A DNA stretch of 64,000 nucleotides, taken from positions 32,001 through 96,000 of the IMG/VR virus record IMGVR_UViG_3300025012_000031; one strand, given 5' to 3'. How positions within the stretch are numbered: the stretch's first letter is position 1; every line of letters starts with the position of its first letter. Source of the stretch: a virus. Positions 1 through 64,000 of this stretch are shown here, one piece after another. The notes under the pieces are model-generated. The model saw only the letters and a program-made list of their open reading frames with translations, was not told the DNA's origin and searched no databases. The position numbers and the translations under genes were made by a program.

Positions 1-256
1 TGACGCGTTCATCTCCCATATTTCCACTAACACTCCTGCCCTCAAGATGACAATCAAAAGTGCAAGATGTGCTACGGAAGGATAGTGGTATATCTTTGGT
101 AAGAACTTCCTGTGATTTATTCTCGGTAAGGATCGCATACAGTCGATGCGAAAATTCAATCTTAATTTTATCAAGTGCCGCCGTGCGTTCAGCAAACACC
201 GCCGCGGTTAAACGATTGACTGCTATCTTCTTTGCATCCATTGTAAGTTTTGCCAT
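1..256 (-). CDS. hypothetical protein, 3'-partial (MAKLTMDAKK...)
   Basis: GGAG RBS then ATG at 256; frame open to window edge. Confidence 0.6.
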   Translation of the reverse strand, partial: MAKLTMDAKKIAVNRLTAAVFAERTAALDKIKIEFSHRLYAILTENKSQEVLTKDIPLSFRSTSCTFDCHLEGRSVSGNMGDERV

Positions 257-557
257 TTTCTTTTTCTCCGTTTCTTTTATCGTTGATTAATTGTAGTCGT
301 TCATTTAGTTCATGGAGTATTTTCTCGTTTGCTTCACTGACAGATAGATGACCGACTGTAACATACAATCGATGATTGACATTCCAAAAATTAACAGACT
401 TACCGAATCGGCTATTCATGATTACCCATCGTGAAAACGGGTCTTTATTACTGAGTGCCCAGATGAAATAATCTTTGTCTACAGGATTTGCTCCAGCAGC
501 ATCGATCAGTTCATCATAAACTCTCCTGGCCATTTCTTCAGTTAATCTTTGTTTCAT
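189..557 (-). CDS. hypothetical protein
   Basis: AGGAG RBS before MKQRLTEE; follows topoisomerase gene. Confidence 0.6.
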   Translation of the reverse strand: MKQRLTEEMARRVYDELIDAAGANPVDKDYFIWALSNKDPFSRWVIMNSRFGKSVNFWNVNHRLYVTVGHLSVSEANEKILHELNERLQLINDKRNGEKENGKTYNGCKEDSSQSFNRGGVC

Positions 558-596
558 CAAGACTCCTATTATATCAAAGAGTTGGAGAGATGTCAA

Positions 597-2474
597 TTAC
601 ATTGCGTCGATAACGAAGGCATTTCCTCTGAGTACTTTCTTCCTCTCATCGACGGTCGTAGCGCTTAACCAATTCTTTATTGATGTAGCAGCATCATCAT
701 CAAACTCAAAGTCCTGGATGAAATGGTCAATGCCTTCGCGGACAATCAACTCCTTCAATTCTGGTCCACGGAAGCTACCCAACCCTTTATAGTACTTGAT
801 TTCAAAGCCGTTCGTGGAGTTCTTTGATAGCCAATCATTATATGCATTGAAGTCAAAGAAGTAGTGAACGATCTTGTCTTTCTTTTTAAGGGCAATGAGG
901 GGCGTTCGCATGTACTTGATGCGGTTAGACTTGACGAGGGAAGGAGAGAAGCGATGGAAGAAACCTAGAAGCAGCGAACGAATGTGTATACCGTCTGCAT
1001 CTTGGTCGGTGGTGAGGAGAACATTTTGATAACGAAGTTCGTCTTGTTTATCTTTGACTAGATTTAGGTTAAGGATATCACGAATAGATTTGATTTCGTC
1101 ATTCTCAACGATCTTCCTTGTCGCCGCCTCAAAGGCATTGAGGGGTTTACCTTTGAGAGGAAAGAATCCAAACTGTTCCCGACCAAGTACGGCGGAGATA
1201 CCACCAACGGCCGAATCACCTTCAGCAAGAACGAGATACTTATGTTCCTTTGTTGCTGGAAGATATTTCTCAACGCGGATTTTCTTTGTCGTCTTGCTTG
1301 CGTTCTTCAGTGCAAGATTTTCTTTGACCTGTTCTTTCAGCTTATATGTCTCGACGATCGGATCAATGATATCTGCATTCCGACAGATGGCACCGAGGAA
1401 TTTATCATTAAGAACTTCCTCAATGATATCTTTAAAATCGGTGACGCTATTCATCAACTCTTCTTTTGTCTGACCGTTGAATCTTGCTCCAGGCATCCTC
1501 ATTGAGAACATGATGAACAACTTACTTTTGATGTCGGCGGGCTTGACGTCAAGCTTATGTTTTCTTTTGATGAACTCCCGAATGTTATCGCATATCTTCC
1601 ATGAAAGGTAATCAATATGCGATCCACCCCGCCGTGTCTCTAAGCCGTTGACGAATGATAGATGATCAAAGTCGGTGTCTGAATAGAAAACGCCGATCCT
1701 AGCCTTCTGACCTTCGAAGTATTCAAAGTTTTCGCTGATTCCCTGAAGGAAGATTTTCAGCCGAGTGGCGGTGATCTTCTTCCCATTGAATTTGAAGCAA
1801 ATCTCTGGATAACAGAAGGCGGAGTTCTTGAGATAGCGGAAGATCAATTGTGGCAAGATGTTCATTCCGTCTTGACTGATCTTAAAGTAATCATAGTTCG
1901 GTTCAAACGAAATCTCGGTGAAATTCTCTGTTGATTTTCTGACGGTCGGTTTTTCTTTGACCATCGTAGAGTTCCGATATGTCTGTTCATAGAACAGTGC
2001 GCCGTTGGCCGTCCGAACCCTGAACCACTTGGAGAAGATGTTTGTGAGTGATACACCGACACCATTCTGGCCCTTCTGTTCTTCGAGCTTATCATCGTCG
2101 AAATTTGAACCGGAACGCAGCTTGGTAAAGATGATTTCTGGAATCCACTTATCATCCCCATTTTTCTCGATCGGTAATCCACGACCATCATCTCTTACCG
2201 TGATAATGCCGTTGTCATACTTGACTTCGATTGTCGTGCCGTACTTAAAACCCGTCTTGATACTTTCATCAATGCAGTTATCAATGACTTCTTCAATGAT
2301 CTTTTGGAGCCCGGGAAGGAATGCTGTTTCACGGATGACCATCTTGTCATCTTCATACATCCTGATAGGAACTACCGACTCTTTAACGGAACCGATGTAA
2401 ATACCCGGACGCTTGATAACATGTTCAACGTCTGTTAGTTCTACGATGTCATTCTTTCTTAATGGTGCTGTCAT
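597..2474 (-). CDS. type IIA DNA topoisomerase large subunit (T4 gp39+60 / GyrB-like)
   Basis: EHVIKRPGIYIGS, GHKL motifs EVIDNCIDE/DDGRGLP/GQNGVG, TOPRIM EGDSA, PLKGK, TDQDADG, YYKGLG. Confidence 0.97.
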   Translation of the reverse strand: MTAPLRKNDIVELTDVEHVIKRPGIYIGSVKESVVPIRMYEDDKMVIRETAFLPGLQKIIEEVIDNCIDESIKTGFKYGTTIEVKYDNGIITVRDDGRGLPIEKNGDDKWIPEIIFTKLRSGSNFDDDKLEEQKGQNGVGVSLTNIFSKWFRVRTANGALFYEQTYRNSTMVKEKPTVRKSTENFTEISFEPNYDYFKISQDGMNILPQLIFRYLKNSAFCYPEICFKFNGKKITATRLKIFLQGISENFEYFEGQKARIGVFYSDTDFDHLSFVNGLETRRGGSHIDYLSWKICDNIREFIKRKHKLDVKPADIKSKLFIMFSMRMPGARFNGQTKEELMNSVTDFKDIIEEVLNDKFLGAICRNADIIDPIVETYKLKEQVKENLALKNASKTTKKIRVEKYLPATKEHKYLVLAEGDSAVGGISAVLGREQFGFFPLKGKPLNAFEAATRKIVENDEIKSIRDILNLNLVKDKQDELRYQNVLLTTDQDADGIHIRSLLLGFFHRFSPSLVKSNRIKYMRTPLIALKKKDKIVHYFFDFNAYNDWLSKNSTNGFEIKYYKGLGSFRGPELKELIVREGIDHFIQDFEFDDDAATSIKNWLSATTVDERKKVLRGNAFVIDAM

Positions 2475-2583
2475 ATTTCATTACTCCGTTATCAATGAAT
2501 TCACTTCACTGTCAAATAAAAATGGTTGGGAGATTATATCCCAACCACCTTTGAATGTCAATAGCAATGTTGTGTGGCGATGA

Positions 2584-2862
2584 TTATTTACAAGGAACCC
2601 CGCCGCCTTTTTCATTACGAACCTGGATAACTTCTCCACCGAGAGCAGTGAATGCAAACCCATCAATACATTCTCGCCTCACTGATATTGATTTAATCCC
2701 GCCGTTTTCACGCTGTACCTCTTTAACCACAACGGGCCCGCTTTTTTGAAGGCCACGATTTCGATAAGCTGCAAATTGCGGAATGGCAATGGATGCAATG
2801 ATACCGACGATGGATATGACGATCATCAATTCAATTAGGGTGAAACCATTTATTCTCCGCAT
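2584..2862 (-). CDS. type IV pilin-like protein
   Basis: Class III signal G|FTLIELMIVISIVGIIASIAIPQFAAYR; short C-terminal domain with two Cys. Confidence 0.9.
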   Translation of the reverse strand: MRRINGFTLIELMIVISIVGIIASIAIPQFAAYRNRGLQKSGPVVVKEVQRENGGIKSISVRRECIDGFAFTALGGEVIQVRNEKGGGVPCK

Positions 2863-3091
2863 CAATATTCAACCTTCCTGCGGCAGAACTTTCGGTCCGC
2901 GTCCTTCCGTTTGTTCTTGAAGGCATTGTTAGGAGGGAGGATGCAACGGAACGAAGCAATCTGTTGAACCGTCTTGGTGTTCTTCTTTTTGTCATTCATT
3001 TTCTTTTCTCCGAATGATATTGAAGTATTTTTAACTTTCATAACTTAGCCATTATAATTCATATGATGTTTAATGTAAATAGAAATTTTAC

Positions 3092-3709
3092 TTATTTCTT
3101 CTTTTTCTTTTCAGCCTTCTTTGCAGCTTTCTTCTCATACTCAATGCGATCAGATTCATCGTCGATTGCTTTATGCTCGAAAGCATAATCCGCGAGCCAA
3201 TATGCATCAGTGAGATCGTATAAAGAAGCCGGCTTTGCCCCCGGTGTTACCTTCACATATAACTGAAGTTCTTCTTTGACATTCTCCGGTAATTTTTCAA
3301 CGGCGACAATCTTGAGGCCATCTTTGAGGTCCTCCTCTTTGATACGATCACGATCATCTTTGTTGACAATATACTTTCTCCACCGAGTGACCGGCACGGA
3401 GAAAATGTCGATCGTTTCTTCAACGCTTTTGACCGCGCATCGAGCCATCCAATAGTTACCGTAAAGGATATCCTTTGAGCCCGATGCAGAGCCAAGCGAG
3501 AGACCCTCGATCACTACCCTGACCTCGTCTTTCTCTACAAGTTTACAAAGAAAGCGTGAAATATTTTCACTAACATGAAAAAGCAAATGCTCATCATTAT
3601 ACTCTTTAGCAGAAGGCATGATGAGCATTTTTGAAATGATTTTTCTTTCGTCGTTAAGAGCGACCAAACCCGTTGATCTCATTGAGAGGTCAATGCCTAC
3701 AGTAATCAT
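3092..3709 (-). CDS. RuvC-like Holliday junction resolvase
   Basis: VGIDLSMRSTG, VVIEG, DLTDAYWLA acidic residues; GGAGG RBS at MITVGID. Confidence 0.8.
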   Translation of the reverse strand: MITVGIDLSMRSTGLVALNDERKIISKMLIMPSAKEYNDEHLLFHVSENISRFLCKLVEKDEVRVVIEGLSLGSASGSKDILYGNYWMARCAVKSVEETIDIFSVPVTRWRKYIVNKDDRDRIKEEDLKDGLKIVAVEKLPENVKEELQLYVKVTPGAKPASLYDLTDAYWLADYAFEHKAIDDESDRIEYEKKAAKKAEKKKKK

Positions 3710-3766
3710 AGTTCCTCCACTTGATAGTTTAGAAATATTTATCAAGTGGAACGTTGCTGACACTCT

Positions 3767-3797
3767 AACGGTCCTCTAAGTGATTCTAGAGGACCGT
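3767..3797 (-). terminator. hairpin after ligase gene
   Basis: Inverted repeat ACGGTCCTCTA...TAGAGGACCGT. Confidence 0.5.
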
Positions 3798-3820
3798 CGG
3801 CAATTGAGCTATACAATCTA

Positions 3821-5659
3821 TCAGATCATTTTCATGAATGCCTGTTCGTTAAGAATCGTGATGCCGAGCTTTTCGGCTTTGGCTAGTTTACCACCTGCAT
3901 CTTCGCCGACGAGCAGATAATTCAGATTCTTCGAGACGCTTGCAAGTTCGCCGCCATTGGCAACAACCATCTGCTCGAAATGTTTCCGAGGCTTGGAGAG
4001 TGTCCCGGTGATGCAGAACGTTTTCCCAGCGAATTTGTCGCTTGCCTTAGGAGCTTCAACTTTCTTTTCCTCTTTGTAGCGGGGGTCGTCTACGATCTTG
4101 TCAACAATTTCAAGATTTGCTTTCCATGCCACGAAAATTTTGAGGAGGGATTTCTCTCCCATTCCTTCGGGATACGGTCCGCCGATTTCGCCTTCCGTTT
4201 TACAGAGGCCTTGCTTCAGCATGCAGGAACCGTAGAACTCGATGATCTTACCGACGGTGTTCTTGCCGCCACCGTTAAAAGGCATGGCACCCATAAGATC
4301 GGCCTTCGACATCTTGAAGATCGCCTGAAGGTTGTCATAGAACTTTTCAGCCATACGACCTTGACCGTTCGGCGACCAGGTGAGAAGGTCCTCAATGCAA
4401 TTGATTCCCCACTTCTCAAAGGAAGTTCCCGATGCACCCTCAACATTACAGCAGCGGATGAAGTATTCAAGCTGACGCATTCCTTGAGCGGGGCAAGCAT
4501 CGTTGTTACATTTCAGATCGACAGGAACGAGATTCTTATTAACAATATTCCATTCAAGATCTCCACCACAAGACGGACAAACCGACCACGGGGCGCCACC
4601 TTTACCCGGTTCCATCGTCTCAACAATCTTCGGGATAATGTCTCCGCCTTTGGTAACCCGGACGATTGCACCTTCCCAGATGCGGTTGTTGAGAATGTAC
4701 CGCATGTTGTACCCGGTTGCTTTGGCAACCGTCGTACCACAGAGTTCTTGCGGTTCAAGCAAAACGGTCGGTTTCAGCAATCCGCCTTTGGAAATTCTCA
4801 ACCGAAGCCCGGTGACCTTCGTCTGCACGGCCGGGGTATCAACCTTGAAAGCAACCATTCCTTCGGGATGAGTTACATTCTCGGCGCCGTAATTGATATC
4901 GCAAATGACCAACCCATCGATGTCATAAGGAACGACAACCTTGACCGCCTCGAGATGCGCCTTCAGGATTTCTTCCATGTCAGGCGTAATCGAGATGATG
5001 TCGTAATCAGGAATAAGGAATCCGAGCTCCTCTAGTTTGAGCAACTGACCGACCCGGGTGTTCCTTGAACCGAGAATTTGGTAACAGTATGCTTTGACGT
5101 GGGCAAGGCGAGTAGGAATGATCTTTTCTTTCTTGATGATCCCAACCGTGCCATTGCGGCGGTTCTTGTAGCCGAGAACGATGTGGGAATCTCCCGTTAG
5201 GGTAAGTTCACCGCGAACCTCGGTGAGTTCCTCTTTACTATCAATCGTGGCCGGGAGAACAAATCGGCAGGCCTCAGTGATATCTTCACCGGATGTTCCG
5301 TCGCCACGAGTTGCGGCCGACATATAATTACCGAAGGAGTATTTTGCAACGAAGCACATCCCGTCGAGTTTTACTTGGGCGAGAAGTTTGTTGATGTGAA
5401 ACTTGGTAAGGAATTTGGTGAGGGGTTGATCGGCTTCGCCGTACTTGCATTTGCGAAGGGAACCGATGACGTAATCGTGGACGATGTCACCACCGACTTC
5501 CATGAGTTCCTTGATGAAGTCCTCGTATTCCTCATGAGAAATTTCAAGGCGAAGAAGTTCGAGTTCATCGTCATAACGAAGATCGGTGACAGCGGGATTT
5601 CCTTCGCGATATGAACGATTCCACATTTTGATTTTCTTCTTTCTTTCGATGACCGACAT
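3821..5659 (-). CDS. ligA: NAD-dependent DNA ligase
   Basis: KLDG, ATRGDG, EVRGE, DGLVI, AFK, OB fold, CPSC Zn finger, C-terminal BRCT (FCITGTL...KLAKAEKLGI). Confidence 0.95.
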   Translation of the reverse strand: MSVIERKKKIKMWNRSYREGNPAVTDLRYDDELELLRLEISHEEYEDFIKELMEVGGDIVHDYVIGSLRKCKYGEADQPLTKFLTKFHINKLLAQVKLDGMCFVAKYSFGNYMSAATRGDGTSGEDITEACRFVLPATIDSKEELTEVRGELTLTGDSHIVLGYKNRRNGTVGIIKKEKIIPTRLAHVKAYCYQILGSRNTRVGQLLKLEELGFLIPDYDIISITPDMEEILKAHLEAVKVVVPYDIDGLVICDINYGAENVTHPEGMVAFKVDTPAVQTKVTGLRLRISKGGLLKPTVLLEPQELCGTTVAKATGYNMRYILNNRIWEGAIVRVTKGGDIIPKIVETMEPGKGGAPWSVCPSCGGDLEWNIVNKNLVPVDLKCNNDACPAQGMRQLEYFIRCCNVEGASGTSFEKWGINCIEDLLTWSPNGQGRMAEKFYDNLQAIFKMSKADLMGAMPFNGGGKNTVGKIIEFYGSCMLKQGLCKTEGEIGGPYPEGMGEKSLLKIFVAWKANLEIVDKIVDDPRYKEEKKVEAPKASDKFAGKTFCITGTLSKPRKHFEQMVVANGGELASVSKNLNYLLVGEDAGGKLAKAEKLGITILNEQAFMKMI

Positions 5660-5690
5660 CTTGATCTCCTTGGCAATTTGATTTGAGTTG

Positions 5691-5718
5691 ATTATAACAA
5701 ATATACAGATGATGTCAA
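5691..5718 (-). promoter_or_regulatory. sigma70-type early promoter
   Basis: TTGACA-N16-TATAAT with extended -10 TG; similar elements near 3050, 9180, 14460, 20045, 30070, 30395, 36905, 45000, 48990, 54625, 61140. Confidence 0.8.
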
Positions 5719-5727
5719 ACTATTTTT

Positions 5728-6153
5728 TCACATTATAAGATATTCTTTTTCACGACGAGAAATGAAAGAAAAATCATTACCGAAGATAGATATAAAATCT
5801 TCTTTATAATCTCTATAGACAGGAGACACCCAGATGTCGGGGCGAGAAGTTACATATCTGTACCAAAGAATGTCAAGGAAGACATTGATACGATAACAAT
5901 CTTTGGATGCCTCGATGATTATGATTCTGCCGTTAGGTTTCAGTACACGACGGAATTCAATTAACAGTTGGCGAATATCTTTAACATGATGTAAGACATT
6001 CCTACAGCGGATCACATCAACACTTGCATCACCACAATCCAAGATTGCATACTCGTTGGCATCAAAGTAGTAATCTAAAAATGGTGCGGCCGTCATGTCA
6101 CAGGTTCTGTAACCGACGGCCGGAGCATGTCCCGAACCAAAGTCAATCTTCAT
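5728..6153 (-). CDS. class I SAM-dependent methyltransferase
   Basis: IDFGSG motif I; DVIRCRNVLHHV; EFRRVLKPNG. Confidence 0.85.
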   Translation of the reverse strand: MKIDFGSGHAPAVGYRTCDMTAAPFLDYYFDANEYAILDCGDASVDVIRCRNVLHHVKDIRQLLIEFRRVLKPNGRIIIIEASKDCYRINVFLDILWYRYVTSRPDIWVSPVYRDYKEDFISIFGNDFSFISRREKEYLIM

Positions 6154-6291
6154 TTATTTCTTCATTGATTTATATTCTTCGCAATGTTCACATCCGCATG
6201 GACGTTCAAGAGGCCGACAACGGACACAATGACAATTTTCTTTGTGCTCGTTTTTCATATCATGTGTATCAAGATTGATTGTCATCGTCAT
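6154..6291 (-). CDS. 45-aa Cys-rich peptide (not in ORF track)
   Basis: MTMTINLDTHDMKNEHKENCHCVRCRPLERPCGCEHCEEYKSMKK; stop abuts methyltransferase ATG. Confidence 0.65.
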   Translation of the reverse strand: MTMTINLDTHDMKNEHKENCHCVRCRPLERPCGCEHCEEYKSMKK

Positions 6292-6683
6292 ACTTGATTT
6301 CTTCAACAGATGTACGATACGAAAAAAACTTCAGGATATGATACATAAGGAAGCCGACCTCGATCTTTGGTCCAACATGACCAAAATGATCAGAGATGAT
6401 GCCTCGACTTTGGTGGCCGAAATAACGGCGCTTCTTTCTTAACAACCTCATCACCGATGCACGCTCTAACATAGATCAGTCCTCCCTGACATTACATCAC
6501 CCCATTATATTTTCCGGGTCTTCATTCCCAGAGTAACTATGCGCTTCCTTAAGAAGCTTCTTGTATTCCTTGAATGCTATTGCTCCGGCAGTAACCCATT
6601 GATAAATGAGCCCTATCTTGTTTTCGTAAGTGGGCTGCCTCCGTATTGTCTTTAATCTCTTTGTGGGTGACGATGATGCCATA

Positions 6684-7460
6684 TTAATCCTTCCTGACAT
6701 TATGACCAACCGATTCGCAATAGCCGTCCCAATTGGTGAATGTTCCGTTCGGCGTTACGACAAGATCGGTGTCATTATATGCCGAGTTGCGATGTGTGTA
6801 ATAACCGATCTGATGGCCGGCATATTTGAGAAGGATCAGACCGTAATTCGTTTCTTCTTCGACGGTACAACCGATCTCGTCGAACTTACCGTAAAAGGAA
6901 TATGTGCCGAGGATGTCTTCGCATAATGTGACATTGAAATGCATCAGTCCAACAAACCAGGCAAGCAGCTCTTTTAGCTCGGGGTTGGGCCCCTCGACAT
7001 TTTCCTTACAGAGTGCAATGTTGACCCGGACATTTTCATCACCGAAGATTTCCGCGGCAATCAGAAGATTGCTAATGACGTGCTTGAGGCTCCCTCCACC
7101 GGTTAGTGGATGATAATGACGGAATGACGGAATTGAAATATTGAGGCCGGTTAGACCGTATTTCTTGAATTGCTGCATATCAGCATCGGTGAGGAGCGAA
7201 CCGTTCGTCGTCAGGCGCGTTGCTTTAGATTTCGCTGCTGCTATGCGAATGTAATCGATGAGGTCCGGAAGAAGTGTTGATTCTCCACCCATGATTGTCG
7301 CATATTCAAAGTGCTTATTCGGATAGGCGGCAATAGCGTCGTCAAGTGTCCATGTTGTCAAAATCTTCCGTGACTTGTCAACCTGGTAGCACATGGAGCA
7401 GTTATAGTTACAGTGCAAATTTGTGATGACCCGGAGACCTTTTAATTTTTCATTCTTCAT
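6684..7460 (-). CDS. radical SAM protein (MoaA-like fold)
   Basis: CNYNCSMC, MGGESTL, LTTNGSLL. Confidence 0.9.
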   Translation of the reverse strand: MKNEKLKGLRVITNLHCNYNCSMCYQVDKSRKILTTWTLDDAIAAYPNKHFEYATIMGGESTLLPDLIDYIRIAAAKSKATRLTTNGSLLTDADMQQFKKYGLTGLNISIPSFRHYHPLTGGGSLKHVISNLLIAAEIFGDENVRVNIALCKENVEGPNPELKELLAWFVGLMHFNVTLCEDILGTYSFYGKFDEIGCTVEEETNYGLILLKYAGHQIGYYTHRNSAYNDTDLVVTPNGTFTNWDGYCESVGHNVRKD

Positions 7461-8297
7461 TCGTTGATAAGTTCAACGTGATCGCCGAACTCCTCCTTGA
7501 ATACAGCAACTGCATTGCGATAATTTCCTTGCTTCATCCGCCTGACGATATCGTCGCCGTTCTTCCCGGTTTTCTCAGCGAGTTGCTTGGCAATACCGAA
7601 AAGGAAAAACACATTACCCTCCGGTCCCGACAGATCAATGATTCGTTTCTCTTTTCCACTCATTCTGATTCCTCCGCAGTATAGACAGTGAAGGCGGCGA
7701 GAGTGCCGACCTCTTCTAGTTGTTTCTTGAATTTTTTCACTTCTTCCGGTGTATTACCAATGCGCCAATGAGATTGTGGTGCACCGGTGTAACGCCAACG
7801 GACAATGAAAATTGGAGCCGGGGCAACGATTTGATCTTGGCGTGTTTGACATTCGATCTCCAAAGAGACTTCGTCGATCAGATCAGAAACAAGAAGACGG
7901 TCCGGGCCAACCAACGGCTGATTATTCAGACAGTGTTCAAGAACTAACTTGATGGCTTTAAATCGACCGGGGTTGAAGAAGTGTAGAACTTTCTTTGTCA
8001 TTACCGATCTCCCTATTGGTGTTTACCAAGAGTTCTTTTGCTTTTCAAGATATTCCCAGGCTGCCTCGATAATTTTATTACCGTGAGACTGCTTGATGCT
8101 TTCGGTAACATCCTCGCCTTCACAGTCAGTAATCTTGATTACTTCAATTTCGTCTTCATCATCGGGGCTGAGTGGAAGATTCGTCTTCTTTTCACGAAAC
8201 CCCGGCAAACCGGTTGTGAGACTGAATTCAACATCGAATGTAACTTCTTCATCATCAATCTTTGTTGTGTATTCGAAGTCTAATAAACAGGCCATGA

Positions 8298-9149
8298 TTA
8301 TTTCTTCCCGATTGCTTCAAGAGCCTTACGATGAAGTTCTTCGACATAAGCGATGTGCTTCGGGTCCTGTGCATGCCCGGAAACGTTGAGCTTGAGGAAG
8401 TAACGGTACTTCTGCTCGGCCGTAACAACGCCGGTAATCTGACCAACGGCAACAGAATAGTTCTCGAGGTGATTCTGATCATAGGGATGAAGTTCAAAGA
8501 AAGTCTTACCACGATAGGTGAATCGGCCTTCCATGAATTCGATCAGTGCGGTCAGGCGCTGTTTTCCATCGAGAATTTCATAGGAGTGGGAGTTATCCTT
8601 GTATGGCAACTTGATGAAGACAAACTTACCGATGTCAATATTGTTGAAGATGGAGTGAATGAGGGCAACTTTATCTTCGAGGGTCCACACGTTACCGCGC
8701 TGATAATCAGGATCAAAGTCAACCCCGAAATGCCAATGCATACCGACAATACCGTCAATGCAACGAGATGTTGCTTCGACATAAATGTCATCTTTGACAT
8801 GAAATTCTTGAATCGCCATCTTTTCATTAAGGGTGCGATACGGTTCAACACTGTGCCAGGGAACATACATGAGACGATGCATAAAACCATCTGCGGCGGG
8901 TTTGTCATCTCGGCCGGGATTGATCCGCTCTTTAAGCTCAAGAATCTTTCCACCATCAAGAACGGCGACGACAATGGATTCGTAAATAGCACCATGTTGA
9001 ACACGATTTCCAACAACATAAAGAACCGTGGGATCGTTGATATAGGCGCGGCGAAGGTCATCAAGATATCTCACATGATTCTCGGCTTCCCGCTTCTCGT
9101 TAAGTTTGCGTTGAGCTTCGAGTTTTTCTGCATCGGTTTTCTTGGCCAT
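8298..9149 (-). CDS. DUF262 (ParB-like, GmrSD N-terminal) domain protein
   Basis: PDYQRGNVW, ILDGKQRLTAL, FLKLN motifs. Confidence 0.85.
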   Translation of the reverse strand: MAKKTDAEKLEAQRKLNEKREAENHVRYLDDLRRAYINDPTVLYVVGNRVQHGAIYESIVVAVLDGGKILELKERINPGRDDKPAADGFMHRLMYVPWHSVEPYRTLNEKMAIQEFHVKDDIYVEATSRCIDGIVGMHWHFGVDFDPDYQRGNVWTLEDKVALIHSIFNNIDIGKFVFIKLPYKDNSHSYEILDGKQRLTALIEFMEGRFTYRGKTFFELHPYDQNHLENYSVAVGQITGVVTAEQKYRYFLKLNVSGHAQDPKHIAYVEELHRKALEAIGKK

Positions 9150-9570
9150 GATGTTCTCCGTTTGTTTTATTTGAGACGATTATACAACATCAGAAGATGA
9201 TGTCAATAAAAATATTCATTAATAAGAAATATTCATTTTGAATTTCGGAAATGCTCTTTTTATGACATCACAAGGATATCCTTCGCCTGTAATATATTTC
9301 TTTGCCTTCTTATCAAAGATCGTCTCTTCGTCGAAGGGATCGGGATCGGTGCTACGTTGTACCTCTCGCATAGTTCCCGTGATTTCCATAACACCGTGCG
9401 TTGCTGACAACAGGGCCTGGATGCGGCCCTGTGCTTTCGAGAGATCACTAAAGGCATCGGCCGCAGTTCTGAAGTCATTCTTAGAAAGAGCCTTCTCCAA
9501 GGTTTCTTGAAGAGCAGCGATTTTAGTTTCATCAAAGATTGACATCAGTTGATCTCCTTAAGGCAATTGG

Positions 9571-10050
9571 TTAAATTTGTGGAACAAGGCGAAGCCGATC
9601 ATCACTGTGTCTACCCTTATGTTTCTTGAACTTGCGGACGGTATCTTCTGTGCCACCCGTGCGATCTTCAGTAACGACCGCAATCAGATAATCAGATGTC
9701 ACCGCAATCGGTGTGTTGCGTTCAAGAAGAACACGGGCCGCCTCAAATCGCTGGTTCTTTTCCGGATCAACGTCTTCCCACTTTGGTAAGAAAATTTCTT
9801 TTTCCCAGCCGTACTCTTCAGCAAACTCTTCGGCAAAACGATCACCGCCACAAGGCACTCTTTTCCTTAACTTTCGATCATATACAACGCACCCACCAGA
9901 GACGATCACAACTTTAATGTTGGCATTCAGTTCACCCAGTAGTTCTAGTAGAACTTTACGTGTCGCTTCTTTATCAGCTGCGCTATCGCGTTTTCGTGAA
10001 CCAACAATACCGATTCGTACAGTATCACACCAAAACATTTCTATCTCCAT
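9571..10050 (-). CDS. SLOG-fold (YspA/DprA-like) protein
   Basis: IGIVGSR, IVSGG...GGD, RNTPIA, GGTEDT. Confidence 0.75.
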   Translation of the reverse strand: MEIEMFWCDTVRIGIVGSRKRDSAADKEATRKVLLELLGELNANIKVVIVSGGCVVYDRKLRKRVPCGGDRFAEEFAEEYGWEKEIFLPKWEDVDPEKNQRFEAARVLLERNTPIAVTSDYLIAVVTEDRTGGTEDTVRKFKKHKGRHSDDRLRLVPQI

Positions 10051-10151
10051 TCAGATTGGTTAAAGATTATTTTGTTTTAAATTATCAAACTTCATAGTAG
10101 ATGTAAATAGAAAAATGATAAATAATAAAAAAATATTACTTGGAGAAATTT

Positions 10152-10907
10152 ATGATACGATTCAAAGACTTCATATCAGAAGGAATTGCGCTGGCTGGTA
10201 ACAGAGTCAGTATTGATTATAAGAATAACGATGGAGATGTTGTCGGTCTTAAGATGGGTAAGCGGAATCGTATGCCGTTTAAGACGGGTGGGCGAATGTT
10301 CGATGGTCACGAAGTCTTCAGCAGCTATGTCGTCGATACAAAGATTCCTGGGGCCAAAGACATCATGGTTGCACTAAAGGGCAAACATCCTGATTTAGTT
10401 GTTGGAGAAGAAGACCTTGATCATTTTCTCAATAGAACAACACAACACTTATTGGCGACCGTCCTGAAGGGAAAGAGTATTGATCTAGTCGTCACAATCA
10501 AATCAAGTTCTAATCTGACTAAAAGATTTGCCGAACAGTTTACAAGAAGAATCAATAATCAAGTCTTCTTTCCCGCAGCAATCACTAAAGCAGCAATTGA
10601 TAAAGTAAAAGTATCTGATGATGTTCCGAATGAAAAGATGAGGAAAGATATTCAACGAGTCATCGATAATGTTAAGACTGGAAAAACTGCCGGTCTTGAG
10701 ATTAAAAAGTTACGTCCTCAAGACCGGCAGTTTTTAGTTGACTTCCTCGAACTCGATGAAAAACTAGTAAAGAAGATAGAAGGGAAGAACATTCTTATTG
10801 TAGATGATTATGTCACGAGTGGAAACACAATCGCTGAATCAATGAGGCTCCTTGAACTTTATGCACCAAATGACATCTTTGCCGTGACACTGTTTAAGGT
10901 CGGTTAG
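10152..10907 (+). CDS. type I phosphoribosyltransferase-domain protein with capsid-targeting-like N-terminus
   Basis: PRPP loop ILIVDDYVTSGNT; starts MIRFKDFISE; only clear plus-strand gene. Confidence 0.8.
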   Translation: MIRFKDFISEGIALAGNRVSIDYKNNDGDVVGLKMGKRNRMPFKTGGRMFDGHEVFSSYVVDTKIPGAKDIMVALKGKHPDLVVGEEDLDHFLNRTTQHLLATVLKGKSIDLVVTIKSSSNLTKRFAEQFTRRINNQVFFPAAITKAAIDKVKVSDDVPNEKMRKDIQRVIDNVKTGKTAGLEIKKLRPQDRQFLVDFLELDEKLVKKIEGKNILIVDDYVTSGNTIAESMRLLELYAPNDIFAVTLFKVG

Positions 10908-12031
10908 ATACCGTTTACCGTTACACCGATCTTATAGATTTTACGATTGCCCATGATGAATTTTCGTGGGGTCCTTACATCACTGTTATAATATGAATAT
11001 TGGTGGCGATACGGAGAAAACTTCGGCGCCTTGCCACTTTCAAGAACATCCCTAAAATTTTCTAAATCATTACAGTTACCCTTTGGAATTATGCCGTGGA
11101 TTTCATTTTGGTTCAAGTCAAACTTCACGTGAAATGTGTCAGTTGTCTCGTCCTTGATGACAAACACTCCATCATATCGTAACATAGATGAATCCGATAC
11201 ATCTAATTCAGACGCATTCCAAATCAAATTGGGTGCGTCTTTTTTCGTTGATAAGAATGGACGACTACGATAACCACCCCTAGCACCCCCGTCAAAAACC
11301 ACTTTTTCTTTGGTGAGGGCAATGTTGACGATATCGTAAAGTGATTCGGCGCTCGTATGATTATTGGGTCGTAGAATTTTAAACGGCATCAACTTATCAC
11401 CTCGGAGATATTTACCTTCTTCTATCTCCAAGATGTGTTGTTTGCTTGACAGCATCTCGACCTTTCCTGGCTCGTAAAAATCAACATACCCAACATAGTA
11501 CTTACCGATGTAAATTCCAATGACACCGTTGGTTAGTTCTATCTTGTCCCCGGCCCACACCATATCCCATGATATTGGGTTGTTGATCATGGTGGTGTTC
11601 TTAAAGGCAGCAACATAGGGTTCAGATGACAACGGTAGAAGAATGTTCTTTCCATCTTCTCGACCCCATACACACGCGTCCATGATGACGCCGTTCTCAA
11701 TCTTTGAGCACTGAAGAATTTCCATGAGATTGCCGCTGTAAATCTCAAGCTCGAATCCACGTGGGTCCTGTACTCGCCACACAACATTTGACGTTGACCA
11801 ACGAGTGACGTTCTTTAGGAGCTTGAAGCCGGGGAGCGGTTCATTCTCGAAAGTTACCTCTGGGAGTTTGAACATATCATCGGCGATACAACGTCGAGCC
11901 CAATGTAAACCGGTTGCTTTTCGTTTTTCGAAGGCGGAGTCGGTGGCATGATTTGTCATATAGACAAGATTTTCTTGTCCTTCTCTTTCATTGTGAATGC
12001 GCCAGAGTTTTTTCGGAATCGTTACACTCAT
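10904..12031 (-). CDS. hypothetical phage protein
   Basis: 375-aa ORF in operon. Confidence 0.75.
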   Translation of the reverse strand: MSVTIPKKLWRIHNEREGQENLVYMTNHATDSAFEKRKATGLHWARRCIADDMFKLPEVTFENEPLPGFKLLKNVTRWSTSNVVWRVQDPRGFELEIYSGNLMEILQCSKIENGVIMDACVWGREDGKNILLPLSSEPYVAAFKNTTMINNPISWDMVWAGDKIELTNGVIGIYIGKYYVGYVDFYEPGKVEMLSSKQHILEIEEGKYLRGDKLMPFKILRPNNHTSAESLYDIVNIALTKEKVVFDGGARGGYRSRPFLSTKKDAPNLIWNASELDVSDSSMLRYDGVFVIKDETTDTFHVKFDLNQNEIHGIIPKGNCNDLENFRDVLESGKAPKFSPYRHQYSYYNSDVRTPRKFIMGNRKIYKIGVTVNGI

Positions 12032-12604
12032 CTTATATTATAGACCTTTCATTTCAATATATTCCAGGAAATCATTCCAACACAACTCCATCCAACAGGG
12101 TTCATTATTCTGTCCCTGTTTGATTAAATTGTGATCGGTGATAAATGTATCGTCTGTCGCTTCATTAAAAAAGGTCATTTTACCAATACCGACGTATGTG
12201 GCGGCATAACCCTTATATCTTCCAACGGATATGACGACTGCATAATAAAGAGCTGATTGAAACGACGGACAACATTTATCACCGCAGTGTTTTTTAGTAT
12301 CGCCGAAAAGATCACTCTTTGGTGGCATTTCAAAATCATCGGAGTCGATTATACAACGTGCACAATTCATTTTCATTTCTCCCTTGGGATGATAATAACA
12401 TCTACTTCTTTTCCGATAAATTGGCCGAGCGAAAAAGAAATTATATTGAGCTTACCCTGTTGGCCGCCAGTGTGAGTGGATACCGGTTCGGCAAAGATTC
12501 TAACTGAACCTTCAGGAATTTCCTCAACATTTACAGAAAGACCTTCACCGCATCGACCGGGTTCTACCTCTAATGTCTCAAGATCACTTCTTAACAAACT
12601 TCCT

Positions 12605-12976
12605 TTAAATCGTGGCATGATTTTCCTCCGCTAATAACTTCTCAAGATAATCAGCGCAGAACACACAGAGTTCCTTACGCCGGTTCCCATTCTCGCCGAC
12701 CCATTTATCCGCTGTATTAAAATATCGAGCTTTCCCACCGGGTACTGGATAAGCTCTGTCACCAGAACAGAGGGGCCATTCCATAAAGGCCACTTTAATC
12801 ATATTACCGACTTCGTTAATGACTGGTCGGGGAAATTCTTGTATGCGCAGTGTTGTGAAGAGATTGTAGCATAGCCCGTACTTTGTTTCTTTTATGCCGA
12901 TTCCAATGGCAAGTTCACGTAAAACATTAATTGCTTCACGAACGATGCCCTCATTATTACTCGTTAATTGAACCAT
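12605..12976 (-). CDS. hypothetical protein, paralogue of 53382..53723
   Basis: Shared G(L/I)CxNL...W..xSG...YPVP...W.GE.G.RR.EL pattern. Confidence 0.65.
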   Translation of the reverse strand: MVQLTSNNEGIVREAINVLRELAIGIGIKETKYGLCYNLFTTLRIQEFPRPVINEVGNMIKVAFMEWPLCSGDRAYPVPGGKARYFNTADKWVGENGNRRKELCVFCADYLEKLLAEENHATI

Positions 12977-13212
12977 GTTTTATTTCTCCACCTTCGTTAT
13001 ATTACTTCTGTGCCGTCAATGTAAGCTCGACCCTATAGCGTTCTGTATCACCGGCTTCCTCGGGGTCAGAATGAAGAAGAAAGGCGGTTTTTCCACAAGG
13101 ACATTTCATAAAGTGTTTTCTCTCATCAAAGCCTTCTGGTGGCCAACCCCATTTTCCACAGGTGCAGGAACCGTATATGATATTCTTTTTCATTTGATGC
13201 TCCTTATTTGTA

Positions 13213-14421
13213 TCAATCCCACTTACCGTTTGAATTTTGGGTGCTAATGATTTTTGCTCTGGTGATCTGTGTTTCCTTAATGCCGCGGAATTCATTATGA
13301 GACTTAACGCGACCAGAAAGGATAACGCGATCATCTTTCTCCAGGCCGAGGACCTTTGTTTTCCAAACGATGTTGTTCCCACAGTCATCGATGAACTTGT
13401 GATACCCGGTCATACCAAATTCACCTTCAAAGATGTGGGCAGAGACAAACGTCGCCTTCACCTCGATCAACTTACCGACCTCACCGATGTGTTGACTTAC
13501 AACAGTGGGTTTCTGCTTTTCTTCAATCTTTATCGTTTCCCGGCGGTAAGCAGATATCAAAGATGCCGTAAGTCCGATCGTTCTGAGGTTAACAGTCTCT
13601 TTATGAGCAGCACCGATGCAGTTTAGAACGTAGTCATTCTTCACATCTTTGAGATTGCGGAAGTATGAAATGACATCGGCGGCTTCTTTGTGGTGTTTGG
13701 GTTCAGGTGTGATCGGTTCATCTAAAGAGGTAGGAGGAAACATGTTGAGGAGAACACGATCGGCCGTTGCCGCAAGATTGGGGTTGTCGGCAGCAGCACC
13801 GCGACTTACCCATCCACAGACATCAATGACCGCCGCGGTGTATGCCAAGAAATTCTTTGTTCCGTATTCAGCAACATAACCACATTTAAATTCAAGGCCT
13901 TCCTCAAACATTTCTTGGAACTGTCTCGGCCATCCCGCGGAAAACATAAAACTTTCAGGAGAAGCATGACCGAGGAAATCAGCAATGCAAGAACGACCGA
14001 CTTGTTTGAATTCATCGGTGTTGATATTATGGAGGACGAATACATTGTTTCTGCGACGTTGAGAATTGCAATGTTCGCAGAAAGTATCATTGGCGCGGAA
14101 TCTTTCGGGAATGATGAAATCAGGAACAGTTAAGATGATGTTCTTATTTCCATCTTCCGTGTTAACCGGGACGACGACCGCGGCCAACTCCCAACCGTTG
14201 ATCTTCGGGCTTTCGCCGCTAACGGAAACATTGACGAGTGTAACCATTTCACCGAAACGAGCATTATCATAATACATCGTGGCGGGGGCAAACTCTTCCC
14301 CATTAAAGACAACCACGATCGGCGGACAGCCAAGCTTCTTCGCTTTCTTGTTTAAGCGTTCAATCTTGGTTTCAAACCACCCGATGTTCTCTTTAAGAAT
14401 TCGCCCGGTATAAACTGACAT
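13213..14421 (-). CDS. hypothetical protein with CxxC and probable C-terminal OB fold
   Basis: CEHC, QVGRSC; C-terminal GRVKSHNEFRGIKETQITR; own sigma70 promoter. Confidence 0.7.
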   Translation of the reverse strand: MSVYTGRILKENIGWFETKIERLNKKAKKLGCPPIVVVFNGEEFAPATMYYDNARFGEMVTLVNVSVSGESPKINGWELAAVVVPVNTEDGNKNIILTVPDFIIPERFRANDTFCEHCNSQRRRNNVFVLHNINTDEFKQVGRSCIADFLGHASPESFMFSAGWPRQFQEMFEEGLEFKCGYVAEYGTKNFLAYTAAVIDVCGWVSRGAAADNPNLAATADRVLLNMFPPTSLDEPITPEPKHHKEAADVISYFRNLKDVKNDYVLNCIGAAHKETVNLRTIGLTASLISAYRRETIKIEEKQKPTVVSQHIGEVGKLIEVKATFVSAHIFEGEFGMTGYHKFIDDCGNNIVWKTKVLGLEKDDRVILSGRVKSHNEFRGIKETQITRAKIISTQNSNGKWD

Positions 14422-14518
14422 GGCCTTCTCCTATTGTTATTAATCCGTAGTTGGATTGAATATAACAATAGGAGAAGGCCATGTCAACAAGAATAATGAT
14501 TTTTTATGAAAATATTCT

Positions 14519-14767
14519 TTACTGTTTTTTGTATGTAACCAATAGAGCAATGGTTGATGTATCTTCGGTACATTTGAAACCACCAGCAAAAGCAGTTGGT
14601 GTGTAATCTGTTAGTGCTGGGCCGGCAGTTGCACCATAAACAGAAACGATAACATCCGTTGCTTCCATGCCCGTGACGGCAATAAGAGTGTCGGCGGTCG
14701 TACCTGTTACTTCAGCCTGAAGGACCGTAGTAAATTCGGCATTAGGGTCTGTTCTTGTCTGCTTCAT
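14519..14767 (-). CDS. Thr/Ala-rich small protein, possibly virion decoration
   Basis: AAGGAG RBS; composition only. Confidence 0.5.
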   Translation of the reverse strand: MKQTRTDPNAEFTTVLQAEVTGTTADTLIAVTGMEATDVIVSVYGATAGPALTDYTPTAFAGGFKCTEDTSTIALLVTYKKQ

Positions 14768-14790
14768 ACTTGTATCTCCTTAAATGATGA

Positions 14791-14994
14791 TTATCTAAAA
14801 GGTGTTGCTGAGATGATCCGATTACGCGGAATCAAGCACTCACCCAAAACGATATCTTCTTCATCAAAATCAGTAATGACACCCGTCAACATTGTCTTCT
14901 TGGCATCGCGAGATTCTCCCTCGAGAAAAACCTTAAGTGTCTGCTTGCCTGTTTTTGCCTGTGTGAAAAAACGATTGAAAGTACTTTCTTTCAT
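14791..14994 (-). CDS. Hfq/LSm-like protein
   Basis: Helix FNRFFTQAK, Sm1-like LKVFL...LTGVITDFDEEDIVL, Sm2-like LIPRNRIISATP. Confidence 0.55.
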   Translation of the reverse strand: MKESTFNRFFTQAKTGKQTLKVFLEGESRDAKKTMLTGVITDFDEEDIVLGECLIPRNRIISATPFR

Positions 14995-15040
14995 TGTGTA
15001 ACCTCCTTCAATTTCTGTTTGGTTTATTTAAAAAAATTAT

Positions 15041-15463
15041 TTATAACAATGCTATTGCCAGTAGAAGAAAGACGGTCCCCGCAGAACCTGCACCATAACT
15101 AAACCAGGTCATCCTCGACGGTTGGTCTTTGATTAATTTTTGAACCTTACCATTCTCCTCTTCATACAGTAATTTAAAATTAGCTGATTGTCTTTGAAGA
15201 TCAGCTGTGTTATCTTCCAACAAACTAATCATCGTTTTTTGTTTATCGATGATTTTCTCGTCATTAGAAACCTCAACACGGAGAAGCGATATCAGGGTCT
15301 GCTTAGCTTTCGAATCTTCTTTATAATACTGAAGATCTGCCAACAGCTTCTTTGCTTGGTCTATTTTAAAGAATACGCCTTCTTCAGCGTATGATAAGTT
15401 CGGCACCATAATCGAGATTGTTAAAATTATCAGCAACGGCAGTACCGCTAAGTTTCTTAACAT
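15041..15463 (-). CDS. spanin-like coiled-coil protein
   Basis: Signal peptide, coiled coil, hydrophobic C-terminus; overlaps upstream gene by 80 nt. Confidence 0.5.
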   Translation of the reverse strand: MLRNLAVLPLLIILTISIMVPNLSYAEEGVFFKIDQAKKLLADLQYYKEDSKAKQTLISLLRVEVSNDEKIIDKQKTMISLLEDNTADLQRQSANFKLLYEEENGKVQKLIKDQPSRMTWFSYGAGSAGTVFLLLAIALL

Positions 15464-15758
15464 TGGCTTCTATTTCCTTCCTATTCGGTGTTGGGATTTC
15501 TCTAATCAATTGCTTTATGCGATCATTTGCAACCTCAAGTTCTGCTGTCTTTGCTTCAAGTTCTTTGCCGAGTCTTGTTCTTTCCGCCATAACAGCTGCA
15601 TCCTTTTCCGCATCGGCGATCTTTTGTTGTTTATCCTTTTCTGATACCATAATGTCGATCTGCCTTTTTAAACCGAAATATGAATTGATTGAAAAGGCAG
15701 ATGTTAAAAACAAAACAACTACGAGAATGAATATTCCTATTGATACATTTTTGCTCAT
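15384..15758 (-). CDS. i-spanin (Rz-like)
   Basis: N-terminal TM plus coiled coil directly after endolysin. Confidence 0.6.
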   Translation of the reverse strand: MSKNVSIGIFILVVVLFLTSAFSINSYFGLKRQIDIMVSEKDKQQKIADAEKDAAVMAERTRLGKELEAKTAELEVANDRIKQLIREIPTPNRKEIEANVKKLSGTAVADNFNNLDYGAELIIR

Positions 15759-16423
15759 TGTTTGATTTCCTTCTTCGGAAAGATGTGTCTTACGAAAGCC
15801 TCTACGCGAAAATCCGAGCCCATTTCAATAATACGAACACGGCGATAAACACCGTCACCGTCGCGCTGATTTCCTCCTGCGCCGCTACTGGTGTTTCCCT
15901 CGATTGATTCAAAAGCAGTAGACGAAAGTTGTTTGGTGACAATACCAACATGCCCGTTGAAGTTGTCTAGCATCGTCTTATTCGCACCCTTGACCCAGAT
16001 AGGCATATCCCCGGCCTCAAGTTTGTTGACACCGTAAACAAGTGACTTCGATGTTATGACCTTATATTCATAAGGGCGATTGATTGCATGCTGAAGAAAG
16101 CGTGAAACTCTTGCACCACGATGTTGGGGAAAGTTTAGGAGATACGGCTGACTTGATTCATGCCAAATATAATTGATAAACATCAGACACCAAGGATTGC
16201 CGTAGGGAAGGCCAGCGAAGTTGTGGAATTTATCAACTTCCTTTCCACGATTCGCCCCGCCTTTTTCTCTTACATACAGATATGATTCAGCTGTCTTTAC
16301 GGCTAAGCTTGGGAAGTTAACGTAGGTGGGCTCTTTAGTAGTTTTTTCTACAGCATACGCTGTTTCTTTAAATCCATTTATTAAAAGAGCCCACAGTAAA
16401 ATTGCTACTGTGAACACTCTCAT
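15755..16423 (-). CDS. CHAP/NlpC-P60 endolysin with signal peptide
   Basis: PWCLMF, GHVGIV, SIEGNT; hydrophobic N-terminus ending AYA. Confidence 0.85.
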   Translation of the reverse strand: MRVFTVAILLWALLINGFKETAYAVEKTTKEPTYVNFPSLAVKTAESYLYVREKGGANRGKEVDKFHNFAGLPYGNPWCLMFINYIWHESSQPYLLNFPQHRGARVSRFLQHAINRPYEYKVITSKSLVYGVNKLEAGDMPIWVKGANKTMLDNFNGHVGIVTKQLSSTAFESIEGNTSSGAGGNQRDGDGVYRRVRIIEMGSDFRVEAFVRHIFPKKEIKQ

Positions 16424-16440
16424 ATATTTTCCTTTGTTGT

Positions 16441-16767
16441 TTAAAGCATTGCTCTCGACATCACGATTGCAATACCGATTACGATGCAGCCTTGGAATAC
16501 ACCAGCCGCAACATTACCTTCTTTGAAGATACTTTCGTTGACATCACGTTGACTACCAAACTGAAAGTATTGAAGAGTGAAAATAATAACCATGTAAAGG
16601 GCCACATTATTAAGCATTGCGGCGAAGAGGCCCCACAGCGAAGCAATATTAATATTACCACCGAATGCACCCGCAGCCATGGTAAATGCAATTGCAAAAA
16701 CAGAGAACAGTAGATTGAATTGGCCAGTGCCCATGCGGGTTTTAATTGCTTTAAGGAAAGCGATCAT
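16441..16767 (-). CDS. membrane protein, DUF350-like, putative holin
   Basis: Three TM segments; IFKEGNVAAGV motif; heads lysis cassette. Confidence 0.6.
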   Translation of the reverse strand: MIAFLKAIKTRMGTGQFNLLFSVFAIAFTMAAGAFGGNINIASLWGLFAAMLNNVALYMVIIFTLQYFQFGSQRDVNESIFKEGNVAAGVFQGCIVIGIAIVMSRAML

Positions 16768-17142
16768 CGTAAAATCCTTTCTTGTTTTTCTATATTCTAT
16801 TTTCCGCAAAGGCAAGCTTTATTTTAACCTAAACGGAAGAAAATGTCAATAGAAAATTTGTTGGTTGTTAATTATAAATTCTTTGCATGAAGATAATCGA
16901 CGTACTCTTTGTTTTGCTTAAGAGCCTCACCGATAACTCTGATCCTTATAGCCTCATTTTCGGCTCTCCGAATTGACGAATCGGATAACCAATTGACATA
17001 CCACGGAATGCCTCCCAAAAGCATCCACAGCATCAATAATGCTGCTATACACATTGTACATAGACCACCGACTGAATTTACGAATTTTAGCATTCTTGTA
17101 ACCTCCTTAGTTTTATCAATTATTTATTGCACAAGAGAAAAG

Positions 17143-17180
17143 AAAAGGGAAAAGGCGACCCGAAGATCGCCTTTTCCCTG
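17143..17180 (-). terminator. intrinsic terminator
   Basis: GGGAAAAGGCGA-TCTTCGGG-TCGCCTTTTCCC followed by T-rich run. Confidence 0.8.
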
Positions 17181-17202
17181 TGTGATTGTGGTTTGTGTTG
17201 GT

Positions 17203-17958
17203 TTAGCGGGTGGCGGCCACCTGACGAGCAGGGGTCTTCGGCGCGGGGTAAGGCTGCCCCGCGAGCATCCGCTTGCGGACCACGACGCAGGCGCCGCATT
17301 TGCATCCGATCTTGTGGTTGGCAAGGGCTCCCGGAAGGTGGGTTGCCATAAGATCGGCTTCGGTCAAGACCTTTGCCTTCTTGGCACGAGGTTCCTTTGC
17401 CGGTTTGGCGGCCGCGGCAACCTTTTCAACCTTTTCTTTCACGGGTTTAGCAACCTTCGGCTCTTTGTTTTTGTTCGGGCCGGGTTTCACTCGCGGCGTA
17501 ACGCCGTCGGCCTTGTAACCCCAGGGAGCATTGGCATCAGGCGCGCGGTTGCCGACGAGGGGCAACGGACCGGGCTTTTTCTTCGGTTCGTTGTTGAGCT
17601 TGAGACCGTGGGGAGCCTTCATCAAGCGGGGCGCCTTTTCGGGAGCTTCCTTGCCGCGTTCCTTGGCGAGGAGTTCGTCCTGCTTGTGTTTGGTGTCGGC
17701 GGTCAGGCCGGCTTTCGTCAGTTCGATGAGCGGCTTGGCGAAGCCCAGTGCGATGTGGGTGTGGATGCCGTCAAGGAAAATTTTGCATTCGGCGCGGTTG
17801 CGAAGATCGTCTTTCAAGGTGCGGATCGGTTTCGTACCGCGGAGCAGCTGAACCATCCAATGCCCCTTTTCGATCGGGCTAACCGCAATGGACTGTCCTT
17901 TGCCCATCAGTTTGGAAATAATCTCCGCTTCAGCAATCAAAATTTCTTTCTTAATCAT
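17203..17958 (-). CDS. Lys/Ala/Pro-rich basic protein with C-terminal HxxxCxCxxC
   Basis: Histone H1-like composition, GC-rich codons, three tandem promoters upstream. Confidence 0.75.
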   Translation of the reverse strand: MIKKEILIAEAEIISKLMGKGQSIAVSPIEKGHWMVQLLRGTKPIRTLKDDLRNRAECKIFLDGIHTHIALGFAKPLIELTKAGLTADTKHKQDELLAKERGKEAPEKAPRLMKAPHGLKLNNEPKKKPGPLPLVGNRAPDANAPWGYKADGVTPRVKPGPNKNKEPKVAKPVKEKVEKVAAAAKPAKEPRAKKAKVLTEADLMATHLPGALANHKIGCKCGACVVVRKRMLAGQPYPAPKTPARQVAATR

Positions 17959-18034
17959 GGCCTAGCTCCTTTCGTTTGTTGGTTCGTTGGAATGTTCAAT
18001 ACCGCCCAGCGCGGATGAATCATTTTTTGTTAAT

Positions 18035-18270
18035 CTTGATTATATTGTATACTATGTTTTTACAAGTCAAACAACTTTTTTCCAAATAATCATTTTTTTA
18101 TTTTGTGCCGTTGAATCATCGTGTTGATTATATTGTATATAGCTTTTTGAGAATGTCAATCATTTTTTTCTAAATAATCATTTTTTATTTTCTTTAACAA
18201 TCTTTTTTTAATTTTTCCTTTTTAATCATTGTGTAATTATAATTTAACATAGGCTGGTTGTATGTCAATA
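18035..18270 (-). promoter_or_regulatory. three tandem sigma70 promoters with AT-rich UP elements
   Basis: TTGACA/TTGACA/TTGACT followed by TATAAT/TACAAT boxes; repeated AAAAAATGATTATTT upstream. Confidence 0.75.
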
Positions 18271-18291
18271 GGAAAAAGTAAATAAATTAGA

Positions 18292-18328
18292 AAAAAAAAT
18301 GCCCGAGCATTTCTGCCCGAGCATTTTA
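18292..18328 (-). terminator. intrinsic terminator
   Basis: ATGCTCGGGCA-GAAA-TGCTCGGGCAT with GU pairs, then poly-T. Confidence 0.75.
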
Positions 18329-18349
18329 AAGGGAAAGTATTTGAATTTG

Positions 18350-18688
18350 TTAGGTATTCACAGGCGCGGTCCACAGCTGAAAATTCTTGAACCTGTTCCG
18401 ATTCTTTCCATAAAGCGGTTGGGTTGCAAGTGCTGTGTAGCCGAGGTCATAATCGGGTTCGAAGAAAATGTGGGACTTGATGCCGTCTTCCTTCAATTGT
18501 TCGTGGATTCGGATCAACTCTTTTTCCCCCGACACACCCAGAAGAACCATATGAGCGGTCCTTGTCGGCTTTTCCTCGTCGGTCAAACGCAGGCCGAGTT
18601 CAAAGTTAGCGTGAGCCGCCTGGATAATGGAAGCAGCTTGGCTGAGGTCTTCACGTAGGAAGCAATATGTATAAGGAATATTACGCAT
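18350..18688 (-). CDS. peptidyl-tRNA hydrolase 2 (PTH2)-like protein
   Basis: YCFLREDL...IQAAHA, MVLLGV, FFEPD...TALATQP pattern. Confidence 0.7.
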   Translation of the reverse strand: MRNIPYTYCFLREDLSQAASIIQAAHANFELGLRLTDEEKPTRTAHMVLLGVSGEKELIRIHEQLKEDGIKSHIFFEPDYDLGYTALATQPLYGKNRNRFKNFQLWTAPVNT

Positions 18689-19070
18689 TTGCCACCGCCG
18701 CATGGCACCCGAAATGTTCTTCAGGATTGGTAGGGATTGTAAGAGACTGAAACTCTTCAAAGGTAAGACTCCCTCCAAAGGGTTTGAGCATGTTTTCGGC
18801 GATCCATTTGTGCGTCTGCGCATATTCAATGTTCCTCATTGCTTCGTTGGCTGCGTGATATGGGGAAGACTTGCCTTGTGATCGCATTTTAATGAGATTC
18901 GTGGCAGGACAAAAACACTTCGTCCAATCTTGCCCCTTGAACATTTTATAGAGAACAAAATGTTCAACCGTTAATCTGTGTTTCATTTCGGAATTCGTTG
19001 CCGTTTTCCATGAACCGATGAAATTTTCATACTGTGATTTATCTTGAAAGAAAAATTTGTTTTCGCTCAT
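18681..19070 (-). CDS. hypothetical protein coupled to PTH2-like gene
   Basis: AAGGAG RBS; 8-nt overlap. Confidence 0.7.
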   Translation of the reverse strand: MSENKFFFQDKSQYENFIGSWKTATNSEMKHRLTVEHFVLYKMFKGQDWTKCFCPATNLIKMRSQGKSSPYHAANEAMRNIEYAQTHKWIAENMLKPFGGSLTFEEFQSLTIPTNPEEHFGCHAAVANA

Positions 19071-19143
19071 AGCTTATCTCCTTGGGTTTACTTAATAGTG
19101 GTAGTTTATAGAAAAAATCAAACGGGCCAATAAAGTAAACTTG

Positions 19144-19191
19144 TCAAGGCGGGTTGCTATAAGGATTCACCTAGAGATTGCGCATAGTCAT
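19144..19191 (-). promoter_or_regulatory. putative leader ORF with in-frame amber codon: MTMRNL-UAG-VNPYSNPP-UGA
   Basis: AAAGGA RBS 6 nt upstream of ATG; TAG at 19171-19173. Confidence 0.5.
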
Positions 19192-19421
19192 TCACCGTCC
19201 TTTCTTTTTGGAATATTATTTATTCATACCCACGATGAATTCCATCACCACGTTCGGATTCAGATGTCCACGCGTTTCTTTCATAATAATACAACAGAAA
19301 TCGTGTGGTGACATTGATGACCATGTTTCTTGGTAATCATTTCTAATGTTCATCATAGCAACAAACATTTCATGATATGTTGAAATTTGGTTGAATGCGC
19401 CGTTCGTCATATTATTTCCTT

Positions 19422-19496
19422 TGGTGCCCGGTATGGGAATCGAACCCATCTTGCCGGATTTAGAGTCCGGTGGCTCAACCGATCACCCAACCGGGC
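19422..19496 (-). tRNA. amber suppressor tRNA (anticodon CUA)
   Basis: 7-bp acceptor GCCCGGT/ACCGGGC, CCGGA-CTCTAAA-TCCGG, GGTTCGATTCC, encoded CCA. Confidence 0.92.
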
Positions 19497-19504
19497 AGAA
19501 GGAA

Positions 19505-19768
19505 TTAATCAATTTCCATCCAGACGAATCCCTGCCAATAAAATTTCTTCCCGGCGACTTTATAGAATACCGCCATCGAATCTGCATTGGAGTAAATGAT
19601 CTTGGCATTGGGCACAACCTTATAATCCGTCATACCCGGACCGACAAGATGCAGCGTACCTTCTTCGTTCGAGAGGCTCTCATAATTTTCTTGATCGTAG
19701 GTTCGTTCGATCGTACCGCAACCGGAAATTGCGAGGGCCATTAGTGCGACGATGATTAACTTTCTCAT
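19505..19768 (-). CDS. lipoprotein
   Basis: Lipobox-like ISGC after hydrophobic leader. Confidence 0.65.
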   Translation of the reverse strand: MRKLIIVALMALAISGCGTIERTYDQENYESLSNEEGTLHLVGPGMTDYKVVPNAKIIYSNADSMAVFYKVAGKKFYWQGFVWMEID

Positions 19769-20079
19769 TAGCGCACCACCGATCCGCGGTTGGCATAGGC
19801 CGAACCCTTACCGTTGAGCCACTTGCTTGCCTGGCGCCGAGTAACTTTGACACCGGCAACTTCACATGCCGATTGGAACTGACCGTTTGTCTCAAAGAAC
19901 TTCTTTACGGTGATCTTGTGCGGACTCACGCGCTCTGCACCGGTGTGATACGAATTAACGCGTTCCCATTTGTTTCCACCGATGAGGCGGGCTTCGTTTG
20001 CCATCTGTTGATCTCCTTCTGTGTTGGGTTATTTGATTCTTGTATTATACAAGGATGAAGCACGAATGTCAATGTTTAT

Positions 20080-20472
20080 TTAATCTTCCCAGAGAAATTC
20101 GACATTGGGATATTTGGCGAGGACGCGGATTCCGTCTTTGATGATCGCCTCATAGATGCCGTATTTATTTGCCAATCCGCCGCCGAGGCGAGAGATGAGG
20201 AACGTCTTATCGGGTTCCGCAATAATTCTTGCGGTGATCTTTGATAATTCGCGCCCAAAAACCGCTTCGTAATTTTCTGGCCGATAATAAGCACGGTCAT
20301 CATGGGTTGGGAGAATCTTCGTTATGAATCCGATAGCCTGTTTATGGAACCGAAGGATTGCTGCACCACCACATCCTTTGCGGATGGTATTGTCTCCGAA
20401 GACAAAGTAACACTCCGGATTTTCGTCAAGATATTCCTTATCAATTTCTCTTTCCTGACTGGGTGTTGACAT
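20080..20472 (-). CDS. macro-domain-like phage protein
   Basis: FVFGDNTIRKGCGGAA and SRLGGGLA loops. Confidence 0.55.
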   Translation of the reverse strand: MSTPSQEREIDKEYLDENPECYFVFGDNTIRKGCGGAAILRFHKQAIGFITKILPTHDDRAYYRPENYEAVFGRELSKITARIIAEPDKTFLISRLGGGLANKYGIYEAIIKDGIRVLAKYPNVEFLWED

Positions 20473-20531
20473 CGCTTAATCCTTTTGAATTTGTATTGGG
20501 TGCTCTGACCACCCAAATCGTTGTCTGCTAA

Positions 20532-21257
20532 TTAAAGCAGGCTGTTTATAAGAATCCGATTCTTATGCGATTCTGATATTTTCTTCTTTGTTTCAACAGA
20601 GTGTGTTTTTCCTTTATGTGATTGGCTATTTTTCTGACAAAAATCTACCGAACGTTTTATACCTCTTAATGGTGATATTTGTCCCATAAGAGAATTACTA
20701 ATTTTTTCTCTTTGTTCATCGGAACAAGGAACCCCCTTGTTGTAACCACCCGTTAGCGATCCACCTCTTTTAGCGCCGATAATCAATGAATCGGTTCGTA
20801 AACGACCAAGAACCCATCCTTCCGACAAAAGTTTTTCCATTTCTATTCCTTTTGTCATACAAGAATTATTTCCATCATTTAACCAACGGCGATCTTTAGA
20901 TGCATCAGAACATTTTTGTCGTTTCTGATCTTTGCATGGTATTCGTCTAACGTGATTATTATCACCAAGCAATCGTTCCTTTATATATTTTTCTCTAACC
21001 CATTTATATGATCTGCTATTATACTTTCCAAATGATGTCATCATAAGTGCTGCATGTAACATTCCACCACCGTAGATCTTGGCTAATAAAAGATGACATA
21101 TTAAATGTTCTCTGAGAAACAGTTTTACGAGATTTTCTTTTTTATTAGACCCACCTAAGCTTCTTGGAACTATATGATGTATCTCACACATTTCCTGTTG
21201 TGTTGCTCTTTGTTTTGCATTAAGTATAATGTTATCATAAGCTTGTTGATAATTCAT
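20532..21257 (-). mobile_element. free-standing HNH homing endonuclease with NUMOD3 repeats
   Basis: EIHHIVPRSLGGSNKKENLV...EHLICH; HSVETKKKISESH; late promoter. Confidence 0.9.
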
Positions 21258-21316
21258 AATTTTAACTCCCACTTTATTTTTATTTATAAAGTGGGAGTTA
21301 AAATTGGTGCAGCGTG

Positions 21317-21433
21317 TTATCCGATCAAAGATAACATCCCGCAAGCAGCACCGGCTGCAATTTCGGCGTCGGTTGCCACGGCGAGGGCGAAATCAAAACC
21401 AGCTTCTTCCAATTGTTCCTGAATTGCTTCCAT
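21317..21433 (-). CDS. 38-aa peptide resembling RlmN/Cfr C-terminal methyl-carrier segment (not in ORF track)
   Basis: AAGGAGG RBS; MEAIQEQLEEAGFDFALAVATDAEIAAGAACGMLSLIG; AACGML versus RlmN AACGQL. Confidence 0.8.
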   Translation of the reverse strand: MEAIQEQLEEAGFDFALAVATDAEIAAGAACGMLSLIG

Positions 21434-21884
21434 CTTGGTACCTCCTTAACAACATACTTCATAGTTGACGGTGGCGGCGGGATTGGCTTCTTTGAATGCT
21501 TCAGCCAATAATTCTCTATCGTCTTCTTGATCAAAAGAAAATCTTTTACCATTCACAATGACGGCAAACCCATCGTAGTAATCTTCAATCTTGATATCCA
21601 TTTCTTTTCAACCTTTAAAATTGAATTTTAACAAAATCATCATCACATGTCAATACAAATTTACTCGGTGTAAACATTATTACCCATAAAAACAATACCG
21701 CCGATGAATACTGAGCAGGCAGCATCGCGCATCGCAATTTCTCCACCCTCAATTGAATACACTATCGCGCCGGCTATACGCACCGATTTATTCAAATGGC
21801 CCGTTGATAATATCTCTATGCTGTTATCAGTGAACCCATTTGCAATGAGAATAGAATTTGCGTCACTGATTAATTTGTCACTGA

Positions 21885-22328
21885 TCATTGGCCCAGTTTC
21901 CTTTTGAGAATTTCTCCAGCCACCTTCGCATCGTAATTTCCGTTGAGCTGACGCTTCAGTTCACCCATGATGCTTCCCATGTTCTTCATCGTCGGTTTCT
22001 CGAATGCCATGAGAATGATATCAATCGTCTGCTCAAGTTCGACACCAGAAACTTGGGCCGGGAGGAACGAGTTGATAATCTCGAGCTCTTTGTTTAACTT
22101 CAACAGAACGGATGTTCCGGGTAGCACAAGAGCAATCGTCTCTTCTGTAGAATTCTTGAACTTCTTGAGGGCGGAGAGAACATCTTCAAGTGTCACCTCC
22201 CGAACTTCGTTCTTTGCCCGCATATCGATGTCAGACTTCAATGTCGTTAAAAGATTTGATTTGATGACATCTCTAGCAATGCGAGCCATCATACGTTCTT
22301 TTTCAATCTGTGTATATAGTTCGATCAT
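21885..22328 (-). CDS. GatB/YqeY domain protein
   Basis: ELEIINSFLPAQ, MKNMGSIMGELK, YDAKVA. Confidence 0.85.
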   Translation of the reverse strand: MIELYTQIEKERMMARIARDVIKSNLLTTLKSDIDMRAKNEVREVTLEDVLSALKKFKNSTEETIALVLPGTSVLLKLNKELEIINSFLPAQVSGVELEQTIDIILMAFEKPTMKNMGSIMGELKRQLNGNYDAKVAGEILKRKLGQ

Positions 22329-22338
22329 TTTGTTCTCC

Positions 22339-23208
22339 TTAAAAGATAGCTTCTCCAACGAACCCATTGCGGAGTTGGTTGATGTCATAGACAAGGGTGT
22401 TCTCGCAAACATCAGACTTGCTGTGGTGGCGAGCATAAACCTTTGCGATATCCCCCCGTGAATTTGTCACAAGATAGTTAGCACAGCGGCATATATCATT
22501 TCCGCGACACCAATCTTTTGTCTTTACAAAATCCTGGAATCTGGTAAGGTCAAGGTCGGTGAATTTCACGCAGTTTTCTTTTGCATAATCGTTCACCGGC
22601 ATCAGTGTAACAAATCCGAAATCCATGATACCACGACTCATGAAGTGGGAGACATATTGTTGAACTCTCTCGGAGCTGTCAATGTAACCCAGGATGAGAT
22701 TGCAACTGAGATGGACCTTATTAAGATTCCCGTATTCAAAGATGTCGTCGATTTTATGCTTTGAATTGAAAACACAATTATTCAGAGAATCTTCATAATG
22801 ATGAACACTCATGGCAACACTATCAACCAAACTCACCGCATCGCCAAGAAGCTTCATGGCATCATACGATTGTGTATTGATAACTGTGTAGATATTTTTA
22901 TCATGCTGCTTGATGAATTCCAAACATCTTTTAATCGCTTCAACATGAAGCATCGGTTCGCCGCCGGTAAATGAGACTTTGTTTATTTTACATTGGGCGG
23001 CAATCATACAGAATGCATAGAAGAATTTGTAGAAATCAAAGGCCTTGGTTGCCACTCCGTGGAATGTACAGAATTCGCAATCACTAACACAGAAGTCAGT
23101 CATCCGAACGTAGATGTTAACCGCCGGCATTTCTTTCTTTTGACCCGGCTGACCATTAAGACCACAGAAGTCATTCGTTAGTTTGATCTCAACACCGCCG
23201 ATTTTCAT
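22339..23208 (-). CDS. radical SAM protein
   Basis: CVSDCEFC, SFTGGEP; extra C-terminal CRC...C. Confidence 0.9.
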   Translation of the reverse strand: MKIGGVEIKLTNDFCGLNGQPGQKKEMPAVNIYVRMTDFCVSDCEFCTFHGVATKAFDFYKFFYAFCMIAAQCKINKVSFTGGEPMLHVEAIKRCLEFIKQHDKNIYTVINTQSYDAMKLLGDAVSLVDSVAMSVHHYEDSLNNCVFNSKHKIDDIFEYGNLNKVHLSCNLILGYIDSSERVQQYVSHFMSRGIMDFGFVTLMPVNDYAKENCVKFTDLDLTRFQDFVKTKDWCRGNDICRCANYLVTNSRGDIAKVYARHHSKSDVCENTLVYDINQLRNGFVGEAIF

Positions 23209-23459
23209 TAGCACCGTCCATTCGAGGAAAGTACTTTGCTTGATCCGCTACATCCGTCGCTAAAAGTCGTGACCGATTTCTTTGCGCCGGGTGCCGAGGC
23301 ATCAGCGATCTGCTTCATTATTTCGTGGGCTGGCTTCGTGCACTCACCCTGAAGATACAACTCATTGAGCCGCGACTTGAAATCGGATACGGGCTTGCCT
23401 GCAGCAACAACCTTCTCGAGGCTTGCCATGAAAAATCGAATTTCTTCAAACAATGTCAT
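23208..23459 (-). CDS. 83-aa protein with Ser/Gly/Cys tail, coupled to radical SAM gene
   Basis: Ends TTFSDGCSGSSKVLSSNGRC; TAATG overlap. Confidence 0.7.
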   Translation of the reverse strand: MTLFEEIRFFMASLEKVVAAGKPVSDFKSRLNELYLQGECTKPAHEIMKQIADASAPGAKKSVTTFSDGCSGSSKVLSSNGRC

Positions 23460-23521
23460 ACGATGTTCCTTCCCTTGATGATACCTTCGCCCATGTTATT
23501 GGCAATAGAAATATCATTCAT
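23456..23521 (-). pseudogene. orphan duplicate of the C-terminus of radical SAM 24402..25202
   Basis: MNDISIANNMGEGIIKGRNIV aligns with ESDITRKNNIGPGIIKGNNLV. Confidence 0.8.
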
Positions 23522-24356
23522 TGTTATCAGTGATGCAAATATCATTAATGTATTCGCATTTCCAACCCTTGTAATTATCACGTTTTCCTTTAGCAACCGC
23601 CCCTAATAATTGCGGTGATTTAATATTATGTTCTATACAAAAATTATTAAAACCACCCCTAAAAATAAAAACCTCATTATTCGGCGAAATCACCTTCCAC
23701 CGATTTGCATGTGTTGCCTTATCTCCTGTTAATTTTTTGCGGGCCACACTTATTATTTTTCTTACTTCGGGTGTATGTGTTTTGCCGAAGAAAGGATGAT
23801 CTTCACCAGCCCTTTTACCTTTTCTACTTATTGAAATTTTTTCTAAAGATTGTTTTGAGTGCTTCTTTCCAAAGAAATGGTTATCTTTGCCCATCATACG
23901 TAGAGATCTTTCAAGACGTTCTATTAGAGGTCTCTTTGTTCCCATCTTTACGGCACGTTGCTTTTCTCTTGTGATTGGTCCTGGAATATTTCCTTCACCA
24001 CCACCCGTTAAGTTTGTTAACGGTCCAGTTTTTAAATCTAACCGCCCTATTATACTTATACATTGGCTCTCAAAACATAGAGCGGACTCATTTGTATTTT
24101 TTGGTATTATCAAAACATAAGGTTCTTTATCTTCTTTTAATATACGAACAATCTTATTGATCTTAAGATTGTTCCCATCATATATTTTTAATTTTTTAAT
24201 TCTTTTACGAGCATGTTTTAGATGACACATTGCTCGTCCGATTCCGCCACTACCCTTACCAACATAAATTGGTTCAAATAGGAAGCACAAATCAATTTCC
24301 GGATATTCATACTTTCCCGGGCATCTTGGGTCAAGATAAAAATAAGAATAAAACAT
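23514..24356 (-). mobile_element. GIY-YIG-like homing endonuclease with NUMOD3
   Basis: YFYLDPR...PIYVGKG, PLTNLTGGGEG, FFGKKHS; TATAAATA upstream. Confidence 0.88.
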
Positions 24357-24401
24357 GAGACCTCCACTGTTTTATTCTTATTTATAAAACTAACCCCAAT
24401 A

Positions 24402-25202
24402 CTAGACTAAATTGTTTCCTTTGATGATTCCGGGGCCAATGTTATTTTTTCTCGTGATATCAGATTCATTCACGGGTGAAAGTTTAATGAAGAAGTATTT
24501 TGGGTCAAAGTATTTCTTCAGCTTTTCAATGTCAAAATCCTTTTCATCGACGAGTGTCAGGTTTACAGTCGTCTTCTGATTTGATCTTGTGCGAATCTGG
24601 CCGAGCTCTTCAATGGTCATAAGGTTGTTGATAGGAATAAGTTCTTTGCGGCGGTCTTCGTCAAGGCTGTGTAGTGAAATCTGGAGGGTTGTGTTGCCCT
24701 CGATCCAAGAGAAGACACTACCACGAATACCTACCGTAGAGATGTAGTGATGTGTGTTCGGAATTGTTCCTGTGATCGCCTGCATCGCGAAACGAACATT
24801 CTCAAGATTGAGGAACGGTTCGCCCATGCGAGTCCAATTGATCTTGAACTCTTTTGCTTTTGTTGGGTCGGGCGGATAGATGTTCTCTGCATTCTGTTTG
24901 TCAAGAATAAACTTAACCTGCGACACCATTTCATAGGAAGTAAGATTGCGCCACCCATTGAGCTTTCCAGTTGCACAGAACTTACAACCAACGGGGCAAC
25001 CACTCATACAGGAGACACCCAGTAACCATCTTTCACTCCTATCACCCAAACAACAATCATCGAGTAGATTCTGTTTCCTCCCGATTGCATCCTTTGTATA
25101 AAATGGCAAGAACGTATCAGTGACCTCGACGGGGTACCCATCAGGTGTTGATAATGCATAAACAACACCGTTGGCAAATTCCCTTTTCCTAAGTTCTTTC
25201 AT
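24402..25202 (-). CDS. RlmN/Cfr-like radical SAM protein lacking the C-terminal AACGQL segment
   Basis: VSCMSGCPVGCKFCATG, RNLT..EMVSQV, MGEPFLN, ISTVG, LQISLHS..R..LIP. Confidence 0.88.
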   Translation of the reverse strand: MKELRKREFANGVVYALSTPDGYPVEVTDTFLPFYTKDAIGRKQNLLDDCCLGDRSERWLLGVSCMSGCPVGCKFCATGKLNGWRNLTSYEMVSQVKFILDKQNAENIYPPDPTKAKEFKINWTRMGEPFLNLENVRFAMQAITGTIPNTHHYISTVGIRGSVFSWIEGNTTLQISLHSLDEDRRKELIPINNLMTIEELGQIRTRSNQKTTVNLTLVDEKDFDIEKLKKYFDPKYFFIKLSPVNESDITRKNNIGPGIIKGNNLV

Positions 25203-25216
25203 TCCGTTTCTCCTCT

Positions 25217-25984
25217 TTATTGATTATAGTGATAAACCGTCCACCCGTTGCACCATTTGTCTTTTCTTTTATTACATGCAATCAATCTCATCGATTTATG
25301 ACTTAAATTATTATCAATACAGAATTTTCTAAATGCGCCGATAATAATAACTTCTTCGTTGTTCCTATTTTTAAAAACCCATTTTTTTGCTGATGGGTTT
25401 TTTTCACCAGTCATACTTAAAGAAACTCTTTGTTTTACATCGTCCCTTTTCAGAGGATTATTAGTTTTCATTAGGATTGATCGCCGTGTTCGTTCTTCGT
25501 CAGATATATTTGTTCTGTCTATGATTCCGGCGCAAATCAATTCCTTCATTTTGATAGATATCCGTGACTTCGATTCAGTAGTATGAAATGATTTTCCTTC
25601 TTTTGAATTGCTTATATTTTTCAGTGTTTCTTCTGTGTGTTTCTTTCCGAAGAACGGATTTCCATTTCCCATATATTTCAAAGATCGTCTTTTACGACTT
25701 TCTTCTGATATGAGTGTATTCCCACCTTCACCACCGTTTGTTAAATTATAACCGATGTTTTTATTATTTGCTTTTAACTTATCAATCCAAAAAATTTCTC
25801 TTTCGTTTAATTCTTTTTTTGATTCACATTTTTCTAAAGTTTCTTTATGAAAATTATCAGTGCCGTATTTTAATACCAATTTAGAAATAATAATACCGGA
25901 ACCGAAGTATCCTGGCCTATCAAGCGAATCTTGGCCTACATAAATTTTACCATTTCTTTTATCTGTTATTTTATAAATTATCAT
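25217..25984 (-). mobile_element. GIY-YIG (Seg-like) homing endonuclease
   Basis: IIYKIT..NGKIYVG, YFGSG, GYNLTNGGEG, NUMOD3. Confidence 0.92.
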
Positions 25985-26094
25985 GATTGTCCTCCTCTTT
26001 ATTTTTATTTATAAAGAGGAGGACAATCATACATAAAAGTTAGTTCAATAGCAAGAATGAGATTATATCAAAAAGTGATGATGATGTAAATAGA

Positions 26095-26139
26095 GAAAGC
26101 AAGGCGATAGAATTAAAATTCTATCGCCTTGCTTTCTTT
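26095..26139 (-). terminator. intrinsic terminator after riboswitch-controlled ORF
   Basis: AAAGCAAGGCGATAGAAT / ATTCTATCGCCTTGCTTT inverted repeat. Confidence 0.75.
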
Positions 26140-26157
26140 TGGATGTTGTCGTGGCGT

Positions 26158-26373
26158 TTATGCCGGGCAATATTCCTGGATCGAATCTTCCAGGGGGAAG
26201 AAGTAGAACCAACGGGAACAGCCGCCGTGAAGAGGAACTTCAACCTGAACGACGGAACCGTCTTCGTTTGCAGCAGCTTCAAAGCTCAAAGGTTCTTCGG
26301 CTTCTTTGTGCACGGTGCCAACGAAATGATTCTTGACTTTTTCGATTGCAGCTTTGACTTGTTCACGATTCAT
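26158..26373 (-). CDS. 71-aa hypothetical protein downstream of riboswitch
   Basis: AGGAGGT RBS; MNREQVKAAIEK...HGGCSRWFYFFPLEDSIQEYCPA. Confidence 0.75.
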   Translation of the reverse strand: MNREQVKAAIEKVKNHFVGTVHKEAEEPLSFEAAANEDGSVVQVEVPLHGGCSRWFYFFPLEDSIQEYCPA

Positions 26374-26425
26374 GCGAGTACTACCTCCTGTGGTTAAACG
26401 AAATTGGGCATTAAAAATCCCACCT

Positions 26426-26500
26426 TTCGGCGGCCCGGCTAACCCATTGGGTCCCGTGGCTCTGCGTCGCCGGATTGCTCCGGGTTTGCTATTATCGGTT
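26426..26500 (-). promoter_or_regulatory. GEMM-I (c-di-GMP-I fold) riboswitch, cGAMP-type signature
   Basis: CGATAATAGCAAACCCGGA-GCAA-TCCGGCGACGCAGAGCCACGG...AGCCGGGCCGCCG; A at the G20-equivalent position. Confidence 0.85.
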
Positions 26501-27533
26501 GCGAGTAACAATCAATTAATTTATGGACAGATATTAATACAAATTTAAAAGGATGTAAATAGAAAAATATCAAACTTTAGTTTTAATTCCATTAATTTTC
26601 GTTTAATATTTTAATATTATTAAAATTAAATAATCTTATTTTTATTGACATTTACGTGCAATTATATTACGCGTAGAAAGGCCTGTAATTTGGGCTATAT
26701 CAAACCATTGGGCAATATAAAAGGGTTCACCAGAATCGCCCTGGTGAACCCTAATATTCAAAAAATATTAATACTTTGGTTTGATATACTGAAGTTACTA
26801 TTTAGAAAACGTATTGATACCTCTATTCTCTATATGCCCAGCAAAGCGGCGCCACGGGCCATACGAATCTTCGCGGACATATAATCCTTAATCTTCGTCT
26901 CAATTCGCTGTTCGACGTCTTCAATGGATTTAGTTCTTTCAAAGATTTCTTGTTGGGTCGGAAGCTCCCGGATCAAGACATCAAAGACAGATTCTAACTC
27001 AACATTTGAAAGCCCTTTAAATTCGAGATTGAAATTCATAATCAGCCCTTATGATTGCCCGTATCGCAAAGACTGCTGTTTCTTTTTGCAGTGAGGGCAG
27101 ATGAAAAACTCCACATCGTCTACTTTAATCTCGACCTCAAGAGTTTCAACATCTTTCTCGTCTATGAAAACTTTACACTCGGGACATCTTAACTTTGCGT
27201 CTGTCATACAACCTCCTTGAGGTTACCCGCCTAAGGCAACCTCAAAATTGTCCGGATCAACCTTGAAGGTTAATTCGTAGGTAACAAAAGTAACATCAAC
27301 CCGGGTGCGACCGAATGCATCGCTACCCTCAACGACCATATTCTGTACAGCTTCAGGAAACCGCTCTTCGTTATTTTCAATGAACTCAACAACGGCCTCT
27401 AAACTCTTTGCATTAATTTCGATGGTGTCCATTGTCATTCTCCGTATTGGTTTATTATCATTTGATTTGATAATAAACCAAGTCAAATCAAATGTCAATA
27501 GAAAAAATGATTATTTTCTTGAGATGAAAAATA

Positions 27534-27568
27534 AAAAGGCCATGACAAATAATGTCATGGCCTTTTTG
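27534..27568 (-). terminator. terminator at distal end of tRNA transcript
   Basis: AAAAAGGCCATGACA / TGTCATGGCCTTTTT. Confidence 0.8.
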
Positions 27569-27569
27569 A

Positions 27570-27644
27570 TGGCAGGGATTTCCGGAATCGAACTGGATTC
27601 TCTAGGTTCAAAGCCCAGAGCGAAGCAACCAACTTCCAACCCCT
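27570..27644 (-). tRNA. tRNA-Gln(UUG)
   Basis: CTGGG-CTTTGAA-CCTAG; G73, CCA. Confidence 0.85.
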
Positions 27645-27967
27645 ATATTAAAACTGCTCGTTTGCTAAAACGAAATCAAGCAACTCGTTGATATTTGCAA
27701 ATTCTTTCACTTCAAATTTACCCACGGAGTTACCATCATTCAACAGAGTTGAAGAAGCGCATGGGATGCTGTCGCCAGTGGTGCCATAGACATTCGGTCT
27801 GTATGTGGTCGGAAACCCCGGTGGCCAAGGATATGTAATCGGCCCGACCACGGCCGTCTTTTCATTGATTTTACTGATGACCTCAATTACCTCGCCAACT
27901 GATCCTTCGATATCGTATGTTACACCATCTTTTTCGATTTTTACTTTGAGCATTCTTTTCTCCTCTT

Positions 27968-28180
27968 TCAAAAGTCGACCATTATAACGGCCGGTTCACG
28001 ATAATGACTTAACCCATATCGGTCTAATTCAGTTTCAACAAGCTTCATCATCTGCTCACTATGTCCGGTGATAATTTCAAGGCGGGCACCATAATCGGCC
28101 CAATGATCTTCAACGAACCTCTTTACCGTGTTATGAACATCTTCATGCTTAACACCATGCAAGTCAAGTTTGTCTGACAT
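27968..28180 (-). CDS. Smr-domain protein
   Basis: LDLHG...IITG. Confidence 0.8.
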   Translation of the reverse strand: MSDKLDLHGVKHEDVHNTVKRFVEDHWADYGARLEIITGHSEQMMKLVETELDRYGLSHYREPAVIMVDF

Positions 28181-28194
28181 TCATTTCTCCTGAG

Positions 28195-28266
28195 AGCCCA
28201 CACGGGGAATCGAACCCACGGTCTCATCCTTACCAAGGATTTAATCTACCATTGAAATATGCGGGC
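28195..28266 (-). tRNA. tRNA-Thr(GGU)
   Basis: Cloverleaf, loop TTGGTAA. Confidence 0.85.
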
Positions 28267-28280
28267 GTGTTTTTTTTGAT

Positions 28281-28357
28281 TGGAGCCCCGGGCCGGAAAT
28301 GATCCGACTTCTCCTGCTTACAAGACAGGACATCATCCAGTTAAATGTTTCAGGGGC
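28281..28357 (-). tRNA. tRNA-Thr(UGU)
   Basis: CCTGT-CTTGTAA-GCAGG; atypical T loop; CCA. Confidence 0.8.
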
Positions 28358-28699
28358 ATAATGTTTTGATGTTAAACTAAACCCAATTTGGGTTCATAGA
28401 TGACACCGTTATTTAAAGCAACGAAATCTTTCTTAACAACGGTCATCATACTAAGAATGTCTGCTTCCCAATATTCCCGATGTTCGAGCTTCCACCAATG
28501 ATAACGAATACACGAAACATCATGTGCTGGGTAACCATGACCCGGATTGGTACGACTTCTTTCATCGCCTTCGATATGAATTGAATCGAAGATAATGATA
28601 GCAAGATGATGTTCTTTTGGAAACTCCGATTTCCTCGAGACAATATGTCTTGCATTAAACGATGTAATCTTATCACTCATTATTTATTTCCTTTATCAG

Positions 28700-28775
28700 T
28701 GGAGCCCATGCCCGGCCTTGAACCGAGGACTTTGGATTACGAAACCAACGTTTTACCAACTAGAACTACACGGGC
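28700..28775 (-). tRNA. tRNA-Thr(CGU)
   Basis: Loop TTCGTAA; CCA. Confidence 0.88.
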
Positions 28776-28784
28776 ATTACTAAG

Positions 28785-28854
28785 ATGCAGGACTTGGAGT
28801 CGAACCAAGAAAACTGAGCTTATGAGACTCAGCAGAGGACCGCCGCTTCCTGCA
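28785..28854 (-). tRNA. tRNA-Met/Ile2(CAU), short D arm
   Basis: TGAGT-CTCATAA-GCTCA. Confidence 0.75.
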
Positions 28855-29143
28855 ATGAAATCAAATTTATGTTCTCCCAAATTCGTCTGCTAGTCAGTGG
28901 GAACCAAAAGAAATGTTGCAACACTATAATTTGGAGGGCAAAATCTTCGCTGAATTAATCAGTTCCCGATTTCGGTGTGAAGGGTTACCGCAAGACGATC
29001 CGTTCCTTCTTAATGGGTTCACCAAACTCCCTAAACATAAATTTTAAAATATTCCCTAGGTCCGCATTAAGGTCTGTGACTGCTCAATAGAACCGCCCTT
29101 AGGTTCTAGCATCGGACTTTAGCCACTATTCAGGAATTCATTT

Positions 29144-29219
29144 GCCCGGAGAGGCAGGAATCGAACCTACGATTTTACCATCTTCCTTTAATCTGCGCAG
29201 ATTAAAGCTATCACCCGGA
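29144..29219 (-). ncRNA. tRNA-like RNA lacking an anticodon arm
   Basis: T arm GTAGG-TTCGATT-CCTGC, closing CCGG stem, one long hairpin CTTTAATCTG/CAGATTAAAG. Confidence 0.55.
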
Positions 29220-29229
29220 TAATGTTTTA

Positions 29230-29905
29230 ATGACTGAGACTAAATCATTTGCATTAGAACTTTCAACGGATTACCAACCGGGTCCTACCCCAATTGTTGC
29301 CGCATTGTCCACCCCGCACATCCAAATAGATCGTACGATGGTATTCTAACATGGTTGCCTTTGTTGAAGAGTGGCGTTTCTCTTGTCATGATGATGTACT
29401 CGGCGATCATCGTACCCTGACTGGCAGCTAACCAACCAAGTGCGGATTCCGACCAATGTGTATCAGGCTTGGGGCCTTACCACATCCCAATTCTTTCGTT
29501 AGATAGTTGGGAGTTAAACCATTTATCCATCATCATCGCGGCTGTCTTTCCATTTTGTATATATGATATCCAAATCATTAAGGAACTTACCAAGAAGTGC
29601 AGCCGCAGTGGCTTCATTATCTTTCGACAACGAAATACCACACTCCTTTATGTCTTTCTCCGTGGGTCGGATACTCAACGGATTTGTCGGAATTCGTATT
29701 CACCGAACCCCTAAAATCTTCTGCGCGCCCTTGTACACCATACTCGGACCTTAACACAGATACCCCTTATCTCTTATTGTTCATCAGTTTGGTTGAATGG
29801 AGCTCAGCACCACCTGTTAGTCTTTCGGTCACCGTTAGGCCATCCGATTTCTCCCATTCCTGACGTCCCAACTATCTCCACCGAAACCAATCGATGAAGC
29901 CACAC
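29230..29905 (-). ncRNA. GOLLD-like large structured RNA
   Basis: About 680 nt without credible ORF in tRNA array; ACCGAAAG...ACAGGTGGTGCTG, GGAGTGTGGTATT...GAAAG hairpin, 3' TCTCAG recalled as GOLLD-like; boundaries approximate. Confidence 0.6.
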
Positions 29906-29912
29906 TAAAATG

Positions 29913-30015
29913 TGGAGACGAGGCTTGTTTGGTTGACCATATGTATAGTTCATATGGCGGGACTATGTAAGATTCGTCCCTTTCACGCTGTTACCAACGC
30001 TTATCTTCGACCCCC
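29913..30015 (-). ncRNA. cloverleaf-shaped RNA without tRNA consensus
   Basis: GGGGTCGA/TCGTCTCC-A terminal stem enclosing three hairpins. Confidence 0.45.
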
Positions 30016-30135
30016 AAACGGCCGTAAAACTTCAAATTTTAAAAGAACTGATTTGCTGATTGAAAGATGTTATTATAACAAAGATGAACCACAATGTCAA
30101 TAACTTTTTTCATCCTTGTGTATTTTGTTACTTCG

Positions 30136-30250
30136 TGCCAGCGTAGGGAATCGAACCCTTGTCTCCGAGAAGTAGAATTATACCCGAGGGAATCGAACCC
30201 TCATCAACCGTCCTGCGCGCATGGTGTTTGGACGTCCGCCAGATCTGGCA
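30136..30250 (-). ncRNA. tRNA-like RNA with two T-arms
   Basis: TGCCAG/CTGGCA closure; AGGGTTCGATTCCCT occurs twice. Confidence 0.6.
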
Positions 30251-30454
30251 TTTTTGAAATTAGAAATAACCGAGCAATGTTCCGACGAGCGGAATTAAAG
30301 ATTGAACAGTGACCTCGAGTATTCAATCCATACTTCTTCAAATTTCTAGTCAATGATAACTTATTCGAGGTGTTCGGTTCCATTCATAAGGTCGAATTAT
30401 AACAAAGATGACGAACTATGTCAACAAAAATCTTCTTCGCCAAACATATTTTTC

Positions 30455-30778
30455 TTAATCTTTTGCTAAATCACTAACCGCGCTTGACCAAGTAGCATGA
30501 CCATTGTCAACGAGTAATTTATTCAGATTGAGTGCATATCCACCATCTTGTAAAAATATGACACCATTTTGTCCATGATCAAATGTATGAAGTTTAAACA
30601 TTCCTGGATATTGCTCGAAGCATTTCTCAAGAAAGACCTTTGAATCAGGACCGCATTCTTTTATAGATGCTAATTTAATTTGTTTATCATGTACCCAAAT
30701 ATTAAATCCTAGATCAACGTCAACGACAATCTGATCTCCGCTAATAACACTTTTCAAATATGCATTAAACGAATACAT
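30455..30778 (-). CDS. thermonuclease (SNase)-like protein, possibly inactive
   Basis: VISGDQIVVDVDLGF, NLNKLLVDNGHA; usual DGDT and R motifs altered. Confidence 0.7.
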   Translation of the reverse strand: MYSFNAYLKSVISGDQIVVDVDLGFNIWVHDKQIKLASIKECGPDSKVFLEKCFEQYPGMFKLHTFDHGQNGVIFLQDGGYALNLNKLLVDNGHATWSSAVSDLAKD

Positions 30779-30787
30779 AGAATTAGT

Positions 30788-31459
30788 TCATCCTTTTAAC
30801 ATCCAAGATTTAAAATTGAATGATTTCTTTTCTTTTTCGATTTCTTTCAAGATATAGTCGTCATAGAAAGCGCGAGCATCTTGATTTGAATCGTTTGGTT
30901 TATAACTGAAGTTCTTCCATGTACTCTCGGGAACTCGATGATAGACGGCGATCTTTCCTCCCGCGTATCTCCCGAGTGTTGGGTCCAATATCTTGTTGTC
31001 TTTTGTCAGGATGACGCCGTGTTCTAAGATATCAAACAAGAACGGTCTCGGACCTTCACCCGTCTTAGCCCAAGAAGCAGCATCACCTAACGAACCTTTA
31101 TTGATGATAATCACGTAAGCAAGATCACCGTACTTCGTGCCGTTCCTGTTAACGAAGTCAAGGGCATTATAATAACATCTCCCGACTTTACGACTACAAG
31201 CCTCAGCATCTTTCGGAAAGCTTTTAACACCAACAGAATCAACAAAATCGCCGGAGCGAATCTTATCAAAAATCCATGGTCCGGCGTTATGTGTTAATCG
31301 GAAGAATTCTTCCTTCATATAAGAAACATCATCAATCCCGGCTTCATCCGGAAAATCCCGCATCCATTTAGCGTGTAAAGCCTTTACATAATCTCTTGCA
31401 AGATCTTCAAGACCACCACCGCCAACAGACTCGGTTAGATATCGCTTAAATGATATCAC
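30788..31459 (-). CDS. papain/transglutaminase-like protein with capsid-targeting-like N-terminus
   Basis: MISFKRYLTE; GRCYYNA...EHGVIL...ILDPT Cys-His-Asp. Confidence 0.6.
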   Translation of the reverse strand: MISFKRYLTESVGGGGLEDLARDYVKALHAKWMRDFPDEAGIDDVSYMKEEFFRLTHNAGPWIFDKIRSGDFVDSVGVKSFPKDAEACSRKVGRCYYNALDFVNRNGTKYGDLAYVIIINKGSLGDAASWAKTGEGPRPFLFDILEHGVILTKDNKILDPTLGRYAGGKIAVYHRVPESTWKNFSYKPNDSNQDARAFYDDYILKEIEKEKKSFNFKSWMLKG

Positions 31460-31623
31460 CCCTGACCCCGACTGATCTTCTTCATACGACGAGCATTCTT
31501 ACTCTTAAAGCGAGTGTATTTGCTCGAACCCTGGGAGGTGACCTTATTCTTACGAACGATCCTCTTCAATGATCCAGTATCGCTCTTCGTCGGTTTAACC
31601 TTTGTTGTTGCTTTTGCGGCCAC
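31456..31623 (-). CDS. 55-aa highly basic peptide (not in ORF track)
   Basis: GGAG RBS, GTG start; ends KVTSQGSSKYTRFKSKNARRMKKISRGQG; GTGA overlap. Confidence 0.7.
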   Translation of the reverse strand: MAAKATTKVKPTKSDTGSLKRIVRKNKVTSQGSSKYTRFKSKNARRMKKISRGQG

Positions 31624-31679
31624 GGCTGTTCTCCAATCATAGATGTAATTGATTTACATTCGTTCCGCTATTTCATTCT

Positions 31680-31754
31680 TGGAGCGGGCGAAGGGATTCG
31701 AACCCTCGACTTTCACATTGGCAATGTGAATCTCTACCACTGAGTTACGCCTGC
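31680..31754 (-). tRNA. tRNA-Gly(GCC)
   Basis: TCACA-TTGCCAA-TGTGA; TCCA end. Confidence 0.93.
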
Positions 31755-31956
31755 ATACGGTTTTTGTGCCTCGCTTATATACCAAGACGCACATAGACTA
31801 CCGAAACTACCTTCCCTTGGTCTCTCGTCAAGCGCACCGTGCTAACGTCCCCCAGCTAGCTACCCCGTGTCAGGCCATCCGTCCGATGATGTCACTAGGC
31901 CCAAACATCCAGGAGATGAAATTATTAGTCATCTCCTACGATACATCCGAGAAATT

Positions 31957-32757
31957 TTATTCGTCGTCATCATAACGATCTTCGGTTGGTTCTTCATACA
32001 TCTCAGAATATACATTTGCTTCTGGTATTTTCTTCTCAATGCCCTTGACTATTCCATCGGCGGTCGACTTATGATCGTCTTTATGATAACATACTTTAAT
32101 TTTTAACGGGTCTTCATTTACAACATCAACGAATATGACGCCCTTTTGCACTAGTGATTCTGCTGGGATAGCACCGGTCTTTGCGGCACCACGATCCATG
32201 CCATCCCAATCTTCAAAATGTGGATGTTTTTCGAGGTATTCATCAATCGAAAGAATGTCACCCCTCCAATAGAATCCCTCAATGCTCTTCAACAAATCTT
32301 TCAATCTAAGTGCAATTGGTAATGCCCCGACGGTAGATGATATTTTAATATGTGGATGTTTACCTAAGTACGATCGCAGTAAAGTCAAATCATGCCACGT
32401 CAAGTGTTTGCCGATGATTTCTATTGCAAGCAAGTACTTACTCAGTGGTTTAACGGCCTTTGTATAAATTCGTTCTTCTGCTTCATGATCTTTATGTTTA
32501 TATCCTGAAGTAGGAACAATTTTGTATTTATGAGAAAGTTTATCACCATCAATTACGAAACGAATATCAGAATTCTCATCTTTACCCGTTACTATCCAAA
32601 ATCTCTTATCGCGAGAAAATGAAATCTGTTGAGCATGCGTCTTTAATTCATCATCAATCAATATCCTTCCAACATTTTCAGCCGGTGTAATATGATATAG
32701 AAGTCCAACTTGTTTGCCTTCTTTAAGAAAATCTCTAAATCTAATTAAAGATGACAT
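31957..32757 (-). CDS. putative ADP-ribosyltransferase-fold protein with capsid-targeting-like N-terminus
   Basis: IRFRDFLKE; LYHIT...ISFSR...EAEERI. Confidence 0.5.
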   Translation of the reverse strand: MSSLIRFRDFLKEGKQVGLLYHITPAENVGRILIDDELKTHAQQISFSRDKRFWIVTGKDENSDIRFVIDGDKLSHKYKIVPTSGYKHKDHEAEERIYTKAVKPLSKYLLAIEIIGKHLTWHDLTLLRSYLGKHPHIKISSTVGALPIALRLKDLLKSIEGFYWRGDILSIDEYLEKHPHFEDWDGMDRGAAKTGAIPAESLVQKGVIFVDVVNEDPLKIKVCYHKDDHKSTADGIVKGIEKKIPEANVYSEMYEEPTEDRYDDDE

Positions 32758-32870
32758 TCGTATTCCTTTTGTTGTAATTTAAGTGGCCCACCCTCACCGC
32801 GTCCAATGAGTGATATCTGTTAATTCAGATCTGTAAGTGTGCATCGTTGAGAGGCCGGTAGGGCGATACT

Positions 32871-32949
32871 TGGAGCGGGCTGGGGGAATCGAACCCCTTA
32901 TTGCTGGTTTGGAAGACCAGTATTGCTACCTTACAACTTATCAGCCTGC
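32871..32949 (-). tRNA. tRNA-Gly(UCC)
   Basis: CTGGT-CTTCCAA-ACCAG. Confidence 0.88.
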
Positions 32950-33126
32950 ATTAAATTAATTGATCACCGGACAACCATCACAACGAAAAACATCCGAGTT
33001 GTGGCGCATCATCCATTCATCTTTCATCTCTAACCGTTCAGACTCAGTGATAACATCATTGCCAAGAGAAAGAAAATACTTTGCTTCATTGCATGCAGTT
33101 TCCATGTTTGTCTCCTTCGTTAGTTG

Positions 33127-33213
33127 TGGAAGAGAAGAGCGTACTTGAAACGCAGACCTTGCGGTCCGAACTGCTTAGCAGGCAGCCTCAGCAACCTTGC
33201 TGATTTCTTCTCC
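33127..33213 (-). tRNA. tRNA-Ser(GCU), 8/4 fold
   Basis: 8-bp acceptor, 4-bp T stem, 6-bp D stem, long variable arm. Confidence 0.8.
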
Positions 33214-33220
33214 ATGATCT

Positions 33221-33297
33221 TGGTAGCCCCGCAGGGAATCAAACCCTGTTAATCCGCTTTGTAAGAGCGGCACCTCGTTCAACCGAGTCCCGAAGCT
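33221..33297 (-). tRNA. tRNA-Val(UAC)
   Basis: CCGCT-CTTACAA-AGCGG. Confidence 0.8.
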
Positions 33298-33313
33298 ATG
33301 ATGTATTTGCTAG

Positions 33314-33385
33314 TCCCTTCGGAAGAAATCGAATCTTCGTCTGCCGATTATCAGTCGGCGGCTACTACCATTGAGCTACGAAGGG
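33314..33385 (-). tRNA. tRNA-Ile(GAU)
   Basis: GCCGA-CTGATAA-TCGGC. Confidence 0.9.
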
Positions 33386-33528
33386 ATGAAATGTTTTGCC
33401 TGCAAGCATTTACCTATTTATGCTTGCATACCGTCCATAGAACGATACCCGTGGACATCTGGTTTGACGCACCAGGAATAGGATGGGTACGTCTACATGA
33501 GGGCTCCACGCAGTAAGCAAAATTTAAG

Positions 33529-33599
33529 TACGCCAAGAAAGATTCGAACTCTCATTATCCGGTAATCGGCCGGGTGTCCTACCATTGGACGATAGGCGC
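33529..33599 (-). tRNA. tRNA-Ile(GAU), atypical loop
   Basis: CCGG-CCGATTA-CCGG; C33 and U37. Confidence 0.7.
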
Positions 33600-33612
33600 A
33601 TGTAGTACAAAA

Positions 33613-33687
33613 TGGTATTCCTGACTCGAGTTGAACGAGTGTAGCCCTCTTATAAGGAAGGTCCTCTAACCGTTGAGGTACAGGAAC
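33613..33687 (-). tRNA. tRNA-Ile(UAU)
   Basis: CCTTC-CTTATAA-GAGGG; CCA. Confidence 0.88.
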
Positions 33688-33698
33688 ATGTTTTTACT

Positions 33699-33772
33699 TG
33701 GTAGTCCCACCCGGAATCGGACCGGGGTATTCGGTACGTCAGACCGACACTCTACCATTGAGCTATGGGACC
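33699..33772 (-). tRNA. tRNA-Val(GAC)
   Basis: TCGGT-CTGACGT-ACCGA. Confidence 0.88.
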
Positions 33773-33784
33773 ATGTTACACAAG

Positions 33785-33854
33785 AGACGATGTGGGGATT
33801 CGAACCCCAATCTTTAAGTTTTGCAGACTTAAGCCCCACCTTGAGGTCACCGTC
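33785..33854 (-). tRNA. tRNA-Cys(GCA)
   Basis: TAAGT-CTGCAAA-ACTTA; U73. Confidence 0.85.
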
Positions 33855-33866
33855 ACGTTTGACTAT

Positions 33867-34109
33867 TTACTTTCTTTTCCCAGCACGGAATTCGTCATCG
33901 ATGTCATCAAGACGTTGCCATTCTTTATTCAACTCTGGTACTTCGTGTTTAGTGTTGTCATATTTCTTACAAAAGCGAATCAGTTCCTTAATTCGCTGAA
34001 TCTTATCTTTTACTTCCTGATGCGTTTTCTCCGGCATATTTTTCCAAGCATCACCGGCACCCGAACCCTCTGACAGAACATCTTTAATCTTGTCAAAATT
34101 ATTCATCAT
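33867..34109 (-). CDS. internal-protein-like, NNFD leader
   Basis: MMNNFDKIKDVLSE. Confidence 0.65.
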   Translation of the reverse strand: MMNNFDKIKDVLSEGSGAGDAWKNMPEKTHQEVKDKIQRIKELIRFCKKYDNTKHEVPELNKEWQRLDDIDDEFRAGKRK

Positions 34110-34111
34110 GA

Positions 34112-34486
34112 TTATTTCTTCTTGCTTGTAATCGTGACAAACTTCTTCGGGACATCAATTTCCCAAGACTTCATTCGAATGATGTAACAATCATCTTTTT
34201 CATCAACGATGCGAAGTTTACCATCGATATTGTTTGATGACTTAAGAACATCATTCAGGAGATCGGCGAGTTTACGATCTTTAAGAGTATTAAGTGCATA
34301 CTCCCAAAAATCAAAATCAACCTTTGCTTTCATCTTACCGAGTGCCGCCTCTTTTTCACGGGTAGCATCATCATGTTCAGATTGACGTTTCTTCTGTGCG
34401 TCTTGTCTTTGCTGGGCGCCTACACGGGCCTGTGCAGAATTCCGGCCGCCTAGACCTTCTAATACTAAATCAAAATTATTCATCAT
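34112..34486 (-). CDS. internal-protein-like, NNFD leader
   Basis: MMNNFDLVLE. Confidence 0.65.
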   Translation of the reverse strand: MMNNFDLVLEGLGGRNSAQARVGAQQRQDAQKKRQSEHDDATREKEAALGKMKAKVDFDFWEYALNTLKDRKLADLLNDVLKSSNNIDGKLRIVDEKDDCYIIRMKSWEIDVPKKFVTITSKKK

Positions 34487-34519
34487 ATTCCTCCAACAGA
34501 ATTTATGTTCTGTTGTTAT

Positions 34520-35305
34520 TTATCTGGTATGATATTCCCATAATGCTTTGAAGATTGCATTGACATCACAATCATAAAATCCGGAGGAGTTGATGCAGTT
34601 AAACTCAATCACCTTCATCTCTGACTCATTAATCAACGCAAGGTCCATCACACAACAAGAATTAGGCAACCACTTATCGGCAAATTCTTGTGCTTCAAGA
34701 ATGACACCTTTATCAACCTGTCTCTGGGAAAATAATTGTCCGTTATTTCGGTACATACTCCCGGTGATGACTTTTCCACCAACAATGAACCAACGATATT
34801 CGGCATCAATGTTTTGCGGTTCTGAAAGAACGATCATCGTATCAGGCTGAAGCTGATATGACCCAGACGATGCACAAAGAACTCTGTCCCGAAGCCAAAG
34901 AACCAATTCACCAGCAGTATCAACCAACCCCGTGTATTCTTTCAAATCCTTCGAAGGTCGAGTGAACCACATTTCATCTGAAGGTCTTGTCTCGAGGAAC
35001 TTAATAGCTTCATCTAATCTGATCGGCGAAGTGTTCAACATATCATCGCGATTTGACACAAATGCATCATAGTTCGCTTTAGACAGATCAAAATGTAATC
35101 CTGCCCAACCCAATTCTAATCCAACTTCTGTAAGCGATGTTGAACCGTATGGAATGAATTCTTTACCAACGATTGGTTCATCTGACATCAACTCATGAGA
35201 AAACGGAAGTAAACCAATGAACTCATGTGGATACGGCGAAACCGCTTCCTTAATTGCCAAAAGATGCTTTGGATTAATTAAGTTATGTTGGATCAAAAAT
35301 TTCAT
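34520..35305 (-). CDS. ATP-grasp (DUF4343/R2K-like) protein
   Basis: FTRPSKDLKEYTG, EYRWFIV, VMDLA, KVIEFNCINSSGFY. Confidence 0.8.
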   Translation of the reverse strand: MKFLIQHNLINPKHLLAIKEAVSPYPHEFIGLLPFSHELMSDEPIVGKEFIPYGSTSLTEVGLELGWAGLHFDLSKANYDAFVSNRDDMLNTSPIRLDEAIKFLETRPSDEMWFTRPSKDLKEYTGLVDTAGELVLWLRDRVLCASSGSYQLQPDTMIVLSEPQNIDAEYRWFIVGGKVITGSMYRNNGQLFSQRQVDKGVILEAQEFADKWLPNSCCVMDLALINESEMKVIEFNCINSSGFYDCDVNAIFKALWEYHTR

Positions 35306-35324
35306 TTCATCATTCTTTCATAAG

Positions 35325-35398
35325 CTCCGGAGCCGAGCTTCGATCTCGGAACGATACGGTTAACAGCCGTACTCCCCTACCCTCAGGGACCCACCGGA
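35325..35398 (-). tRNA. tRNA-Asn(GUU)
   Basis: TACGG-CTGTTAA-CCGTA; G73. Confidence 0.8.
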
Positions 35399-35590
35399 AT
35401 AAAGTCTTTATTTCGTCATTCTAAGCAGCAGGGACCTCATATCCGTCGGTTCCTGTTTACTTAAAACTTTAACATCTTTACAGCCACACCAAGGACAGTC
35501 TACACCAACTGCGGGTGATTGCCATTCATGGTTGCATTGAATCTCTGTGTTCTTACAAAGTAGAATAAACATCTTTCATTCTTTCTTAAG

Positions 35591-35665
35591 CTCCGCCTAC
35601 AGGACTCGAACCTGTCTCAGTCTCGGTTAACAGCCGAGTGTCGTCGCCCGGACGACTCAAGCGGA
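35591..35665 (-). tRNA. tRNA-Asn(GUU), overlapped by endonuclease stop
   Basis: CTCGG-CTGTTAA-CCGAG. Confidence 0.85.
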
Positions 35666-36274
35666 ATGTATAAATGATATAGCCTTTGAAATTTCACCTT
35701 TGGTATTGCTCATCATATCTTTCCACTTAATACGATGAACGACCCAACCATGTTCATTTAAAAGTCTATCCTTTCTTATATCTCTTTCTTTAACATCTGT
35801 AAATCTTTCGTGTTGGTCTCCGTCGATTTCAATCGCCTTCTTTAAATGTGGCCAAGCAAAATCTATTGAGTAAATACCAACACAATGTTCTCTGTTGAAA
35901 TTTTTATCATCGAACTCATTTTCAATTACTCTCATGAAAAATTGTTCGGGCCAAGAAGGTTCATTATTCCATCTTGATTTACCGATGTTCCAGGCCTTTC
36001 CTGAAGAATGAGCCAGTTTCATTGATTCGCTAATTTTATTCTTTGTCTTAACGCTAAGAATCCTGCCTGTTCCTGCTATGCCTAACTTCCTACGAGTGTC
36101 TTCAGTAACAATAAACCGAAGACCATTATCTTTAGCCTTCATGAACTGATTAGTACCCTTCTTACCAGTCATACCGTTTTTGTAACGACGATTTGGATTA
36201 ACAGGACAACACCGCTCATGATTACGATGACTATTTTCGTTTTTACATTCCTTGGCACAGAATTGACAATACAC
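35657..36274 (-). mobile_element. Vsr/DUF559 (EDxHD-like) homing endonuclease
   Basis: Zn finger CQFC..H...C, NUMOD3-like, IDFAWP...AIEIDGDQH...RD...GW. Confidence 0.85.
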
Positions 36275-36321
36275 GATAAAGAACCTTTCTTGGTGTCTTT
36301 ATCGTATTTATAAATTCTATT

Positions 36322-36355
36322 TAAGTCAGCTGCTCTACCAATGAGCCACCTGGGA
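36322..36355 (-). pseudogene. orphan tRNA 5' half, probably Asn
   Basis: TCCCAGGTGGCTCATTGGTAGAGCAGCTGACTT ends at anticodon loop. Confidence 0.7.
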
Positions 36356-36571
36356 ATGTAATTTTGAAAAGGTAGATTGGTACCTTTCCTTTTTCAATAG
36401 TTCATACCCAACCGTACTAGACCAAATCATTTATCAGTCAGAAATCTCGAGGTCATTGCTTCAACGGCTCAAGGCCTCCACTACTCGGCATCACAGAATC
36501 AAAATCGTCGCATATAAAATAGTGAGCATATTTTATCGCCTAGAGCAGAAGCTCCGATTAATGTATTTGTT

Positions 36572-36648
36572 TGGTCGAGGCGGCCGGAATCGAACCGACA
36601 TCTACCTGGTTAAAAGCCAGATGTAAAACCAATTTTTACTACGCCCCG
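36572..36648 (-). tRNA. tRNA-Lys(UUU)
   Basis: TCTGG-CTTTTAA-CCAGG; CCA. Confidence 0.88.
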
Positions 36649-36658
36649 ATAAAGCAAG

Positions 36659-36741
36659 TCAGGGCGGGGGGATTCGAACCCACGATGCGGTTTCCCGCTC
36701 TCGATTAAAAGTCGAGTGTAGTACCTCTCTACGACGCCCTG
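36659..36741 (-). tRNA. tRNA with Lys(UUU) anticodon and long variable arm
   Basis: CTCGA-CTTTTAA-TCGAG; variable stem GCGG-GAAA-CCGC. Confidence 0.85.
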
Positions 36742-36747
36742 AAGGTA

Positions 36748-36823
36748 TGGTGCGCGCAGTGGGAATTGAACCTACAACCTTCCGGTTAAGAGCCGGGTAC
36801 TCTGCCAATTGAGTTATGCGCGC
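36748..36823 (-). tRNA. tRNA-Lys(CUU)
   Basis: Loop CTCTTAA; CCA. Confidence 0.93.
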
Positions 36824-36941
36824 ATATTAAATTCTGTCTCCTGGTTTAGACCCAGGTTTCTGTTTGTATTTCATCTTGTGTACTCCTTGTTAATTATGAA
36901 GCTATTATATAACATTGTAATGAATATGTAAATAGAAAAGT

Positions 36942-37352
36942 TTATTTGAAAACGTAAGGTGTTCTTTTTTCTTTAAGACCGACATTGTTCGCCGTTTTTA
37001 CAATTTCACCTTTTTTAATCTGGATGATGTTTTGGATTTCAACTTCATCGCCTTGTCCACGATAACCGTTTCCAGTATCGATGATGTATGTTTTCTTTTC
37101 GCCCACCTTACCGTATTCTCCACCCGAACCGATGATGAAAACCTCTTGCCACTTGACAGGATAACCAGAGCCGCGTAGACAAACCATGACCGTCTGATCG
37201 TATTCTTTATCCATCGCGAGAATTTCTTCAATGGTCGTTTTACTCTTCGGGAAATGATAACCCTTCATGATGTACCAATCAGCACGTCTGACTGGCTTAT
37301 ATCCACCGGGACCTTCAGAAATGATTCCTAAAACTTTATCGAAATTATTCAT
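36942..37352 (-). CDS. internal-protein-like, NNFD leader
   Basis: MNNFDKVLGIISE. Confidence 0.65.
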   Translation of the reverse strand: MNNFDKVLGIISEGPGGYKPVRRADWYIMKGYHFPKSKTTIEEILAMDKEYDQTVMVCLRGSGYPVKWQEVFIIGSGGEYGKVGEKKTYIIDTGNGYRGQGDEVEIQNIIQIKKGEIVKTANNVGLKEKRTPYVFK

Positions 37353-37373
37353 AAGTAAATCTCCCTTGTTTGT

Positions 37374-37449
37374 TGGTACCGACGGTAGGATTCGAACCTA
37401 CGACCTTGGAGGTAGAAGCTCCCTGCTCTGTCCACTGGGCTACGACGGC
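37374..37449 (-). tRNA. tRNA-Arg(UCU)
   Basis: GGAG-CTTCTAC-CTCC; CCA. Confidence 0.92.
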
Positions 37450-37459
37450 ATATGTAACT

Positions 37460-37795
37460 TTAATTTAATCTTGAATTGATATGAGTGACTGTCCCTAGTG
37501 TAGGATGTGTATACTCCGTGGTCCTATGATTGATTCGAGCAATCTCTTTTGTTCCGCGTGTTCCCTCCTTGAATCCTATCGTTTTCATAATATACGGGAC
37601 TTTATTGTCATCGCCGCCGGTGAATGTTCCAACAGTACGATCAGACGTGTCCAAGTATACACCGTGTCCTAATTTGAACTTAACAGGATCAAAAGAATCG
37701 CGCTTCAAATCTAATCCAACAAGATAATCCGACAGAGCCTTTTGTGTTGGCGCTGCTTCATTCAAAACTCTAACGATCTTATCAAAGTTATTCAT
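37460..37795 (-). CDS. internal-protein-like, NNFD leader
   Basis: MNNFDKIVRVLNE. Confidence 0.65.
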   Translation of the reverse strand: MNNFDKIVRVLNEAAPTQKALSDYLVGLDLKRDSFDPVKFKLGHGVYLDTSDRTVGTFTGGDDNKVPYIMKTIGFKEGTRGTKEIARINHRTTEYTHPTLGTVTHINSRLN

Positions 37796-37818
37796 GTATG
37801 ATCTCCTTGTTAAATTGT

Positions 37819-37890
37819 TGGTGCCCCACGATTGAGTCGAACAATCTCTTCCTGGTTCGAAGCCAAGAGTCCGGTTCCGCCGGGTCGGGC
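37819..37890 (-). tRNA. tRNA-Arg(UCG), irregular acceptor
   Basis: CTTGG-CTTCGAA-CCAGG; CCA. Confidence 0.7.
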
Positions 37891-37911
37891 ATATGTTTTA
37901 TTTATCAGCGG

Positions 37912-37983
37912 TCCCCTCGGGAGGAGTCGAGCCTCTCACGACCAGCGTTCGTAGCACCGGCGCCGCAGTCCCACGGCGAGGGG
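37912..37983 (-). tRNA. tRNA-Arg(ACG)
   Basis: CGGTG-CTACGAA-CGCTG. Confidence 0.75.
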
Positions 37984-38173
37984 ATAATCATTAATCAAAG
38001 AATGTGGTCTTTTTGTCTTTTCTTTGTCTGACCGTTGAGCCGCAGTGCGGACATTTACTTCCAACTTGAACGAGATCTAGGTCACAGTTCATACACCAAA
38101 ACTGAAATGCCTTTGAGGGGTTGCGAGCTTTTTCTCTGTTCGTTGGTCTGTAAGAAACATCTTCGACTTCCAT

Positions 38174-38548
38174 TCATTTCCCTTTATAAAATGCAACCTT
38201 ACCAAAAACCTTAACAGCACGATAGTAATTACGAGCAATCTCTAACCGAGTCAGGCGTAAGAATTTCGGATTGAACCAGGGTTTCTTGTTGATGATGTTT
38301 TTCATATTCAAATAGAAGACAACATCAGCATACTTTTTATCTTTGTCAGTTATGCCTTCCCTATACATCCAATCATGGATTTTACAGGCATCTTTAACAC
38401 TAAGAAAAAGAATTCTATCGGGAACTATATCAACTTTCCAACCGTTGGGTCCGCAACCGGCACTAACGATCTTTCTTACTTCTTCGCTTGCATTCCAATA
38501 ATTATCTGAAGCAATAATACCGAGTTGTTTAAGTTTTGTATCTGTCAA
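38174..38548 (-). CDS. DUF1353/phospholipase A2-like protein
   Basis: GCGPNGW...ACKIHDWMY...ADVVF. Confidence 0.6.
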   Translation of the reverse strand: MTDTKLKQLGIIASDNYWNASEEVRKIVSAGCGPNGWKVDIVPDRILFLSVKDACKIHDWMYREGITDKDKKYADVVFYLNMKNIINKKPWFNPKFLRLTRLEIARNYYRAVKVFGKVAFYKGK

Positions 38549-38849
38549 AGGAGATTCCTAATTTACTTTTTATGAATCGGGTTGTCACAATCTCCACAAT
38601 GTACATAAACGAATTGGGCACTTGCATCAGAGAATTTTTTATCACAACTGGCTATGTATTTACATTTACCGATGGTGACGATTTCCCATGTTTTACCTTT
38701 TGATTTATCAACATACTTTTGGTAGTCTTTGATGTTGTTTGTGGCATTGTTCTTTGTATTATAAAGTTCTGATACCCAAACTATAACCAATGCCAACACT
38801 ATAAACCAAAATATGTTTTTCTTGCTCATTGATTACCTCATTCATTAGT

Positions 38850-38928
38850 TGGTAGGCCAGGTGGGAGTCGAACCCACAAAAACATCTGCTTTTGAAACAG
38901 ACCGCAATACCAGTTAGCGTACTGACCC
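38850..38928 (-). tRNA. tRNA-Leu(CAA), short variable region
   Basis: TCTGT-TTCAAAA-GCAGA; CCA. Confidence 0.85.
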
Positions 38929-39082
38929 ATGTTTAATTTTCACATAACGAACGTCTGGTTTAGTCTGTTTACATTTATCACAAGTTAATGTTCCGTCCCA
39001 ATTATCATAAAGGGACATTTCTTTAAAGGTTCCACCACAAGAACATTTCTCGTTTAATTTTACATTCATTCGTTTTTCTCCT

Positions 39083-39125
39083 TGGTAGCCACAGAGGGAT
39101 TCGAACCCATCACTGTCTGGCTTCT
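39083..39125 (-). pseudogene. 3' half of a split tRNA-Leu
   Basis: AGAAGCCAGACAGTGATGGGTTCGAATCCCTCTGTGGCTACCA; pairs with 39755..39779. Confidence 0.85.
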
Positions 39126-39131
39126 TATGAG

Positions 39132-39206
39132 TGCGCCACCCGGGGGTCGAACCCGGAAGCAGCTGATTCTAAGTCAGCTAGGTATGCCAATTCCCTTCAG
39201 CGGCGC
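39132..39206 (-). tRNA. tRNA-Leu(UAG) carried by HNH cassette
   Basis: GCTGA-CTTAGAA-TCAGC. Confidence 0.88.
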
Positions 39207-39698
39207 ATTTTTCTTTCTTCTAAACGTTGGTGTCTGTGAATGACAATTCGGACACAATATCCTCAAATTAAGTTTAGAATTGTCTTTGTTATTACCGTTT
39301 ATGTGATCTAATTCAAAAGATATCGGTTTTCCGTTCCAATCGCTAATACCACACCAAAGACAAGAATTATTCTGTTCTTCAAGAATAATTCGTCTTTTTA
39401 TTGCTTCTGAAAAATCTTCAAATTTACCAAAATTAATTTTTCGTTGTAAATTTTCTGATTTTTTATTTTTTGCTTTTTTACGATCTTCTATGGTAAAAAT
39501 TTTCCGCCTTTTATCAAAGCCTTTCTTAAAAGGACAACCACCGGAAGCAGATTGACGGCCCTTCAATTTTTCGCTGACGCGTTGATTAATTTCTTCTCTT
39601 TTGTTTTTAGTAGAAAATCCACGGGCACATATTGACGAACAGAATCTACCAGACCCATAAAGACCATCATGATCCTTATTACAGTTTTCACAAATCAT
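39174..39698 (-). mobile_element. HNH homing endonuclease
   Basis: CLWC...ELDHINGNNKDN..NLRILCPNCH; last codons lie inside tRNA-Leu(UAG). Confidence 0.92.
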
Positions 39699-39754
39699 TT
39701 TTGAACTCCCAGAATATATTTTTATTTTATTTTATTTATATTCTGTGGGTTCAA

Positions 39755-39779
39755 TCTGCCGTAGTTGGGCTATGTGGCC
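39755..39779 (-). pseudogene. 5' portion of a split tRNA-Leu
   Basis: GGCCACATAGCCCAACTACGGCAGA; GGCCACA pairs with TGTGGCT at 39087-39093. Confidence 0.85.
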
Positions 39780-40126
39780 ATACTTTTACTATGTGATGCT
39801 ACAATTAGAGACTTCCCAATTGCAAAACGGATTCTCAATACAACGTCGAACCTTCTTCATGAGAATTCCAACCTTATCAACAGCATCTCCAAATCGAACG
39901 ATTGTGTCAGGACGATATAGTTGTCCGTTAACGAATAACGGAATCTTTTCAAATTCATCATTCGTCATTTCATCAAATGACGGTTCAATTTGAATGTGTT
40001 CGTTCTTTATCTCGGAAATGATTTCGCCTTCTGTTGCAATATGCTCAAAGTATCTGGCATTTGCTCTGTAGTAAAATCTTTCAAGTGATGTCATTTAATT
40101 TCACTCCATTTATAATTGTTTGTGAG

Positions 40127-40203
40127 TACCCGCAGGGAGATTCGAACTCACCACTTAGTAGGTCTTAAATCTACTGCCTCTGCCTTAGTTGGGCTATGCG
40201 GGC
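40127..40203 (-). tRNA. tRNA-Leu(UAA), short variable region
   Basis: GTAGA-TTTAAGA-CCTAC. Confidence 0.85.
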
Positions 40204-40213
40204 AAAATATTTG

Positions 40214-40242
40214 TGGAGCTGGCCGGGGTCGAACCGGCACTC
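40214..40242 (-). pseudogene. orphan 3' end of Ala-type tRNA
   Basis: GCCGG-TTCGACC-CCGGC-CAGCTCC-A directly after endonuclease stop. Confidence 0.7.
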
Positions 40243-40911
40243 TTACCAATTTTCTATTTTAATTTTTAGTTCTTCCAAAGACAAAGAACACTTCATATTC
40301 TTTTTCATATTATCAGTGTGTGGCATCAAGATACAATTTGCGGGATGCGCTATGATCTCTGGAGAAATATCATTATTCCAACCGAACTTTATTGAAATAG
40401 CATGATCTCTTGAAATACCGTTCGGATTATCACCGCGATTCTTTGCTTTATACCAACCATGAACACCGATTAGACCAAAATCAAATTTATCAGGAAAATC
40501 ATTTAAAGAAAACTTGAATTGACAATCACGGCGATAATTCTTATAATCATCGCCTAAACATTTCTTCGCTCTTCTTTTGCCCCTCATAATGTTTGATAAT
40601 TTTATAGCGCTACTTGCTATAGATGGGTGATCTTTTTTCTGTTTTCCTTTATTCCAGATCGGAACATTATTTGGATTCAGATTATGTTGATTCCCAATAT
40701 CGGTATGCGATCTCCAATAATGAAAACTAATACCCATCTTTGGTCTTAACTTATTACAAATGGGACACTTATAGAGATCGCCAATCTGTTCAAACATGCT
40801 TAATGAAATCTGGTGATCTTTTTTATTACCGCATGAAATATTGTGACGGGCGATATTATTACTAGTAAAGTTCTTTAAACATTTTTCACATGTGATTTTG
40901 GTTCGATTCAT
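40243..40911 (-). mobile_element. Zn-finger plus HNH-like homing endonuclease
   Basis: CEKC..H...C, CPIC..H...H, SRDH...HPANC...N..K; TATAAATA upstream. Confidence 0.8.
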
Positions 40912-40972
40912 AAAATATCCTTTTTAGAATATTTATAAATGCTCTACCAAAATCACTATAATTTTGTTTTTG

Positions 40973-41046
40973 TGGACCGAGAGGGAATCGAACCCTTCAA
41001 GTCAGGAAGCGTGCAAGGCCACCCCGTAACCCCATTACTTCAGCCC
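40973..41046 (-). tRNA. tRNA-Ala(UGC), weak anticodon stem
   Basis: G3:U70, loop CTTGCAC, A73. Confidence 0.75.
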
Positions 41047-41117
41047 ATCTAAAAATATTATTTATTGTTTTGGGTTTGTTCAGCTTTCGACGGCATATCA
41101 GAATCAGAACGAATTCA

Positions 41118-41489
41118 TTAACTTAATAATCGATCCTGCTTCACCACTGAACGTGAGTCGCGATTTGGTGTAACATCAATTCTTGGCATTACGCTCAGGT
41201 CACAATAATCTCGATTCTCATAATTATGTTTGTCCCAGTCAAAAGCATAAGCTTTTCTACCATGTGGTTTCTGTTGTCCAACATCCCACCAAACTCTCCA
41301 ACGGACGGCACCCGAGGCCTCAAAAACAGCAAAAGCTAAATCATCCGATGAAGCAGCATCAGAAGTCCACGGCACTGCGATCAAATCATAGTCTCTTGAA
41401 AGACTTCCGTGTACACCGATTGCATATCCAAGCGCTCTTGCTGCTTCTCTAATCTTTGGAAGCAGTTCGAGGAAACCTTCTTTTGTCAT
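41118..41489 (-). CDS. nucleotidyltransferase-like hypothetical protein
   Basis: GYAIGVHGSLSRDYDLIAVPW (GS...DxD). Confidence 0.55.
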   Translation of the reverse strand: MTKEGFLELLPKIREAARALGYAIGVHGSLSRDYDLIAVPWTSDAASSDDLAFAVFEASGAVRWRVWWDVGQQKPHGRKAYAFDWDKHNYENRDYCDLSVMPRIDVTPNRDSRSVVKQDRLLS

Positions 41490-41648
41490 ATCATTCCTTA
41501 GCGGTGTTGGGCTTGATACCAACTCTCTTTCGTTCAAGAAAGACTACCTTCAGTTACTGAACCATCCAGCGGCATTATCCGGTTGAGGTCATTTCCAGAA
41601 GCTATCTCATGTGTCCATCCACATCGACCGCTTTTTTGTTATAGTGAG

Positions 41649-41720
41649 TCTCCAGGGCAGGAATCGAACCTGCATTTCCCGGGTAGGAGCCGAGCGCTCT
41701 GTCCATTGAGTTACAAGGAG
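41649..41720 (-). tRNA. tRNA-Arg(CCU)
   Basis: CTCGG-CTCCTAC-CCGGG. Confidence 0.88.
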
Positions 41721-41727
41721 ATGTTTT

Positions 41728-41799
41728 TGGCCACCGCGCTGGGAGTCGAACCCAGTCAATCAGATTCAGAGTCTGATCAGAAGGCCACTTCACGCGGCA
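41728..41799 (-). tRNA. tRNA-Gln(CUG)
   Basis: TCAGA-CTCTGAA-TCTGA; G73 CCA. Confidence 0.85.
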
Positions 41800-42639
41800 A
41801 TGTTTTATGCATTTCATACCGACGAAACATCGAAATAATCATCTCTTCTGTCCAAAACACTGGAAATAGATAATCTTTCTTTGGTTGGATATTTGATCTT
41901 TTGACCTTGGGGCCGCTGTACTTGATGTAACCATAATCTTTAACAAATTCGTCCCACAACTTGAGCTGCATAATCTTTTCGAGTTCAGAAGTCATTATTC
42001 ATCCCTCCGTTTTGCGCACCTGATATCAGAAGCAAGATTCATTATCTCATTGGTGATCGGTTCAGAAATATCTTTAAGATTCTTTGAAACAGCTTCTTCT
42101 AACTCTAATTTCGATGCTATAATTTGTAAACGGATTCTAAGTTCTCTGGTGTTCATTCATTCACCGCCAAATCGGAAAGAGTGTAATGAATTCTGTTATT
42201 ACAATTTTAAGCTCTTCGAGAGCTTTTGGATTAGCGATGATATAAACGACATTCCCGAAAAAGCAACCAATGAAATAGAGAACACCGCCACCCAATGGAA
42301 TTAATGCTTCTATCTCTTCACTCCGACAAACCCAGCCAATGAATATTACAAGGGCAAAAACATGAGTCCAAAGGAAGGCGAAATATCCGAGAAAGGCTCC
42401 GAGGATAAAAAGTATCGTAAAGAAAATATGCATTATTTCATTCCCATCGGGAACTGGGTTCTGAACCGCATCTCTGTTTCAAGTTCTTTATATTTTCTAC
42501 CGTCTCCCGGTTTTATTCCGCTGATTCGATAACCGTCCTGTGTTACGTAAGAAGCATCACCGTTGACATCAAACTGAACGTTTGGAACATCTCTTCCGTC
42601 TTCCATGTTTGTTCCTCGCTTTCGTTAATTTAATTTTCG

Positions 42640-42724
42640 TCGCGATGGCGGGACTCGAACCCGCACGCCCTTTCGGACACCAGACTCTCATTCTGGCACG
42701 TTTCCCTAATTACATCACATCGCG
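42640..42724 (-). tRNA. tRNA-Leu(GAG), long variable arm
   Basis: CCAGA-ATGAGAG-TCTGG. Confidence 0.85.
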
Positions 42725-42781
42725 ATACATGACAAGACGCTCAGGGAATACCCCGATACCTTTAGTCCTGCCCTCATTATG

Positions 42782-43288
42782 TTACCAAACACCCAACCTC
42801 ACTAATTCCGCTTCAAGATTTGAAACATTACCCCTGAACACTGAAAGGAATGATGGCATTTTCGGTGTTGTACGAAGTTTCATTTTTGCTTGTGTTGGTG
42901 TTCTATTATCTTTCTTGTTGTTGCAACTAAAGCAGGCTAATACTGTGTTCTCCCATGTTGATTTACCACCTTGTGCTCGTGGGATAATATGGTCAACAGT
43001 AACGTCCTGTCCTTGTAAATCTGACTTGCCGCAGTACTGACATGTATGATCATCTCGTAATGCAACACCCCTTTTTGTCCAAGGAACCTTTGTTTTTGAT
43101 TTTCGGAAAGTTTTAATGATTGTAAGTAAACGAATAACTTTTGGTAAGAAGAAGTTCTTCGCAAGTTGTACATTCGTGTTGACTAGAACCTCGGCTTTGT
43201 CAAGGAAAACAAGACGAACCGCCTCTTTCCAATGAATCTCATTTAGCGGATTCATATCAGCATTTAATACGATGACTGGCTCAAACAT
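42782..43288 (-). CDS. HNH endonuclease (McrA-like)
   Basis: VLNAD..PL, RDDHTCQYCG, TVDHIIPRAQGGKSTWEN...C..CN. Confidence 0.92.
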   Translation of the reverse strand: MFEPVIVLNADMNPLNEIHWKEAVRLVFLDKAEVLVNTNVQLAKNFFLPKVIRLLTIIKTFRKSKTKVPWTKRGVALRDDHTCQYCGKSDLQGQDVTVDHIIPRAQGGKSTWENTVLACFSCNNKKDNRTPTQAKMKLRTTPKMPSFLSVFRGNVSNLEAELVRLGVW

Positions 43289-43349
43289 AATATCTTCCTT
43301 CCGTTGTTTACTCTATTTATTCATTTTAATTCCTCCTGATATTATTCAG

Positions 43350-43424
43350 AGATCGCGGTGGGAGTCGAACCCACTTTTCAAGCTTGAGAAGCAAGCGGCC
43401 TAACCATTCGTAGACGACGCGATC
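43350..43424 (-). tRNA. tRNA-Glu(CUC), mismatched anticodon stem
   Basis: GATCGCG/CGCGATC acceptor, loop TTCTCAA. Confidence 0.7.
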
Positions 43425-44092
43425 ATTAATCTTACTCTACCCTTTCTAAAACCTTCGGGTATTTTGTTACTATTTTTAATCTTCGTATTTTCTATACCGT
43501 TCGTAATCCACATTGTCCCAAACTGTGAATTACCACTACCCATCTGATGTTTTGAGTTAGTAGCGCCGATCTTTGCTTTTGTAGCATCAGTATGACGTTT
43601 GTTCTTAAATCCAATCTTTCCAATTTCAGAACAATGTTTGATGATCTTTTCTTTAAAAGCAGGATCATTTTTAAATTTATCGGAAAATGCAACAGAACCG
43701 TTCATTGCTCTTGATTTAAAAAATTTTCTGAATTCTGGATCATTCTTTAGTTTTTCTTGAAAGCCTTTCCTTGCCGCCGAGCAATCAGAACCGCCGCCCG
43801 TACCACCAATTTTCAAATTAATACACAACGGCATCTTTAAAAGATCTTCATTGATAATATCTTTCTCTCTCGCTGCTAATGATTTTCTATCAGAAAGATA
43901 TTCAAGAATTTCAAATGAGCAAGCTTCTTTACCGTACTTATTGATGATGTATCTGATTCGTTTTCCTGAACCCATATAACCATCATTGAGATTGTCTGTC
44001 GAATGCATACCAATATAAAATTTACCAGATGCAATATGGGTTGTCTTGTAGATGACGTGGAACTTTCTTCTGTCTGCTCTGTCAGTTTTCAT
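43400..44092 (-). mobile_element. GIY-YIG (Seg-like) homing endonuclease
   Basis: VIYKTT...FYIGMH...GYMGSG; WITNG; stop inside tRNA-Glu. Confidence 0.9.
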
Positions 44093-44143
44093 AAATACCT
44101 CCGTATAGAAGTATTTATAAAAGTATGTCAGAAATGTTAGCGG

Positions 44144-44223
44144 CAAGCGCAGGAAGACTCGAACTCCTAGGTACCGGTTTTGGAGGCCGGCTTGTGTCCC
44201 TTCACAAATTAACCACTGCGCCT
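44144..44223 (-). tRNA. tRNA-Trp(CCA), enlarged D region
   Basis: CCGGC-CTCCAAA-ACCGG; G73. Confidence 0.7.
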
Positions 44224-44238
44224 ATGTTTTAAACTTTG

Positions 44239-44310
44239 TGCAACCGACGGGAGTCGGACCCGCATTGTCTAGGTTGAAAGCCTAGGTTCCTACCGTTAGA
44301 AGACGATTGC
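44239..44310 (-). tRNA. tRNA-Glu(UUC)
   Basis: CTAGG-CTTTCAA-CCTAG. Confidence 0.88.
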
Positions 44311-44534
44311 ATGTTATTTGTTGACTCACGTGGAACGATCAAATAATCTTCCTTACACCAATCCACTTCCACATGGATGAGACGGCACAAATTCTCAACT
44401 CCCCGCATCTGGGCGCTGTTTTTCGGTGGAAGACGAGTGCCTAAATTATCTGATAATTCCGCGTCAATCAACAAATGAAGGTGTATTTTAACAAAGAACG
44501 ATGTTAATGTCAATCATTATTTTACTACAAACTA

Positions 44535-44562
44535 AAAAGGTTCTAGCAAAAGCTAGAACCTT
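44535..44562 (-). terminator. intrinsic terminator
   Basis: AAGGTTCTAGC-TTTT-GCTAGAACCTTTTT. Confidence 0.8.
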
Positions 44563-45020
44563 GGATGAGGATTCACTTCTTGCTGTAATTATGCGCCTTT
44601 GTCATTCTCCCATGCTTTACCCACGAGTGCGCGTTCTTCAAGACCTGTGGCTAAAAGAATATTGCAATTGAGTTGTGGGGAAATTCGCTGTGACATGAGT
44701 AATCCTGGCTATCGCCGATGAACGGTGATGTAACTGTTTCTACACTTGGTAGATCAGATGTTTAAAATTTTATTTATAACAGATGTAGATTTTACTTTGA
44801 TTTTCTTCCGCCAACAACTGCACCAAGAAGAACCGATGCATGTAAAAGGTCGGCGGGTGGTTGTTTCTTTTCTTTGAACCACGGCCCGAATTTGATGAGA
44901 GCCGCGACGATCAACAAGCAAGTAATGTAGATGAATAAATTCTGGTCAATCGTTTCCATTTTTATTTCTCCCATGTTGTAATTGATTATGGGTCAATTAT
45001 AACAAAGGATGAACCGAATG

Positions 45021-45302
45021 TCAACAACTTTTTTCTTTGTTTCTTGCTTCTATTTCATAGGGGTTTTTATCATACCCATATCGAATATTATACCAAAGAT
45101 ACTTTATTGAAAACTTAACGATTCCATCTCGCTTCCACTGTACCTTATGACAATCTTCATGGCGGCGCAATTCATCAGTAACACCATCTTTGTTTGAAGA
45201 GTACCATGTACATTGCCCAAGCGTGAATCCGAAAATAGTGGACCCCTCTTTAGCAACCGACTTAGCAAAAATCAAGGGTATTTTTGAATTATAGATGTCC
45301 AT
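45021..45302 (-). CDS. DUF4157-like zincin peptidase
   Basis: RHEDCHKVQW...NPYEIEAR. Confidence 0.7.
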   Translation of the reverse strand: MDIYNSKIPLIFAKSVAKEGSTIFGFTLGQCTWYSSNKDGVTDELRRHEDCHKVQWKRDGIVKFSIKYLWYNIRYGYDKNPYEIEARNKEKSC

Positions 45303-45310
45303 CGAACCTC

Positions 45311-45571
45311 TTATTCTTCCACGCTGTTAATCAATTCTTCAACATCTTTCATCCACACATCTTCACTTTGTTGTCCGAATGAGTTGACCGGAATCATCGT
45401 TGTTTTCATCAAGTCAACCATGTGCTTGACGTTCTCTGATGCTGTCTCTTTTGCATATAGATAGAAATATCCCTTTCCCTTTGTGAGAGCTAACCCAGGA
45501 TGTTTCTTTTCTAACTTCTTGTTGAATGAAATGAGTGATTCGGTTATGATAAATGTTTTGAATTTCTGCAA
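45311..45571 (-). CDS. internal-protein-like
   Basis: MQKFKTFIITE. Confidence 0.6.
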   Translation of the reverse strand: MQKFKTFIITESLISFNKKLEKKHPGLALTKGKGYFYLYAKETASENVKHMVDLMKTTMIPVNSFGQQSEDVWMKDVEELINSVEE

Positions 45572-45654
45572 AGTATTTTCCTATTGACAGGTCAATGAAT
45601 TCGTGTTATAATAGAACCATGTTCGCCGGAAAAAAGATAATATAGATGAGTCAA

Positions 45655-46032
45655 TTAGTCGAAGAAATTCGGCTTTTCTTTTTTGAGGTCGGCTGTAATT
45701 TTTGAAATGATTTCTGATCTTTCTTTATTCCAGCGAGCCGCGGCCCAGACATAGTGTATGAGACCTTTCTTAACGATCTCTAGAGTACCACCATTGATCT
45801 TCTTATCACCAGCATAGCCAACCCATCGTTTGACCGTCTTATCCTTGATCGGATTGAGATCAGCATCGACACCTTCGGCCTTCAGCTTCGTGCCACGAAA
45901 ATCAGCTACCCAGCAATTTCCATCTTTGATGAATTTGATCTTCTCAATTTCTCGCTTGAACATATTGTGAGCCATGTCACGATAGCGAGAGTCATTGTTG
46001 TCTTCAGCAAAATATTTCTTGAATCCTAGCAT
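45655..46032 (-). CDS. internal-protein-like
   Basis: MLGFKKYFAE. Confidence 0.65.
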   Translation of the reverse strand: MLGFKKYFAEDNNDSRYRDMAHNMFKREIEKIKFIKDGNCWVADFRGTKLKAEGVDADLNPIKDKTVKRWVGYAGDKKINGGTLEIVKKGLIHYVWAAARWNKERSEIISKITADLKKEKPNFFD

Positions 46033-46034
46033 AA

Positions 46035-46366
46035 TTAGACCACCTTAATCTCGATGACATAGAATTGCTTTTTCTGATTCTTGTCATCATGATATTTTCT
46101 TGATGTTGTCAAGTTGACACCGAAACGCTCAAAAAATATTTATTATAAACCCCGCCCTTAATCCAGTCATCAGCCAAATTTTCAAGTCGTTTTTTCTCGA
46201 AGAATGAGCAGGGGTACATAAGTTTTATCGTATCACCGCCAACAAGTTTCGCAAAACCATTGCCGCCACTCTCTGACATACCGAAGTCATCGCCCTGAAG
46301 TATTTTGAGTGCATCTTTAATACCGAAATTTTTATCTTCAGTAATCAATTCATAATGTCTTTTCAT
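46035..46366 (-). CDS. internal-protein-like, apparently frameshifted at a T6 run
   Basis: MKRHYELITE; -1 frame continues ERFGVNL...IEIKVV to a stop abutting next gene. Confidence 0.55.
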
Positions 46367-46650
46367 AAATCATACTTTCTTCTACCGTTCTGTGGATGAA
46401 CAGTAGGGTCTGGTTTAATAGCTGACAGCGGTATAGTCTTCTTCCGTTCTTCGACATCAAAAACATCGCCGAATTTTCCACCAGCGGCTTTGGCCAACTC
46501 AATTACTTTTGCTTTTGCTGAACTACGAGAATTCGCCTCAATAGTACCATGTTGCTTTACCTTTTCGCCGTCAACATACCAATAGCTAAAAGTCTTTTCA
46601 GCTTTGCCTTCAGCAAGAACTGTTATAACCTTATCGAAGTTATTCAGCAC
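46363..46650 (-). CDS. internal-protein-like, NNFD leader
   Basis: GAGGAG RBS, GTG start, LNNFDKVITVLAE. Confidence 0.65.
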   Translation of the reverse strand: MLNNFDKVITVLAEGKAEKTFSYWYVDGEKVKQHGTIEANSRSSAKAKVIELAKAAGGKFGDVFDVEERKKTIPLSAIKPDPTVHPQNGRRKYDL

Positions 46651-46927
46651 GCTCGATCTCCTCAAGGAAAGCGTCATAAGCAGCAATAGCAGTCTTCAGT
46701 TTCCCGACGGTTCTAACGCTATAGTTCTCGTCTGTGATTTTTGCCCAACCCATGAGCGGCTTTGACTTCAGTAGGTGACCGATGCCATACATGAAGTCGG
46801 TTGCCGTAGCGCTATCATCAAACTCTTTCACCTTTGCGACTTTCTCAATGTTCCATTCTTCGTTGATCGGTGCGGGTTTAGTTCCTTCGGACTCCTTTAT
46901 CAATTCATCATGTCTTTTCATATTCAT
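46640..46927 (-). CDS. internal-protein-like
   Basis: AAGGAG RBS; MNMKRHDELIKE. Confidence 0.65.
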   Translation of the reverse strand: MNMKRHDELIKESEGTKPAPINEEWNIEKVAKVKEFDDSATATDFMYGIGHLLKSKPLMGWAKITDENYSVRTVGKLKTAIAAYDAFLEEIERAE

Positions 46928-46934
46928 ATTCTCC

Positions 46935-48401
46935 TTAAGCGTAACGGTGGACGAGGTCTTGCCAACGAGCAACACCAGATTTTCTGATGCCGAGAGCGCC
47001 GAGGAATGTTCTCATATTGATCTGTTTATTATTGCCGCTTCCCTCTTTTTTGAGAAACTCAAGGACCTCAAGTTTCATCGCATGCTCAACATCTGGTTCG
47101 ATGTGGTCGAGAAGAGTCTCAATACGCTTGAAAATATCCTTGGCCGACAATGTAATGTCAATGGTGAAAGAACGGGAGAGGAGCGCCGGCTCCATCTTCG
47201 ACTGCGGAAGGTTCGAAATGAAGATAACCTGGCCGGAGAAGTCCACATAATTCGGGAGCTTTCCTTTCTTCGCCAAATCCAATTTTTCGTCCTCATCGAC
47301 ACCGTCAGGATCGTATGTATTCGCGTTGATCCAGGAGATACGGCGAATGGCCTTCGTGTCAAGAGCGGCCTTCAGAATGTTTCTTGCATCTGCATCCTTA
47401 AAGACGGAGTCACAGTCGTCGAATAGGATTAACTTGTTCGGACTCTTGACGAACCTAGCATACATACCGTATGCCGTAACGGAACCCGAGATGCTGAACC
47501 AATCCTCGTTTTCAACAAGACCGCTTTCTTTGATAACTTGTTCGATAACATATGTCTTACCGACACCCGCCATACCAGTGACGACCAGCGAGTTACGAAA
47601 CTTGCCAGTGACGAGCGTGGTGAGGTCTTCGAGGTCCTTGAATACAATATCTGGGTCGGCGGTTGGGGTTGCATCGAGTCTCTTCTGAGCAATATCGCCG
47701 ATATGAGAAACCTCGGGCTTACCGTGCTCACCGATAACCACAACGCCCCACTTTGCAAGGCTGATAGAATTATCAGTGGTGCGGTCAATAAGACCCTTCA
47801 GCGCCGGGTCTTTCGTTTTCATGTGCCGCCAACGGTTCGGAAGACCTTGCTTATAAACAGACTTGGTCGCAACTTTACCATTCACCGTCAATGTATATTC
47901 ACCGCTGCCGTCGGGGGCAAGGTCGATGTAACCGGTGTCTGGAAGTTCTGCTGCCGTTTCTTCAATAGGATCAACGAGATGCATCTTCAAAGATTCCTTT
48001 AGTTTGACGGGCCCGACCTTCGGGTCCTTAATTAGTTCAACAATCGCCCCAAGAACCTGGACAATGTTCTTATCTTTGAGGTCAACATGGATCGTCGGTT
48101 TGTCCCATTTTGCATTGACGTCCCAGATGTCAACGGAGTCAATTTGGTCCGACGTATTACCACGAAGCCAGTTGATTCTAAACTGCTTCTTTGCATCGTC
48201 CCCGACAAAATAACGGAGACCGTACTTCCTCTTTCCTTCGACAGAGAACTCATCAACAACACCGAATTGGTAAAGTGTTTTGTGAAGCTGCTTTTCGAGA
48301 ACTCTCTTAATGAGTTTAACGGCTCTCTCAAGTTTATCTCCAGAAAATTGGGCTTCGTTGATAATTTGCAAATAATTACTAAAGGAAAGAACTTGTCTCA
48401 T
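46935..48401 (-). CDS. AAA+ ATPase-domain protein with capsid-targeting-like N-terminus
   Basis: Walker A GMAGVGKT, Walker B LILFDDCD, IFISN, ALLSRS; late promoter hairpin. Confidence 0.85.
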   Translation of the reverse strand: MRQVLSFSNYLQIINEAQFSGDKLERAVKLIKRVLEKQLHKTLYQFGVVDEFSVEGKRKYGLRYFVGDDAKKQFRINWLRGNTSDQIDSVDIWDVNAKWDKPTIHVDLKDKNIVQVLGAIVELIKDPKVGPVKLKESLKMHLVDPIEETAAELPDTGYIDLAPDGSGEYTLTVNGKVATKSVYKQGLPNRWRHMKTKDPALKGLIDRTTDNSISLAKWGVVVIGEHGKPEVSHIGDIAQKRLDATPTADPDIVFKDLEDLTTLVTGKFRNSLVVTGMAGVGKTYVIEQVIKESGLVENEDWFSISGSVTAYGMYARFVKSPNKLILFDDCDSVFKDADARNILKAALDTKAIRRISWINANTYDPDGVDEDEKLDLAKKGKLPNYVDFSGQVIFISNLPQSKMEPALLSRSFTIDITLSAKDIFKRIETLLDHIEPDVEHAMKLEVLEFLKKEGSGNNKQINMRTFLGALGIRKSGVARWQDLVHRYA

Positions 48402-48506
48402 ATATGACCTCTCTGGTGCAGGAATTTTTAATTATTTATATTTCCTGATTCCAGAGATTTTTTAAAGTAAAATAATTAAATATCAGGTTTCTTGATCGAA
48501 GTCAAA

Positions 48507-48554
48507 CACTAAAAGGCCCAACAGTTCAATCAAGAATCCGTTGGGCCTTTTAGT
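48507..48554 (-). terminator. intrinsic terminator
   Basis: CTAAAAGGCCCAAC / GTTGGGCCTTTTAG. Confidence 0.75.
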
Positions 48555-49447
48555 TTAGTTTAAGCAACCGGAATGAAAGTTGCCATGTCGGAATAATTGC
48601 CTTTATACTTGACGGTGTAGAACTCTCCATCGAGCATTACGAGTTCACCGTCGGTCAGCTCCTGAGCGTTGGCCCACTTGAGTGCTTCCCGCTCATAATA
48701 ACTTTTATCAGAACAGATACAAGCGGAGCATTGATTGATCCATGCAACTTCTGTTTTCCTTGGAACCGACTTGTCAATTTCGATTGACTGCTCAATCTTT
48801 GCCTTAATTTCAGCAGCAACCTCAGAAGGCGTTTTATCACCGCGGGTAAATTTGTTTGTATAGTCAGCAGCAAAGAAACCCTTGATAGTAGCAACCGAAC
48901 CTTTTTTCCCATTGAGGATTACGTTTTCGTTGTGCTTAAGGAATTTCATTTTTCATCTCCTGTTGGTTGTTTGATTGTTTGTTGGATAAACAATAACAAA
49001 GAAGATGATTGGTGTCAATAGAAAAAATGCACTTTTTTCATATAGATGAATTTTTATTCTCCGTCGTCCTTTTCACCGAGTTGGATGTCATAGACGATCG
49101 TTAGAACATATGGGCGCTTTGGCTGGAGTGGATCAATGACGAGGTTGGTTGACTTGATGTCGACAACAGACCCCTTCTTTGCTCGACGCTCTAACCATCG
49201 CTTGATGTTCTTCTGCATACCGTTGAGATCGGTGCATCGGAAGAATCGTATGGTCGTCATGGTGGTTTCTTACTCAGCTGGTCGCTTGAACTTCTCAATG
49301 AGAGCATCTGCTTCCGCCTCATCTGCTACCGGAAGGCACATGTTGTGGCCGACTACGTACTGCTGTTCTTTGATCGTGATCTTTCGCATCGGCCCGGATG
49401 TATCGACCTCGACGCCGTCTTGCATCTTGACTGTCATGGCTACCTCC

Positions 49448-49705
49448 TTATCTACAACGAACGGGTTGGGGTATATACCCGGTGCCCGCAACTGATCCAA
49501 ATACTTGAACAATGGAGATGCCGATTCCCTCCTGGTCAGTTTCGCCGCGAATTGTTGCAATCGCAAACAAAAATCCGTTAAGACACTGGGTCTCAATAGC
49601 ACCGGTTGTACGATCGGGGATATAAATTTTCTTCTCTTCAGCACGTGCATATCCTGATGCCAGGACTAATGCAACCATAACTGCGAACATAACATTTGTT
49701 TTCAC
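49448..49705 (-). CDS. secreted small protein
   Basis: Signal peptide ending ARA; CLNGFLF...IVQV...P..C resembles pilin C-terminal domain. Confidence 0.6.
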   Translation of the reverse strand: MKTNVMFAVMVALVLASGYARAEEKKIYIPDRTTGAIETQCLNGFLFAIATIRGETDQEGIGISIVQVFGSVAGTGYIPQPVRCR

Positions 49706-49781
49706 TAGTGGCCTCCATTAGTTAAGAGTTCTTACCTTGCGGATATAGAATATCAAACTTTTGTGTGGATGTCAATAAAAA

Positions 49782-50282
49782 TTATGCTGCCCGCTTAATT
49801 TTTTTAACAGCAGCAGAATGATACACACAACTCTTATGAAGCCATTTTGATATCTCAAGCATATTTTCGAGATCGTCAACTAGGAAAATGTTGTTATTAT
49901 TTGCTATTTCTTGCAGTTTGCTTTTAACAAGTTTCCTGGAGCGATTTGATTCGACAATCTGGGCCACACTTGCACTCGGATCGTTACACAGATCATCAAT
50001 CATAAAAATGAAATAGCGATGCTTGTTTGCTCGTAAAGCCGAGGCAATAGAAAATCCAATCTCCGCCAACGAACCTTGTCCAGTCGTCTCAGACGTGACG
50101 GGAAATAGAATTATATCATCTTCTATCAGATGTTTGTTTTCATCTGCAACCATGCCCGGGGACCACGTACCTTCAGCGACCTGTGGGTTAAAGAAATCAA
50201 TACCATTTTTCTCATATTCATTTATAAACGGTTCGCGCCACTTGCTTGAACCACATGTACCAAAAAGACCAATCGTTATCAT
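49782..50282 (-). CDS. nucleoside 2-deoxyribosyltransferase-like protein
   Basis: GLFGTC..SKWR, FFNPQV..W, SLAEIG. Confidence 0.75.
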   Translation of the reverse strand: MITIGLFGTCGSSKWREPFINEYEKNGIDFFNPQVAEGTWSPGMVADENKHLIEDDIILFPVTSETTGQGSLAEIGFSIASALRANKHRYFIFMIDDLCNDPSASVAQIVESNRSRKLVKSKLQEIANNNNIFLVDDLENMLEISKWLHKSCVYHSAAVKKIKRAA

Positions 50283-50544
50283 TTAGTTTCTCCTTTAATC
50301 ATTCTTCAACGATTACATCAGGATTTAAGCGAAATTGTTCCACATCTTCGGCAACTAAAAGATCATCTGCAATTGCACTGTGTGTTACTTTCCTCCCATC
50401 AAATCTTCTATAGCGTTTACGAGCCGGTTCAATTACTACTAAGGGTGTTGACATAAGTTCTCCTTGTTAATTGTTTAATTAGATACTATGAAGGGTCTGT
50501 TAGTTTAATGATAAACAATTAACAGACCCTTCATAAATGGTTGA

Positions 50545-50615
50545 CGATGAAGTCCAGAATCGAACTGGAACCTGCTGCCGTCAGGGCAGCCGTGCGTCCA
50601 TACACTACATTCATC
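50545..50615 (-). tRNA. atypical tRNA-like RNA, anticodon ambiguous
   Basis: D and T arms normal; GCTGCC-CTGAC-GGCAGC arm; bulged acceptor. Confidence 0.55.
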
Positions 50616-50693
50616 TAATAGACAAGCTGCCCGCGAAGCAGAACACCCAAACAGACTATAATGTCACTCCCTGGGTTAGGAGTCTCGAGATGT

Positions 50694-51968
50694 TTAAACC
50701 GCGAAGTTATTTACACCATCTCCGTGGTCAATTGAAAAAATTCTAAAGAAGTCACTATCACCGATATCAGTACCAGTATCTTGTGGATGACGGGTCATGA
50801 AGTAACGCGAAATCAACATAAAGTGTTCCTGGAATGTATCTGGATCAACCGCTGTTGCAATAAGATTAGAATAAGGCGAATAAATCAAACCACAATCGCC
50901 CGTGCAATCTTTCTCCCCCATATATCCAATTAGCACATAATGATCTGTGCTATAAAAATCGCACATTAGTGGCAACGTACCAACTTTACCGACATAATAG
51001 GGATTCTCTTCGTCTGGCTTTGTTTTTGTGTGGAGTGGGTTTGTGAGTAGCAGAGCGCATGTTGACGAATCGGCTAAAACAAACATCTTTCTTGGCTTGC
51101 GGATTGCTCTTACGATTTGTTCCGCAGCATTGTAAATGTTGGTATAGATATCACTAGCAACGGCCATGATGTCGCCCTGAATACCATATGAATTGAGTAG
51201 AACAACATCATTCATTGGTGTGGCAATATCACGAAGATAAGCAATCGTCTCAATATCAATTTCTTGCTTGATTTCGGTTGAAAGTGTTTTGCCTGCTAGT
51301 TCGGTTCCCTCTACACCAAAGTAAGCCATATAATCTTGAAGCTTTTCTTTAGTGAATTTACTTTTGATTTTGCGGGACTTAACTTCTTTCAAGATTGTGC
51401 GAACTTCAAATTCAACATTCTTAACGAGTGAATTGTCGTCAAGGAACGGACCAGAATAATTCTTAAACACCTTCTTGATCGATGTTCTGTTAACAGATGA
51501 ATAGGTAACAGTACGAACATCCGGGACTTCTACTGTTCCGATGTCGGTTGTGTTGGTGACCAAAATTTTCGGAACGGCATTATCAACGATATCGATTCTT
51601 ACAAGAAGGAATGTACCTTCTTTAAAGATGACCTCGGCAACAGCACCAGCCGCTGAAAATGTCAATGAATCGCCAACGGCAATACCAGTCGTATCATCGA
51701 GAGCAATGATTCTACTCGTCTCAAGATGAATACCATCTGATAAAGATTTATCACCGGTGTAAATTGAGTACAGCGCCGCAATTTTTGCAGACGGAGACTT
51801 TGTTGGCTGCACATCAGCGATCTGGGTGATGAGCATTTCATTATAAAGATGATTGAGGAGCGGATAGATAAGTGGTTCCCAAGGAGCCATCGCAGTAGAA
51901 CCGCTTGATTCTTTGAGAGAATTATCTTTAAGAGTCTCAACTATTAATTTGTGATTCTGATTTTCCAT
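50694..51968 (-). CDS. gp23/gp24-family capsid protein paralogue (vertex-like)
   Basis: IADVQP..SP, KSRKIKSKFT.E..QD, LSTEIKQEIDIE, GLIYSPY, VDPDTFQ...SRY. Confidence 0.85.
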   Translation of the reverse strand: MENQNHKLIVETLKDNSLKESSGSTAMAPWEPLIYPLLNHLYNEMLITQIADVQPTKSPSAKIAALYSIYTGDKSLSDGIHLETSRIIALDDTTGIAVGDSLTFSAAGAVAEVIFKEGTFLLVRIDIVDNAVPKILVTNTTDIGTVEVPDVRTVTYSSVNRTSIKKVFKNYSGPFLDDNSLVKNVEFEVRTILKEVKSRKIKSKFTKEKLQDYMAYFGVEGTELAGKTLSTEIKQEIDIETIAYLRDIATPMNDVVLLNSYGIQGDIMAVASDIYTNIYNAAEQIVRAIRKPRKMFVLADSSTCALLLTNPLHTKTKPDEENPYYVGKVGTLPLMCDFYSTDHYVLIGYMGEKDCTGDCGLIYSPYSNLIATAVDPDTFQEHFMLISRYFMTRHPQDTGTDIGDSDFFRIFSIDHGDGVNNFAV

Positions 51969-52489
51969 GAATGTACCCCTTGTTGAAGTTTAAATTTATT
52001 TATCAACAAGGGAACTTCAGTATATGTGTTTTACTTTTTAAAATTCTTTCGTCATAAAGATTTCAATTATCATCGCATCAATCGCGCCGCGACTAACAAT
52101 ATTGAGTGAAAACGAATCACCATGACACGTGACAGCGCCACCATCGCCGAAAGATACGAATCCTGCGCTCAGTGGTTTATAGTGCGGAAATTTTTTCGTG
52201 AATGTTTCTGCAATGTCAGAGTGCTGTAATATCGAAGGAAAAAGAATCGGCACCTCGGCGTCAATCTTTGAATCAAACACAATATACTTCGTCTTAAGCA
52301 TCAGTGACAATCCTTTCTAAAGCATGTCTTTCAATTTTGCCTTGTTTTCATTTTTAACCTTTTGCATGCACTCCGCACACCCGTTTTCAAACACGGTTAT
52401 CTTCTTATCAGGGCTCATACATCGGCACTGACTAATGATTTTACCACAGGAACACTTATTTGTATAATGTTCGCCCAAGATGATTCTCC

Positions 52490-53422
52490 TTAATCCATGT
52501 CGTCAAGCAAATCGCTGCAACCGTAGAGTTTATTATCGAAGATGTATTCTGTCACTGCTGGGTAAAGTCTTTCATCAAAGAATCCTTGGTGAAATCCCCC
52601 CTTAAATCCAGCCCGGATTTCTGTTGAGGACAGTTCCATAATGTTTTCGCCGGCAAGAAAGACATGAGGCGCGGAAAGATACCAAGGGTTACGTGATACA
52701 TCAACCGTCTCCCCTTTTCTTGGGGCCACAACGAAACGAACTCGTTTCTCCAATTCTTCCCACTGAAACCAATCTTCAGCATGGTTCGCATTATCCATAC
52801 CCATGATGAATGCGAACCGATATGTATCTTTATACAGCGGGTCTTCATTCAGTGTATTCATGAAGTGAAGCGTTGTCCCACCGAACTTATTGGCTATTTC
52901 ATAATCGAACACTTTGATTCGTGGATCATCAATGGCGAGTTCACACATCCGAAGACGATGTTCAGCATTTTCCATCTTTTTACCGTACACAGATTTGTAG
53001 CAGGGGCACAACCAAACTTCATCAAATTCCTTGGCGGCCTTAAGAACTGTTTTTGCCACTTGAATATGGCCAAGATGAATCGGGTCAAAAGCACCACCCA
53101 TTAATGCGACGTTGATTTTCCTCCCCATTGATTTGTATTGGACGCGACGATTCTTTATCTTTTCCCAGTTCTCTTGAAGCAGAACTTCAACAGAGACACC
53201 CAACTCTTCAGCTGCAACAAAACACGAGGCAATGATATCACCCAGTTCTTCCCTGAAGTTTTTGATGTCGGTGAAGCGACTAAGTTCAATCGCTTCACCG
53301 AGGATATCATTGACTCTGGTTTTTATTGATGATCGGCCGAATGCTTCTTTGAAAACCTCAGCAGTGTGAGCTGATAAATGATCAACATTCTTCATTGATT
53401 TCTTGTCCTTGATTTTTATCAT
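52490..53422 (-). CDS. MazG-like plus NadD-like nucleotidyltransferase fusion
   Basis: GEAIEL...EELGD; GGAFDPIHLGH, GMDN, LSSTEIR. Confidence 0.88.
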   Translation of the reverse strand: MIKIKDKKSMKNVDHLSAHTAEVFKEAFGRSSIKTRVNDILGEAIELSRFTDIKNFREELGDIIASCFVAAEELGVSVEVLLQENWEKIKNRRVQYKSMGRKINVALMGGAFDPIHLGHIQVAKTVLKAAKEFDEVWLCPCYKSVYGKKMENAEHRLRMCELAIDDPRIKVFDYEIANKFGGTTLHFMNTLNEDPLYKDTYRFAFIMGMDNANHAEDWFQWEELEKRVRFVVAPRKGETVDVSRNPWYLSAPHVFLAGENIMELSSTEIRAGFKGGFHQGFFDERLYPAVTEYIFDNKLYGCSDLLDDMD

Positions 53423-53758
53423 GTCCGGCCAACTGATCTTCTAATTTTGCAATCAAGAAGGCCACGAGTTCTAGTCGGCGCCGGCCGTATTCACCCGACC
53501 ACATATCGTTGGCGCCCATTGTCGGTCGAGGAACAGGATACGAAACACTGCCACTATGTTTACCCCACCCGCATGCATAAATTCCAACGAATGGATATGC
53601 ATATTTACCGCTGATGTCGGAAAGATTAGAGCAAATCCCTGTAAATTTGTGCACTATCCTACCATCACGAATCTCTTTCAAACCGTCCAGGAAATTTTGC
53701 TTCTGATCATCTGTGAAAATCATAAATACTCCGATTTGGTTAGTTAGATCATTTCAAA

Positions 53759-53806
53759 ATGAAAATGCGGCTGAACACAATGAAAAATGTTCAGCCGCAT
53801 TTTCAT
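53759..53806 (-). terminator. intrinsic terminator
   Basis: ATGAAAATGCGGCTGAACA / TGTTCAGCCGCATTTTCAT. Confidence 0.7.
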
Positions 53807-53811
53807 TTGGA

Positions 53812-54102
53812 TTAAACGCCGGTAGAAACCTGGGGGTTGAGAAGATTGGCCAAGGAGAGTTTCATGTTACGACCCTCGGCGATGGTGTTGGCGAGGTCGA
53901 AGTTTTCGCCTTCGATTTTTGCGGCGAATTTCTCGAATTCAATCCGGGCGGCGGCGAGAGCTTTGTTGTTTTCTTCGATCAGCGTCTCGGTTTCTTTGAT
54001 GCCGAGGTCAAGTTCACGGAGCTTGAGTTTGAAGTCGGCGAGGACATCAGCGATACGAGCTTTACCGGTTTTCTGTTTGACCAAAAAGGATGTAAATTTC
54101 AT
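53812..54102 (-). CDS. coiled-coil protein
   Basis: GAAAGG RBS; heptad pattern; GC-rich codons. Confidence 0.65.
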   Translation of the reverse strand: MKFTSFLVKQKTGKARIADVLADFKLKLRELDLGIKETETLIEENNKALAAARIEFEKFAAKIEGENFDLANTIAEGRNMKLSLANLLNPQVSTGV

Positions 54103-54166
54103 GATTTGTTGCCTTTCGTTTGTTGGTTGATTGGATTATGTAACCCCTTATTAGGTTACATTAAAG

Positions 54167-54239
54167 TGGATGAGTGAGTTAGAATCAAACTAACGACCTC
54201 CGCCCGAATGGCGGTACTCTATCACTGAGCTATCACCCA
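54167..54239 (-). tRNA. tRNA-like RNA with 5-nt anticodon loop
   Basis: Normal acceptor/D/T arms and CCA; CCGCC-ATTCG-GGCGG. Confidence 0.65.
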
Positions 54240-54247
54240 ATAAAATT

Positions 54248-54321
54248 TGGTGCGGTGGACAGGAGTCGAACCTGCATCTTCCGCTCTTATGCGGCTGATC
54301 TACCAATTTATCTACACCGCG
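54248..54321 (-). tRNA. tRNA-like RNA with 6-nt anticodon loop
   Basis: CCGC-ATAAGA-GCGG; canonical T arm; CCA. Confidence 0.65.
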
Positions 54322-54399
54322 AGACGATGCCGCCGACGTACTTCCATAAAGGGGCGGACCTCGATAGAAATATCATCCATCGTCTTTTTCAAAAACTTT

Positions 54400-54520
54400 G
54401 CGTGTCATAAAGGATTCGAGCCTTTGTTTCTCCATGCGGAATTACGGCAACCGTTAAATGTGGGAATCGAACCCAGCGCCAACCCAGGTGGATTGTCCTT
54501 TCCTATAGACGAATGACACG
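54400..54520 (-). ncRNA. extended tRNA-like RNA with two T-loops
   Basis: CGTGTCAT/ATGACACG stem, D arm GTCT-ATAGGAA-AGGAC, internal TGGGTTCGATTCCCA, terminal AAAGG-CTCGAAT-CCTTT. Confidence 0.6.
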
Positions 54521-54831
54521 TTATAAACAAACTTCTAGTAGAGCGAGTTTAAATCGGAAGGGCGTCGGCCGTTCGCGAATCAAACTCAAACCCCACCTTA
54601 AGATCAATTCCGTATTGTGAAAGCCATTATAATTCATCCTTATGAAGATGTAAATGGTTAATTTACATTGGAAGCAATTTAAATTTCTTGATTTCCAAAT
54701 TTACACCGTAAGAACCTGCTGCTTTCACTGCGGCACCGGGACTCTTGTCCCATACTCTTCGGTTAGTGCCGCTTTGGAACCAAGATTTACATTTATGATC
54801 CCAGATCTTATAAACGAACTCTTCATTCATT

Positions 54832-55239
54832 TTAATAAGTCCTCCCAATTGTTAAATGGAATTTCCAATCACTCGGTCGCCCTGCTTCATCTCGCATCAT
54901 CTTGAGAAACGGTGCATCAACTTCAACGAACCAGTAATGATCCGGGCGATCCCAACCTGTAGTATCTCCGCTACGACGCACATCATGCTTATATCGAAAG
55001 TCAACGATTTCTCCATCATACTTTTTCCAGAACTCACCAACATTCTCTCCGCGGAAAATCGAAACATGCGCATCCCAAGAAGGCTGGTACAAATCAATAC
55101 CCATCATCCGTTTAACCCACCAACGATAGTAGCGGGTGATTTCTTTGTCTACATTAAGGACACACCAATGCTCCGTCTTCTTTTTCATTTCTCCACGAAA
55201 TGGATCATAGATGATTTTTCCTGTGCCCGGATGCCACAT
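54832..55239 (-). CDS. 2H phosphoesterase
   Basis: AHVSI and FHLTIG motifs. Confidence 0.7.
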   Translation of the reverse strand: MWHPGTGKIIYDPFRGEMKKKTEHWCVLNVDKEITRYYRWWVKRMMGIDLYQPSWDAHVSIFRGENVGEFWKKYDGEIVDFRYKHDVRRSGDTTGWDRPDHYWFVEVDAPFLKMMRDEAGRPSDWKFHLTIGRTY

Positions 55240-55454
55240 TTTCTAAACTCTCTTTGTTCAATTTGTATCAGAGTATTAAATCAAATTTCATCATTAATGT
55301 CAACAACATTTTTCTTTACAGTGCATTTCTTAGTGACATCATGCTTAATTACAGCATTGCACAATTCCCTAGAATTACATACACCTAGAAGTTCACAATC
55401 AAGACAACAGTCTGTCTTGTTATTTTCACATCTTGAACCATGACACTTCATATG

Positions 55455-56162
55455 TTATTTCTTTTTCGATTGTTTATCATAATCTATTCGAGTATGATAG
55501 ATACCGTCAAGTTCTCTGACGAGTTTCAATTGGACCTGCCGCAAGATACCGACCCGCATTTGGTCAAGTTGTTTGTCATCTCTCAATCGCTCAATGGTCT
55601 CCCTGACAACGTCGGTCCTGGCAATGGGCTCTAACATTCTATCAGCCCGGCCGCATGAAGTTGCCTCTACGGCATCGGTAATCATGAGGATGCTGGAGTA
55701 TTCACAATCGGGTTTGGGGCACTTATAGCGGAATTTGTCAATTGCCTTAGATTCTGTTTTGTTGCAGATGGCCATGAGCGGAGAGTCGCCGTGATGTTTA
55801 GCGATGACTTGGAGAACTTCCCTTGGCATATCTGTTTGTGTTAAAAGAATCATAACACTGTCAGATACGTGCCTTGTTAGTATTTGATAGGAGATGTGTG
55901 GTTCGAGGTTATCGTGGGGATTTTCTTCTTCTTGATTTTCGGTGAAATAATGTGGGTTGATGATTTTACCGATGTCATGATACATTGCACAGACCTTCAT
56001 AAATGTCTGGTCAAGACCAAGGTCAGCGGCAATAGCTTCAGCAAGAGTCGAGACATTCTGACAATGCCTGAATGTACCCGGGGCAGCAGCTTTGAATCTT
56101 CCTAGTAAAGGATAATCAGATTCGAGATATTGCTTTAAATTTTCACTGTTGAATTCATTCAT
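55455..56162 (-). CDS. soluble HDIG phosphodiesterase, PgpH-type HD domain
   Basis: APGTFRH..NV..LAE, YHDIGK..NP.YFTENQ, NPHD.L.P..S, HHG, FRY..PKP, ILMITDAVEA; no TM. Confidence 0.88.
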   Translation of the reverse strand: MNEFNSENLKQYLESDYPLLGRFKAAAPGTFRHCQNVSTLAEAIAADLGLDQTFMKVCAMYHDIGKIINPHYFTENQEEENPHDNLEPHISYQILTRHVSDSVMILLTQTDMPREVLQVIAKHHGDSPLMAICNKTESKAIDKFRYKCPKPDCEYSSILMITDAVEATSCGRADRMLEPIARTDVVRETIERLRDDKQLDQMRVGILRQVQLKLVRELDGIYHTRIDYDKQSKKK

Positions 56163-56234
56163 TATTTGTTTCACCTTCGTTTGTTTTTGTATCAACGATG
56201 TACCGTTTTATGCATCTTTGTAATCAAAACCCGG

Positions 56235-56322
56235 CGGCGAGGAAGGGAATCGAACCCTTAAACCGATTCATCATCGGCTGGCTGCTTTCCAAGCAGCTGA
56301 CCTACCGTTAGTCAACCACGCC
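56235..56322 (-). tRNA. tRNA-Ser(GGA)
   Basis: GCTGC-TTGGAAA-GCAGC; long variable arm; G73. Confidence 0.88.
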
Positions 56323-56696
56323 AAATCTTTTTATTATAGTCTTTAGCTATTACTTGATGTATCTGGTCTTGCTTGTGGTCACATCTGATAGTATGGAATG
56401 ATATAACAATCATGCCGCATTCTATGATGGGTTCTGCATCATTTCTTTTATTTTGGTTTTTGCTTTCGTAAGTACGATCATCAACTCATCAAGCTCCCAG
56501 GGACTTAATGAAACCATGCTTGGGTCTTCCTTGTCAAGACCTTGACATATCTGAACCATTAATGCGGACGGACTGTTAACCGGCCTCATTTTTCGCTCTA
56601 TTCGGTTTAGTTCAACCCAGGTCATATCGTCATGACCTATTTTTTCTGTTAGATGATTTGTTATATTTGGATGTGTCATATCTGTTCCTTTCATCA

Positions 56697-56769
56697 GGCT
56701 CATGGGTTGGTTTCGAGGCCAACATCTCCCTTTTATGAAAGGGTATCCTATTGTTAAACGACCATGAGG
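56697..56769 (-). tRNA. degenerate tRNA, CAU anticodon
   Basis: CTCATGG/CCATGAG acceptor, TTCATAA loop, altered D and T loops. Confidence 0.5.
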
Positions 56770-57196
56770 AGCAAATTATATCATTATTCGGCACTCGTGT
56801 CAATCTTTAATTTCTTTAAATCGGAAATAAGATCGGCCTTTGAATAAGCTTTCCCGACCCAGATCAGATCTGCATAGGTAGCATTTGCTTCGAGCTTTTT
56901 AAGAATTTCATTCAACAGTTCTTCGTTCATAATTTTCTCCACGTGTTGATTGTATAATAAAAGTTGCATCAAGATTATCAATGCAACTTCTAAGAATCAT
57001 TTTATGTATTTACTCTATTGGAACTCTTCCGCTTCCACCGCATACACGACACGTTCCGATGAAGGATTCGAATGGCGGAGTATATTCGTTCTGCTGTGTC
57101 TTACCGGCACCGTTACAATTCGGACAAGTTTTAACTTTGATTTTAATCGTCATTGTTTCGGCCATGATAATCTCCCGGGCTGTATAAATGGTCAAG

Positions 57197-57277
57197 AGGA
57201 AGATGAAGTAATCGAAACCTCGTGTTTTACCACGGCATAGCGTTCGAAGCTAATTTGCCACCTTGGCGCCACCTTCC
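57197..57277 (-). tRNA. tRNA-Ser(CGA), 8/4 fold
   Basis: GGAAGGTG/CATCTTCC, loop TTCGAAC, 4-bp T stem, U73. Confidence 0.75.
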
Positions 57278-57522
57278 TTATTTCAATTCTTCAAGAAAAT
57301 CTAAATCAACTTCACCTCTATCTAAGACAAGATCAATGTCATCCCAGTTATGAGTCCATATTAATTTAGGATGCAACCAATCAGCGACACTGATTGTCTT
57401 TTCTTTGTGATTCACCGTGACATGCGGCAATGGCATCCATGTTACATGATCAAGAAAACTTACAAGAATCGCTTTTGGTGTTCTTTGTATAATTTTGTCA
57501 TACGAAACTTTTACTGGCATCT

Positions 57523-57900
57523 TTAATCTTTACGACTGCCCGGCGGATAAACCTTTTTCGGATCAGCCGTCTTCATTTCCATTTTAATGTCTTTGTCTGC
57601 ATCAATGAAAGAAAGTAATTCTTTCTCCGTCTTAAAGTAAACTCGATTGGAGAAGTATGAAATTCCGTATGGCCCGCCCGGAGCATTACTAACGCTCACG
57701 TTGAATTGCTTTTTATCTTTTGTGTAGTAAAGAGCACCACCATGATTCTCGGCTGTACCCCACTTGTCTTTATCTTTATGCGAACCTCTGAAGCCGTACT
57801 TTGTTTTAGTAAGGAGTTTTGTTAACATTTCGCTAAAATCATCAGCGGTGAATTTACCAGCGGATTCTTTTATAAACTCGCTAAATTTTTTGATTGTCAT
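57523..57900 (-). CDS. internal-protein-like
   Basis: MTIKKFSEFIKE; TATAAATA upstream. Confidence 0.7.
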   Translation of the reverse strand: MTIKKFSEFIKESAGKFTADDFSEMLTKLLTKTKYGFRGSHKDKDKWGTAENHGGALYYTKDKKQFNVSVSNAPGGPYGISYFSNRVYFKTEKELLSFIDADKDIKMEMKTADPKKVYPPGSRKD

Positions 57901-57968
57901 CTGTATAACTCCTTATGTGAATACCATCTTTAAAGTGCATATACGGTATTTATAAAGATGACATGTCT

Positions 57969-58053
57969 TGGAGGAAAGTAGAGGAATCAAACCCCGATGC
58001 TATTAACACCCCCTGGTGTTCAAAACCAGTTTGCCGTCTTGGCGGTACCTTCC
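57969..58053 (-). tRNA. tRNA-Ser(UGA), 8/4 fold
   Basis: GGAAGGTA/TACTTTCC, CTGGT-TTTGAAC-ACCAG, U73 CCA. Confidence 0.8.
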
Positions 58054-58427
58054 ATATGTTTTACGAGTTCATGCCCTTCTGCTGACCGATGTCCCATGCA
58101 TAGTGCTGGGTGTATTGGTTCCAGAAGTCATAAGGGTTTTTTGTTATTCCTTGTTTCCCGGCAGTAACACCCTCATCATATTCGGGTGATAGATGTAATG
58201 CCATCGCTGTTCCCTTTGGAACTAGGGCACTTCTTCTACTCATTGTTTATTTCTTTCTTTAACATGCCAACGGATTATTGAAGATGTCCCAAATTTTAAG
58301 AGCATCATCTTTTATCATATTAGATGCATGTCTTTCACATTTGGTACATTTGATTTTCCATTCATAACCGCCAGGCGAATTTTGAAATTTGATGCGAGCT
58401 TCTGATCCACACCCACACCTCAATTGT

Positions 58428-58898
58428 TTAATTTCCTTTGACCATAGCTTCATTAAATTCTTTCCATTCTTTTGTTAGAAACAAGTCAATATAATAAAGA
58501 CCCGGTTCATAGCTTGCATATGAAACGTAATTAACCTGCTTATAGATTTTCTCTTCGCGGCCAGTTGGTACATAATGTTCGTACTTCATCAACGAACTCA
58601 TATTATTGATTCGCCAACGTTGATCATATGGAACTGACAATTCGCATCTTATCGATGATTCGCCGAATTCAACATAAGGACCGTGTGCGCCAACAACAAG
58701 ACGAACATAATCACCCGTAAGTAATGTTCCGTCTATTAGATGAAATTTTCTATTTTGTGACGGCAACCAATTGACGAAATCATGTAAGAGAATTTGCATT
58801 CTTCGGATACGATCTCGACCTAATGTTTTTGGGATATGCCATCCTCTGTCTTCTAACTGTTGACGATAAGCAGTAATCTCTTTTTCTATTTCATTCAT
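58428..58898 (-). CDS. hypothetical protein
   Basis: 156-aa ORF; YVRLVVGAHGPYVEF. Confidence 0.65.
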   Translation of the reverse strand: MNEIEKEITAYRQQLEDRGWHIPKTLGRDRIRRMQILLHDFVNWLPSQNRKFHLIDGTLLTGDYVRLVVGAHGPYVEFGESSIRCELSVPYDQRWRINNMSSLMKYEHYVPTGREEKIYKQVNYVSYASYEPGLYYIDLFLTKEWKEFNEAMVKGN

Positions 58899-58910
58899 TG
58901 TTAACCCGAG

Positions 58911-58979
58911 TGGCGATAGGCAGAATCGAACTGCCCCCGCGGACTTATGAAATCCATGGTCATAACCATACATACCGCC
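58911..58979 (-). tRNA. tRNA-Met(CAU), reduced D arm
   Basis: TGGAT-TTCATAA-GTCCG; A73. Confidence 0.7.
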
Positions 58980-59151
58980 AAATTACCAACGACATCCTTT
59001 CGGACATACCGGACGATTTACTTTTGTTCTCCAAACTCGCTCAAAACATTTAGGACAGAATCCAAATGATGTGATGATTAGATTCTTGTAATATTTGAGC
59101 TGCGATTTAAATCTTGGATATTTAAAATTCATTAGTTTACCTTTCTTTGTG

Positions 59152-59225
59152 TGGAGGGAAGTATGGGGTTCGAACCCATGCTCGCCGGGTCACGGCCGAC
59201 GCGACTACCATTATCTTAACGACCC
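59152..59225 (-). tRNA. tRNA-His(GUG), mismatched acceptor
   Basis: GTCGG-CCGTGAC-CCGGC; CCA. Confidence 0.7.
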
Positions 59226-59626
59226 ATTAATCAAGATTCTTTTAATACTTCAAGATGCTTACGAATATACCGCATGAACAACATCGCCTTTTCTTCAGCG
59301 GGGAATGTTGCCTCACCGCAATCTTCAATCGGTACAGGGAACTCGAAGTTCTTATCAATGACTTCATAGTAAAGATTACCAGCCCGATAGCGAACAAAAC
59401 GAACGACTGTCCCTTTAACTAAATCTTTAATATTCAATTCACTCATCTTTGAAATATCCTTCCGTGTCGCTCATTGCATCGCTATAGCCGCTCCAATTGT
59501 CAACACCATATACTTCAAGACGATCAAGGGTATCAGCACTCTTCAGTAGGCTGTTATATTCTTTCTCAGTGATGGTTACCATTTTTTCTTCTGTTGGTTG
59601 AGACATTGAAGTCTCCTTTCATTACG

Positions 59627-59718
59627 TGGTGGTTCTAGGACGGAATTGAACCTCTTGCCCATACGGGGAATGTTCTACAGACATCCGGCAGCACCAGCTA
59701 CCCTTACTTGCAAGAACC
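59627..59718 (-). tRNA. atypical tRNA-Tyr(GUA)
   Basis: GATGT-CTGTAGA-ACATT; 6-bp D stem GGTAGC/GCTGCC; variable arm; A73 CCA. Confidence 0.65.
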
Positions 59719-59899
59719 ATAAGTTATATTACTTCCAACCGTAAAGATCTTTTCCCTGGTACATCCAACGGTGTACCTTCTTTTCGTCGTGTAGTCGACG
59801 TGATCTTTCCTGTGCAGCTCCGAAGTGATGATAGAAAATTCGTTCTTCGTCAAACTCAATTATTGATATCTCCGGCATCATTCTTTCCTTTACTTAATA

Positions 59900-60044
59900 T
59901 GGTGGCCCGCGTTGGAATCGAACCAACATTCCCGGAGACAGTGTCCTCAGAGTCGCGACTAAGAGTTATGATATACCGACATACGTTTCGACATACCACA
60001 AGAAACACCATCCACATGGTCTTAACCGATTAGATGAGCAGGCC
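59900..60044 (-). ncRNA. tRNA-like RNA with about 70 extra nt in anticodon region
   Basis: GGCCTGC/GCGGGCC acceptor, D arm, GTTGG-TTCGATT-CCAAC, ACCA end. Confidence 0.7.
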
Positions 60045-60057
60045 GTGCTTTAATTTT

Positions 60058-60143
60058 TGGTGTACGTAACAGGAGTCGAACCTGTTCAGCATTAAGCAAC
60101 TGGGTTACAGCCAGTCCCGGCTCTCCAACTCCGGCGTACGCAC
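60058..60143 (-). tRNA. tRNA-Tyr(GUA)
   Basis: ACTGG-CTGTAAC-CCAGT; variable arm; CCA. Confidence 0.9.
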
Positions 60144-60285
60144 ATATAATTTTTATCCGTTGGTCGTTGGTCCATAACAAATCGGACAAATGACAGTCTT
60201 GTTATGATGACCGACTTTAAGCCGAAATGAACCGTGTACTTTACAAATTCGTTTGACTTCTATCTTCATTATTCATTCTCCTAAT

Positions 60286-60361
60286 TGGTCGAGTCTCGGG
60301 GTTTCGATCCCCGCTCTACTGCTTTTCAGACAGTTGCTTTCACCAGATTAGCTTAGACCCG
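60286..60361 (-). tRNA. tRNA-Phe(GAA)
   Basis: ACTGT-CTGAAAA-GCAGT; CCA. Confidence 0.9.
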
Positions 60362-60697
60362 ATTGTGTTGTGCTTTATCCAACTATTGATTTGAATGCCC
60401 ATGCAAATGTTAAAACACCCACGAGAATAATGATAAATTGAACTGCTCTATATTGATGTTTCATTACTTCTTATCCGTTGCATCGAGTTTTCTCTTTTGA
60501 TATTTCCCGCAACATTTACATGTGCGATCCTCATATACAGATGTACGAATAATCGTTTCCCACCCAAAATGAAGTGGTACTGTTGTAGAAAACTTTGACC
60601 ACTTCTCCCAGTCATGGAAGAGGCGCCCTTCAAGACAACGGGCAAAGACTTTAAATATTCCTCTGAGTTTCATTCGTTTATTCCTTTTCTTTATGAG

Positions 60698-60770
60698 CGA
60701 GAATGACGGGATTCGAACCCGCGCTACAGGAGTGACAATCCTGCGTGCTAACCGCTAACACTACATCCCC
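60698..60770 (-). tRNA. tRNA-Asp(GUC)
   Basis: CAGGA-TTGTCAC-TCCTG. Confidence 0.93.
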
Positions 60771-60942
60771 GTGTAAATTTTAATCTGCCTCTTTAAGAAA
60801 GACCACAACTATTTCTGCGGCCAATCCTGTAGCAAATGATCCCGATTCTTCATGACGAATCTCAAACGGTGATTCGCATTCGATGATCCAACCATGTCTT
60901 GCTAAAAGTTCTTCGGTCATTTGTTTACCTCATTTGAAAAAT

Positions 60943-61019
60943 TGGTCTATGTGGAGAGATTTGAACTCCCGTCCTCCTGCGTCCAAGGCAGGCCGTCTAC
61001 CAGGCTGACTTACACATAG
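60943..61019 (-). tRNA. tRNA-Pro(UGG)
   Basis: CCTGC-CTTGGAC-GCAGG; CCA. Confidence 0.92.
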
Positions 61020-61033
61020 ATGATGAACATTAG

Positions 61034-61106
61034 CGAGCGCGACGGGATTCGAACCCGCAACAGTCTGATAGACAGTCAGACATCATTACCATTTGAAACC
61101 GTGCCC
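61034..61106 (-). tRNA. tRNA-Asp(GUC)
   Basis: TCTGA-CTGTCTA-TCAGA. Confidence 0.85.
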
Positions 61107-61209
61107 GTACTTTTTTCTTCCGTTCAATCAATGGTGAAGTATTATACAAAATCTTCCTCACTTTGTCAAACAAAATCTTCACAGTACATCATTTTTATTT
61201 CAAAGAACT

Positions 61210-61284
61210 TGGTCGGGATGACAGGATTCGAACCTGCATGGCCTCCGCCCCAAACGGAGTGACTGACCGTTAGCCTACATCCCG
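61210..61284 (-). tRNA. tRNA-Pro(UGG)
   Basis: CTCCG-TTTGGGG-CGGAG; CCA. Confidence 0.92.
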
Positions 61285-61297
61285 ATATTTTAAAACT

Positions 61298-61330
61298 AAA
61301 AAAGGAGCCTACCGATAAGATAGGCTCCCT
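61298..61330 (-). terminator. intrinsic terminator
   Basis: GGAGCCTA...TAGGCTCC-TTTTTT. Confidence 0.8.
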
Positions 61331-61647
61331 TGAAATGGGGAAGGACTCTATACTTAAAGGTTAATCGGTGCTTACACCATAATCCACAGGCGACATCGGA
61401 TAATCAGAGTCGCTAAAAGCAAAATCAAAATGTGGGGATGAATGTGTAAACATGATAAGACCTCTTGTAGTTTTTGTCCGTTTAAGTTATTTATAAAAGC
61501 ACTCTGGTTTTTAGCCAATTTCGTTGTAGGCAATGCCCTGTTCATCGAGGAAATCTTCGATAGCTTGCTTCTGTTCATCGTTCTCATCATCCAATTCGAT
61601 CTCGTAAATTACAATTCCCATATAGTATGTCCTCCTTTCGTTTATTT

Positions 61648-62100
61648 TTATTCCTGTAAAAGTCTGCGGTGAAGAATCTTGAATTCTTCGTCTTTGTTTA
61701 ATCCTTCGAGTGCCGCCAACACTCTTTCTTCTAAACCATAACCACTTCTTGTATAAAATATGACAGCGGCTAAGGTGTTAACTTCTTTACTATTCTTGAT
61801 GATGTTGGTGGTGATATTCTTTATCGTTTCACCACTACAACAGAAATCATCGATGATGATGTACCGCCCCCGGAGTCGACCAACATCACCCCCCGAATGA
61901 CTTGATTTTTTGTCTTCATCTTTACGAATGACATAGATGTTTTTATCCAAGAGGTGTGCCAAAACAAATCCTAATGCCATACCAGAAACACCCCGACACA
62001 CAATAGTGTCAAATTTAATTCCGCTGAGTAATTTCTCACAATCTATAATAGTCTTCTTCCGTTGACTTGGATCAATTGCCTCTTTGAAATAACTTGCCAT
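61648..62100 (-). CDS. type I phosphoribosyltransferase
   Basis: DTIVCRGVSG, VIRK, YIIIDDFCCSGET. Confidence 0.85.
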   Translation of the reverse strand: MASYFKEAIDPSQRKKTIIDCEKLLSGIKFDTIVCRGVSGMALGFVLAHLLDKNIYVIRKDEDKKSSHSGGDVGRLRGRYIIIDDFCCSGETIKNITTNIIKNSKEVNTLAAVIFYTRSGYGLEERVLAALEGLNKDEEFKILHRRLLQE

Positions 62101-62651
62101 GGTTTGTCTCCTCGGTGTTTTTATTCAATGAGGAGATTTTAATACAAAGCGATGATCAAGTCAATATTAAAATTCATCGCCTTACATTTTTATATTCTTC
62201 CTTTATAACGAACCTTACATCTTTTACATGTAGCCGACTGGGTTGATTCACGCCCAACATAAGCAAGTTCGCTTAACCGCCAGGACCAACGATGCCATCC
62301 GATGAAACAAAGAAATTTTCCCATTCATTCTCCTCTTGATTTCTGAAGTATTGCATATGCTTTGTTCCGAAGGTCCGCCTTAATAGCGTTGATCCTTTTT
62401 CTTTCGGCGCGTTCAGCGATAAGAATTTGCTTTTCATCACCTATCCCATCAACAATCTTTTCACAACGTAGACATATCTTAGTGGTGTAAACAAAACGAG
62501 ACTTGCCACTACCCCTACAGAGTTTCACCCAGTTTCCAGTCTCGTCATGTATGATGTCTTCCAGTATTTTAAAACCGTGTCTCTGTTTAACAACAACGTA
62601 TTTATGAATTCCGAATTTACACCAATTCATGATTATCTCCTTCAAGAAAGT

Positions 62652-63731
62652 TTATGCGTCAGAATCCTTTATCAGATAGCGATTAGATATCGCCTTGAAG
62701 CTTAATATCTTACCATAATAATTATTGAATGATTTATGAAAACCGCGGATAACGATACCCTCCCGCTCGTTTGTCGTTCCTTCATATTTCGATTCGGCCA
62801 ATTTAAGAAGGTCATCCATACTATATTCGAATGAATCACCGATTTTAAACAGCGGTACGCGCTTCAAATTGAGGGCATTACAGACAACACCCATATCGTG
62901 GTAATCGTAATACCGCTTCTGGGTTTTATCAAAGACATTGAAGACAAACATATCGATGGCTTTCAACCCAAGACGATTTTTCTGTATGCCCGGGCCGCAG
63001 ATTTCCCCCTGGATGACAAGATGACTAAATTCTTTATCTAACATGATTTCATCAAGACGATATTTTTTAGCAATATTCCAATAAACATTACCGCCTTCTT
63101 TAATCATCAAATTCCTGGAACAAGCAAAGAACCCATCTTCATCAATACCATAGGTTCCTGACGTACCATCACACTTGACGGTAATCTCATACGGCTTCCC
63201 GGTGATTCGTTCAATAAGACTTGGGTCAGATTGAACTCGTGTCTCGTCGGTCCTTGGGAGAATATGATCGGGGAATGATCCCTTGGCGTCACCGTTCTCA
63301 AATGTGATCGGTGGTTCATACTTATTTATCCCGAGAGCATCGGTGAAGTCAATTCCTTCCATGAGGTTGAGATACTCGCATGTGCCATCATTCTCGGACC
63401 TGGCCATACAGAAATGTCCGTTGTCATTCTCCATCAACCATCCATTGTCTTCAAGGATTTCTCGCACAACCGGAAATGGGATGACATAACCCTGGGAGAT
63501 CTGCCCGCGGAGTTTCATTGTGCGGATGCGACCCTTACAATTTTCAAGCTCAGGAAACCGATCAAGTGGAAGTACAGAGTCAATCTCGCAATAGATGACT
63601 AGATCACCTTCCCGATGATATCCCTTTCCAACAACACAATCCCAACCAAGAACCTTTGCAACCTCTATACGATCGGCGTTAGGAATTGGGCGTAAACTTT
63701 CAATCCTTTGAAGCGAGGCTAACTTTCTCAT
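62652..63731 (-). CDS. RNA ligase (Rnl2/DRB0094-like)
   Basis: N-terminal OB IPNADRIE...KLRGQISQG; KCDGTS, IQGEICGPGIQ, EGIV, SFKAISN. Confidence 0.92.
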   Translation of the reverse strand: MRKLASLQRIESLRPIPNADRIEVAKVLGWDCVVGKGYHREGDLVIYCEIDSVLPLDRFPELENCKGRIRTMKLRGQISQGYVIPFPVVREILEDNGWLMENDNGHFCMARSENDGTCEYLNLMEGIDFTDALGINKYEPPITFENGDAKGSFPDHILPRTDETRVQSDPSLIERITGKPYEITVKCDGTSGTYGIDEDGFFACSRNLMIKEGGNVYWNIAKKYRLDEIMLDKEFSHLVIQGEICGPGIQKNRLGLKAIDMFVFNVFDKTQKRYYDYHDMGVVCNALNLKRVPLFKIGDSFEYSMDDLLKLAESKYEGTTNEREGIVIRGFHKSFNNYYGKILSFKAISNRYLIKDSDA

Positions 63732-64000
63732 TCGTTTCTCCTTTTCTGTATTCAAACAAGTCATCATGTTTGCCCTGTAATGAAAACAGCGCATCATCTC
63801 GTTGTTCTATCGTTTTATAACTTTTCCACTTTTTCCATTCACCCCATGATTTAAACACCGGGCGAGTCATCTTCCACTCGATTGTGAATGGTTTCTTTAT
63901 CTTTGCCCGACTTTTACGGTGTTTTGGAATCTCTTCATCATTCATCACGGTACCTCACTCAAACGGATATTCTTGCCCCTGACTTCCGTCAGGAAAGATT

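What the first reader, a model, noticed from the sequence alone, without database searches (positions are those of the whole stretch)
18350..19496. Amber suppressor tRNA, amber-containing leader peptide and PTH2-like gene in one operon
Seen: an intact CUA tRNA sits apart from the main array. About 230 nt downstream, a mini-ORF with RBS reads MTMRNL-UAG-VNPYSNPP-UGA, followed by a 129-aa ORF coupled to a peptidyl-tRNA hydrolase-like gene. Known: Pro-Pro-stop impairs termination and minigenes cause peptidyl-tRNA drop-off. The window is not TAG-recoded. Inference: a circuit in which readthrough of the leader reports suppressor or RF1 activity and controls a ribosome-rescue factor. The amino acid carried is unclear (G1-C72, A73, short variable loop).
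Basis: partly seen in the sequence, partly recalled or inferred. Interest (0 to 1): 0.78.

Follow-up and report, generated by a model that had tools for sequence, protein, structure and literature searches.

The report
Stop-readthrough-gated leader before phage Pth2 operon
A 155-kb phage that uses the normal genetic code carries its own UAG-reading tRNA and, just downstream, a tiny leader gene whose UAG must apparently be read through before a ribosome reaches a Pro-Pro-stop and uncovers the ribosome-binding site of two small genes (an unknown protein and a peptidyl-tRNA-hydrolase-like enzyme); eleven diverged phage lineages keep this design, which would give such unexplained phage suppressor tRNAs a concrete target.

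Summary
An intact tRNA(CUA), an SD-preceded mini-ORF MTMRNL-UAG-VNPYSNPP-UGA, a 129-aa ORF and an overlapping Pth2-fold gene lie in one minus-strand unit between a consensus promoter and a terminator.

Upstream of homologous orf129/Pth2-like pairs in 11 diverged phage lineages there is the same leader: SD, ATG, 1-8 codons, gate stop, Val/Ile, 5-12 codons, Pro-Pro. Chance is 0-0.6% per locus. The gate is TAG where the phage tRNA is CUA and TAA in the two loci whose linked tRNA is UUA. RNA at or just after the Pro-Pro codons pairs with the SD/AUG of the next gene (p<=0.017 in 8 of 10 loci; 0.003 here).

In 16 distinct sequences from other phages the Pth2-like gene itself starts ATG, 1-4 codons, TAG. 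All 13 of their genomes that I searched encode a tRNA(CUA). The window's copy has lost that TAG.

The genome is not TAG-recoded.

Best reading: a readthrough-sensing, arrest-type translational attenuator.

Nothing is experimental. The amino acid carried and the enzyme's substrate are unknown.

This scan has noted the same design before on other DNA. I found no publication describing it.

The parts
20044..20072 (-). Sigma-70-type promoter (TTGACA, 17 nt, TATAAT) heading the transcription unit
   Evidence: 12 of 12 consensus match. No terminator-like site on this strand between it and 18327.
19768..20004 (-). 78-aa ORF, first gene of the unit, function unknown
   Evidence: Called as a gene in identical metagenome copies.
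19505..19768 (-). 87-aa ORF with a lipoprotein-like N-terminus
   Evidence: Weak match to a PHROG Cor-like family, E 0.002.
19422..19496 (-). tRNA with anticodon CUA (amber suppressor), CCA encoded
   Evidence: ARAGORN. Rfam tRNA 56.2 bits. Regular cloverleaf. Only CUA tRNA in the genome.
19216..19410 (-).
   Evidence: Called as a gene in metagenome copies. No family match.
19144..19191 (-). Leader mini-ORF MTMRNL-UAG-VNPYSNPP-UGA. Gate codon TAG at 19173-19171, Pro-Pro codons at 19152-19147, stop TGA at 19146-19144. SD AAAGGA just upstream.
   Evidence: Same motif in 10 other lineages. Chance 6/1000 here.
19134..19164 (-). Anti-SD / anti-AUG strand: CCUUAUAGC, CCUUG (overlapping Pro-Pro-stop) and GUUUACU
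   Evidence: RNAduplex gives -20.4 kcal/mol against -11.3 +/- 2.5 for shuffles, p = 0.003. Same pairs appear in the MFE fold.
19066..19091 (-). Translation initiation region of the 129-aa ORF (AGUAAAC, SD cAAGGAG, AUG) that pairs with the leader strand
18681..19070 (-). 129-aa ORF, member of an uncharacterised family that is the conserved upstream partner of Pth2-like genes
   Evidence: 97 relatives. No Pfam or PDB match. Sits next to a Pth2-like gene in L083, L084, L086, L087, L088, L094, L124, L126, L127.
18350..18688 (-). Pth2-fold gene (112 aa). Its ATG overlaps the stop of the 129-aa ORF (ATGCGTAA). It has no TAG of its own.
   Evidence: AF2 pLDDT 93.9. Foldseek top 14 hits are all Pth2, TM 0.65-0.76. 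Profile against PDB 2zv3 E 3e-5. Pfam PTH2 matched in 10 of 12 relatives.
18296..18327 (-). Intrinsic terminator (14-bp stem followed by a T run) ending the unit

Best explanation
The unit is a translational attenuator whose input is stop-codon readthrough.

Without readthrough, ribosomes start on the leader and stop at UAG (codon 7). A helix between the leader's distal part and the SD/AUG of the 129-aa ORF then stays closed.

When the phage's own tRNA(CUA), encoded about 230 nt upstream in the same transcript, decodes the UAG, the ribosome runs eight codons further. It is held at Pro-Pro-UGA, since a C-terminal proline is a poor substrate for termination. Its footprint covers CCUUG and the neighbouring strands and frees the SD. 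The 129-aa ORF is then translated, and the Pth2-like gene follows by stop/start overlap.

The two proteins would thus be made in proportion to suppressor activity (charged tRNA against RF1).

Shown: the parts, their order, their conservation, the match between gate codon and anticodon, the predicted pairing, and the Pth2 fold.

Inferred: that the tRNA is charged and reads UAG, that the ribosome stalls, that the SD becomes exposed, and what the proteins do. My guess is that they hydrolyse peptidyl- or aminoacyl-tRNA by-products of suppression, or the suppressor's own ester as negative feedback.
For: - The leader motif (SD, ATG, 1-8 codons, gate, Val/Ile, 5-12 codons, Pro-Pro) lies upstream of the orf129-family gene in WIN, L083, L084, L086, L087, L088, L094, L124, L125, L126 and L127. 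Their Pth2-like proteins are only 30-47% identical to the window's. Shuffles give the motif in 0-6 of 1000 per locus.
- The Pro-Pro codons vary at the third position (CCG CCT, CCT CCG, CCA CCC, CCA CCG, CCG CCG). This points to selection on the peptide.
- Gate and anticodon go together. The gate is TAG with tRNA(CUA) in WIN, L124, and the genomes of L083, L084, L088 and L096. The gate is TAA with tRNA(UUA) in L086 and L126.
- Where a stop follows Pro-Pro directly, it is never the gate codon. It is TGA or TAA after TAG gates, and TAG after the TAA gate of L086.
- Pairing of the post-gate leader with the SD/AUG of the next gene has p<=0.017 in 8 of 10 loci, using different sequences in each. In the window it is -20.4 against -11.3 +/- 2.5 kcal/mol.
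- In L083, L087 and L094 the read-through frame ends in a TGA that overlaps the ATG of the next gene.
- There is an independent link between Pth2-like genes and suppressor tRNAs. Sixteen distinct stand-alone homologues (19 of the sequences read, counting repeats of one phage) start ATG, 1-4 codons, TAG, then a purine, each behind an SD. All 13 of their genomes that I searched encode a tRNA(CUA).
- Arrest at RAPP/RGPP and at Pro-stop is established (PMC10951233, PMC10987492). L087 carries RAPP and L127 carries RGPP.
Against: - There is no experiment of any kind. Expression, charging and identity of the tRNA are unknown.
- The window's arrest motif is SNPP-stop, not the studied RAPP/RGPP.
- The fold of the whole 166-nt intergenic RNA is not more stable than shuffles (z = -0.26). 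The evidence for the helix is the local duplex and its recurrence.
- Two loci have weak pairing (p 0.06-0.08).
- All copies of this particular phage are identical, so there is no within-lineage covariation.
- TAG ends about 11% of the phage's own genes (27 of 239 crude genes). A strong suppressor would therefore have a cost.
- The leader's first 19 nt resemble the 5' end of the Pth2-like gene, which could mean it is partly a duplicate.
Confidence: 0.68

Rival explanations
1. The mini-ORF is a dead relic. It would be a duplicated or displaced 5' end of an ancestral, amber-bearing Pth2-like gene with no present function. The Pth2-like gene is simply co-translated with the 129-aa ORF.
For: ATGCGCAAT[CTCTAGGTG]AATCCTTATA in the leader matches ATGCGTAAT-ATTCCTTATA at the gene start in 17 of 19 positions once a 9-nt gap is allowed. 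Many homologues carry TAG at codons 3-6 of the gene itself, and the window's gene has AAT where L084 has TAG.
Against: The 129-aa ORF is a conserved neighbour and not an insertion. Leaders with gate, Pro-Pro and anti-SD pairing are kept in ten other lineages, including some whose Pth2-like gene also has its own TAG (L083, L084).
Confidence: 0.1
2. The leader is an ordinary upstream ORF that always ends at UAG. The tRNA(CUA) serves other targets, such as C-terminal extensions of phage or host proteins, and its proximity to the operon reflects only the clustering of translation genes.
For: Pth2-like genes often lie in or near tRNA arrays. XacN1-type phages have CUA tRNAs, but their fused HD-like/Pth2-like gene has no TAG.
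Against: The ATG, the gate and Pro-Pro lie in one frame in 11 of 11 lineages. The gate switches to TAA exactly where the tRNA is UUA. The terminal stop is never the gate codon. The XacN1 authors found no extension targets behind 18 TAG stops (PMC5852040).
Confidence: 0.12
3. The mini-ORF is a chance open frame in an intergenic spacer. Pro-Pro-TGA exists only because a TTGACA hexamer lies there.
For: The TGA sits inside ccTTGACAag. Short ATG..stop frames are common.
Against: No -10 element follows at 16-18 nt, and the scan reports no promoter there. The motif appears in 6 of 1000 shuffles here and is present in ten other lineages.
Confidence: 0.03
4. The phage reassigns TAG to an amino acid in part of its genome, as in code-15-like late genes, and the tRNA serves that purpose.
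For: It carries a suppressor tRNA, as recoded phages do.
Against: Removing TAG as a stop lengthens ORFs least of the three stops. Only 1 TAG is flanked by two open stretches of at least 80 codons, against 20 for TAA and 7 for TGA. Coding density is 86% under code 11.
Confidence: 0.02

Closest known systems
[quoted passage not shown]
   Same: Both have a short SD-preceded upstream ORF, a proline-rich C-terminal motif (RAPP in L087, RGPP in L127, SNPP-stop here), and an SD-hiding helix placed within the footprint of the arrested ribosome.
   Different: Here the arrest site lies behind an in-frame stop codon, so it is reached only by readthrough. The input is the activity of a dedicated suppressor tRNA, not secretion, an antibiotic or a metabolite. 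There is no N-terminal localisation signal. The leader is only 15 codons long. Arrest has not been shown.
prfB (RF2) autoregulation through an in-frame UGA
   Same: An early in-frame stop codon serves as a sensor of the balance between termination and continuation, and this sets the output of translation-factor genes.
   Different: prfB continues by a +1 frameshift within the gene itself. Here the stop is decoded in frame by a tRNA, in a separate leader or at codons 3-6 of the Pth2-like gene in relatives. The sensed factor is a phage tRNA (against RF1).
Stop-codon-recoded phages with suppressor tRNAs (TAG read as Gln, 'code 15'; bioRxiv 10.1101/2021.08.26.457843)
   Same: A phage-encoded tRNA(CUA) is used to make translation of certain phage genes depend on that tRNA.
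   Different: The recoded phages have hundreds of in-frame TAGs in late genes. Here the genome uses the standard code and the gate sits at a single regulatory position.
Archaeal/eukaryotic peptidyl-tRNA hydrolase Pth2 (PF01981; PDB 3erj, 2zv3, 1xty, 1q7s)
   Same: Same fold (TM 0.65-0.76). Shared N-terminal strand plus the R-x-D motif and the Q..HA helix.
   Different: Sequence identity is 14-23%. The window protein falls below the Pfam threshold. It forms a distinct phage subfamily that is tied to suppressor tRNAs and, in some phages, fused to an HD-like domain. The substrate is untested.

Membership tests
Pth2 peptidyl-tRNA hydrolase (PF01981) | Pth2 alpha/beta fold | tested here: met
   AF2 with a 15-sequence alignment gives pLDDT 93.9 and pTM 0.86. 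The top 14 Foldseek PDB hits are 13 Pth2/Bit1-type structures plus one Pth2-like protein of unknown function (2gax), E 3e-5 to 1e-3, TM 0.65-0.76.
Pth2 peptidyl-tRNA hydrolase (PF01981) | Sequence match at Pfam's gathering score | tested here: not met
   The window protein scores 19.8 bits against a cut-off of 23. Ten of 12 relatives match at E<0.01 (best 1e-7). The family profile hits PDB 2zv3 at E 3e-5.
Pth2 peptidyl-tRNA hydrolase (PF01981) | Hydrolysis of the peptidyl-tRNA ester; catalytic residues in place | not testable with these tools
   Invariant Y8, R12, D14, Q23, H26, A27, E77, T85 and R97 are compatible with an active site, but I did not map them onto the catalytic residues of solved Pth2.
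Amber suppressor tRNA | Regular cloverleaf with anticodon CUA in a 7-nt loop | tested here: met
Amber suppressor tRNA | Aminoacylated and decodes UAG in vivo | not testable with these tools
   Identity is unclear: G1-C72, A73, class I. The acceptor stem GCCCGGU/ACCGGGC, from memory, resembles E. coli tRNA-Phe. No close relative exists among the phage's own tRNAs.
Arrest-peptide / SD-sequestering leader attenuators | Short SD-preceded ORF directly upstream of the regulated gene, conserved in relatives | tested here: met
Arrest-peptide / SD-sequestering leader attenuators | Known arrest motif at the stall site | tested here: inconclusive
   Pro-Pro is invariant in 11 lineages. L087 has RAPP and L127 has RGPP. 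The window has SNPP-stop, which resembles but does not equal the studied NSP-stop and NAP-stop.
Arrest-peptide / SD-sequestering leader attenuators | Helix hiding the SD of the downstream gene, overlapped by the stalled ribosome | tested here: met
   The duplex starts between -14 and +8 nt from the Pro-Pro codons. p<=0.017 in 8 of 10 loci, and 0.003 in the window.
Arrest-peptide / SD-sequestering leader attenuators | Ribosome stalling and arrest-dependent induction shown | not testable with these tools
   Needs toeprinting and reporter assays.
Stop-codon-recoded (code 15) phages | Many in-frame TAGs inside conserved genes | tested here: not met

The most novel reading that the evidence does not exclude
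The cassette is a self-contained homeostat for stop-codon readthrough. The phage's suppressor tRNA is the key that opens the leader. The proteins then made (orf129 family plus the Pth2-like enzyme) act back on the suppressor. They might hydrolyse its aminoacyl or peptidyl ester, or clear the peptidyl-tRNAs that readthrough creates. Suppression would then be held at a set level in a host that uses UAG as a stop. This would be a natural regulatory circuit built around a nonsense suppressor. It would explain the orphan CUA and UUA tRNAs of many cultured standard-code phages (XacN1, RsoM2USA, CBB, GAP32, ME3, Arash).
Probability: 0.22. Interest if true: 0.92.

Novelty: new variant of a known kind. 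Interest (0 to 1): 0.8.

Why it matters
Suppressor tRNAs in phages that use the standard code have had no known target. The XacN1 authors read through 18 TAG stops in silico and found nothing (PMC5852040). Here a specific and conserved target appears: a leader and/or the first codons of a Pth2-like gene.

If the mechanism holds, it is a natural sensor of whether stop-codon readthrough is working. It combines three known elements in a new way: an in-frame stop as sensor, a proline arrest, and SD unmasking. It also ties an archaeal-type peptidyl-tRNA hydrolase to nonsense suppression.

It bears on three practical matters. Phages may tune host translation this way. Annotation pipelines mis-call these genes: the gene is unannotated or truncated in RsoM2USA, CBB, GAP32, Serratia BF, the Erwinia SNUABM phages and Arash. 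And it may offer compact parts for synthetic readthrough-dependent switches.

Tried and rejected
- Close relatives for covariation. Megablast of the region against phage records found nothing. The six metagenome copies fetched for the same protein (of 16 contigs that carry it) are 99.9-100% identical over the operon, so they give no information.
- Insertion idea. At first I read the mini-ORF as a relic left when the 129-aa ORF was inserted into an amber-bearing Pth2-like gene. I dropped this as the main reading when the 129-aa family proved to be a conserved upstream partner with its own conserved leader.
- Intron or bypass joining the leader to the gene. No Rfam intron match in 17000-21000.
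- Internal promoter at the TTGACA inside Pro-Pro-TGA. There is no -10 element.
- Other amber-gated genes in this genome. Only two SD-ATG-x-TAG starts sit before long open frames, no more than for TGA. One precedes an HNH gene that has its own SD and ATG.
- tRNA identity. Comparison with the phage's other tRNAs and with phage records gave no clear relative.
- Single-sequence AF2 model. It was poor (pLDDT 54) and I replaced it with the alignment-based model.
- HD-like partner of jumbo-phage Pth2-like genes. It is not found in this genome.
- Function of the 129-aa family. No Pfam, PDB or Atlas lead.
- The 12-member profile was too diverse for the search for related loci. A 4-member subset worked.

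Full report
**What is in the window**

The window is bases 32001-96000 of a single 155,098-bp virus record with 41% G+C. It holds 36 tRNA genes, all on the minus strand.

The finding lies in one minus-strand unit, in this order:
- A perfect TTGACA-17-TATAAT promoter at 20072-20044.
- A 78-aa ORF and an 87-aa ORF.
- The tRNA(CUA) at 19496-19422. It scores 56.2 bits against Rfam tRNA, has a regular cloverleaf and an encoded CCA.
- The mini-ORF at 19191-19144, preceded by AAAGGA. It reads MTMRNL-UAG-VNPYSNPP-UGA.
- The 129-aa ORF at 19070-18681.
- The Pth2-like gene at 18688-18350, overlapping the 129-aa ORF's stop in ATGCGTAA.
- A terminator at 18327-18296.

The genome is not TAG-recoded.
- Dropping TAG as a stop lengthens ORFs least of the three stops.
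- TAG-interrupted long frames are rarer than TAA- or TGA-interrupted ones.
- A crude gene set covers 86% of the genome, with stops TAA 151, TGA 61 and TAG 27.

**The enzyme**

The window protein matches Pfam PTH2 only below threshold (19.8 bits against 23). Other evidence is stronger.
- Ten of 12 relatives match PTH2 (best E about 1e-7).
- A family profile hits the solved Pth2 structure 2zv3 at E 3e-5.
- An AlphaFold model built on 15 homologues has pLDDT 93.9.
- The top 14 Foldseek hits are 13 Pth2/Bit1-type structures plus one Pth2-like protein of unknown function (2gax), with TM 0.65-0.76.

It is a distant member of the Pth2 fold. Its substrate is untested.

**Relatives of the Pth2-like gene**

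tblastn finds homologues (28-41% identity) in 28 phage records, nearly all tRNA-rich jumbo phages.

Every stand-alone homologue I read in these records starts behind an SD with ATG, one or two codons, and an in-frame TAG followed by a purine. The conserved domain follows directly. Examples:
- RsoM2USA ML*
- ME3 MT*
- CBB and GAP32 MAQ*
- Arash ML*
- LR756511 MTH*
- XbC2 and Kaldavass MAH*
- Serratia BF and pEa_SNUABM_19 MTH*
- fHe-Yen9-03 MSH*

In CBB there is no start codon between the TAG and 27 residues into the domain. The annotated records therefore miss or truncate the gene.

IMG/VR contigs add six more distinct TAG-bearing forms, as well as forms without a TAG. One further locus there (L090) is ME3 again.

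All 13 TAG-bearing genomes that I searched hold a tRNA(CUA).

Fused forms have no TAG. XacN1, Stenotrophomonas CM1 and Xoo-sp13 have an HD-like N-terminal domain fused to the Pth2-like domain, and they still carry CUA tRNAs.

The window's gene starts MRNIPYTYCF, where the related L084 has MS*IPYMYIF. It has lost the gate in the gene itself.

**The leader**

I first took the mini-ORF for a relic, because its DNA resembles the 5' end of the gene (17 of 19 positions after a 9-nt gap). Notes from this scan mentioned leaders that carry UAG. In addition, tblastn showed a homologue of the 129-aa ORF directly upstream of the Pth2-like gene in L084.

The 129-aa protein belongs to an uncharacterised family with 97 relatives and no Pfam or PDB match. 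This family is the regular upstream neighbour of Pth2-like genes in L083, L084, L086, L087, L088, L094, L124, L126 and L127.

In front of it, every lineage examined has an SD-preceded mini-ORF of the same design:
- WIN: MTMRNL*VNPYSNPP-TGA
- L083: MKRVKKA*VAGFT*VRARDPP..
- L084: MIQPVKRG*IRPFT*VCRPRIPP-TAA
- L087: MKKL*ILSARAPP..
- L088: MFQSSM*VPFANGPP..
- L094: MAL*VLIRNVGPP..
- L124: MTH*VLLGKKIHPP-TGA
- L125: MKLAYDPTE*VLLARPP-TAA
- L127: MM*VDFNIRGPP-TGA
- L126: ML[TAA]VNRNKGPP..
- L086: MIKVTDN[TAA]VPSLHDPP-TAG

A strict version of the motif occurs in 0-6 of 1000 dinucleotide shuffles of each upstream region.

Three further regularities argue for function.
- The gate matches the phage's suppressor. 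It is TAG where the tRNA is CUA. It is TAA in exactly the two loci whose linked tRNA is UUA (L086 at 4770-4845, L126 at 2274-2345).
- When a stop follows Pro-Pro directly, it is never the gate codon.
- The Pro-Pro codons differ at third positions. This fits selection on the peptide and not on one RNA word.

**RNA switch**

In each locus I paired the stretch between the gate and the next gene's initiation region with that region, using RNAduplex and 1000 shuffles.

The best duplex always covers the SD and/or the AUG. It starts between 14 nt before and 8 nt after the Pro-Pro codons. It uses different sequences in different loci. It is stronger than shuffles at p<=0.017 in 8 of 10 loci, and at 0.06-0.08 in the other two.

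In the window three pairings form:
- CCUUAUAGC with GCUAUGAG (the start codon)
- CCUUG (inside Pro-Pro-UGA) with CAAGG (the SD)
- GUUUACU with AGUAAAC

Together these give -20.4 kcal/mol against -11.3 +/- 2.5 for shuffles (p = 0.003).

The whole 166-nt spacer is not unusually stable (z = -0.26). The case therefore rests on the local helix and its recurrence.

In L083, L087 and L094 the read-through frame runs on and ends in a TGA that overlaps the ATG of the next gene. This is a second route to the same coupling.

**How it most likely works**

A ribosome that terminates at the UAG leaves the helix closed. A ribosome that reads through, thanks to the tRNA(CUA), is held at Pro-Pro (here with UGA in the A site). 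It melts the helix, and the 129-aa ORF and the overlapping Pth2-like gene are then translated.

Arrest at RAPP/RGPP, and at Pro-stop with the stop in the A site, is established for bacterial leaders (PMC10951233, PMC10987492). L087 and L127 carry exact RAPP and RGPP. The window's SNPP-stop is a variant that has not been tested.

Why a Pth2-like enzyme should depend on suppression is inference. It may be damage control for peptidyl-tRNA made by readthrough. Or it may be negative feedback on the suppressor.

**Comparison and novelty**

The nearest known systems are:
- arrest-peptide attenuators (SecM, ErmCL, ApdA/ApdP)
- prfB's in-frame UGA sensor
- TAG-recoded phages

None of these uses readthrough by a dedicated suppressor tRNA as the input of a leader.

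I found no paper that combines Pth2, a suppressor tRNA and phage. The XacN1 paper states that no target of its CUA tRNAs could be found. The Iyer et al. survey notes PTH2 in jumbo phages but not the amber codon.

This scan has reported the same design on other genomes many times. My evidence was gathered independently on this window and agrees with those notes.

**Verdict**

Noticed in passing
window 19157-19185 vs 18670-18688 (- strand): The leader's start ATGCGCAAT..AATCCTTATA resembles the start of the Pth2-like gene, ATGCGTAATATTCCTTATA, in 17 of 19 positions once 9 nt including the TAG are removed. This could reflect a duplication or gene conversion between the leader and the gene's 5' end, or shared constraints.
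   Followed up: partly
window 43288-43330 (- strand): AGGAGG, 7 nt, then ATG AAT AAA TAG A lies in frame with and just upstream of an HNH endonuclease gene (42782-43288). That gene has its own SD and ATG. It looks like a second amber minigene but is at chance level, since TGA controls are as frequent.
   Followed up: partly
window 20532-21344 (- strand): The HNH/NUMOD3 endonuclease gene is present in the window and in metagenome copies L006 and L008. It is absent from the otherwise identical copies L009 and L011. This is a presence/absence polymorphism of a mobile endonuclease.
   Followed up: no
window 18040-18268 (- strand): Three tandem sigma-70-like promoters, each in a repeated AT-rich unit, lie upstream of the 251-aa ORF at 17958-17203.
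   Followed up: no
L002:3306-3869, L005:3311-3847, L004:2482-3321: In jumbo phages the Pth2-like gene is followed by, and overlaps, a conserved HD-like protein (weak Pfam HD match). In XacN1, Stenotrophomonas CM1 and Xoo-sp13 the two are fused into one protein with no TAG. The HD-like protein is not found in the window's genome.
   Followed up: partly
L052:1470-3044 (Xanthomonas phage XacN1): Two tandem tRNA(CUA) genes lie about 1 kb upstream of a phage-encoded tmRNA gene, on the same strand.
   Followed up: no
L127:1428-1498: A tRNA-like sequence with a CUA anticodon loop and an odd D arm sits directly before the leader. ARAGORN does not call it, and it gets only 26.7 bits against an Rfam tRNA-clan model.
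   Followed up: partly
window 54248-54320 (- strand): ARAGORN calls a tRNA with an aberrant two-base anticodon (aa) next to tRNA-Glu. Several other tRNAs of the array look degenerate.
   Followed up: no

Follow-up and report, generated by a model that had tools for sequence, protein, structure and literature searches.

The stretch of DNA that we analysed (the window, 64,000 nt) carries on its minus strand a radical SAM gene, here called the core or rSAM1, and, 2968 nt from the stop of the core, the start of a small ORF whose 38-residue product resembles the end of RlmN; endonuclease genes, a second radical SAM gene and several small ORFs lie in or beside these two (Table 1). The source of the window is a large groundwater phage. 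The core ORF holds every motif of the RlmN core listed in the original prediction (CxxxCxxC, MGEP, ISTVG and ISLH), the cluster motif occupying residues 69–76 in a GCxxxCxFC context (...VSCMSGCPVGCKFCATG) and being accompanied by RMGEP, ISTVG and QISLHS. The ORF of the peptide and its AAGGAGG ribosome-binding site were likewise found where they had been described.

Table 1. Features of the split radical SAM locus in the window, listed from high to low coordinates
Feature	Coordinates	Strand	Remarks
Second GIY-YIG endonuclease gene	25217..25984	(-)	Directly upstream of the core; late promoter 26006-26013
Core subunit rSAM1, 266 aa	24402..25202	(-)	RlmN/Cfr-type radical SAM domain
Late promoter TATAAATA	24379-24386	(-)	Of the GIY-YIG gene 23514..24356
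GIY-YIG homing endonuclease gene	23514..24356	(-)	Separates the core from the rest of the operon
Decayed duplicate of the core 3' end (last ~20 codons)	23456..23523	(-)	Downstream of the GIY-YIG gene
Small protein X, 83 aa	23208..23459	(-)	Helical N-terminal part; D-[PG]-C-x(9-13)-C tail ending on Cys
rSAM2, second radical SAM enzyme, 291 aa	22339..23214	(-)	Four further invariant Cys
YqeY/GatB-C-like protein	21885..22436	(-)	Specific to the locus version of the window's phage
Two small ORFs, 75 aa and 51 aa	21446..21888	(-)	
Sigma-70-like promoter match	21625-21653	(-)	Precedes the 51-aa ORF and the peptide
Shine-Dalgarno AAGGAGG	21441..21447	(-)	7 nt upstream of the peptide ATG
38-aa peptide subunit	21317..21433	(-)	Helix, beta strand and Gly/Ala-rich loop with single Cys31
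HNH homing-endonuclease element	20545..21338	(-)	Inserted inside the peptide gene, directly after the Cys-Gly codons

When compared with the NCBIfam model of RlmN (TIGR00048) the core scored 76.4 bits against a cut-off of 290, and the match covered only model positions 102–262 of 355; scores against the Cfr models were 45–49 bits (cut-offs 468–550). A profile of the core searched against solved structures (PDB) matched only RlmN and Cfr, with E-values from 4e-18 to 4e-13 (the latter for Cfr). The core stops short of the last helix, strand and Cys loop of RlmN, and its own chain lacks the methyl-carrier Cys (C355 in RlmN, C338 in Cfr), the equivalent of which is Cys31 of the peptide. Also absent is the N-terminal accessory domain (RlmN residues 1–79), as residue 1 of the structural model described below aligns to residue 80 of RlmN. 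There are no auxiliary-cluster Cys in the core, and several related cores carry just the three Cys of the cluster motif.

The peptide, predicted from the outset to match the RlmN end, supplies this missing piece. Aligned to fused phage relatives, the core covered columns 36–238 (E 9e-41) and the peptide columns 257–292 (E 0.0012), Cys on Cys, the hhalign probability of the peptide match being only 20% and its position exactly as expected; in RlmN and Cfr, the Cys of these fused relatives has its aligned counterpart in the Cys of AACGQL. A search of PDB sequences with the peptide profile alone, which is too short for HMMER, did not find RlmN and returned two chance-level matches. As a stand-in for the assembled fold we used a single-chain AlphaFold model of the natural read-through product of L047, a relative, with W at the TGA; the model had a pLDDT of 84 (about 92 for the peptide helix and strand, 57–62 for the Cys loop). 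Residues 1–303 of this model superimposed on E. coli RlmN residues 80–361 with a Z of 25.3 (rmsd 2.7 over 258 aligned residues of 5HR6_A, VIA-align), compared with 18.8 for Cfr (PDB 9P0P) and at most 14 for unrelated radical SAM enzymes, although AlphaFold draws on knowledge of RlmN and these values therefore speak for compatibility and are not proof. In the model the helix and strand of the peptide are predicted to dock on the core and so to complete the RlmN catalytic fold.

Ten invariant and four near-invariant positions, among about 40, are distributed along the whole length of the peptide, and most related peptides contain one Cys. The gene was present in 50 distinct DNA versions, in which all synonymous codons are used at the invariant residues; it has its own ATG, often with a strong ribosome site, and both it and the core gene are under purifying selection. 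Judged by these features of the sequence, the peptide gene is a real, translated gene. There was one copy per genome, and none of the sequencing runs carrying this phage was an RNA run.

The comparison of homologues proposed together with the original prediction found the peptide in 60 of 62 related phage loci, on the same strand every time; of the other two, one (L027) had no peptide within 6 kb of the core, and in the second (L012) the contig ends 271 nt after the core. Of the genes in this part of the window, only the core and the peptide had homologues across the 62 loci, joined in 13 loci by rSAM2 and in a few more by relatives of the small protein X or of the endonucleases. A search of 50,697 phage records identified the peptide in exactly eight, and these are the eight cultured-phage records in which the short core occurs; the remaining 50,689 lacked it. 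The cultured phages with members of this family include those of Pectobacterium, Yersinia and Bacteroides, and Pectobacterium phage Wc4, Yersinia phage vB_YenM_P778 and Kehishuvirus 'tikkala' are examples. This recurrence near the core, together with the identity of the eight records, places the pairing far above chance. The split design is common to more than 2100 clusters at 90% identity, all of uniform length, with hosts ranging from Bacteroides to Vibrio, Yersinia and Moorella, and it also occurs at loci without any endonuclease; the split is old and stable. That the gene is split and the peptide acts in trans, as had been proposed, is well supported by synteny, strict co-occurrence, colinear homology, the fold model and purifying selection. 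A megablast search of the region against phage records gave no match, and our literature searches turned up no description of an RlmN-like phage enzyme that is split or lacks Cys118.

The spacing of about 3 kb with several intervening genes, which had been given weight at first, stands as a measurement of the window and proved secondary, since adjacency is the usual layout: in 40 of the 60 loci the peptide begins 2–66 nt after the core with nothing between the halves. Among the relatives as a whole the gap ranges from 2 nt to 5.6 kb, and one locus has its peptide gene upstream of the core. A few relatives have the peptide in the frame of the core, 9–30 nt past its stop, as would be expected if the two ORFs were joined into one protein, whether in translation (read-through, frameshifting or ribosomal bypass) or by splicing of the RNA or of the protein. 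We assign this a negligible probability, because the 31 non-redundant adjacent pairs are divided among relative frames 0, 1 and 2 (6, 11 and 14 pairs, respectively), in-frame spacers often contain two or three stops, the gaps can be long and the peptide can even lie upstream, the peptide retains its own start and ribosome site, and there are no intein halves, the 38 residues aligning entirely to the RlmN tail; the early view that read-through or frameshifting is implausible was thus borne out. With only 8000 candidates scored, no genuine core–peptide fusion was present among 78 longer proteins containing the peptide, which makes this a weak negative; the sole one with both peptide and core (P0197) is frameshifted, and P0203 has an internal deletion. 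In other proteins the peptide is fused to the product of an unrelated upstream gene, be it a GIY-YIG endonuclease, a barstar-like or an SPFH/band-7 protein, or, by its C-terminus, to a downstream M23 peptidase.

Three endonuclease genes lie in or beside the core and peptide genes of the window. The HNH element brings a replacement tail for the peptide (...MLSLIG, then a stop) and its own late promoter, and the HNH ORF terminates on the original last codons and stop of the peptide gene; in an HNH-free allele from the same sample the peptide ends with the consensus ...AACGQL. A second joint, at 24209/25957 in sequencing run X1, was set aside: one of its sides is short, its depth is low, and the similarity of the two GIY-YIG genes probably accounts for it. 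With a relic of the core 3' end still visible, the locus might be taken for the wreckage of a full-length gene broken by homing endonucleases and now decaying, the peptide ORF being a functionless remnant. We regard this as very improbable: the split and its uniform length are shared by the whole family, including loci free of endonucleases, both genes are under purifying selection, and each endonuclease insertion in the window restored the end that it disrupted. The 3 kb between core and peptide in the window are not the native arrangement of the two genes, which have been driven apart by homing endonucleases and an optional cassette. The window also provides a clean example, at population level, of a 38-codon gene that homing endonucleases have entered and at the same time repaired.

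The optional cassette consists of X and rSAM2, which fit the description of a RiPP precursor with its radical SAM maturase. The pair is situated exactly between core and peptide in at least 18 of the 21 viral loci with rSAM2, and the loci that bear it are spread over several core lineages. This nesting, the Cys-x(9-13)-Cys tail of X, the four extra Cys of rSAM2 that resemble those of auxiliary-cluster peptide maturases, natural fusions of the peptide to rSAM2 and to a methyltransferase, and a core without the RNA-binding N-domain of RlmN could all be accommodated if the core had been recruited for peptide modification and had no nucleic-acid target, the peptide (and X where present) being substrates or end products of the radical SAM enzymes. 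We consider this distinctly unlikely, as the peptide is conserved over its full length, including the strand that completes the barrel of the core, where the core of a RiPP would vary; in addition, the X–rSAM2 pair is missing from about 80% of the loci, the radical SAM core has no auxiliary-cluster Cys, and the fusions of the peptide to unrelated neighbours suggest that such fusions reflect neighbourhood. An AlphaFold model of a natural rSAM2–peptide fusion (P0156) left the peptide part undocked (pLDDT 34–52) and was uninformative on whether rSAM2 acts on the peptide.

In RlmN and Cfr the resolving Cys is indispensable. The position of RlmN Cys118, seven residues before the first cluster Cys, is Gly62 in the core, as originally noted, and the loss turned out to be no quirk of one phage but family-wide, Gly being invariant at this site in the core alignment (62 of 62 loci). 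The Cys seen three residues later is indeed present here, yet it is not conserved (T in 28, V in 25 and C in 9 of the 62 loci), and no other Cys is conserved in the core; we found no substitute for the resolving Cys, and some pairs of core and peptide have four Cys in total. Among 92 library representatives, none of the 26 with Gly at the Cys118 site has a fused Cys loop, compared with 34 of the 39 with Cys there. A second group of the Gly type also exists (P0283, P0273), on contigs too short to show its gene context.

The complete association of the Gly site with a detached or absent Cys loop in those 26 representatives would suit a peptide that is a consumable tag, i.e., a single-use co-substrate. 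The end product would then be the methylene bridge that joins its Cys to RNA, DNA or a nucleotide as the target, and the separate loop would let the core exchange a spent peptide for a fresh one and turn over. The roles of C118 and C355 in RlmN have been reviewed (PMC9692996), and C118 mutants of RlmN remain cross-linked (PMC9692996; titles of PDB 5HR6/5HR7). Strong 6-base ribosome sites, found before the peptide in 14 of 49 loci and before the core in 1 of 49, are a weak hint of excess peptide, and the lack of any true core–peptide fusion among the candidates scored, in spite of such tiny spacers, hints at selection for keeping the two apart, a point that speaks more for the rival readings than for a re-usable subunit. 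Nevertheless, we know of no natural peptide–nucleic acid conjugate of this kind; 19 superfamily representatives have no Cys at the Cys118 site and still keep a fused loop, so that loss of the Cys needs no detachable peptide; the helix and strand of the peptide look integral to the fold, which argues for tight binding; and each genome has a single peptide gene. On balance we hold the consumable peptide to be rather unlikely, while treating it as the most serious competitor.

The reading that we favour, and think probable, is that the 266-residue core and the 38-residue peptide are two subunits of one catalytic enzyme of class A (RlmN/Cfr type), in which the peptide is a re-usable arm acting in trans. 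The CxxxCxxC motif of the core would bind a [4Fe-4S] cluster and SAM, and the flexible Gly/Ala loop, as modelled, would put the only Cys of the peptide where RlmN has Cys355. By the mechanism of RlmN and Cfr, this Cys would be S-methylated by one SAM, the 5'-deoxyadenosyl radical from a second SAM would convert the S-methyl to a methylene radical, and this would attack the target at an sp2 carbon. An adenine in RNA is suggested as the target by analogy, and by analogy only, because the RNA-binding N-terminal domain of RlmN is absent. Given the invariant Gly at the Cys118 site and the lack of another conserved Cys, the thioether adduct could not be broken in the way of RlmN, and the product would be released by a different route, in which a base other than Cys118, a water molecule or an external thiol might serve; since an indispensable Cys is missing and no substitute was found, catalytic turnover has to be assumed.

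Methylation via a protein-bound methylcysteine and a covalent enzyme–RNA intermediate has its textbook examples in RlmN and Cfr, where both cysteines had been regarded as indispensable. In the very large phage family described here, one of these Cys has moved to a 40-residue peptide and the other is gone. Either the adduct is resolved in a new way or it is itself the product, and both would change the view of this chemistry; if the peptide were indeed consumed, its Cys would stay bridged to an adenine of a host or phage nucleic acid or to a nucleotide, a natural, enzyme-made peptide–nucleic acid conjugate, with the free Cys-loop peptide permitting enzyme turnover. The split family may mark a new phage strategy acting on RNA, DNA or nucleotides.

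Among the nearest known systems is RlmN, the C2-methyl synthase of 23S rRNA A2503 and tRNA A37 (PDB 3RF9/3RFA, 4PL1, 5HR6/5HR7, 6FZ6), with which the split enzyme shares the catalytic fold (Z 25), the GCxxxCxFC, MGEP and STxG motifs and the ...AACGQL Cys loop after the last strand. It differs in that the Cys loop, helix and strand form a separate 38-aa product with a loop two residues longer than in RlmN and other fused relatives, and in a core that has Gly for Cys118, lacks residues 1–79 and scores far below the family cut-off. Cfr, the C8-methyltransferase of 23S rRNA A2503, likewise has the class A radical SAM fold and motifs of the core; however, it carries Cys105 and Cys338 on one chain, and nothing at the phage locus points to a role in antibiotic resistance. 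The fused phage "mini-RlmN" proteins (~295–300 aa; loci L062–L078) are also phage-borne and without the RlmN N-domain, with 30–36% identity to the core and a C-terminal 40 residues that align to the peptide, but they are single chains that keep both cysteines (at the Cys118 position and in the Cys loop), and in our tree they are set apart from the split family by a long branch with full support. RiPP systems similarly have a short conserved peptide gene beside a radical SAM gene, and the precursor-like X with rSAM2 is often nested at these loci; here, however, the peptide is homologous to the missing C-terminus of the enzyme itself and conserved throughout, and the core has neither an auxiliary cluster nor a recognition domain. 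Finally, homing endonucleases are known to split phage genes into two working ORFs, e.g., the fragmented nrdA of a T4-like phage (PMC3045599; reviewed in PMC2988022), and the present locus resembles these in having two ORFs to reassemble that are colinear with a single-chain homologue, endonucleases at the junctions (in the window, between and inside the halves) and gene ends that were repaired or duplicated. In contrast to such genes, the RlmN-like split is ancient, family-wide and mostly without an endonuclease between the halves, its small half of ~40 aa carries a catalytic residue, and a second catalytic residue was lost alongside the split.

Every gene between 20.4 and 26.1 kb of the window lies on the minus strand (see the table below), within a 155-kb IMG/VR phage contig with a completeness estimate of 65% and a single copy each of the radical SAM core and of the 38-residue peptide. 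The T4-type late-promoter word TATAAATA occurs 12 times in the window versus 2.9 expected, and stands directly 5' of each of three homing endonuclease genes (21281-21288, 24379-24386 and 26006-26013, minus strand). The YqeY/GatB-C-like gene has no YqeY-like counterpart at the same place in any other locus; as the YqeY domain of GatB is tRNA-associated, it may by analogy be a weak hint at tRNA.

Features of the core-peptide region of the window, in gene order
Feature	Position	Strand	Annotation
GIY-YIG endonuclease, first in gene order	25217-25984	-	Pfam/NCBIfam/PHROGs
rSAM1, radical SAM core, 266 aa	24402-25202	-	Pfam/NCBIfam/PHROGs
Second GIY-YIG endonuclease	23514-24356	-	Pfam/NCBIfam/PHROGs
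Relic of core 3' end, ~65 nt	23456-23523	-	
Small protein X, 83 aa	23208-23459	-	
rSAM2, second radical SAM enzyme	22339-23214	-	Pfam/NCBIfam/PHROGs
YqeY-like protein	21885-22436	-	Pfam/NCBIfam/PHROGs
Two small ORFs between YqeY-like gene and peptide		-	
Peptide, 38 aa	21317-21433	-	
HNH endonuclease, last in gene order (ORF)	20532-21344	-	Pfam/NCBIfam/PHROGs

The core had originally been recognized by RlmN-type motifs, and our searches bore this out: the cluster motif is present, the RlmN model is matched over positions 102–262 of 355 only, and a profile of the core against all solved structures returned RlmN and Cfr only. That the peptide resembles the RlmN end also held, by way of distant phage relatives (L062-L078, ~295–300 residues) which are single chains whose C-terminus consists of a helix followed by a strand and a loop reading ...GGGCGQL. 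In profile-profile comparisons the core covers columns 36–238 of these proteins (E-value 9e-41) and the peptide columns 257–292 (0.0012), Cys on Cys, with a Cys loop two residues longer than theirs; over their full length, these fused proteins align with RlmN and Cfr too, their Cys on that of AACGQL. At one locus, L047, the core and peptide ORFs share one reading frame, interrupted by just one TGA, and reading this stretch with translation table 4 gave a 304-residue chain for AlphaFold. The model (pLDDT 84, pTM 0.86) places the peptide helix (259–276) and strand (279–282) at pLDDT ~92 and the Cys loop at 57–62, as expected of a mobile loop. It superimposes on residues 80–361 of E. coli RlmN with Z 25.3 (rmsd 2.7 Å, 258 residues), versus Z 18.8 for Cfr and at most 14.3 for unrelated radical SAM enzymes; going by where the aligned ranges end, the peptide Cys is at most one residue off the methyl-carrier Cys355. 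Since AlphaFold knows RlmN and the model leans in part on this, the result speaks for compatibility and not for binding.

The peptide is itself a translated gene under selection and not part of a fusion, as judged from its coding sequence. Among 50 distinct DNA versions there are ten invariant residues with all synonymous codons in use (six for Leu, four for each Ala, both for Cys), and in the window the reported ribosome site is a perfect AAGGAGG with the ATG 7 nt further on. The initial view that a read-through or frameshift fusion is implausible could be strengthened: in 31 non-redundant adjacent pairs the peptide lies in frame 0, 1 or 2 relative to the core in 6, 11 and 14 cases, and in-frame spacers commonly hold two or three stops; in general, therefore, read-through, frameshifting and bypass are excluded. 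We give recoding, or decay of a once intact gene, almost no weight. Of 78 longer proteins containing the peptide, none is a genuine core~peptide fusion. Nearly all are joined to whichever gene sits upstream, mostly with the peptide Met retained (rSAM2, a small methyltransferase, which gives the commonest form, a barstar-like protein, an SPFH protein and GIY-YIG endonucleases); in P0143 the peptide C-terminus is joined to a downstream M23 peptidase. The sole core~peptide candidate, P0197, is frameshifted and was rejected. Separately, the core genes of some relatives are interrupted directly past the CxxxCxxC motif by an intein that includes a LAGLIDADG endonuclease (L059:4759-6561 and P0207; a 600-residue ORF with matches to Intein_splicing, Hint and LAGLIDADG_3).

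We retrieved 80 IMG/VR loci which, with cultured relatives and the window, yielded a close family of 62 loci. Co-occurrence near homologs, the check proposed with the original prediction, proved strong: the peptide is found in 60 of the 62, always on the strand of the core, 2–66 nt downstream in 40 loci, 262–5635 nt downstream in 19 and upstream in one. Of the two loci without it, one lies on a contig that stops 271 nt past the core, and L027 lacks it throughout the neighboring 6 kb. In the closest cultured relatives, Kehishuvirus 'tikkala' and Moorella phage MTATph1, a ~40-residue ORF containing ...AACGQL starts 2 and 15 nt past the core stop, respectively. In a collection of 50,697 phage records the peptide occurs in exactly eight, the same eight in which 93% or more of the core query is matched; it is always encoded downstream of the core and on its strand, and the hosts are Bacteroides, Moorella, Pectobacterium, Yersinia and Vibrio. 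Around the window's locus only the core, the peptide, the rSAM2 cassette (in a minority) and a few endonuclease relatives recur across the 62 loci, and therefore the two genes move together across phages of unrelated background. We also observed, no more than 5 kb from the core, an NMN adenylyltransferase-Nudix gene in 17 of the 62 loci and a nicotinamide phosphoribosyltransferase gene in 14 (e.g., L004:2906-3964, L005:8827-10209 and 12–15 further loci); this may reflect a functional link, as NAD contains adenine, or merely the accessory-gene regions of large phages.

All 62 loci have Gly at the position of the resolving Cys118, seven residues ahead of the cluster motif, as noted for the window (Gly62, aligned there against solved structures). 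The nearby Cys that had also been pointed out exists in the window's core, but is not conserved, occurring in 9 of 62 loci. Several cores have the three cluster Cys and no others, and 52 of 60 peptides have one Cys, so that some complete pairs total four. The fused phage relatives, unlike the split family, retain Cys at this site. The core is matched by upwards of 2100 clusters at 90% identity, the best 120 all of 255–287 residues. We searched a library of 1.84 billion proteins with the core profile and sorted by type the 92 representatives of near-full length found in the top 150.

Residue at the Cys118 position versus presence of a fused Cys loop in 92 representatives
Residue	Fused Cys loop	No fused Cys loop
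Cys	34	5
Gly	0	26
Other	19	8

Gly at this site thus pairs without exception with a detached or absent loop. Among the Gly proteins is a further RlmN-like group, more remote (P0255, P0266, P0273, P0279, P0283 and others), of ~270 residues, which has no Cys loop and terminates right past the last strand. Absence of a Cys118-type Cys is not unique to the split family, since the 19 other-residue proteins keep a fused loop, of the form ...SNCGQ; these ~300-residue RlmN-like proteins, whose residue there is Ile, Asn or Met (P0272, P0280, P0290, P0298, P0304 and others), appear from their sequences to be another uncharacterised branch managing without a resolving Cys.

The 3-kb gap in the window is filled by a GIY-YIG gene, the X and rSAM2 pair, and the phage-specific YqeY-like gene with two small ORFs. 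The GIY-YIG gene directly follows the core with its own late promoter, and 3' of it the final ~20 codons of the core recur in decayed form, which marks this as an endonuclease cassette that carried in a replacement gene end. A similar history is recorded in the peptide gene itself. Contigs of X1, a groundwater sequencing run containing the window's phage, include a form lacking window positions 20545-21338, with six other bases instead (depth 53 versus 86 for the HNH-bearing form), so both alleles are present in one sample. The HNH-free allele ends in the consensus ...AACGQLSLL; that of the window ends ...AACGMLSLIG, and the HNH ORF terminates on the old ...SLL stop. From this comparison, the endonuclease entered directly past the Cys-Gly codons, bringing a similar, recoded tail. 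The peptide gene is thus sufficiently conserved to serve as a homing site, and persistence is limited to repaired insertions.

We found rSAM2 in 21 viral loci (for X with rSAM2: window 22339-23459, minus strand, and L088-L106), at least 18 of which also have core and peptide, in the order core, rSAM2, peptide in all but one (L104, on the contig of L006); most have a Cys-terminated X ORF ahead of rSAM2. The nesting of X and rSAM2 between core and peptide is near-obligate; the two stand alone in two loci (L094, L103). X-type proteins vary in length with a tail that is nearly always D-[PG]-C-x(9-13)-C, Cys being the last residue, and rSAM2 has four invariant Cys besides its cluster motif; together they look like a phage RiPP precursor/maturase pair. 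On a quick core tree the layout requires at least three changes, and hence implies either an ancestral arrangement with frequent loss or repeated gain. Six loci have an alternative cassette in the same slot, a third radical SAM enzyme with a ~150-residue class I methyltransferase (e.g., L004:7208-9096, L011:6786-8001; P0144, P0169).

Observation and modelling together give two co-inherited genes, a predicted rebuilt RlmN catalytic fold, one Cys at the Cys355 position and no resolving Cys. By the chemistry of RlmN and Cfr, SAM would S-methylate the peptide Cys, a 5'-deoxyadenosyl radical would abstract hydrogen, and the methylene radical would attack an sp2 carbon. A permanent peptide adduct would be one outcome, which we think improbable, and a RiPP-like role, with the peptides as products, still more so. 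Exchange or consumption of the peptide is hinted at by the lack of core~peptide fusions and by stronger ribosome sites, a 6-base site being present at the peptide in 14 of 49 loci versus one of 49 at the core. In the literature we found no RlmN-like enzyme of phages described as split or as lacking Cys118. On balance we favor a two-subunit enzyme, in which the peptide is probably a re-usable arm acting in trans with a non-canonical release step. In RlmN and Cfr the Cys118-type Cys is indispensable to resolve the covalent enzyme-RNA adduct, and mutants remain cross-linked (PMC9692996); RlmN also differs from the core described here in having an RNA-binding N-domain.

Follow-up and report, generated by a model that had tools for sequence, protein, structure and literature searches.

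The locus lies in a 64-kb window (the whole stretch of DNA that was analysed) of a 155-kb virus record from Rifle aquifer groundwater metagenomes, and the virus is a distant T4-like jumbo phage of the lytic type. The surrounding region is one of small ORFs, homing endonucleases and tRNAs. A sequence-only reading of this DNA had claimed a promoter, an aptamer, a hairpin, a ribosome binding site (RBS), an ORF and a terminator, and all are present on the minus strand. The transcription unit is bounded on its 5′ side by the terminator of an upstream 69-aa gene (window 26722–26752) and contains a promoter (26531–26559), a c-di-GMP-I (GEMM-I) aptamer (26426–26500), a putative conditional mini-terminator (26413–26433), a Shine-Dalgarno sequence AGGAGG (26384–26389) positioned 10 nt 5′ of an ATG start codon at 26373, and a 71-aa ORF, P0001 (26158–26373), whose product ends in PLHGGCSRWFYFFPLEDSIQEYCPA. 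A strong intrinsic terminator (26094–26137) closes this monocistronic unit. The terminator (26137–26094) and the next promoter (26090–26062) form a composite resembling the terminator/early-promoter elements of the PeSL concept (PMC2839356, PMC4122927). Within the 4 kb that follow P0001 downstream there are two radical SAM genes; the nearest encodes an RlmN/Cfr-type RNA methyltransferase core and is separated from P0001 by a strong terminator, a promoter and a homing endonuclease. The locus has no megablast match among GenBank phages, and a blastn search of the same phages with the aptamer gives one partial match, in a 5-kb faecal contig.

The promoter has a –35 hexamer TTTACA (26559–26554) and a –10 hexamer TAATAT (26536–26531) with a 17-nt spacer, and transcription probably starts near 26524. 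The window holds five copies of the pattern TTTACA-N17-TAnnAT where 0.22 would be expected, every one of them on the coding strand, and an extended –35 sequence, CTATTTACATC, is present in exactly three copies. The promoter thus belongs to a recurrent class of sigma70/T4-early type in this phage, which would be read by the host RNA polymerase.

The aptamer was proposed to be of the GEMM-I type, with a covariance-model search as the check, and this holds: RF01051 (c-di-GMP-I/GEMM-I) matches with 54.7 bits, where its gathering score is 35 (E = 6.1e-8 in a search of the entire 64-kb window with all 4227 families). All model positions 1–87 are covered, and there are no further RF01051 matches in the 155-kb record. 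Both conserved strands (GCAAACC and GACGCAG) are present, a loop of the GNRA type (GCAA) closes P2, P3 is a compact helix of 11 bp ending in a triloop, and the tertiary-core and pocket residues are all intact. At the G20 column the model consensus is AAaG followed by GCAAAcc and the phage has AAUA followed by GCAAACC, which places an A at window 26490, as the sequence-only reading had noticed; the other pocket residues are kept (the intercalating A47 at 26463 and C92 at 26430). By its residues, this A20/A47/C92 triad is assigned to the GEMM-Ib (3′,3′-cGAMP) type. The c-di-GMP-I-GGC variant (RF03167) is ruled out by a score of 50 bits against a gathering score of 59, and by an A rather than a G at position 47. 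We interpret these features as those of a genuine GEMM-I-class RNA element in a phage.

Close relatives of the aptamer are found in bacteria. In the order that includes Desulfuromonas sp. BM302, approximately 80 of 233 genomes have aptamers 85–88% identical to it over 72–76 nt. In an even sample of the same phylum, 7 of 301 genomes have a match at the same threshold (E ≤ 1e-9), and there is no comparable match in two other phyla (0 of 301 and 0 of 251; 552 genomes in total). The phage and Desulfuromonadales aptamers have a 75-nt architecture and an identical P2 hairpin in common, and the phage aptamer can be assigned by these similarities to the compact scaffold typical of the Desulfuromonadales (Geobacter, Desulfuromonas and relatives). 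The 19 metagenome copies of the phage element are near-identical and therefore provide no covariation of their own, but an alignment of the phage aptamer with 19 aptamers of the Desulfuromonadales type contains 13 pairs changed on both sides, with none of 500 shuffles scoring as high. The phage carries a compensatory change in P3, with an A-U pair where most relatives have U-A (alignment columns 61/86). Covariation among the relatives thus supports the predicted fold. The inner part of P1 (CG/CG) is common to all 20 aligned sequences; the phage departs from its bacterial relatives in lacking their canonical 5-bp outer P1 register. In constrained folding, the predicted 5′ strand of its outer P1 is CUCGC (26501–26505) with GUGGG (26423–26419) as partner, giving a non-canonical helix that is interrupted by a 3x4 internal loop and contains two G-U pairs.

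The pocket and the kinship both bear on what the RNA recognises. Within the Geobacter scaffold family, A20 versus G20 sets selectivity for cGAMP versus c-di-GMP, and an A20G change in Gmet_0970 flips it (PMC6456294). Ten of the 13 nearest relatives of the phage aptamer have A20, and two near-identical bacterial scaffolds have G20, showing that both signals are in use in the order. From these comparisons the most likely ligand would be cGAMP, made by a Hypr-GGDEF-type cyclase of a Geobacter-like host, and it would report the surface- or Fe(III)-oxide-associated state of that host. Neither a GGDEF nor an EAL domain is encoded in the phage record, and a Geobacter-like host is suggested by two indications, the kinship of the aptamer and the sampling site. 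The suggestion of a cGAMP signature is thus upheld by the A20 pocket and by relationship to a lineage in which A20 is cGAMP-selective (PMC6456294), but A20 by itself is insufficient: a protonated adenine lets A20 aptamers bind c-di-GMP as well, and some that occur in nature (e.g. Cbe 1-2) are bispecific (PMC6140456), so that A20 does not prove cGAMP selectivity. A possible alternative, although one we consider less probable, is that the ligand is c-di-GMP or that the switch is bispecific, with the same architecture and ON logic, such that the phage would sense a sessile or biofilm signal. A20 GEMM-I aptamers are found across many phyla that have no known cGAMP signalling, and selectivity could differ with a non-canonical P1, given that measured affinities depend on the context of P1 (PMC6140456). 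Arguing for cGAMP are the nearest relatives, which are the Desulfuromonadales scaffolds in which position 20 decides selectivity (PMC6456294), and the occurrence of G20 versions of the same scaffold, which indicates that A20 has been maintained and is not a product of drift.

The sequence-only reading also proposed a weak terminator overlapping P1, and this is found as described, CCGCC-GAAA-GGTGG followed by GATTTTT, sharing the 3′ strand of P1. The hairpin (26433–26420) has 5 bp and a GAAA cap, with a predicted dG of –7.2 kcal/mol, and is followed by a GA spacer and five U residues (26417–26413). Its 5′ half includes the last base of P3 together with C92 and C93, and the other half shares bases with the 3′ strand of P1. 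Constrained folding gives –38.5 kcal/mol for the terminator-enforced fold and –33.8 kcal/mol for the aptamer-enforced fold, a gap that would leave room for ligand-driven switching; a competing larger hairpin, CGAAAGGUGGG...CCCAAUUUCG (dG –8.6 kcal/mol), is present in the minimum-energy fold. Without ligand, the strand joining P3 to P1 (CCGCC, with C92 and C93) would pair locally with GGUGG, and the resulting GAAA-capped 5-bp hairpin with its U5 tract would stop transcription before the gene. With ligand, C92 would pair with the ligand guanine and C93/G94 with the 5′ CG, and GUGGG would complete P1 with the upstream CUCGC; both halves of the hairpin would then be taken, the polymerase would read through, and the AGGAGG-led 71-aa ORF would be translated. 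The folding therefore favours an ON switch, in which ligand-stabilised P1 captures both halves of the mini-terminator, and it is consistent with the Geobacter switches, which are terminator-based and ON (PMC6456294). Translational control was rejected, as sequestration of the RBS is the same whether the aptamer or the terminator is enforced in the fold. An 8-nt direct repeat, UACUCGCA, is present at the P1 5′ strand and beside the AUG. It could be a decoy partner for GUGGG but was set aside, being absent from the minimum-energy fold; a repeat of such length is expected approximately 0.1 times per leader by chance.

The 5-bp terminator with a GA spacer before its U tract and the non-canonical P1 count against a working switch. 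They raise the alternative that the aptamer is a captured relic without regulatory function, the weak hairpin failing to terminate and the early promoter driving constitutive expression of the ORF. Very short as the terminator is, the P1 register is also unlike that of all relatives, and none of the 49 IMG/VR records that share the neighbouring RlmN-like gene contains an RF01051 match. Nonetheless, the pocket and tertiary-core residues are intact, the RF01051 score is well over the cut-off, and the compensatory change in P3 is a sign that the structure has stayed under selection. The 130-nt leader is also free of SNPs across ten aligned metagenome copies, whereas the ORF and a terminator loop vary. 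We regard a relic as unlikely.

The product of P0001 was described as a 71-aa protein of no recognised kind, and there is indeed no family match in Pfam, PHROG or NCBIfam. A word-indexed protein search returns only the self-match, and a full HMMER search of 1.84 billion representatives finds no true homologue; matches to giant cadherin/Big_9 repeat proteins (per-repeat BLASTP E ~5e-4) were rejected because each score adds up numerous weak matches to single repeats. No signal peptide is present. A single-sequence AlphaFold model (pLDDT 79.7, pTM 0.62) has a helix at residues 3–20 packed on a four-stranded beta sheet. Foldseek searches of PDB and BFVD with this model give nothing at E ≤ 0.001 and there is no useful neighbour in the ESM Atlas; VIA-align recovers a common helix-on-sheet arrangement, with Z 8.7 to a designed cystatin fold and Z 5–7 for the rest. 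Variants among the metagenome copies are two synonymous SNPs and one T20A change. The ORF looks real given the strong RBS, the synonymous SNPs and the confident single-sequence model, and its GC content (0.48; GC3 0.47) is like that of other phage genes, so that composition gives no sign of recent transfer. The small size, early expression and cystatin/PepSY-like shape of the model would fit a take-over factor that binds a host protein.

Later phage products are the usual trigger of CBASS. The promoter here is early-type, which is mildly against sensing of a mid or late infection alarm, and we find no evidence for the link to CBASS immune signalling that the sequence-only reading had drawn. 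In that scheme the switch would sense the cGAMP burst of host CBASS and induce P0001 as a counter-defence factor, for example a sponge or an inhibitor of an effector. CBASS does use cGAMP as a signal, the pocket is of the cGAMP type, and the ORF encodes a small orphan phage protein, as do many anti-defence genes, but the kin of the aptamer are housekeeping switches of Hypr-GGDEF regulons upstream of secreted proteins. No solved cyclic-dinucleotide sponge or anti-CBASS protein is among the VIA-align matches listed, which speaks neither for nor against such a role. Overall we consider a CBASS sensor quite unlikely. A broader proposal, in which the phage, as a virulent T4-like jumbo phage, listens in on 3′,3′-cGAMP as the signal of both Geobacter-type surface respiration and CBASS through a riboswitch taken from its host lineage, inducing an orphan counter-defence or take-over protein only at a rise of that signal, also has little probability in our estimate; if true, it would provide the first case of a cGAMP sensor encoded by a virus, and likewise the first of a phage sensing an immune alarm by means of RNA.

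The C-terminal segment, noted earlier as a GG followed by a two-Cys aromatic tail, has a layout (HGG followed by CSRWFYFFPLEDSIQEYCPA) that hints at a processed peptide, but a ribosomal peptide precursor with a Gly-Gly leader end, a 20-residue aromatic two-Cys core and maturation by the downstream radical SAM genes is very improbable, as the putative core forms strands 3 and 4 of the confidently modelled sheet, the nearest radical SAM gene is of the RNA methyltransferase type rather than a peptide maturase and is set apart from the ORF by the elements described above, and no adjoining peptidase or transporter gene was found.

The reading we prefer, to which we give roughly even credence, is that of a working switch of the GEMM-I fold with cGAMP as its likely ligand and ON as its likely polarity, gating the 71-aa ORF in a Geobacter-like host. 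The phage would thus probably read a host signalling nucleotide before making a small orphan protein, and with read-through as its control this cytoplasmic alpha+beta protein would be made only at a high host level of the cyclic dinucleotide. Geobacter and Desulfuromonas relatives are keystone metal reducers of the sampled aquifer. Confirmation of the ligand would mean that phages make early genes depend on a second messenger of the host that reports surface-attached respiration, and would make the riboswitch a sequence-based clue to the host of an uncultured jumbo phage and its 14-nt terminator a very compact platform usable for engineering. The controlled orphan protein would be a candidate for a state-dependent function in host take-over. 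Riboswitches are rarely reported in phages, and a 2017 survey lists just two of the c-di-GMP-I class, both in Clostridioides difficile prophages (PMC5473149). What appears to be new here is a GEMM-I sensor of the cGAMP type (A20) in a lytic-type T4-like phage, on a Desulfuromonadales-type scaffold and with a compensatory change in P3.

Comparison with known systems places the element closest to the Geobacter GEMM-Ib switches (e.g. Gmet_0970 and GSU1761/pgcA; Kellenberger 2015 and Nelson 2015, as summarised in PMC6456294 and PMC6140456), with which it shares the GEMM-I fold and the A20/A47/C92 residues and, with Desulfuromonadales aptamers generally, the compact scaffold at 85–88% identity. The Geobacter switches are terminator-based, and the phage element has a putative design of this kind, with ligand expected to turn the gene on. 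The phage element differs in being encoded by a T4-like phage behind an early-type phage promoter and in its interrupted P1 of different register. Its putative terminator is a 14-nt hairpin formed from the 3′ strand of the aptamer itself, whereas the Geobacter switches use a separate long stem, and it precedes a gene for a cytoplasmic orphan rather than for a secreted cytochrome, pilus or surface protein. The Vc2 c-di-GMP-I riboswitch of Vibrio cholerae (PDB 3MXH, 3MUM and 4YB1), as presented in PMC6140456, has the same fold and pocket numbering; it has G20 where the phage has A20, and its G20A mutant binds both cGAMP and c-di-GMP according to that account. The GAAA loop of Vc2 is matched by an 11-nt receptor in P3, in contrast to the GCAA loop without a receptor motif in the phage. 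The c-di-GMP-I riboswitches of C. difficile prophages (Sudarsan 2008, as cited in PMC5473149) are likewise virus-borne GEMM-I elements reading a host second messenger, although they are of the G20 (c-di-GMP) type and reside in temperate prophages, unlike the A20, Desulfuromonadales-like element found here before a cytoplasmic orphan in a T4-like phage. Finally, the PeSL cassettes of T4-type phages (PMC2839356, PMC4122927) also place a small ORF between composite terminator/early-promoter elements in a variable region, and by analogy a cassette of this type is a plausible route by which the riboswitch unit was acquired; a riboswitch between promoter and ORF is undescribed in PeSL cassettes and is present in the phage unit.

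The features that a sequence-only reading had listed for a cGAMP-type riboswitch are all present, on the minus strand. A covariance-model check against RF01051 (GEMM-I) gives a match at 26426–26500 (−) with 54.7 bits, above the gathering score of 35; it spans the entire model (E = 6.1e-8, whole window against 4227 Rfam families) and is the sole RF01051 match in the 155-kb virus record. In the model alignment there is, as claimed, an A (26490) at the Vc2 G20 column, where the phage has AAUA followed by GCAAACC, compared to AAaG and GCAAAcc in the consensus. A47 (26463), which intercalates, and C92 (26430), the Watson-Crick partner, are both retained, making the pocket triad A/A/C. The GGC variant family RF03167 was rejected, with a score of 50 bits, below the cut-off of 59, and the defining G47 absent. 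Judged by its sequence, the phage element is a genuine riboswitch of known class and known subclass.

The transcription unit is monocistronic, and all of its elements are on the minus strand. After the terminator that ends the 69-aa gene upstream (26752–26722) there is a promoter-like site, TTTACA-17-TAATAT (26559–26531), and downstream of the aptamer a hairpin, CCGCC-GAAA-GGUGG (26433–26420), then GA and a U5 tract (26417–26413); this is the weak-terminator candidate (26433–26413) of the earlier reading. A Shine-Dalgarno sequence, AGGAGG (26389–26384), precedes the ATG (26373) of the 71-codon ORF (26158–26373), and a strong long terminator (26137–26094) closes the unit, with the next early-type promoter directly after it. 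The window has five TTTACA-N17-TAnnAT sites versus 0.22 expected, all of them on the coding strand, and the extended −35 sequence CTATTTACATC has exactly three copies there; we therefore infer that the switch uses a regular phage sigma70/T4-early-type promoter. The unit resembles the terminator/early-promoter (PeSL) cassettes of T4-type phages, which shuffle small genes (PMC2839356, PMC4122927). A PeSL-like composite at 26062–26137 (−) consists of a strong terminator, 4 nt, and an early-type promoter, TTTACA-17-TATAAT with TG, and the 11-mer CTATTTACATC is present on both flanks of the riboswitch cassette (26552–26562 and 26083–26093).

The 5′ half of the hairpin covers five bases, from the final base of P3 to C92 and C93, with two bases between P3 and C92. 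The loop begins at G94, and the 3′ half of the hairpin, GGUGG, overlaps GUGGG (26423–26419), which in constrained folding pairs with CUCGC (26505–26501) to extend P1. Ligand-bound aptamer and hairpin would therefore be mutually exclusive twice over. The hairpin alone has a dG of −7.2 kcal/mol, and the best hairpin-containing fold (−38.5 kcal/mol) compares with −33.8 kcal/mol for the best aptamer-containing fold, ligand and tertiary energy excluded, a predicted gap such as would be expected for a switch needing ligand to hold the aptamer. Ligand would hold the aptamer and exclude the hairpin, giving antitermination and an ON switch. Several features weigh against this model: the stem is only 5 bp and is set two bases away from the U tract, the phage lacks the canonical outer P1 register that all relatives use, and there is a larger alternative hairpin. 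Folding predicts no difference in RBS access between the aptamer and terminator states. We also note an 8-nt direct repeat, UACUCGCA, in the predicted P1 5′ strand (26500–26507) and abutting the AUG (26373–26380) (−); in read-through transcripts the copy at the AUG could be a competitor for GUGGG, although it does not feature in the minimum-energy fold and is of marginal significance.

When one genome per prokaryote species was scanned by pattern for A20 aptamers sharing the phage's P3 base, 47 turned up, scattered among Oscillospiraceae, Gemmatimonadota, Geobacteraceae, Methylomirabilota, Acidobacteriota and others, and A20 as such is thus not lineage-specific; the nearest is in a Desulfuromonas genome. 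In a less biased BLAST test (98-nt phage query, E ≤ 1e-9) there are matches in about 80 of 233 genomes from the same order as this Desulfuromonas genome (the best with 87–88% identity over 72–76 nt), in 7 of 301 in an even sample of its phylum, and in none of 301 from the Oscillibacter phylum or 251 Acidobacteriota; genomes of the Desulfuromonas order are multi-copy, which raises the odds of a close match, but the difference from other phyla is still large. Phage and relatives share a 75-nt architecture, an identical P2 hairpin, CCCGGAGCAAUCCGG, and a short P3 lacking the 11-nt tetraloop receptor, and 10 of the 13 nearest relatives have A20 (two have G20). Such genomes carry some two dozen copies apiece, with 26 and 24 RF01051 matches in the two examined. 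The 2.6-Mb Desulfuromonas sp. BM302 MAG has 26, and another genome of the order carries two tandem A20 aptamers ~235 nt apart (L256:1266-1576). Signal-peptide proteins follow the relatives' aptamers at three of the copies examined, and elsewhere a response regulator, a ribosomal protein and unnamed ORFs; ordinary long terminators follow most of them.

On a Geobacter scaffold A20 confers selectivity for cGAMP, and A20G for c-di-GMP (PMC6456294). Because of the kinship with the Desulfuromonas-order aptamers, we give cGAMP a somewhat better than even chance of being the main ligand. Protonation of the adenine lets A20 RNAs bind c-di-GMP as well, and bispecific examples occur in nature (PMC6140456); sensing of c-di-GMP, or of both, is the less likely alternative here. 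The proposal that the phage senses a CBASS alarm fares less well, with nothing in its favour except the identity of the molecule, and it is mildly disfavoured by the promoter, which is early-type, and by the related bacterial switches, which are housekeeping in nature. Covariation in an alignment of the phage aptamer with 19 of these Desulfuromonas-order relatives supports the canonical structure, with 13 pairs changed on both sides and none of 500 shuffles as high. One P3 pair is A-U in the phage and U-A in 12 relatives, a compensatory change indicating that the phage copy has been kept under selection for structure; that it is a dead relic is very improbable.

Among 1.84 billion representative proteins there is no family or true homologue of the ORF, and no paralogue in the phage; apparent matches to giant adhesins are sums of weak repeat matches. 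AlphaFold, run on the single sequence, gives a fairly confident model (pLDDT 79.7, pTM 0.62) with a helix on four antiparallel strands, and structure searches with it return only the common cystatin/NTF2/PepSY-like arrangement. A peptide precursor is unlikely, since the Gly-Gly and aromatic two-Cys tail sits within the modelled sheet, and the nearest radical SAM gene has an RlmN/Cfr-type core, with a terminator, promoter and homing endonuclease between it and the ORF. The product is best seen as a small early protein of the cytoplasm, possibly one that binds a host protein.

The IMG/VR record is 65% complete (CheckV) and encodes 29 tRNAs, GIY-YIG and HNH homing endonucleases, an NAD-dependent ligase and a topoisomerase II large subunit with 36% identity to those of KVP40-type T4-like vibriophages; no close DNA-level relative was found among GenBank phages. 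A 20-bp perfect hairpin, ATGATTGTCCTCCTC...GAGGAGGACAATCAT (25983–26030, −), encloses the Shine-Dalgarno and start codon of a GIY-YIG endonuclease gene (25217–25984), and looks like translational masking, which is known for some T4 homing endonucleases. Elsewhere, an 83-aa ORF (23208–23459, −) with a Gly/Ser/Cys-rich C-terminal tail (...SDGCSGSSKVLSSNGRC) overlaps the start of a generic radical SAM gene (22339–23214, −) with weak matches to peptide maturases, and the two (22339–23459) could be a small peptide/maturase pair. The 71-codon ORF is found on 19 contigs, and among those listed all nine sites are groundwater metagenomes (PRJNA268031, ANAN16 assemblies, JGI 3300025030), which we take to be from the Rifle aquifer. 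In ten aligned copies the leader is unchanged, the ORF has two synonymous changes, and the terminator loop is flipped (TTAAAA not TTTTAA in two contigs, L009 and L010, alignment columns 609–610; the stem is unchanged). Cluster variants also include a T20A form and one with a 42-bp deletion (L255:3001-3264, JGI 3300024999 contig); with the final five codons (Cys69 among them) and half of the terminator lost, the product of that form is 87 aa long.

According to a 2017 survey, riboswitches are rare in phages; the two c-di-GMP-I examples that it lists both come from C. difficile prophages (PMC5473149). Two IMG/VR scans with an HMM filter identified real GEMM-I aptamers on 12 further viral contigs. 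In two the aptamer is A20, and it precedes a secreted protein in one case and a CheY-like receiver in the other; most of the 12 have the tetraloop-receptor motif, whereas the phage aptamer does not. GEMM-I is directly upstream of a CheY-like receiver gene in the prophage-like contigs L058:5848-5929 (G20, 77 bits) and L183:4707-4788 (A20), and a 35-kb viral contig (L166:8004-8091) has an A20 aptamer of the tetraloop-receptor type upstream of a signal-peptide protein. The phage riboswitch merits testing at the bench. As a kind of system it is not new; its carrier is unusual, its expression platform unusually compact and its target an orphan, and, like the Geobacter GEMM-Ib switches, which are ON by antitermination (PMC6456294), it would act in the same manner in a miniaturised version.

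Follow-up and report, generated by a model that had tools for sequence, protein, structure and literature searches.

A predicted HNH homing-endonuclease cassette with its own tRNA-Leu lies between the two halves of a resident tRNA-Leu gene in a T4-like phage

Homing endonucleases usually spare the gene that they target, either by residing in a self-splicing intron or an intein or by landing between genes. The locus described here raises the question of how a nuclease gene could come to lie inside a tRNA gene, and what becomes of the gene that it interrupts. The locus is part of a stretch of 64,000 nt (the window), corresponding to positions 32,001 to 96,000 of the IMG/VR record IMGVR_UViG_3300025012_000031, a metagenome-assembled virus fragment of 155 kb with a completeness of about 65%. 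The window encodes a T4-type topoisomerase II subunit and a major head protein, and its phage is T4-like. Its tRNA region is very large, with 36 genes called by ARAGORN and several extra genes found only by Infernal or by eye. The HNH–tRNA cassette, the tRNA-Leu halves on either side of it and the other cassettes of the window are all on the minus strand. From upstream to downstream on that strand, the features of the locus are:

40126-40203, minus strand: intact resident tRNA-Leu(UAA), a paralogue from the family of the split gene and the reference for compensatory changes
39755-39779, minus strand: 5′ tRNA-Leu remnant, comprising the acceptor strand, nt 8-9 (U8/A9), the 5′ strand of the D-stem and the D-loop
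39699-39754, minus strand: cassette leader, 56 nt, AT-rich, with an imperfect hairpin, a late promoter and a ribosome-binding site (RBS)
39174-39698, minus strand: predicted HNH homing-endonuclease gene, 174 aa
39131-39206, minus strand: cassette tRNA-Leu(UAG), called by ARAGORN and Infernal
39126-39130, minus strand: 5-nt spacer between the cassette tRNA-Leu(UAG) and the 3′ remnant
39083-39125, minus strand: 3′ tRNA-Leu remnant, 43 nt, from the last anticodon bases to CCA
38914-39069, minus strand: next ORF (39069-38914) beyond the 3′ remnant, which runs straight into its RBS

The two remnants fit together as parts of a single gene. The 5′ remnant (39779-39755, about 22-25 nt) ends where the 3′ strand of the D-stem should start, and the 3′ remnant (39125-39083) contains the 3′ strand of the anticodon stem, a 5-nt variable region, the T-arm, the 3′ acceptor strand, A73 and CCA. 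The acceptor strands of the two parts, described as complementary in the original prediction made from the sequence, do pair at all seven positions, with six Watson-Crick pairs and G1·U72. The 5′ remnant is identical at 21 of 25 positions to the intact tRNA-Leu(UAA) found 350 nt upstream (40203-40126). Two acceptor pairs differ from that gene on both strands, in a compensatory manner, and the bulged-T T-stem of the split gene is retained, also with compensatory changes. Such paired changes, together with the preserved T-stem, are the pattern expected of a gene that was once functional. Matched against tRNA starts, the 5′ remnant scores 21 of 24 positions, whereas control windows (n = 240) reach 19 at most.

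A scan of the metagenome collection with a structured pattern, in which an acceptor strand, the start of the D-stem, a T-loop and an acceptor strand follow one another, recovered 13 intact tRNA-Leu genes (L104-L116), which are 74-78 nt long and share the acceptor stem of the split gene. Their anticodons are AAG, UAA and CAA, and most of them lie within dense phage-like tRNA arrays. The split gene is 83-86% identical to the intact L107 (AAG) and L114/L116 (UAA), and 76% identical to the tRNA-Leu(UAA) of the window. When aligned to the intact homologues, the 5′ remnant stops at about nt 22 and the 3′ remnant starts at nt 33-35, so that 10-12 nt are missing, namely the 3′ strand of the D-stem, nt 26, the 5′ strand of the anticodon stem and the start of the loop. 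By their sequence, both remnants come from one short-type tRNA-Leu gene that is now dead, which supports the view that a cassette has split and inactivated a resident gene. The insertion, as read from this alignment, replaced resident nt ~23-32/34, while nt 1-22 and nt 33/35-76 plus CCA remain as dead flanks. The anticodon letters retained in the 3′ part are AG or AAG. The earlier reading of them as the AG of an NAG anticodon stands as the conservative one, but they could also be an entire AAG, as in L107. The destroyed anticodon may accordingly have been AAG and not UAG, in which case the replacement tRNA may not decode the same codons.

The insert between the halves is 0.63 kb long and low in GC. 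Its leader forms a hairpin with arms at 39754-39738 and 39717-39701 (−17.5 kcal/mol, z = −5.3). Inside the hairpin, at 39740-39733, is the T4-type late promoter TATAAATA, which corresponds to the T4 late-promoter consensus, and the RBS (GGGAG, 39710-39706) sits in the 3′ arm, where the hairpin masks it. In T4, genes with this hairpin/late-promoter layout are not translated from early read-through transcripts but are translated from late transcripts that start within the hairpin, a type of translational control known from I-TevI and further late genes of T4. The hairpin of the cassette would likewise limit HNH translation to late transcripts. A module composed of TTGAAC, TATAAATA and GGAGGTTCGA, in this order and followed by ATG, is present upstream of homologous ORFs in six other contigs (L003, L010, L017, L023, L030 and L031). 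Across the HNH loci surveyed, TATAAATA occurs at most 80 nt upstream in 19 of 82, as against 44 of 5511 background windows.

The ORF itself (39698-39174) has a GC content of 32.3%, compared with a median of 42.7% for the long minus-strand ORFs of the window. Its product has an N-terminal Cys-rich finger and a C-terminal HNH core with the arrangement CxxC...DH...N...N...CxxCH. It matches phrog_10822 (E 2.5e-26) and 11 further HNH PHROGs, Pfam PF01844 at 17.9 bits (E 0.0035), which is below the curated cut-off of 21.4, and T5 hegA/F-TflIV by tblastn (E 7e-9, about 30% protein identity). In total, 582 viral relatives were found, while a sequence search of the PDB gave no useful match. With the catalytic DH, the Asn residues and the CxxC zinc ligands all present, the protein is predicted to be an HNH (His-Me finger) endonuclease. 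The nuclease would be of the free-standing type, lying outside an intron and having its own late promoter, hairpin and RBS. The late-promoter hairpin and the HNH gene are thus found between the halves as originally described.

The 3′ end of the HNH ORF overlaps the cassette tRNA-Leu(UAG) by 33 nt. The overlap had been described as the tRNA supplying the last 11 HNH codons; it is real, and the count corresponds to 10 sense codons plus the stop. A role of these tRNA-encoded codons in the HNH protein was considered and ruled out. Relatives stop earlier, at a conserved UGA at tRNA nt 8-10, and the window copy, being in another frame, reads on to the next stop, so the tRNA-encoded tail appears incidental to the protein.

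The cassette tRNA has a short variable arm, A73 and U33 in the anticodon loop, its CCA is not encoded, and it scores 31.5 bits in Infernal against a gathering score of 29. Its nearest relative, at 75% identity, is the tRNA-Leu that overlaps an F-TflIV-like HNH gene in the T5-like Serratia phage Slocum, and the two loci share 67% nucleotide identity over the HNH 3′ end and the tRNA. RNAalifold analysis of four HNH-linked copies (window, Slocum, L013 and L070) revealed compensatory changes in 16 of the 21 cloverleaf pairs. On these grounds the tRNA is predicted to work and to be under selection. It is not among the best 12 matches of the split gene, which range from 86% down to about 55-60%, and it is assigned by sequence to a different short tRNA-Leu family, in line with the claim that the two are unrelated in sequence. 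A D-arm motif identified this tRNA type in 44 other phage occurrences, six with an HNH gene directly upstream and 38 without one. An exclusive linkage of this tRNA type to the HNH was therefore discarded, and the join between the two appears facultative and opportunistic, not obligatory. What holds of the proposal that the selfish unit is welded to its tRNA is the recurrence of the ORF–tRNA join; a strict weld does not hold, given the 38 of 44 tRNAs that stand without the nuclease.

The recurrence of the join was seen in a survey set of 82 HNH ORFs, made up of those from 80 viral contigs, that of Slocum and the window's own. In 36 of them, the distance from the ORF end to the beginning of a same-strand tRNA is between −44 and +50 nt, and in 29 of these 36 it is +6 nt or less. 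These tRNAs include 17 for Leu, seven for Thr and five for Asn. The isotype tracks the HNH clade: on an HNH-domain tree of weak resolution it changes 10 times, whereas 500 shuffles of the labels gave 17.2 changes on average and never fewer than 14, a contrast that is inflated by relatedness. In the T4-like Shigella phage CM8, Aeromonas phage avDM4 and Edwardsiella phage PEi20, the HNH gene adjoins tRNA-Leu or tRNA-Met; no tRNA remnants were seen at the HNH loci of these three phages or of Slocum.

Other members of the family are encoded within introns. In contig L062, the 5′ exon of a tRNA-Leu(UAA) runs to U34 and is followed by the HNH ORF, a group I core (Rfam, 51.9 bits) and the 3′ exon. 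L055 has the same design, also in tRNA-Leu(UAA) at U34|A35, with the HNH ORF extending into the core, and in L076 an HNH relative interrupts tRNA-Lys(CUU). The family is patchy in its distribution among distant phages. It appears to be mobile in phage tRNA clusters, where it occurs in free-standing and intron-encoded forms.

An uninterrupted tRNA-Leu at the split site was sought in several ways. The 2-kb region had no megablast match among GenBank phages, searches for syntenic relatives with the flanking ORF101, ORF124 and ORF51 proteins returned nothing, ORF139 gave just distant, non-syntenic relatives, and an exact scan of viral contigs for the 3′ remnant gave no match. None of the megablast, flanking-protein and remnant searches found the uninterrupted gene, close relatives of the phage not being among the sequences retrieved.

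Traces of interrupted tRNA genes were found at HNH loci of other phages. The most complete case is L042, where a 5′ piece of about 24 nt that ends after the D-loop is followed by the HNH gene, a tRNA-Leu(UAG) and a 3′ piece. The acceptor strand of this 3′ piece is the exact complement of that of the 5′ piece, and the T-loop of this 3′ piece is by now degraded. L042 differs in sequence from the window in its remnants, its HNH gene and its tRNA alike, which indicates an independent event. The search of phages for this layout, suggested in the original prediction, therefore produced an independent recurrence of the two halves, in addition to the 36 of 82 ORFs that end at a tRNA. At five further loci only a 5′ piece is present. 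That of L054 (29 nt) is identical to the start of the tRNA-Leu downstream of it, that of L078 ends exactly at U34, and that of L023 is of Asn type and stops after the D-loop, with a tRNA-Asn downstream; the other two are in L049 and L034. In L059 the HNH gene comes after a complete tRNA and before a 3′ piece that has the same acceptor strand. In an unbiased census of 5′ pieces, a locus was counted if a sequence at most 130 nt upstream of the ORF agreed with the initial 24 nt of any tRNA at 19 or more positions; 13 of 80 loci were positive versus one of 240 control windows (about 40-fold), the 13 including three intron exons and at least one complete tRNA left uncalled.

On the basis of these observations, we consider it probable that a free-standing homing-endonuclease cassette was copied into the middle of the resident tRNA-Leu(NAG) gene of this T4-like phage. 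The HNH protein, or a close ancestor, would nick or cut within tRNA-Leu genes, at a point between D-arm and anticodon loop, the region in which the intron-borne relatives sit (U34|A35) and in which remnant ends cluster (nt 22-34). After resection of the break, a genome that carries the cassette would serve as the template for repair. If the cassette tRNA resembles the target closely enough, the right junction could be formed by homology, and the 5′ remnant alone would stay, as in L054, L078 and L049. In the window and in L042, where the cassette tRNA is presumably too different from the target to provide such homology, both junctions would be illegitimate and both halves would survive. Thereafter, the halves could supply the flanking homology for homing into alleles that are still intact. 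The spare tRNA, which might itself be immune to the nuclease as originally proposed, would offset the loss of the destroyed gene, so that the cassette would do what splicing does for its intron-borne relatives. Cleavage by RNase P at the 5′ end of the tRNA would remove the stop codon and might damp expression, an effect that was proposed for the processing of the tRNA next to T4 segB (PMC2330249). An argument against targeted homing is that the intact tRNA-Leu(UAA) has most of its D-arm in common with the destroyed gene but has been left untouched. If homing is targeted, the specificity must reach the anticodon stem-loop, or the enzyme must be inactive on the DNA of this phage.

The same arrangement could have arisen as a passive scar, if the HNH–tRNA unit landed in a repetitive tRNA array by illegitimate or short-homology recombination, the interrupted gene having not been targeted and the matching isotype stemming from the clustering of Leu genes. 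We judge this to be unlikely, although several observations are compatible with it. Leu isoacceptors do occur in tandem in phage arrays, and the concordance in isotype between remnants and downstream tRNAs could partly reflect such tandem isoacceptors. There is no clear homology at the junctions, remnant ends range from nt 22 to nt 34 among the loci, and the cassette-type tRNA is mostly found without the HNH. Untargeted landing is harder to reconcile with the layout of L042, which arose independently with different remnant and cassette sequences, with the way the tRNA isotype follows the HNH clades, with the occupation of the tRNA-Leu anticodon loop by intron-borne relatives and with the enrichment of 5′ tRNA pieces upstream of HNH ORFs.

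A further alternative to targeted insertion of the cassette takes the two pieces as exons and the 0.63-kb insert as an intron or another excised element, a mature tRNA-Leu being produced by splicing. The perfect complementarity that the acceptor strands retain would fit this reading, as would the fact that HNH relatives do occupy group I introns of phage tRNA genes (L062, L055 and L076). We nevertheless consider it highly improbable. No intron family of Rfam was detected between 27000 and 62000 at E-values up to 1 and, on the 861-nt stretch of the locus alone, none, Intron_gpI included, at E-values up to 10; the same Rfam model does detect group I introns in tRNA genes of phage contigs L025, L051, L080 and L062. 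A catalytic core (P3-P9) is absent from the split locus, where the insert ends in a complete tRNA instead of a ribozyme core, and the joined exons would give no complete cloverleaf, the 3′ strand of the D-stem and the 5′ strand of the anticodon stem being missing from both pieces. ARAGORN in intron mode reported no intron-containing tRNA at the locus, and five alternative direct joins of the halves yielded neither a tRNA in ARAGORN nor an anticodon arm. Splicing of the halves into a mature tRNA, the outcome named beforehand as contrary to the original prediction, is effectively excluded by the 10-12 missing nt, the lack of a ribozyme core and the failed joins.

Chance resemblance or a chimeric assembly, for which the metagenomic origin and incompleteness of the record could be invoked, is scarcely credible, considering that the pieces are 83-86% identical to intact tRNAs and carry compensatory acceptor changes, that the architecture is repeated in L042 and accompanied on the same contig by a DUF559 cassette and an ORF222 arrangement that also bear remnants, and that the right flank passes into a tRNA-to-RBS junction that is normal elsewhere in the genome.

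The cassette, read as a targeted insertion, shares features with several known systems. In T4, SegB cleaves tRNA genes and causes the tRNAs next to it to spread, and the segB stop codon lies directly against tRNA-Arg (PMC2330249); SegB has also been linked to the amplification of a tRNA-Tyr/segB unit (PMC13096335). Both the cassette and segB are free-standing nuclease genes among phage tRNA genes, with an ORF end that abuts or overlaps the next tRNA, and SegB cuts tRNA genes of relatives that lack the nuclease and drags neighbouring tRNA genes along. Unlike the HNH, SegB is a GIY-YIG enzyme of a different fold and recognises a T-loop motif common to many tRNAs, and flanking halves of a destroyed tRNA of the same isotype are not described for it. 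A role in diversifying tRNA sets has been suggested for HNH genes that lie in phage tRNA clusters (PMC6409571), and the tRNA region of T5 encodes the HNH endonucleases F-TflIV (hegA) and F-TflI/II (Akulenko et al. 2004, as cited in PMC2330249 and PMC10644984). The window's HNH belongs to the same protein family as F-TflIV, and the TflIV-like homologue of Slocum overlaps its tRNA-Leu by 10 nt; the protein identity is, however, about 30% and the T5 promoters differ. The cassette can be rated as a variant form of the intronless homing represented by SegB and the F-Tfl enzymes.

The comparison extends to elements that restore what they disrupt. The cassette recalls group I introns with HNH ORFs (I-HmuI type) and the anticodon-loop intron of tRNA-Leu(UAA): the HNH relatives in L062 and L055 are in group I introns at U34|A35 of tRNA-Leu(UAA), and the right junction in the window is at nt 33-35. 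The window differs from these introns in having no ribozyme core, in the loss of 10-12 exon nt and in the proposed rescue by a spare gene and not by splicing. In the mitochondrial atp6 gene of the fungus Allomyces, a mobile endonuclease ORF reportedly brings with it a replacement gene end and displaces the resident one, in work attributed to Paquin et al. in 1994. There too, the nuclease would travel with a substitute for the disrupted sequence, and the displaced resident piece would persist as a pseudogene; that case concerns protein-coding genes, in-frame fusions and eukaryotic organelles, whereas here a whole tRNA gene is carried and both halves have stayed in place. Some integrative elements enter tRNA genes and rebuild the 3′ end with sequence from attP. 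They resemble the cassette in that the carried sequence preserves function and a duplicated tRNA piece is left behind, but they rely on recombinase chemistry and identical short repeats, and the cassette has no integrase and a spare tRNA unrelated to the target.

A search of the literature for tRNA halves that flank a nuclease-plus-tRNA unit found no description of this arrangement. Besides residence in a self-splicing element and landing between genes, the cassette would represent a third solution, in which the nuclease enters a gene and the damage is paid for by a spare copy. To our knowledge, this solution has not been described before for phage tRNA genes. The footprint that it leaves, with the halves of a tRNA on either side of a nuclease gene and its tRNA, lends itself to systematic searches and points to likely target sites of an uncharacterised HNH clade. 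The layout also suggests how phage tRNA sets could be reshuffled rapidly; these sets are important for codon supply and for evading host defences that cleave tRNAs.

Two more arrangements in the window combine tRNA sequences with a possible nuclease gene:

35590-36355, minus strand: second cassette of the same design, with an Asn 5′ half, TATAAATA and a hairpin, a DUF559-type ORF and a tRNA-Asn(GUU)
40214-41046, minus strand: third case, with a tRNA-Ala(UGC), TATAAATA, ORF222 and an orphan T-arm

In the second cassette, the Asn-type 5′ half (36355-36323) ends in the anticodon loop. It is followed by a leader hairpin (z = −3.4) and a DUF559-type nuclease ORF (36274-35657, E 4.5e-12), the stop of which falls within the acceptor stem of tRNA-Asn(GUU) (35665-35590). 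In the third case, the tRNA-Ala(UGC) (41046-40972) is complete and lies, with TATAAATA, upstream of the zinc-finger ORF222 (40911-40243), for which a search found no relatives; an orphan T-arm and an Ala-type 3′ acceptor strand (40242-40214) come directly after its stop. Similar cassettes in related phages make this look like a recurring route by which homing nucleases overwrite phage tRNA genes. A broader generalisation can be put forward tentatively, as a conjecture that may well not hold in full: that phage tRNA arrays harbour a general class of homing elements that replace instead of splice. In this class, nucleases of unrelated folds (HNH, DUF559/EDxHD-type and possibly ORF222), each joined through its stop codon or promoter to a spare tRNA, would overwrite genes of the same isotype and leave halves of them behind. 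They would descend from, or alternate with, intron forms in the anticodon loop, and would be a main driver of tRNA-repertoire turnover, including that of tRNAs that counter host anticodon nucleases.

A further homing-endonuclease ORF of the window (44146-43400, phrog_314) ends 25 nt inside a tRNA-Glu(CUC).

The design of the HNH cassette, the insert that splits a resident tRNA-Leu gene, recurs with a different nuclease fold at a tRNA-Asn gene:

35590-36355, minus strand: DUF559-type nuclease cassette (ORF 36274-35657, with the T4-type late-promoter motif TATAAATA and a hairpin)

Upstream of this ORF lies the 5′ half of an Asn-type tRNA, which is cut off in the anticodon loop, and the stop codon of the ORF is contained within a tRNA-Asn(GUU). 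Other ORFs of the window also adjoin or overlap tRNA sequences:

40214-41046, minus strand: ORF222 locus (N-terminal zinc finger; phrog_23051, function unknown)
43350-44146, minus strand: homing-endonuclease ORF (phrog_314, E = 6e-31) and tRNA-Glu(CUC)

ORF222, which has its own TATAAATA, is flanked on one side by a complete tRNA-Ala(UGC) and on the other by an orphan T-arm and acceptor 3′ strand of Ala type, which start 1 nt past the ORF222 stop codon. The homing-endonuclease ORF ends 25 nt into the tRNA-Glu(CUC), a gene called by Infernal only.

Several probable complete tRNAs received no ARAGORN call, three of them, Trp(CCA), Arg(UCG) and Ser(UGA), being recognized by eye and two more by Infernal. 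The tRNA set of the phage exceeds the 36 called genes. T-arm-like elements were also found, including a pair separated by 42 nt, in which recognizable 5′ halves are absent and which may represent further tRNA remnants:

44144-44222, 37819-37890, 57969-58053, 28195-28266 and 58911-58979, all minus strand: probable complete tRNAs
30144-30202, minus strand: pair of T-arm-like elements
29231-29648, minus strand: GOLLD RNA match (146 bits, E = 4.5e-39; below the gathering score of 150)
29154-29170: orphan T-arm-like element, at most about 60 nt after the GOLLD match, reported by no tRNA caller

At their 3′ end, several tRNAs of the window without an encoded CCA show discriminator-C and then TCA (for example at 39130-39125, 40125-40120 and 60696-60691). 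Because this trailer recurs, the exact position of the right-hand junction of the HNH cassette is ambiguous by 2–3 nt.

A long variable arm is the norm for bacterial tRNA-Leu. Two widespread phage tRNA-Leu families have short, class-I-like variable arms, a length of 74–79 nt and A73, with anticodons UAG, UAA, CAA, AAG, GAG and CAG across the two. Members are found at 38850-38928, 39131-39206 and 40126-40203 of the window and at the surveyed loci L104-L116 and L121-L161.

Surveyed viral contigs contain other structured RNAs, among them group I introns within tRNA genes of uncultured phages:

L025:2666-2887, L051:1412-1606, L080:3290-3490 and L062:3320-3508: group I introns
L004:115-496: phage-borne tmRNA (162 bits)
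L070:1821-2055: partial RNase P RNA-like match (49.7 bits, below the gathering score), located within a tRNA array
L076:683-932: RAGATH-14 and hammerhead-like matches adjoining an intron-bearing tRNA-Lys

Three of the four introns lack an ORF; the remaining one carries the HNH ORF and occupies the classical U34|A35 position of a tRNA-Leu(UAA).
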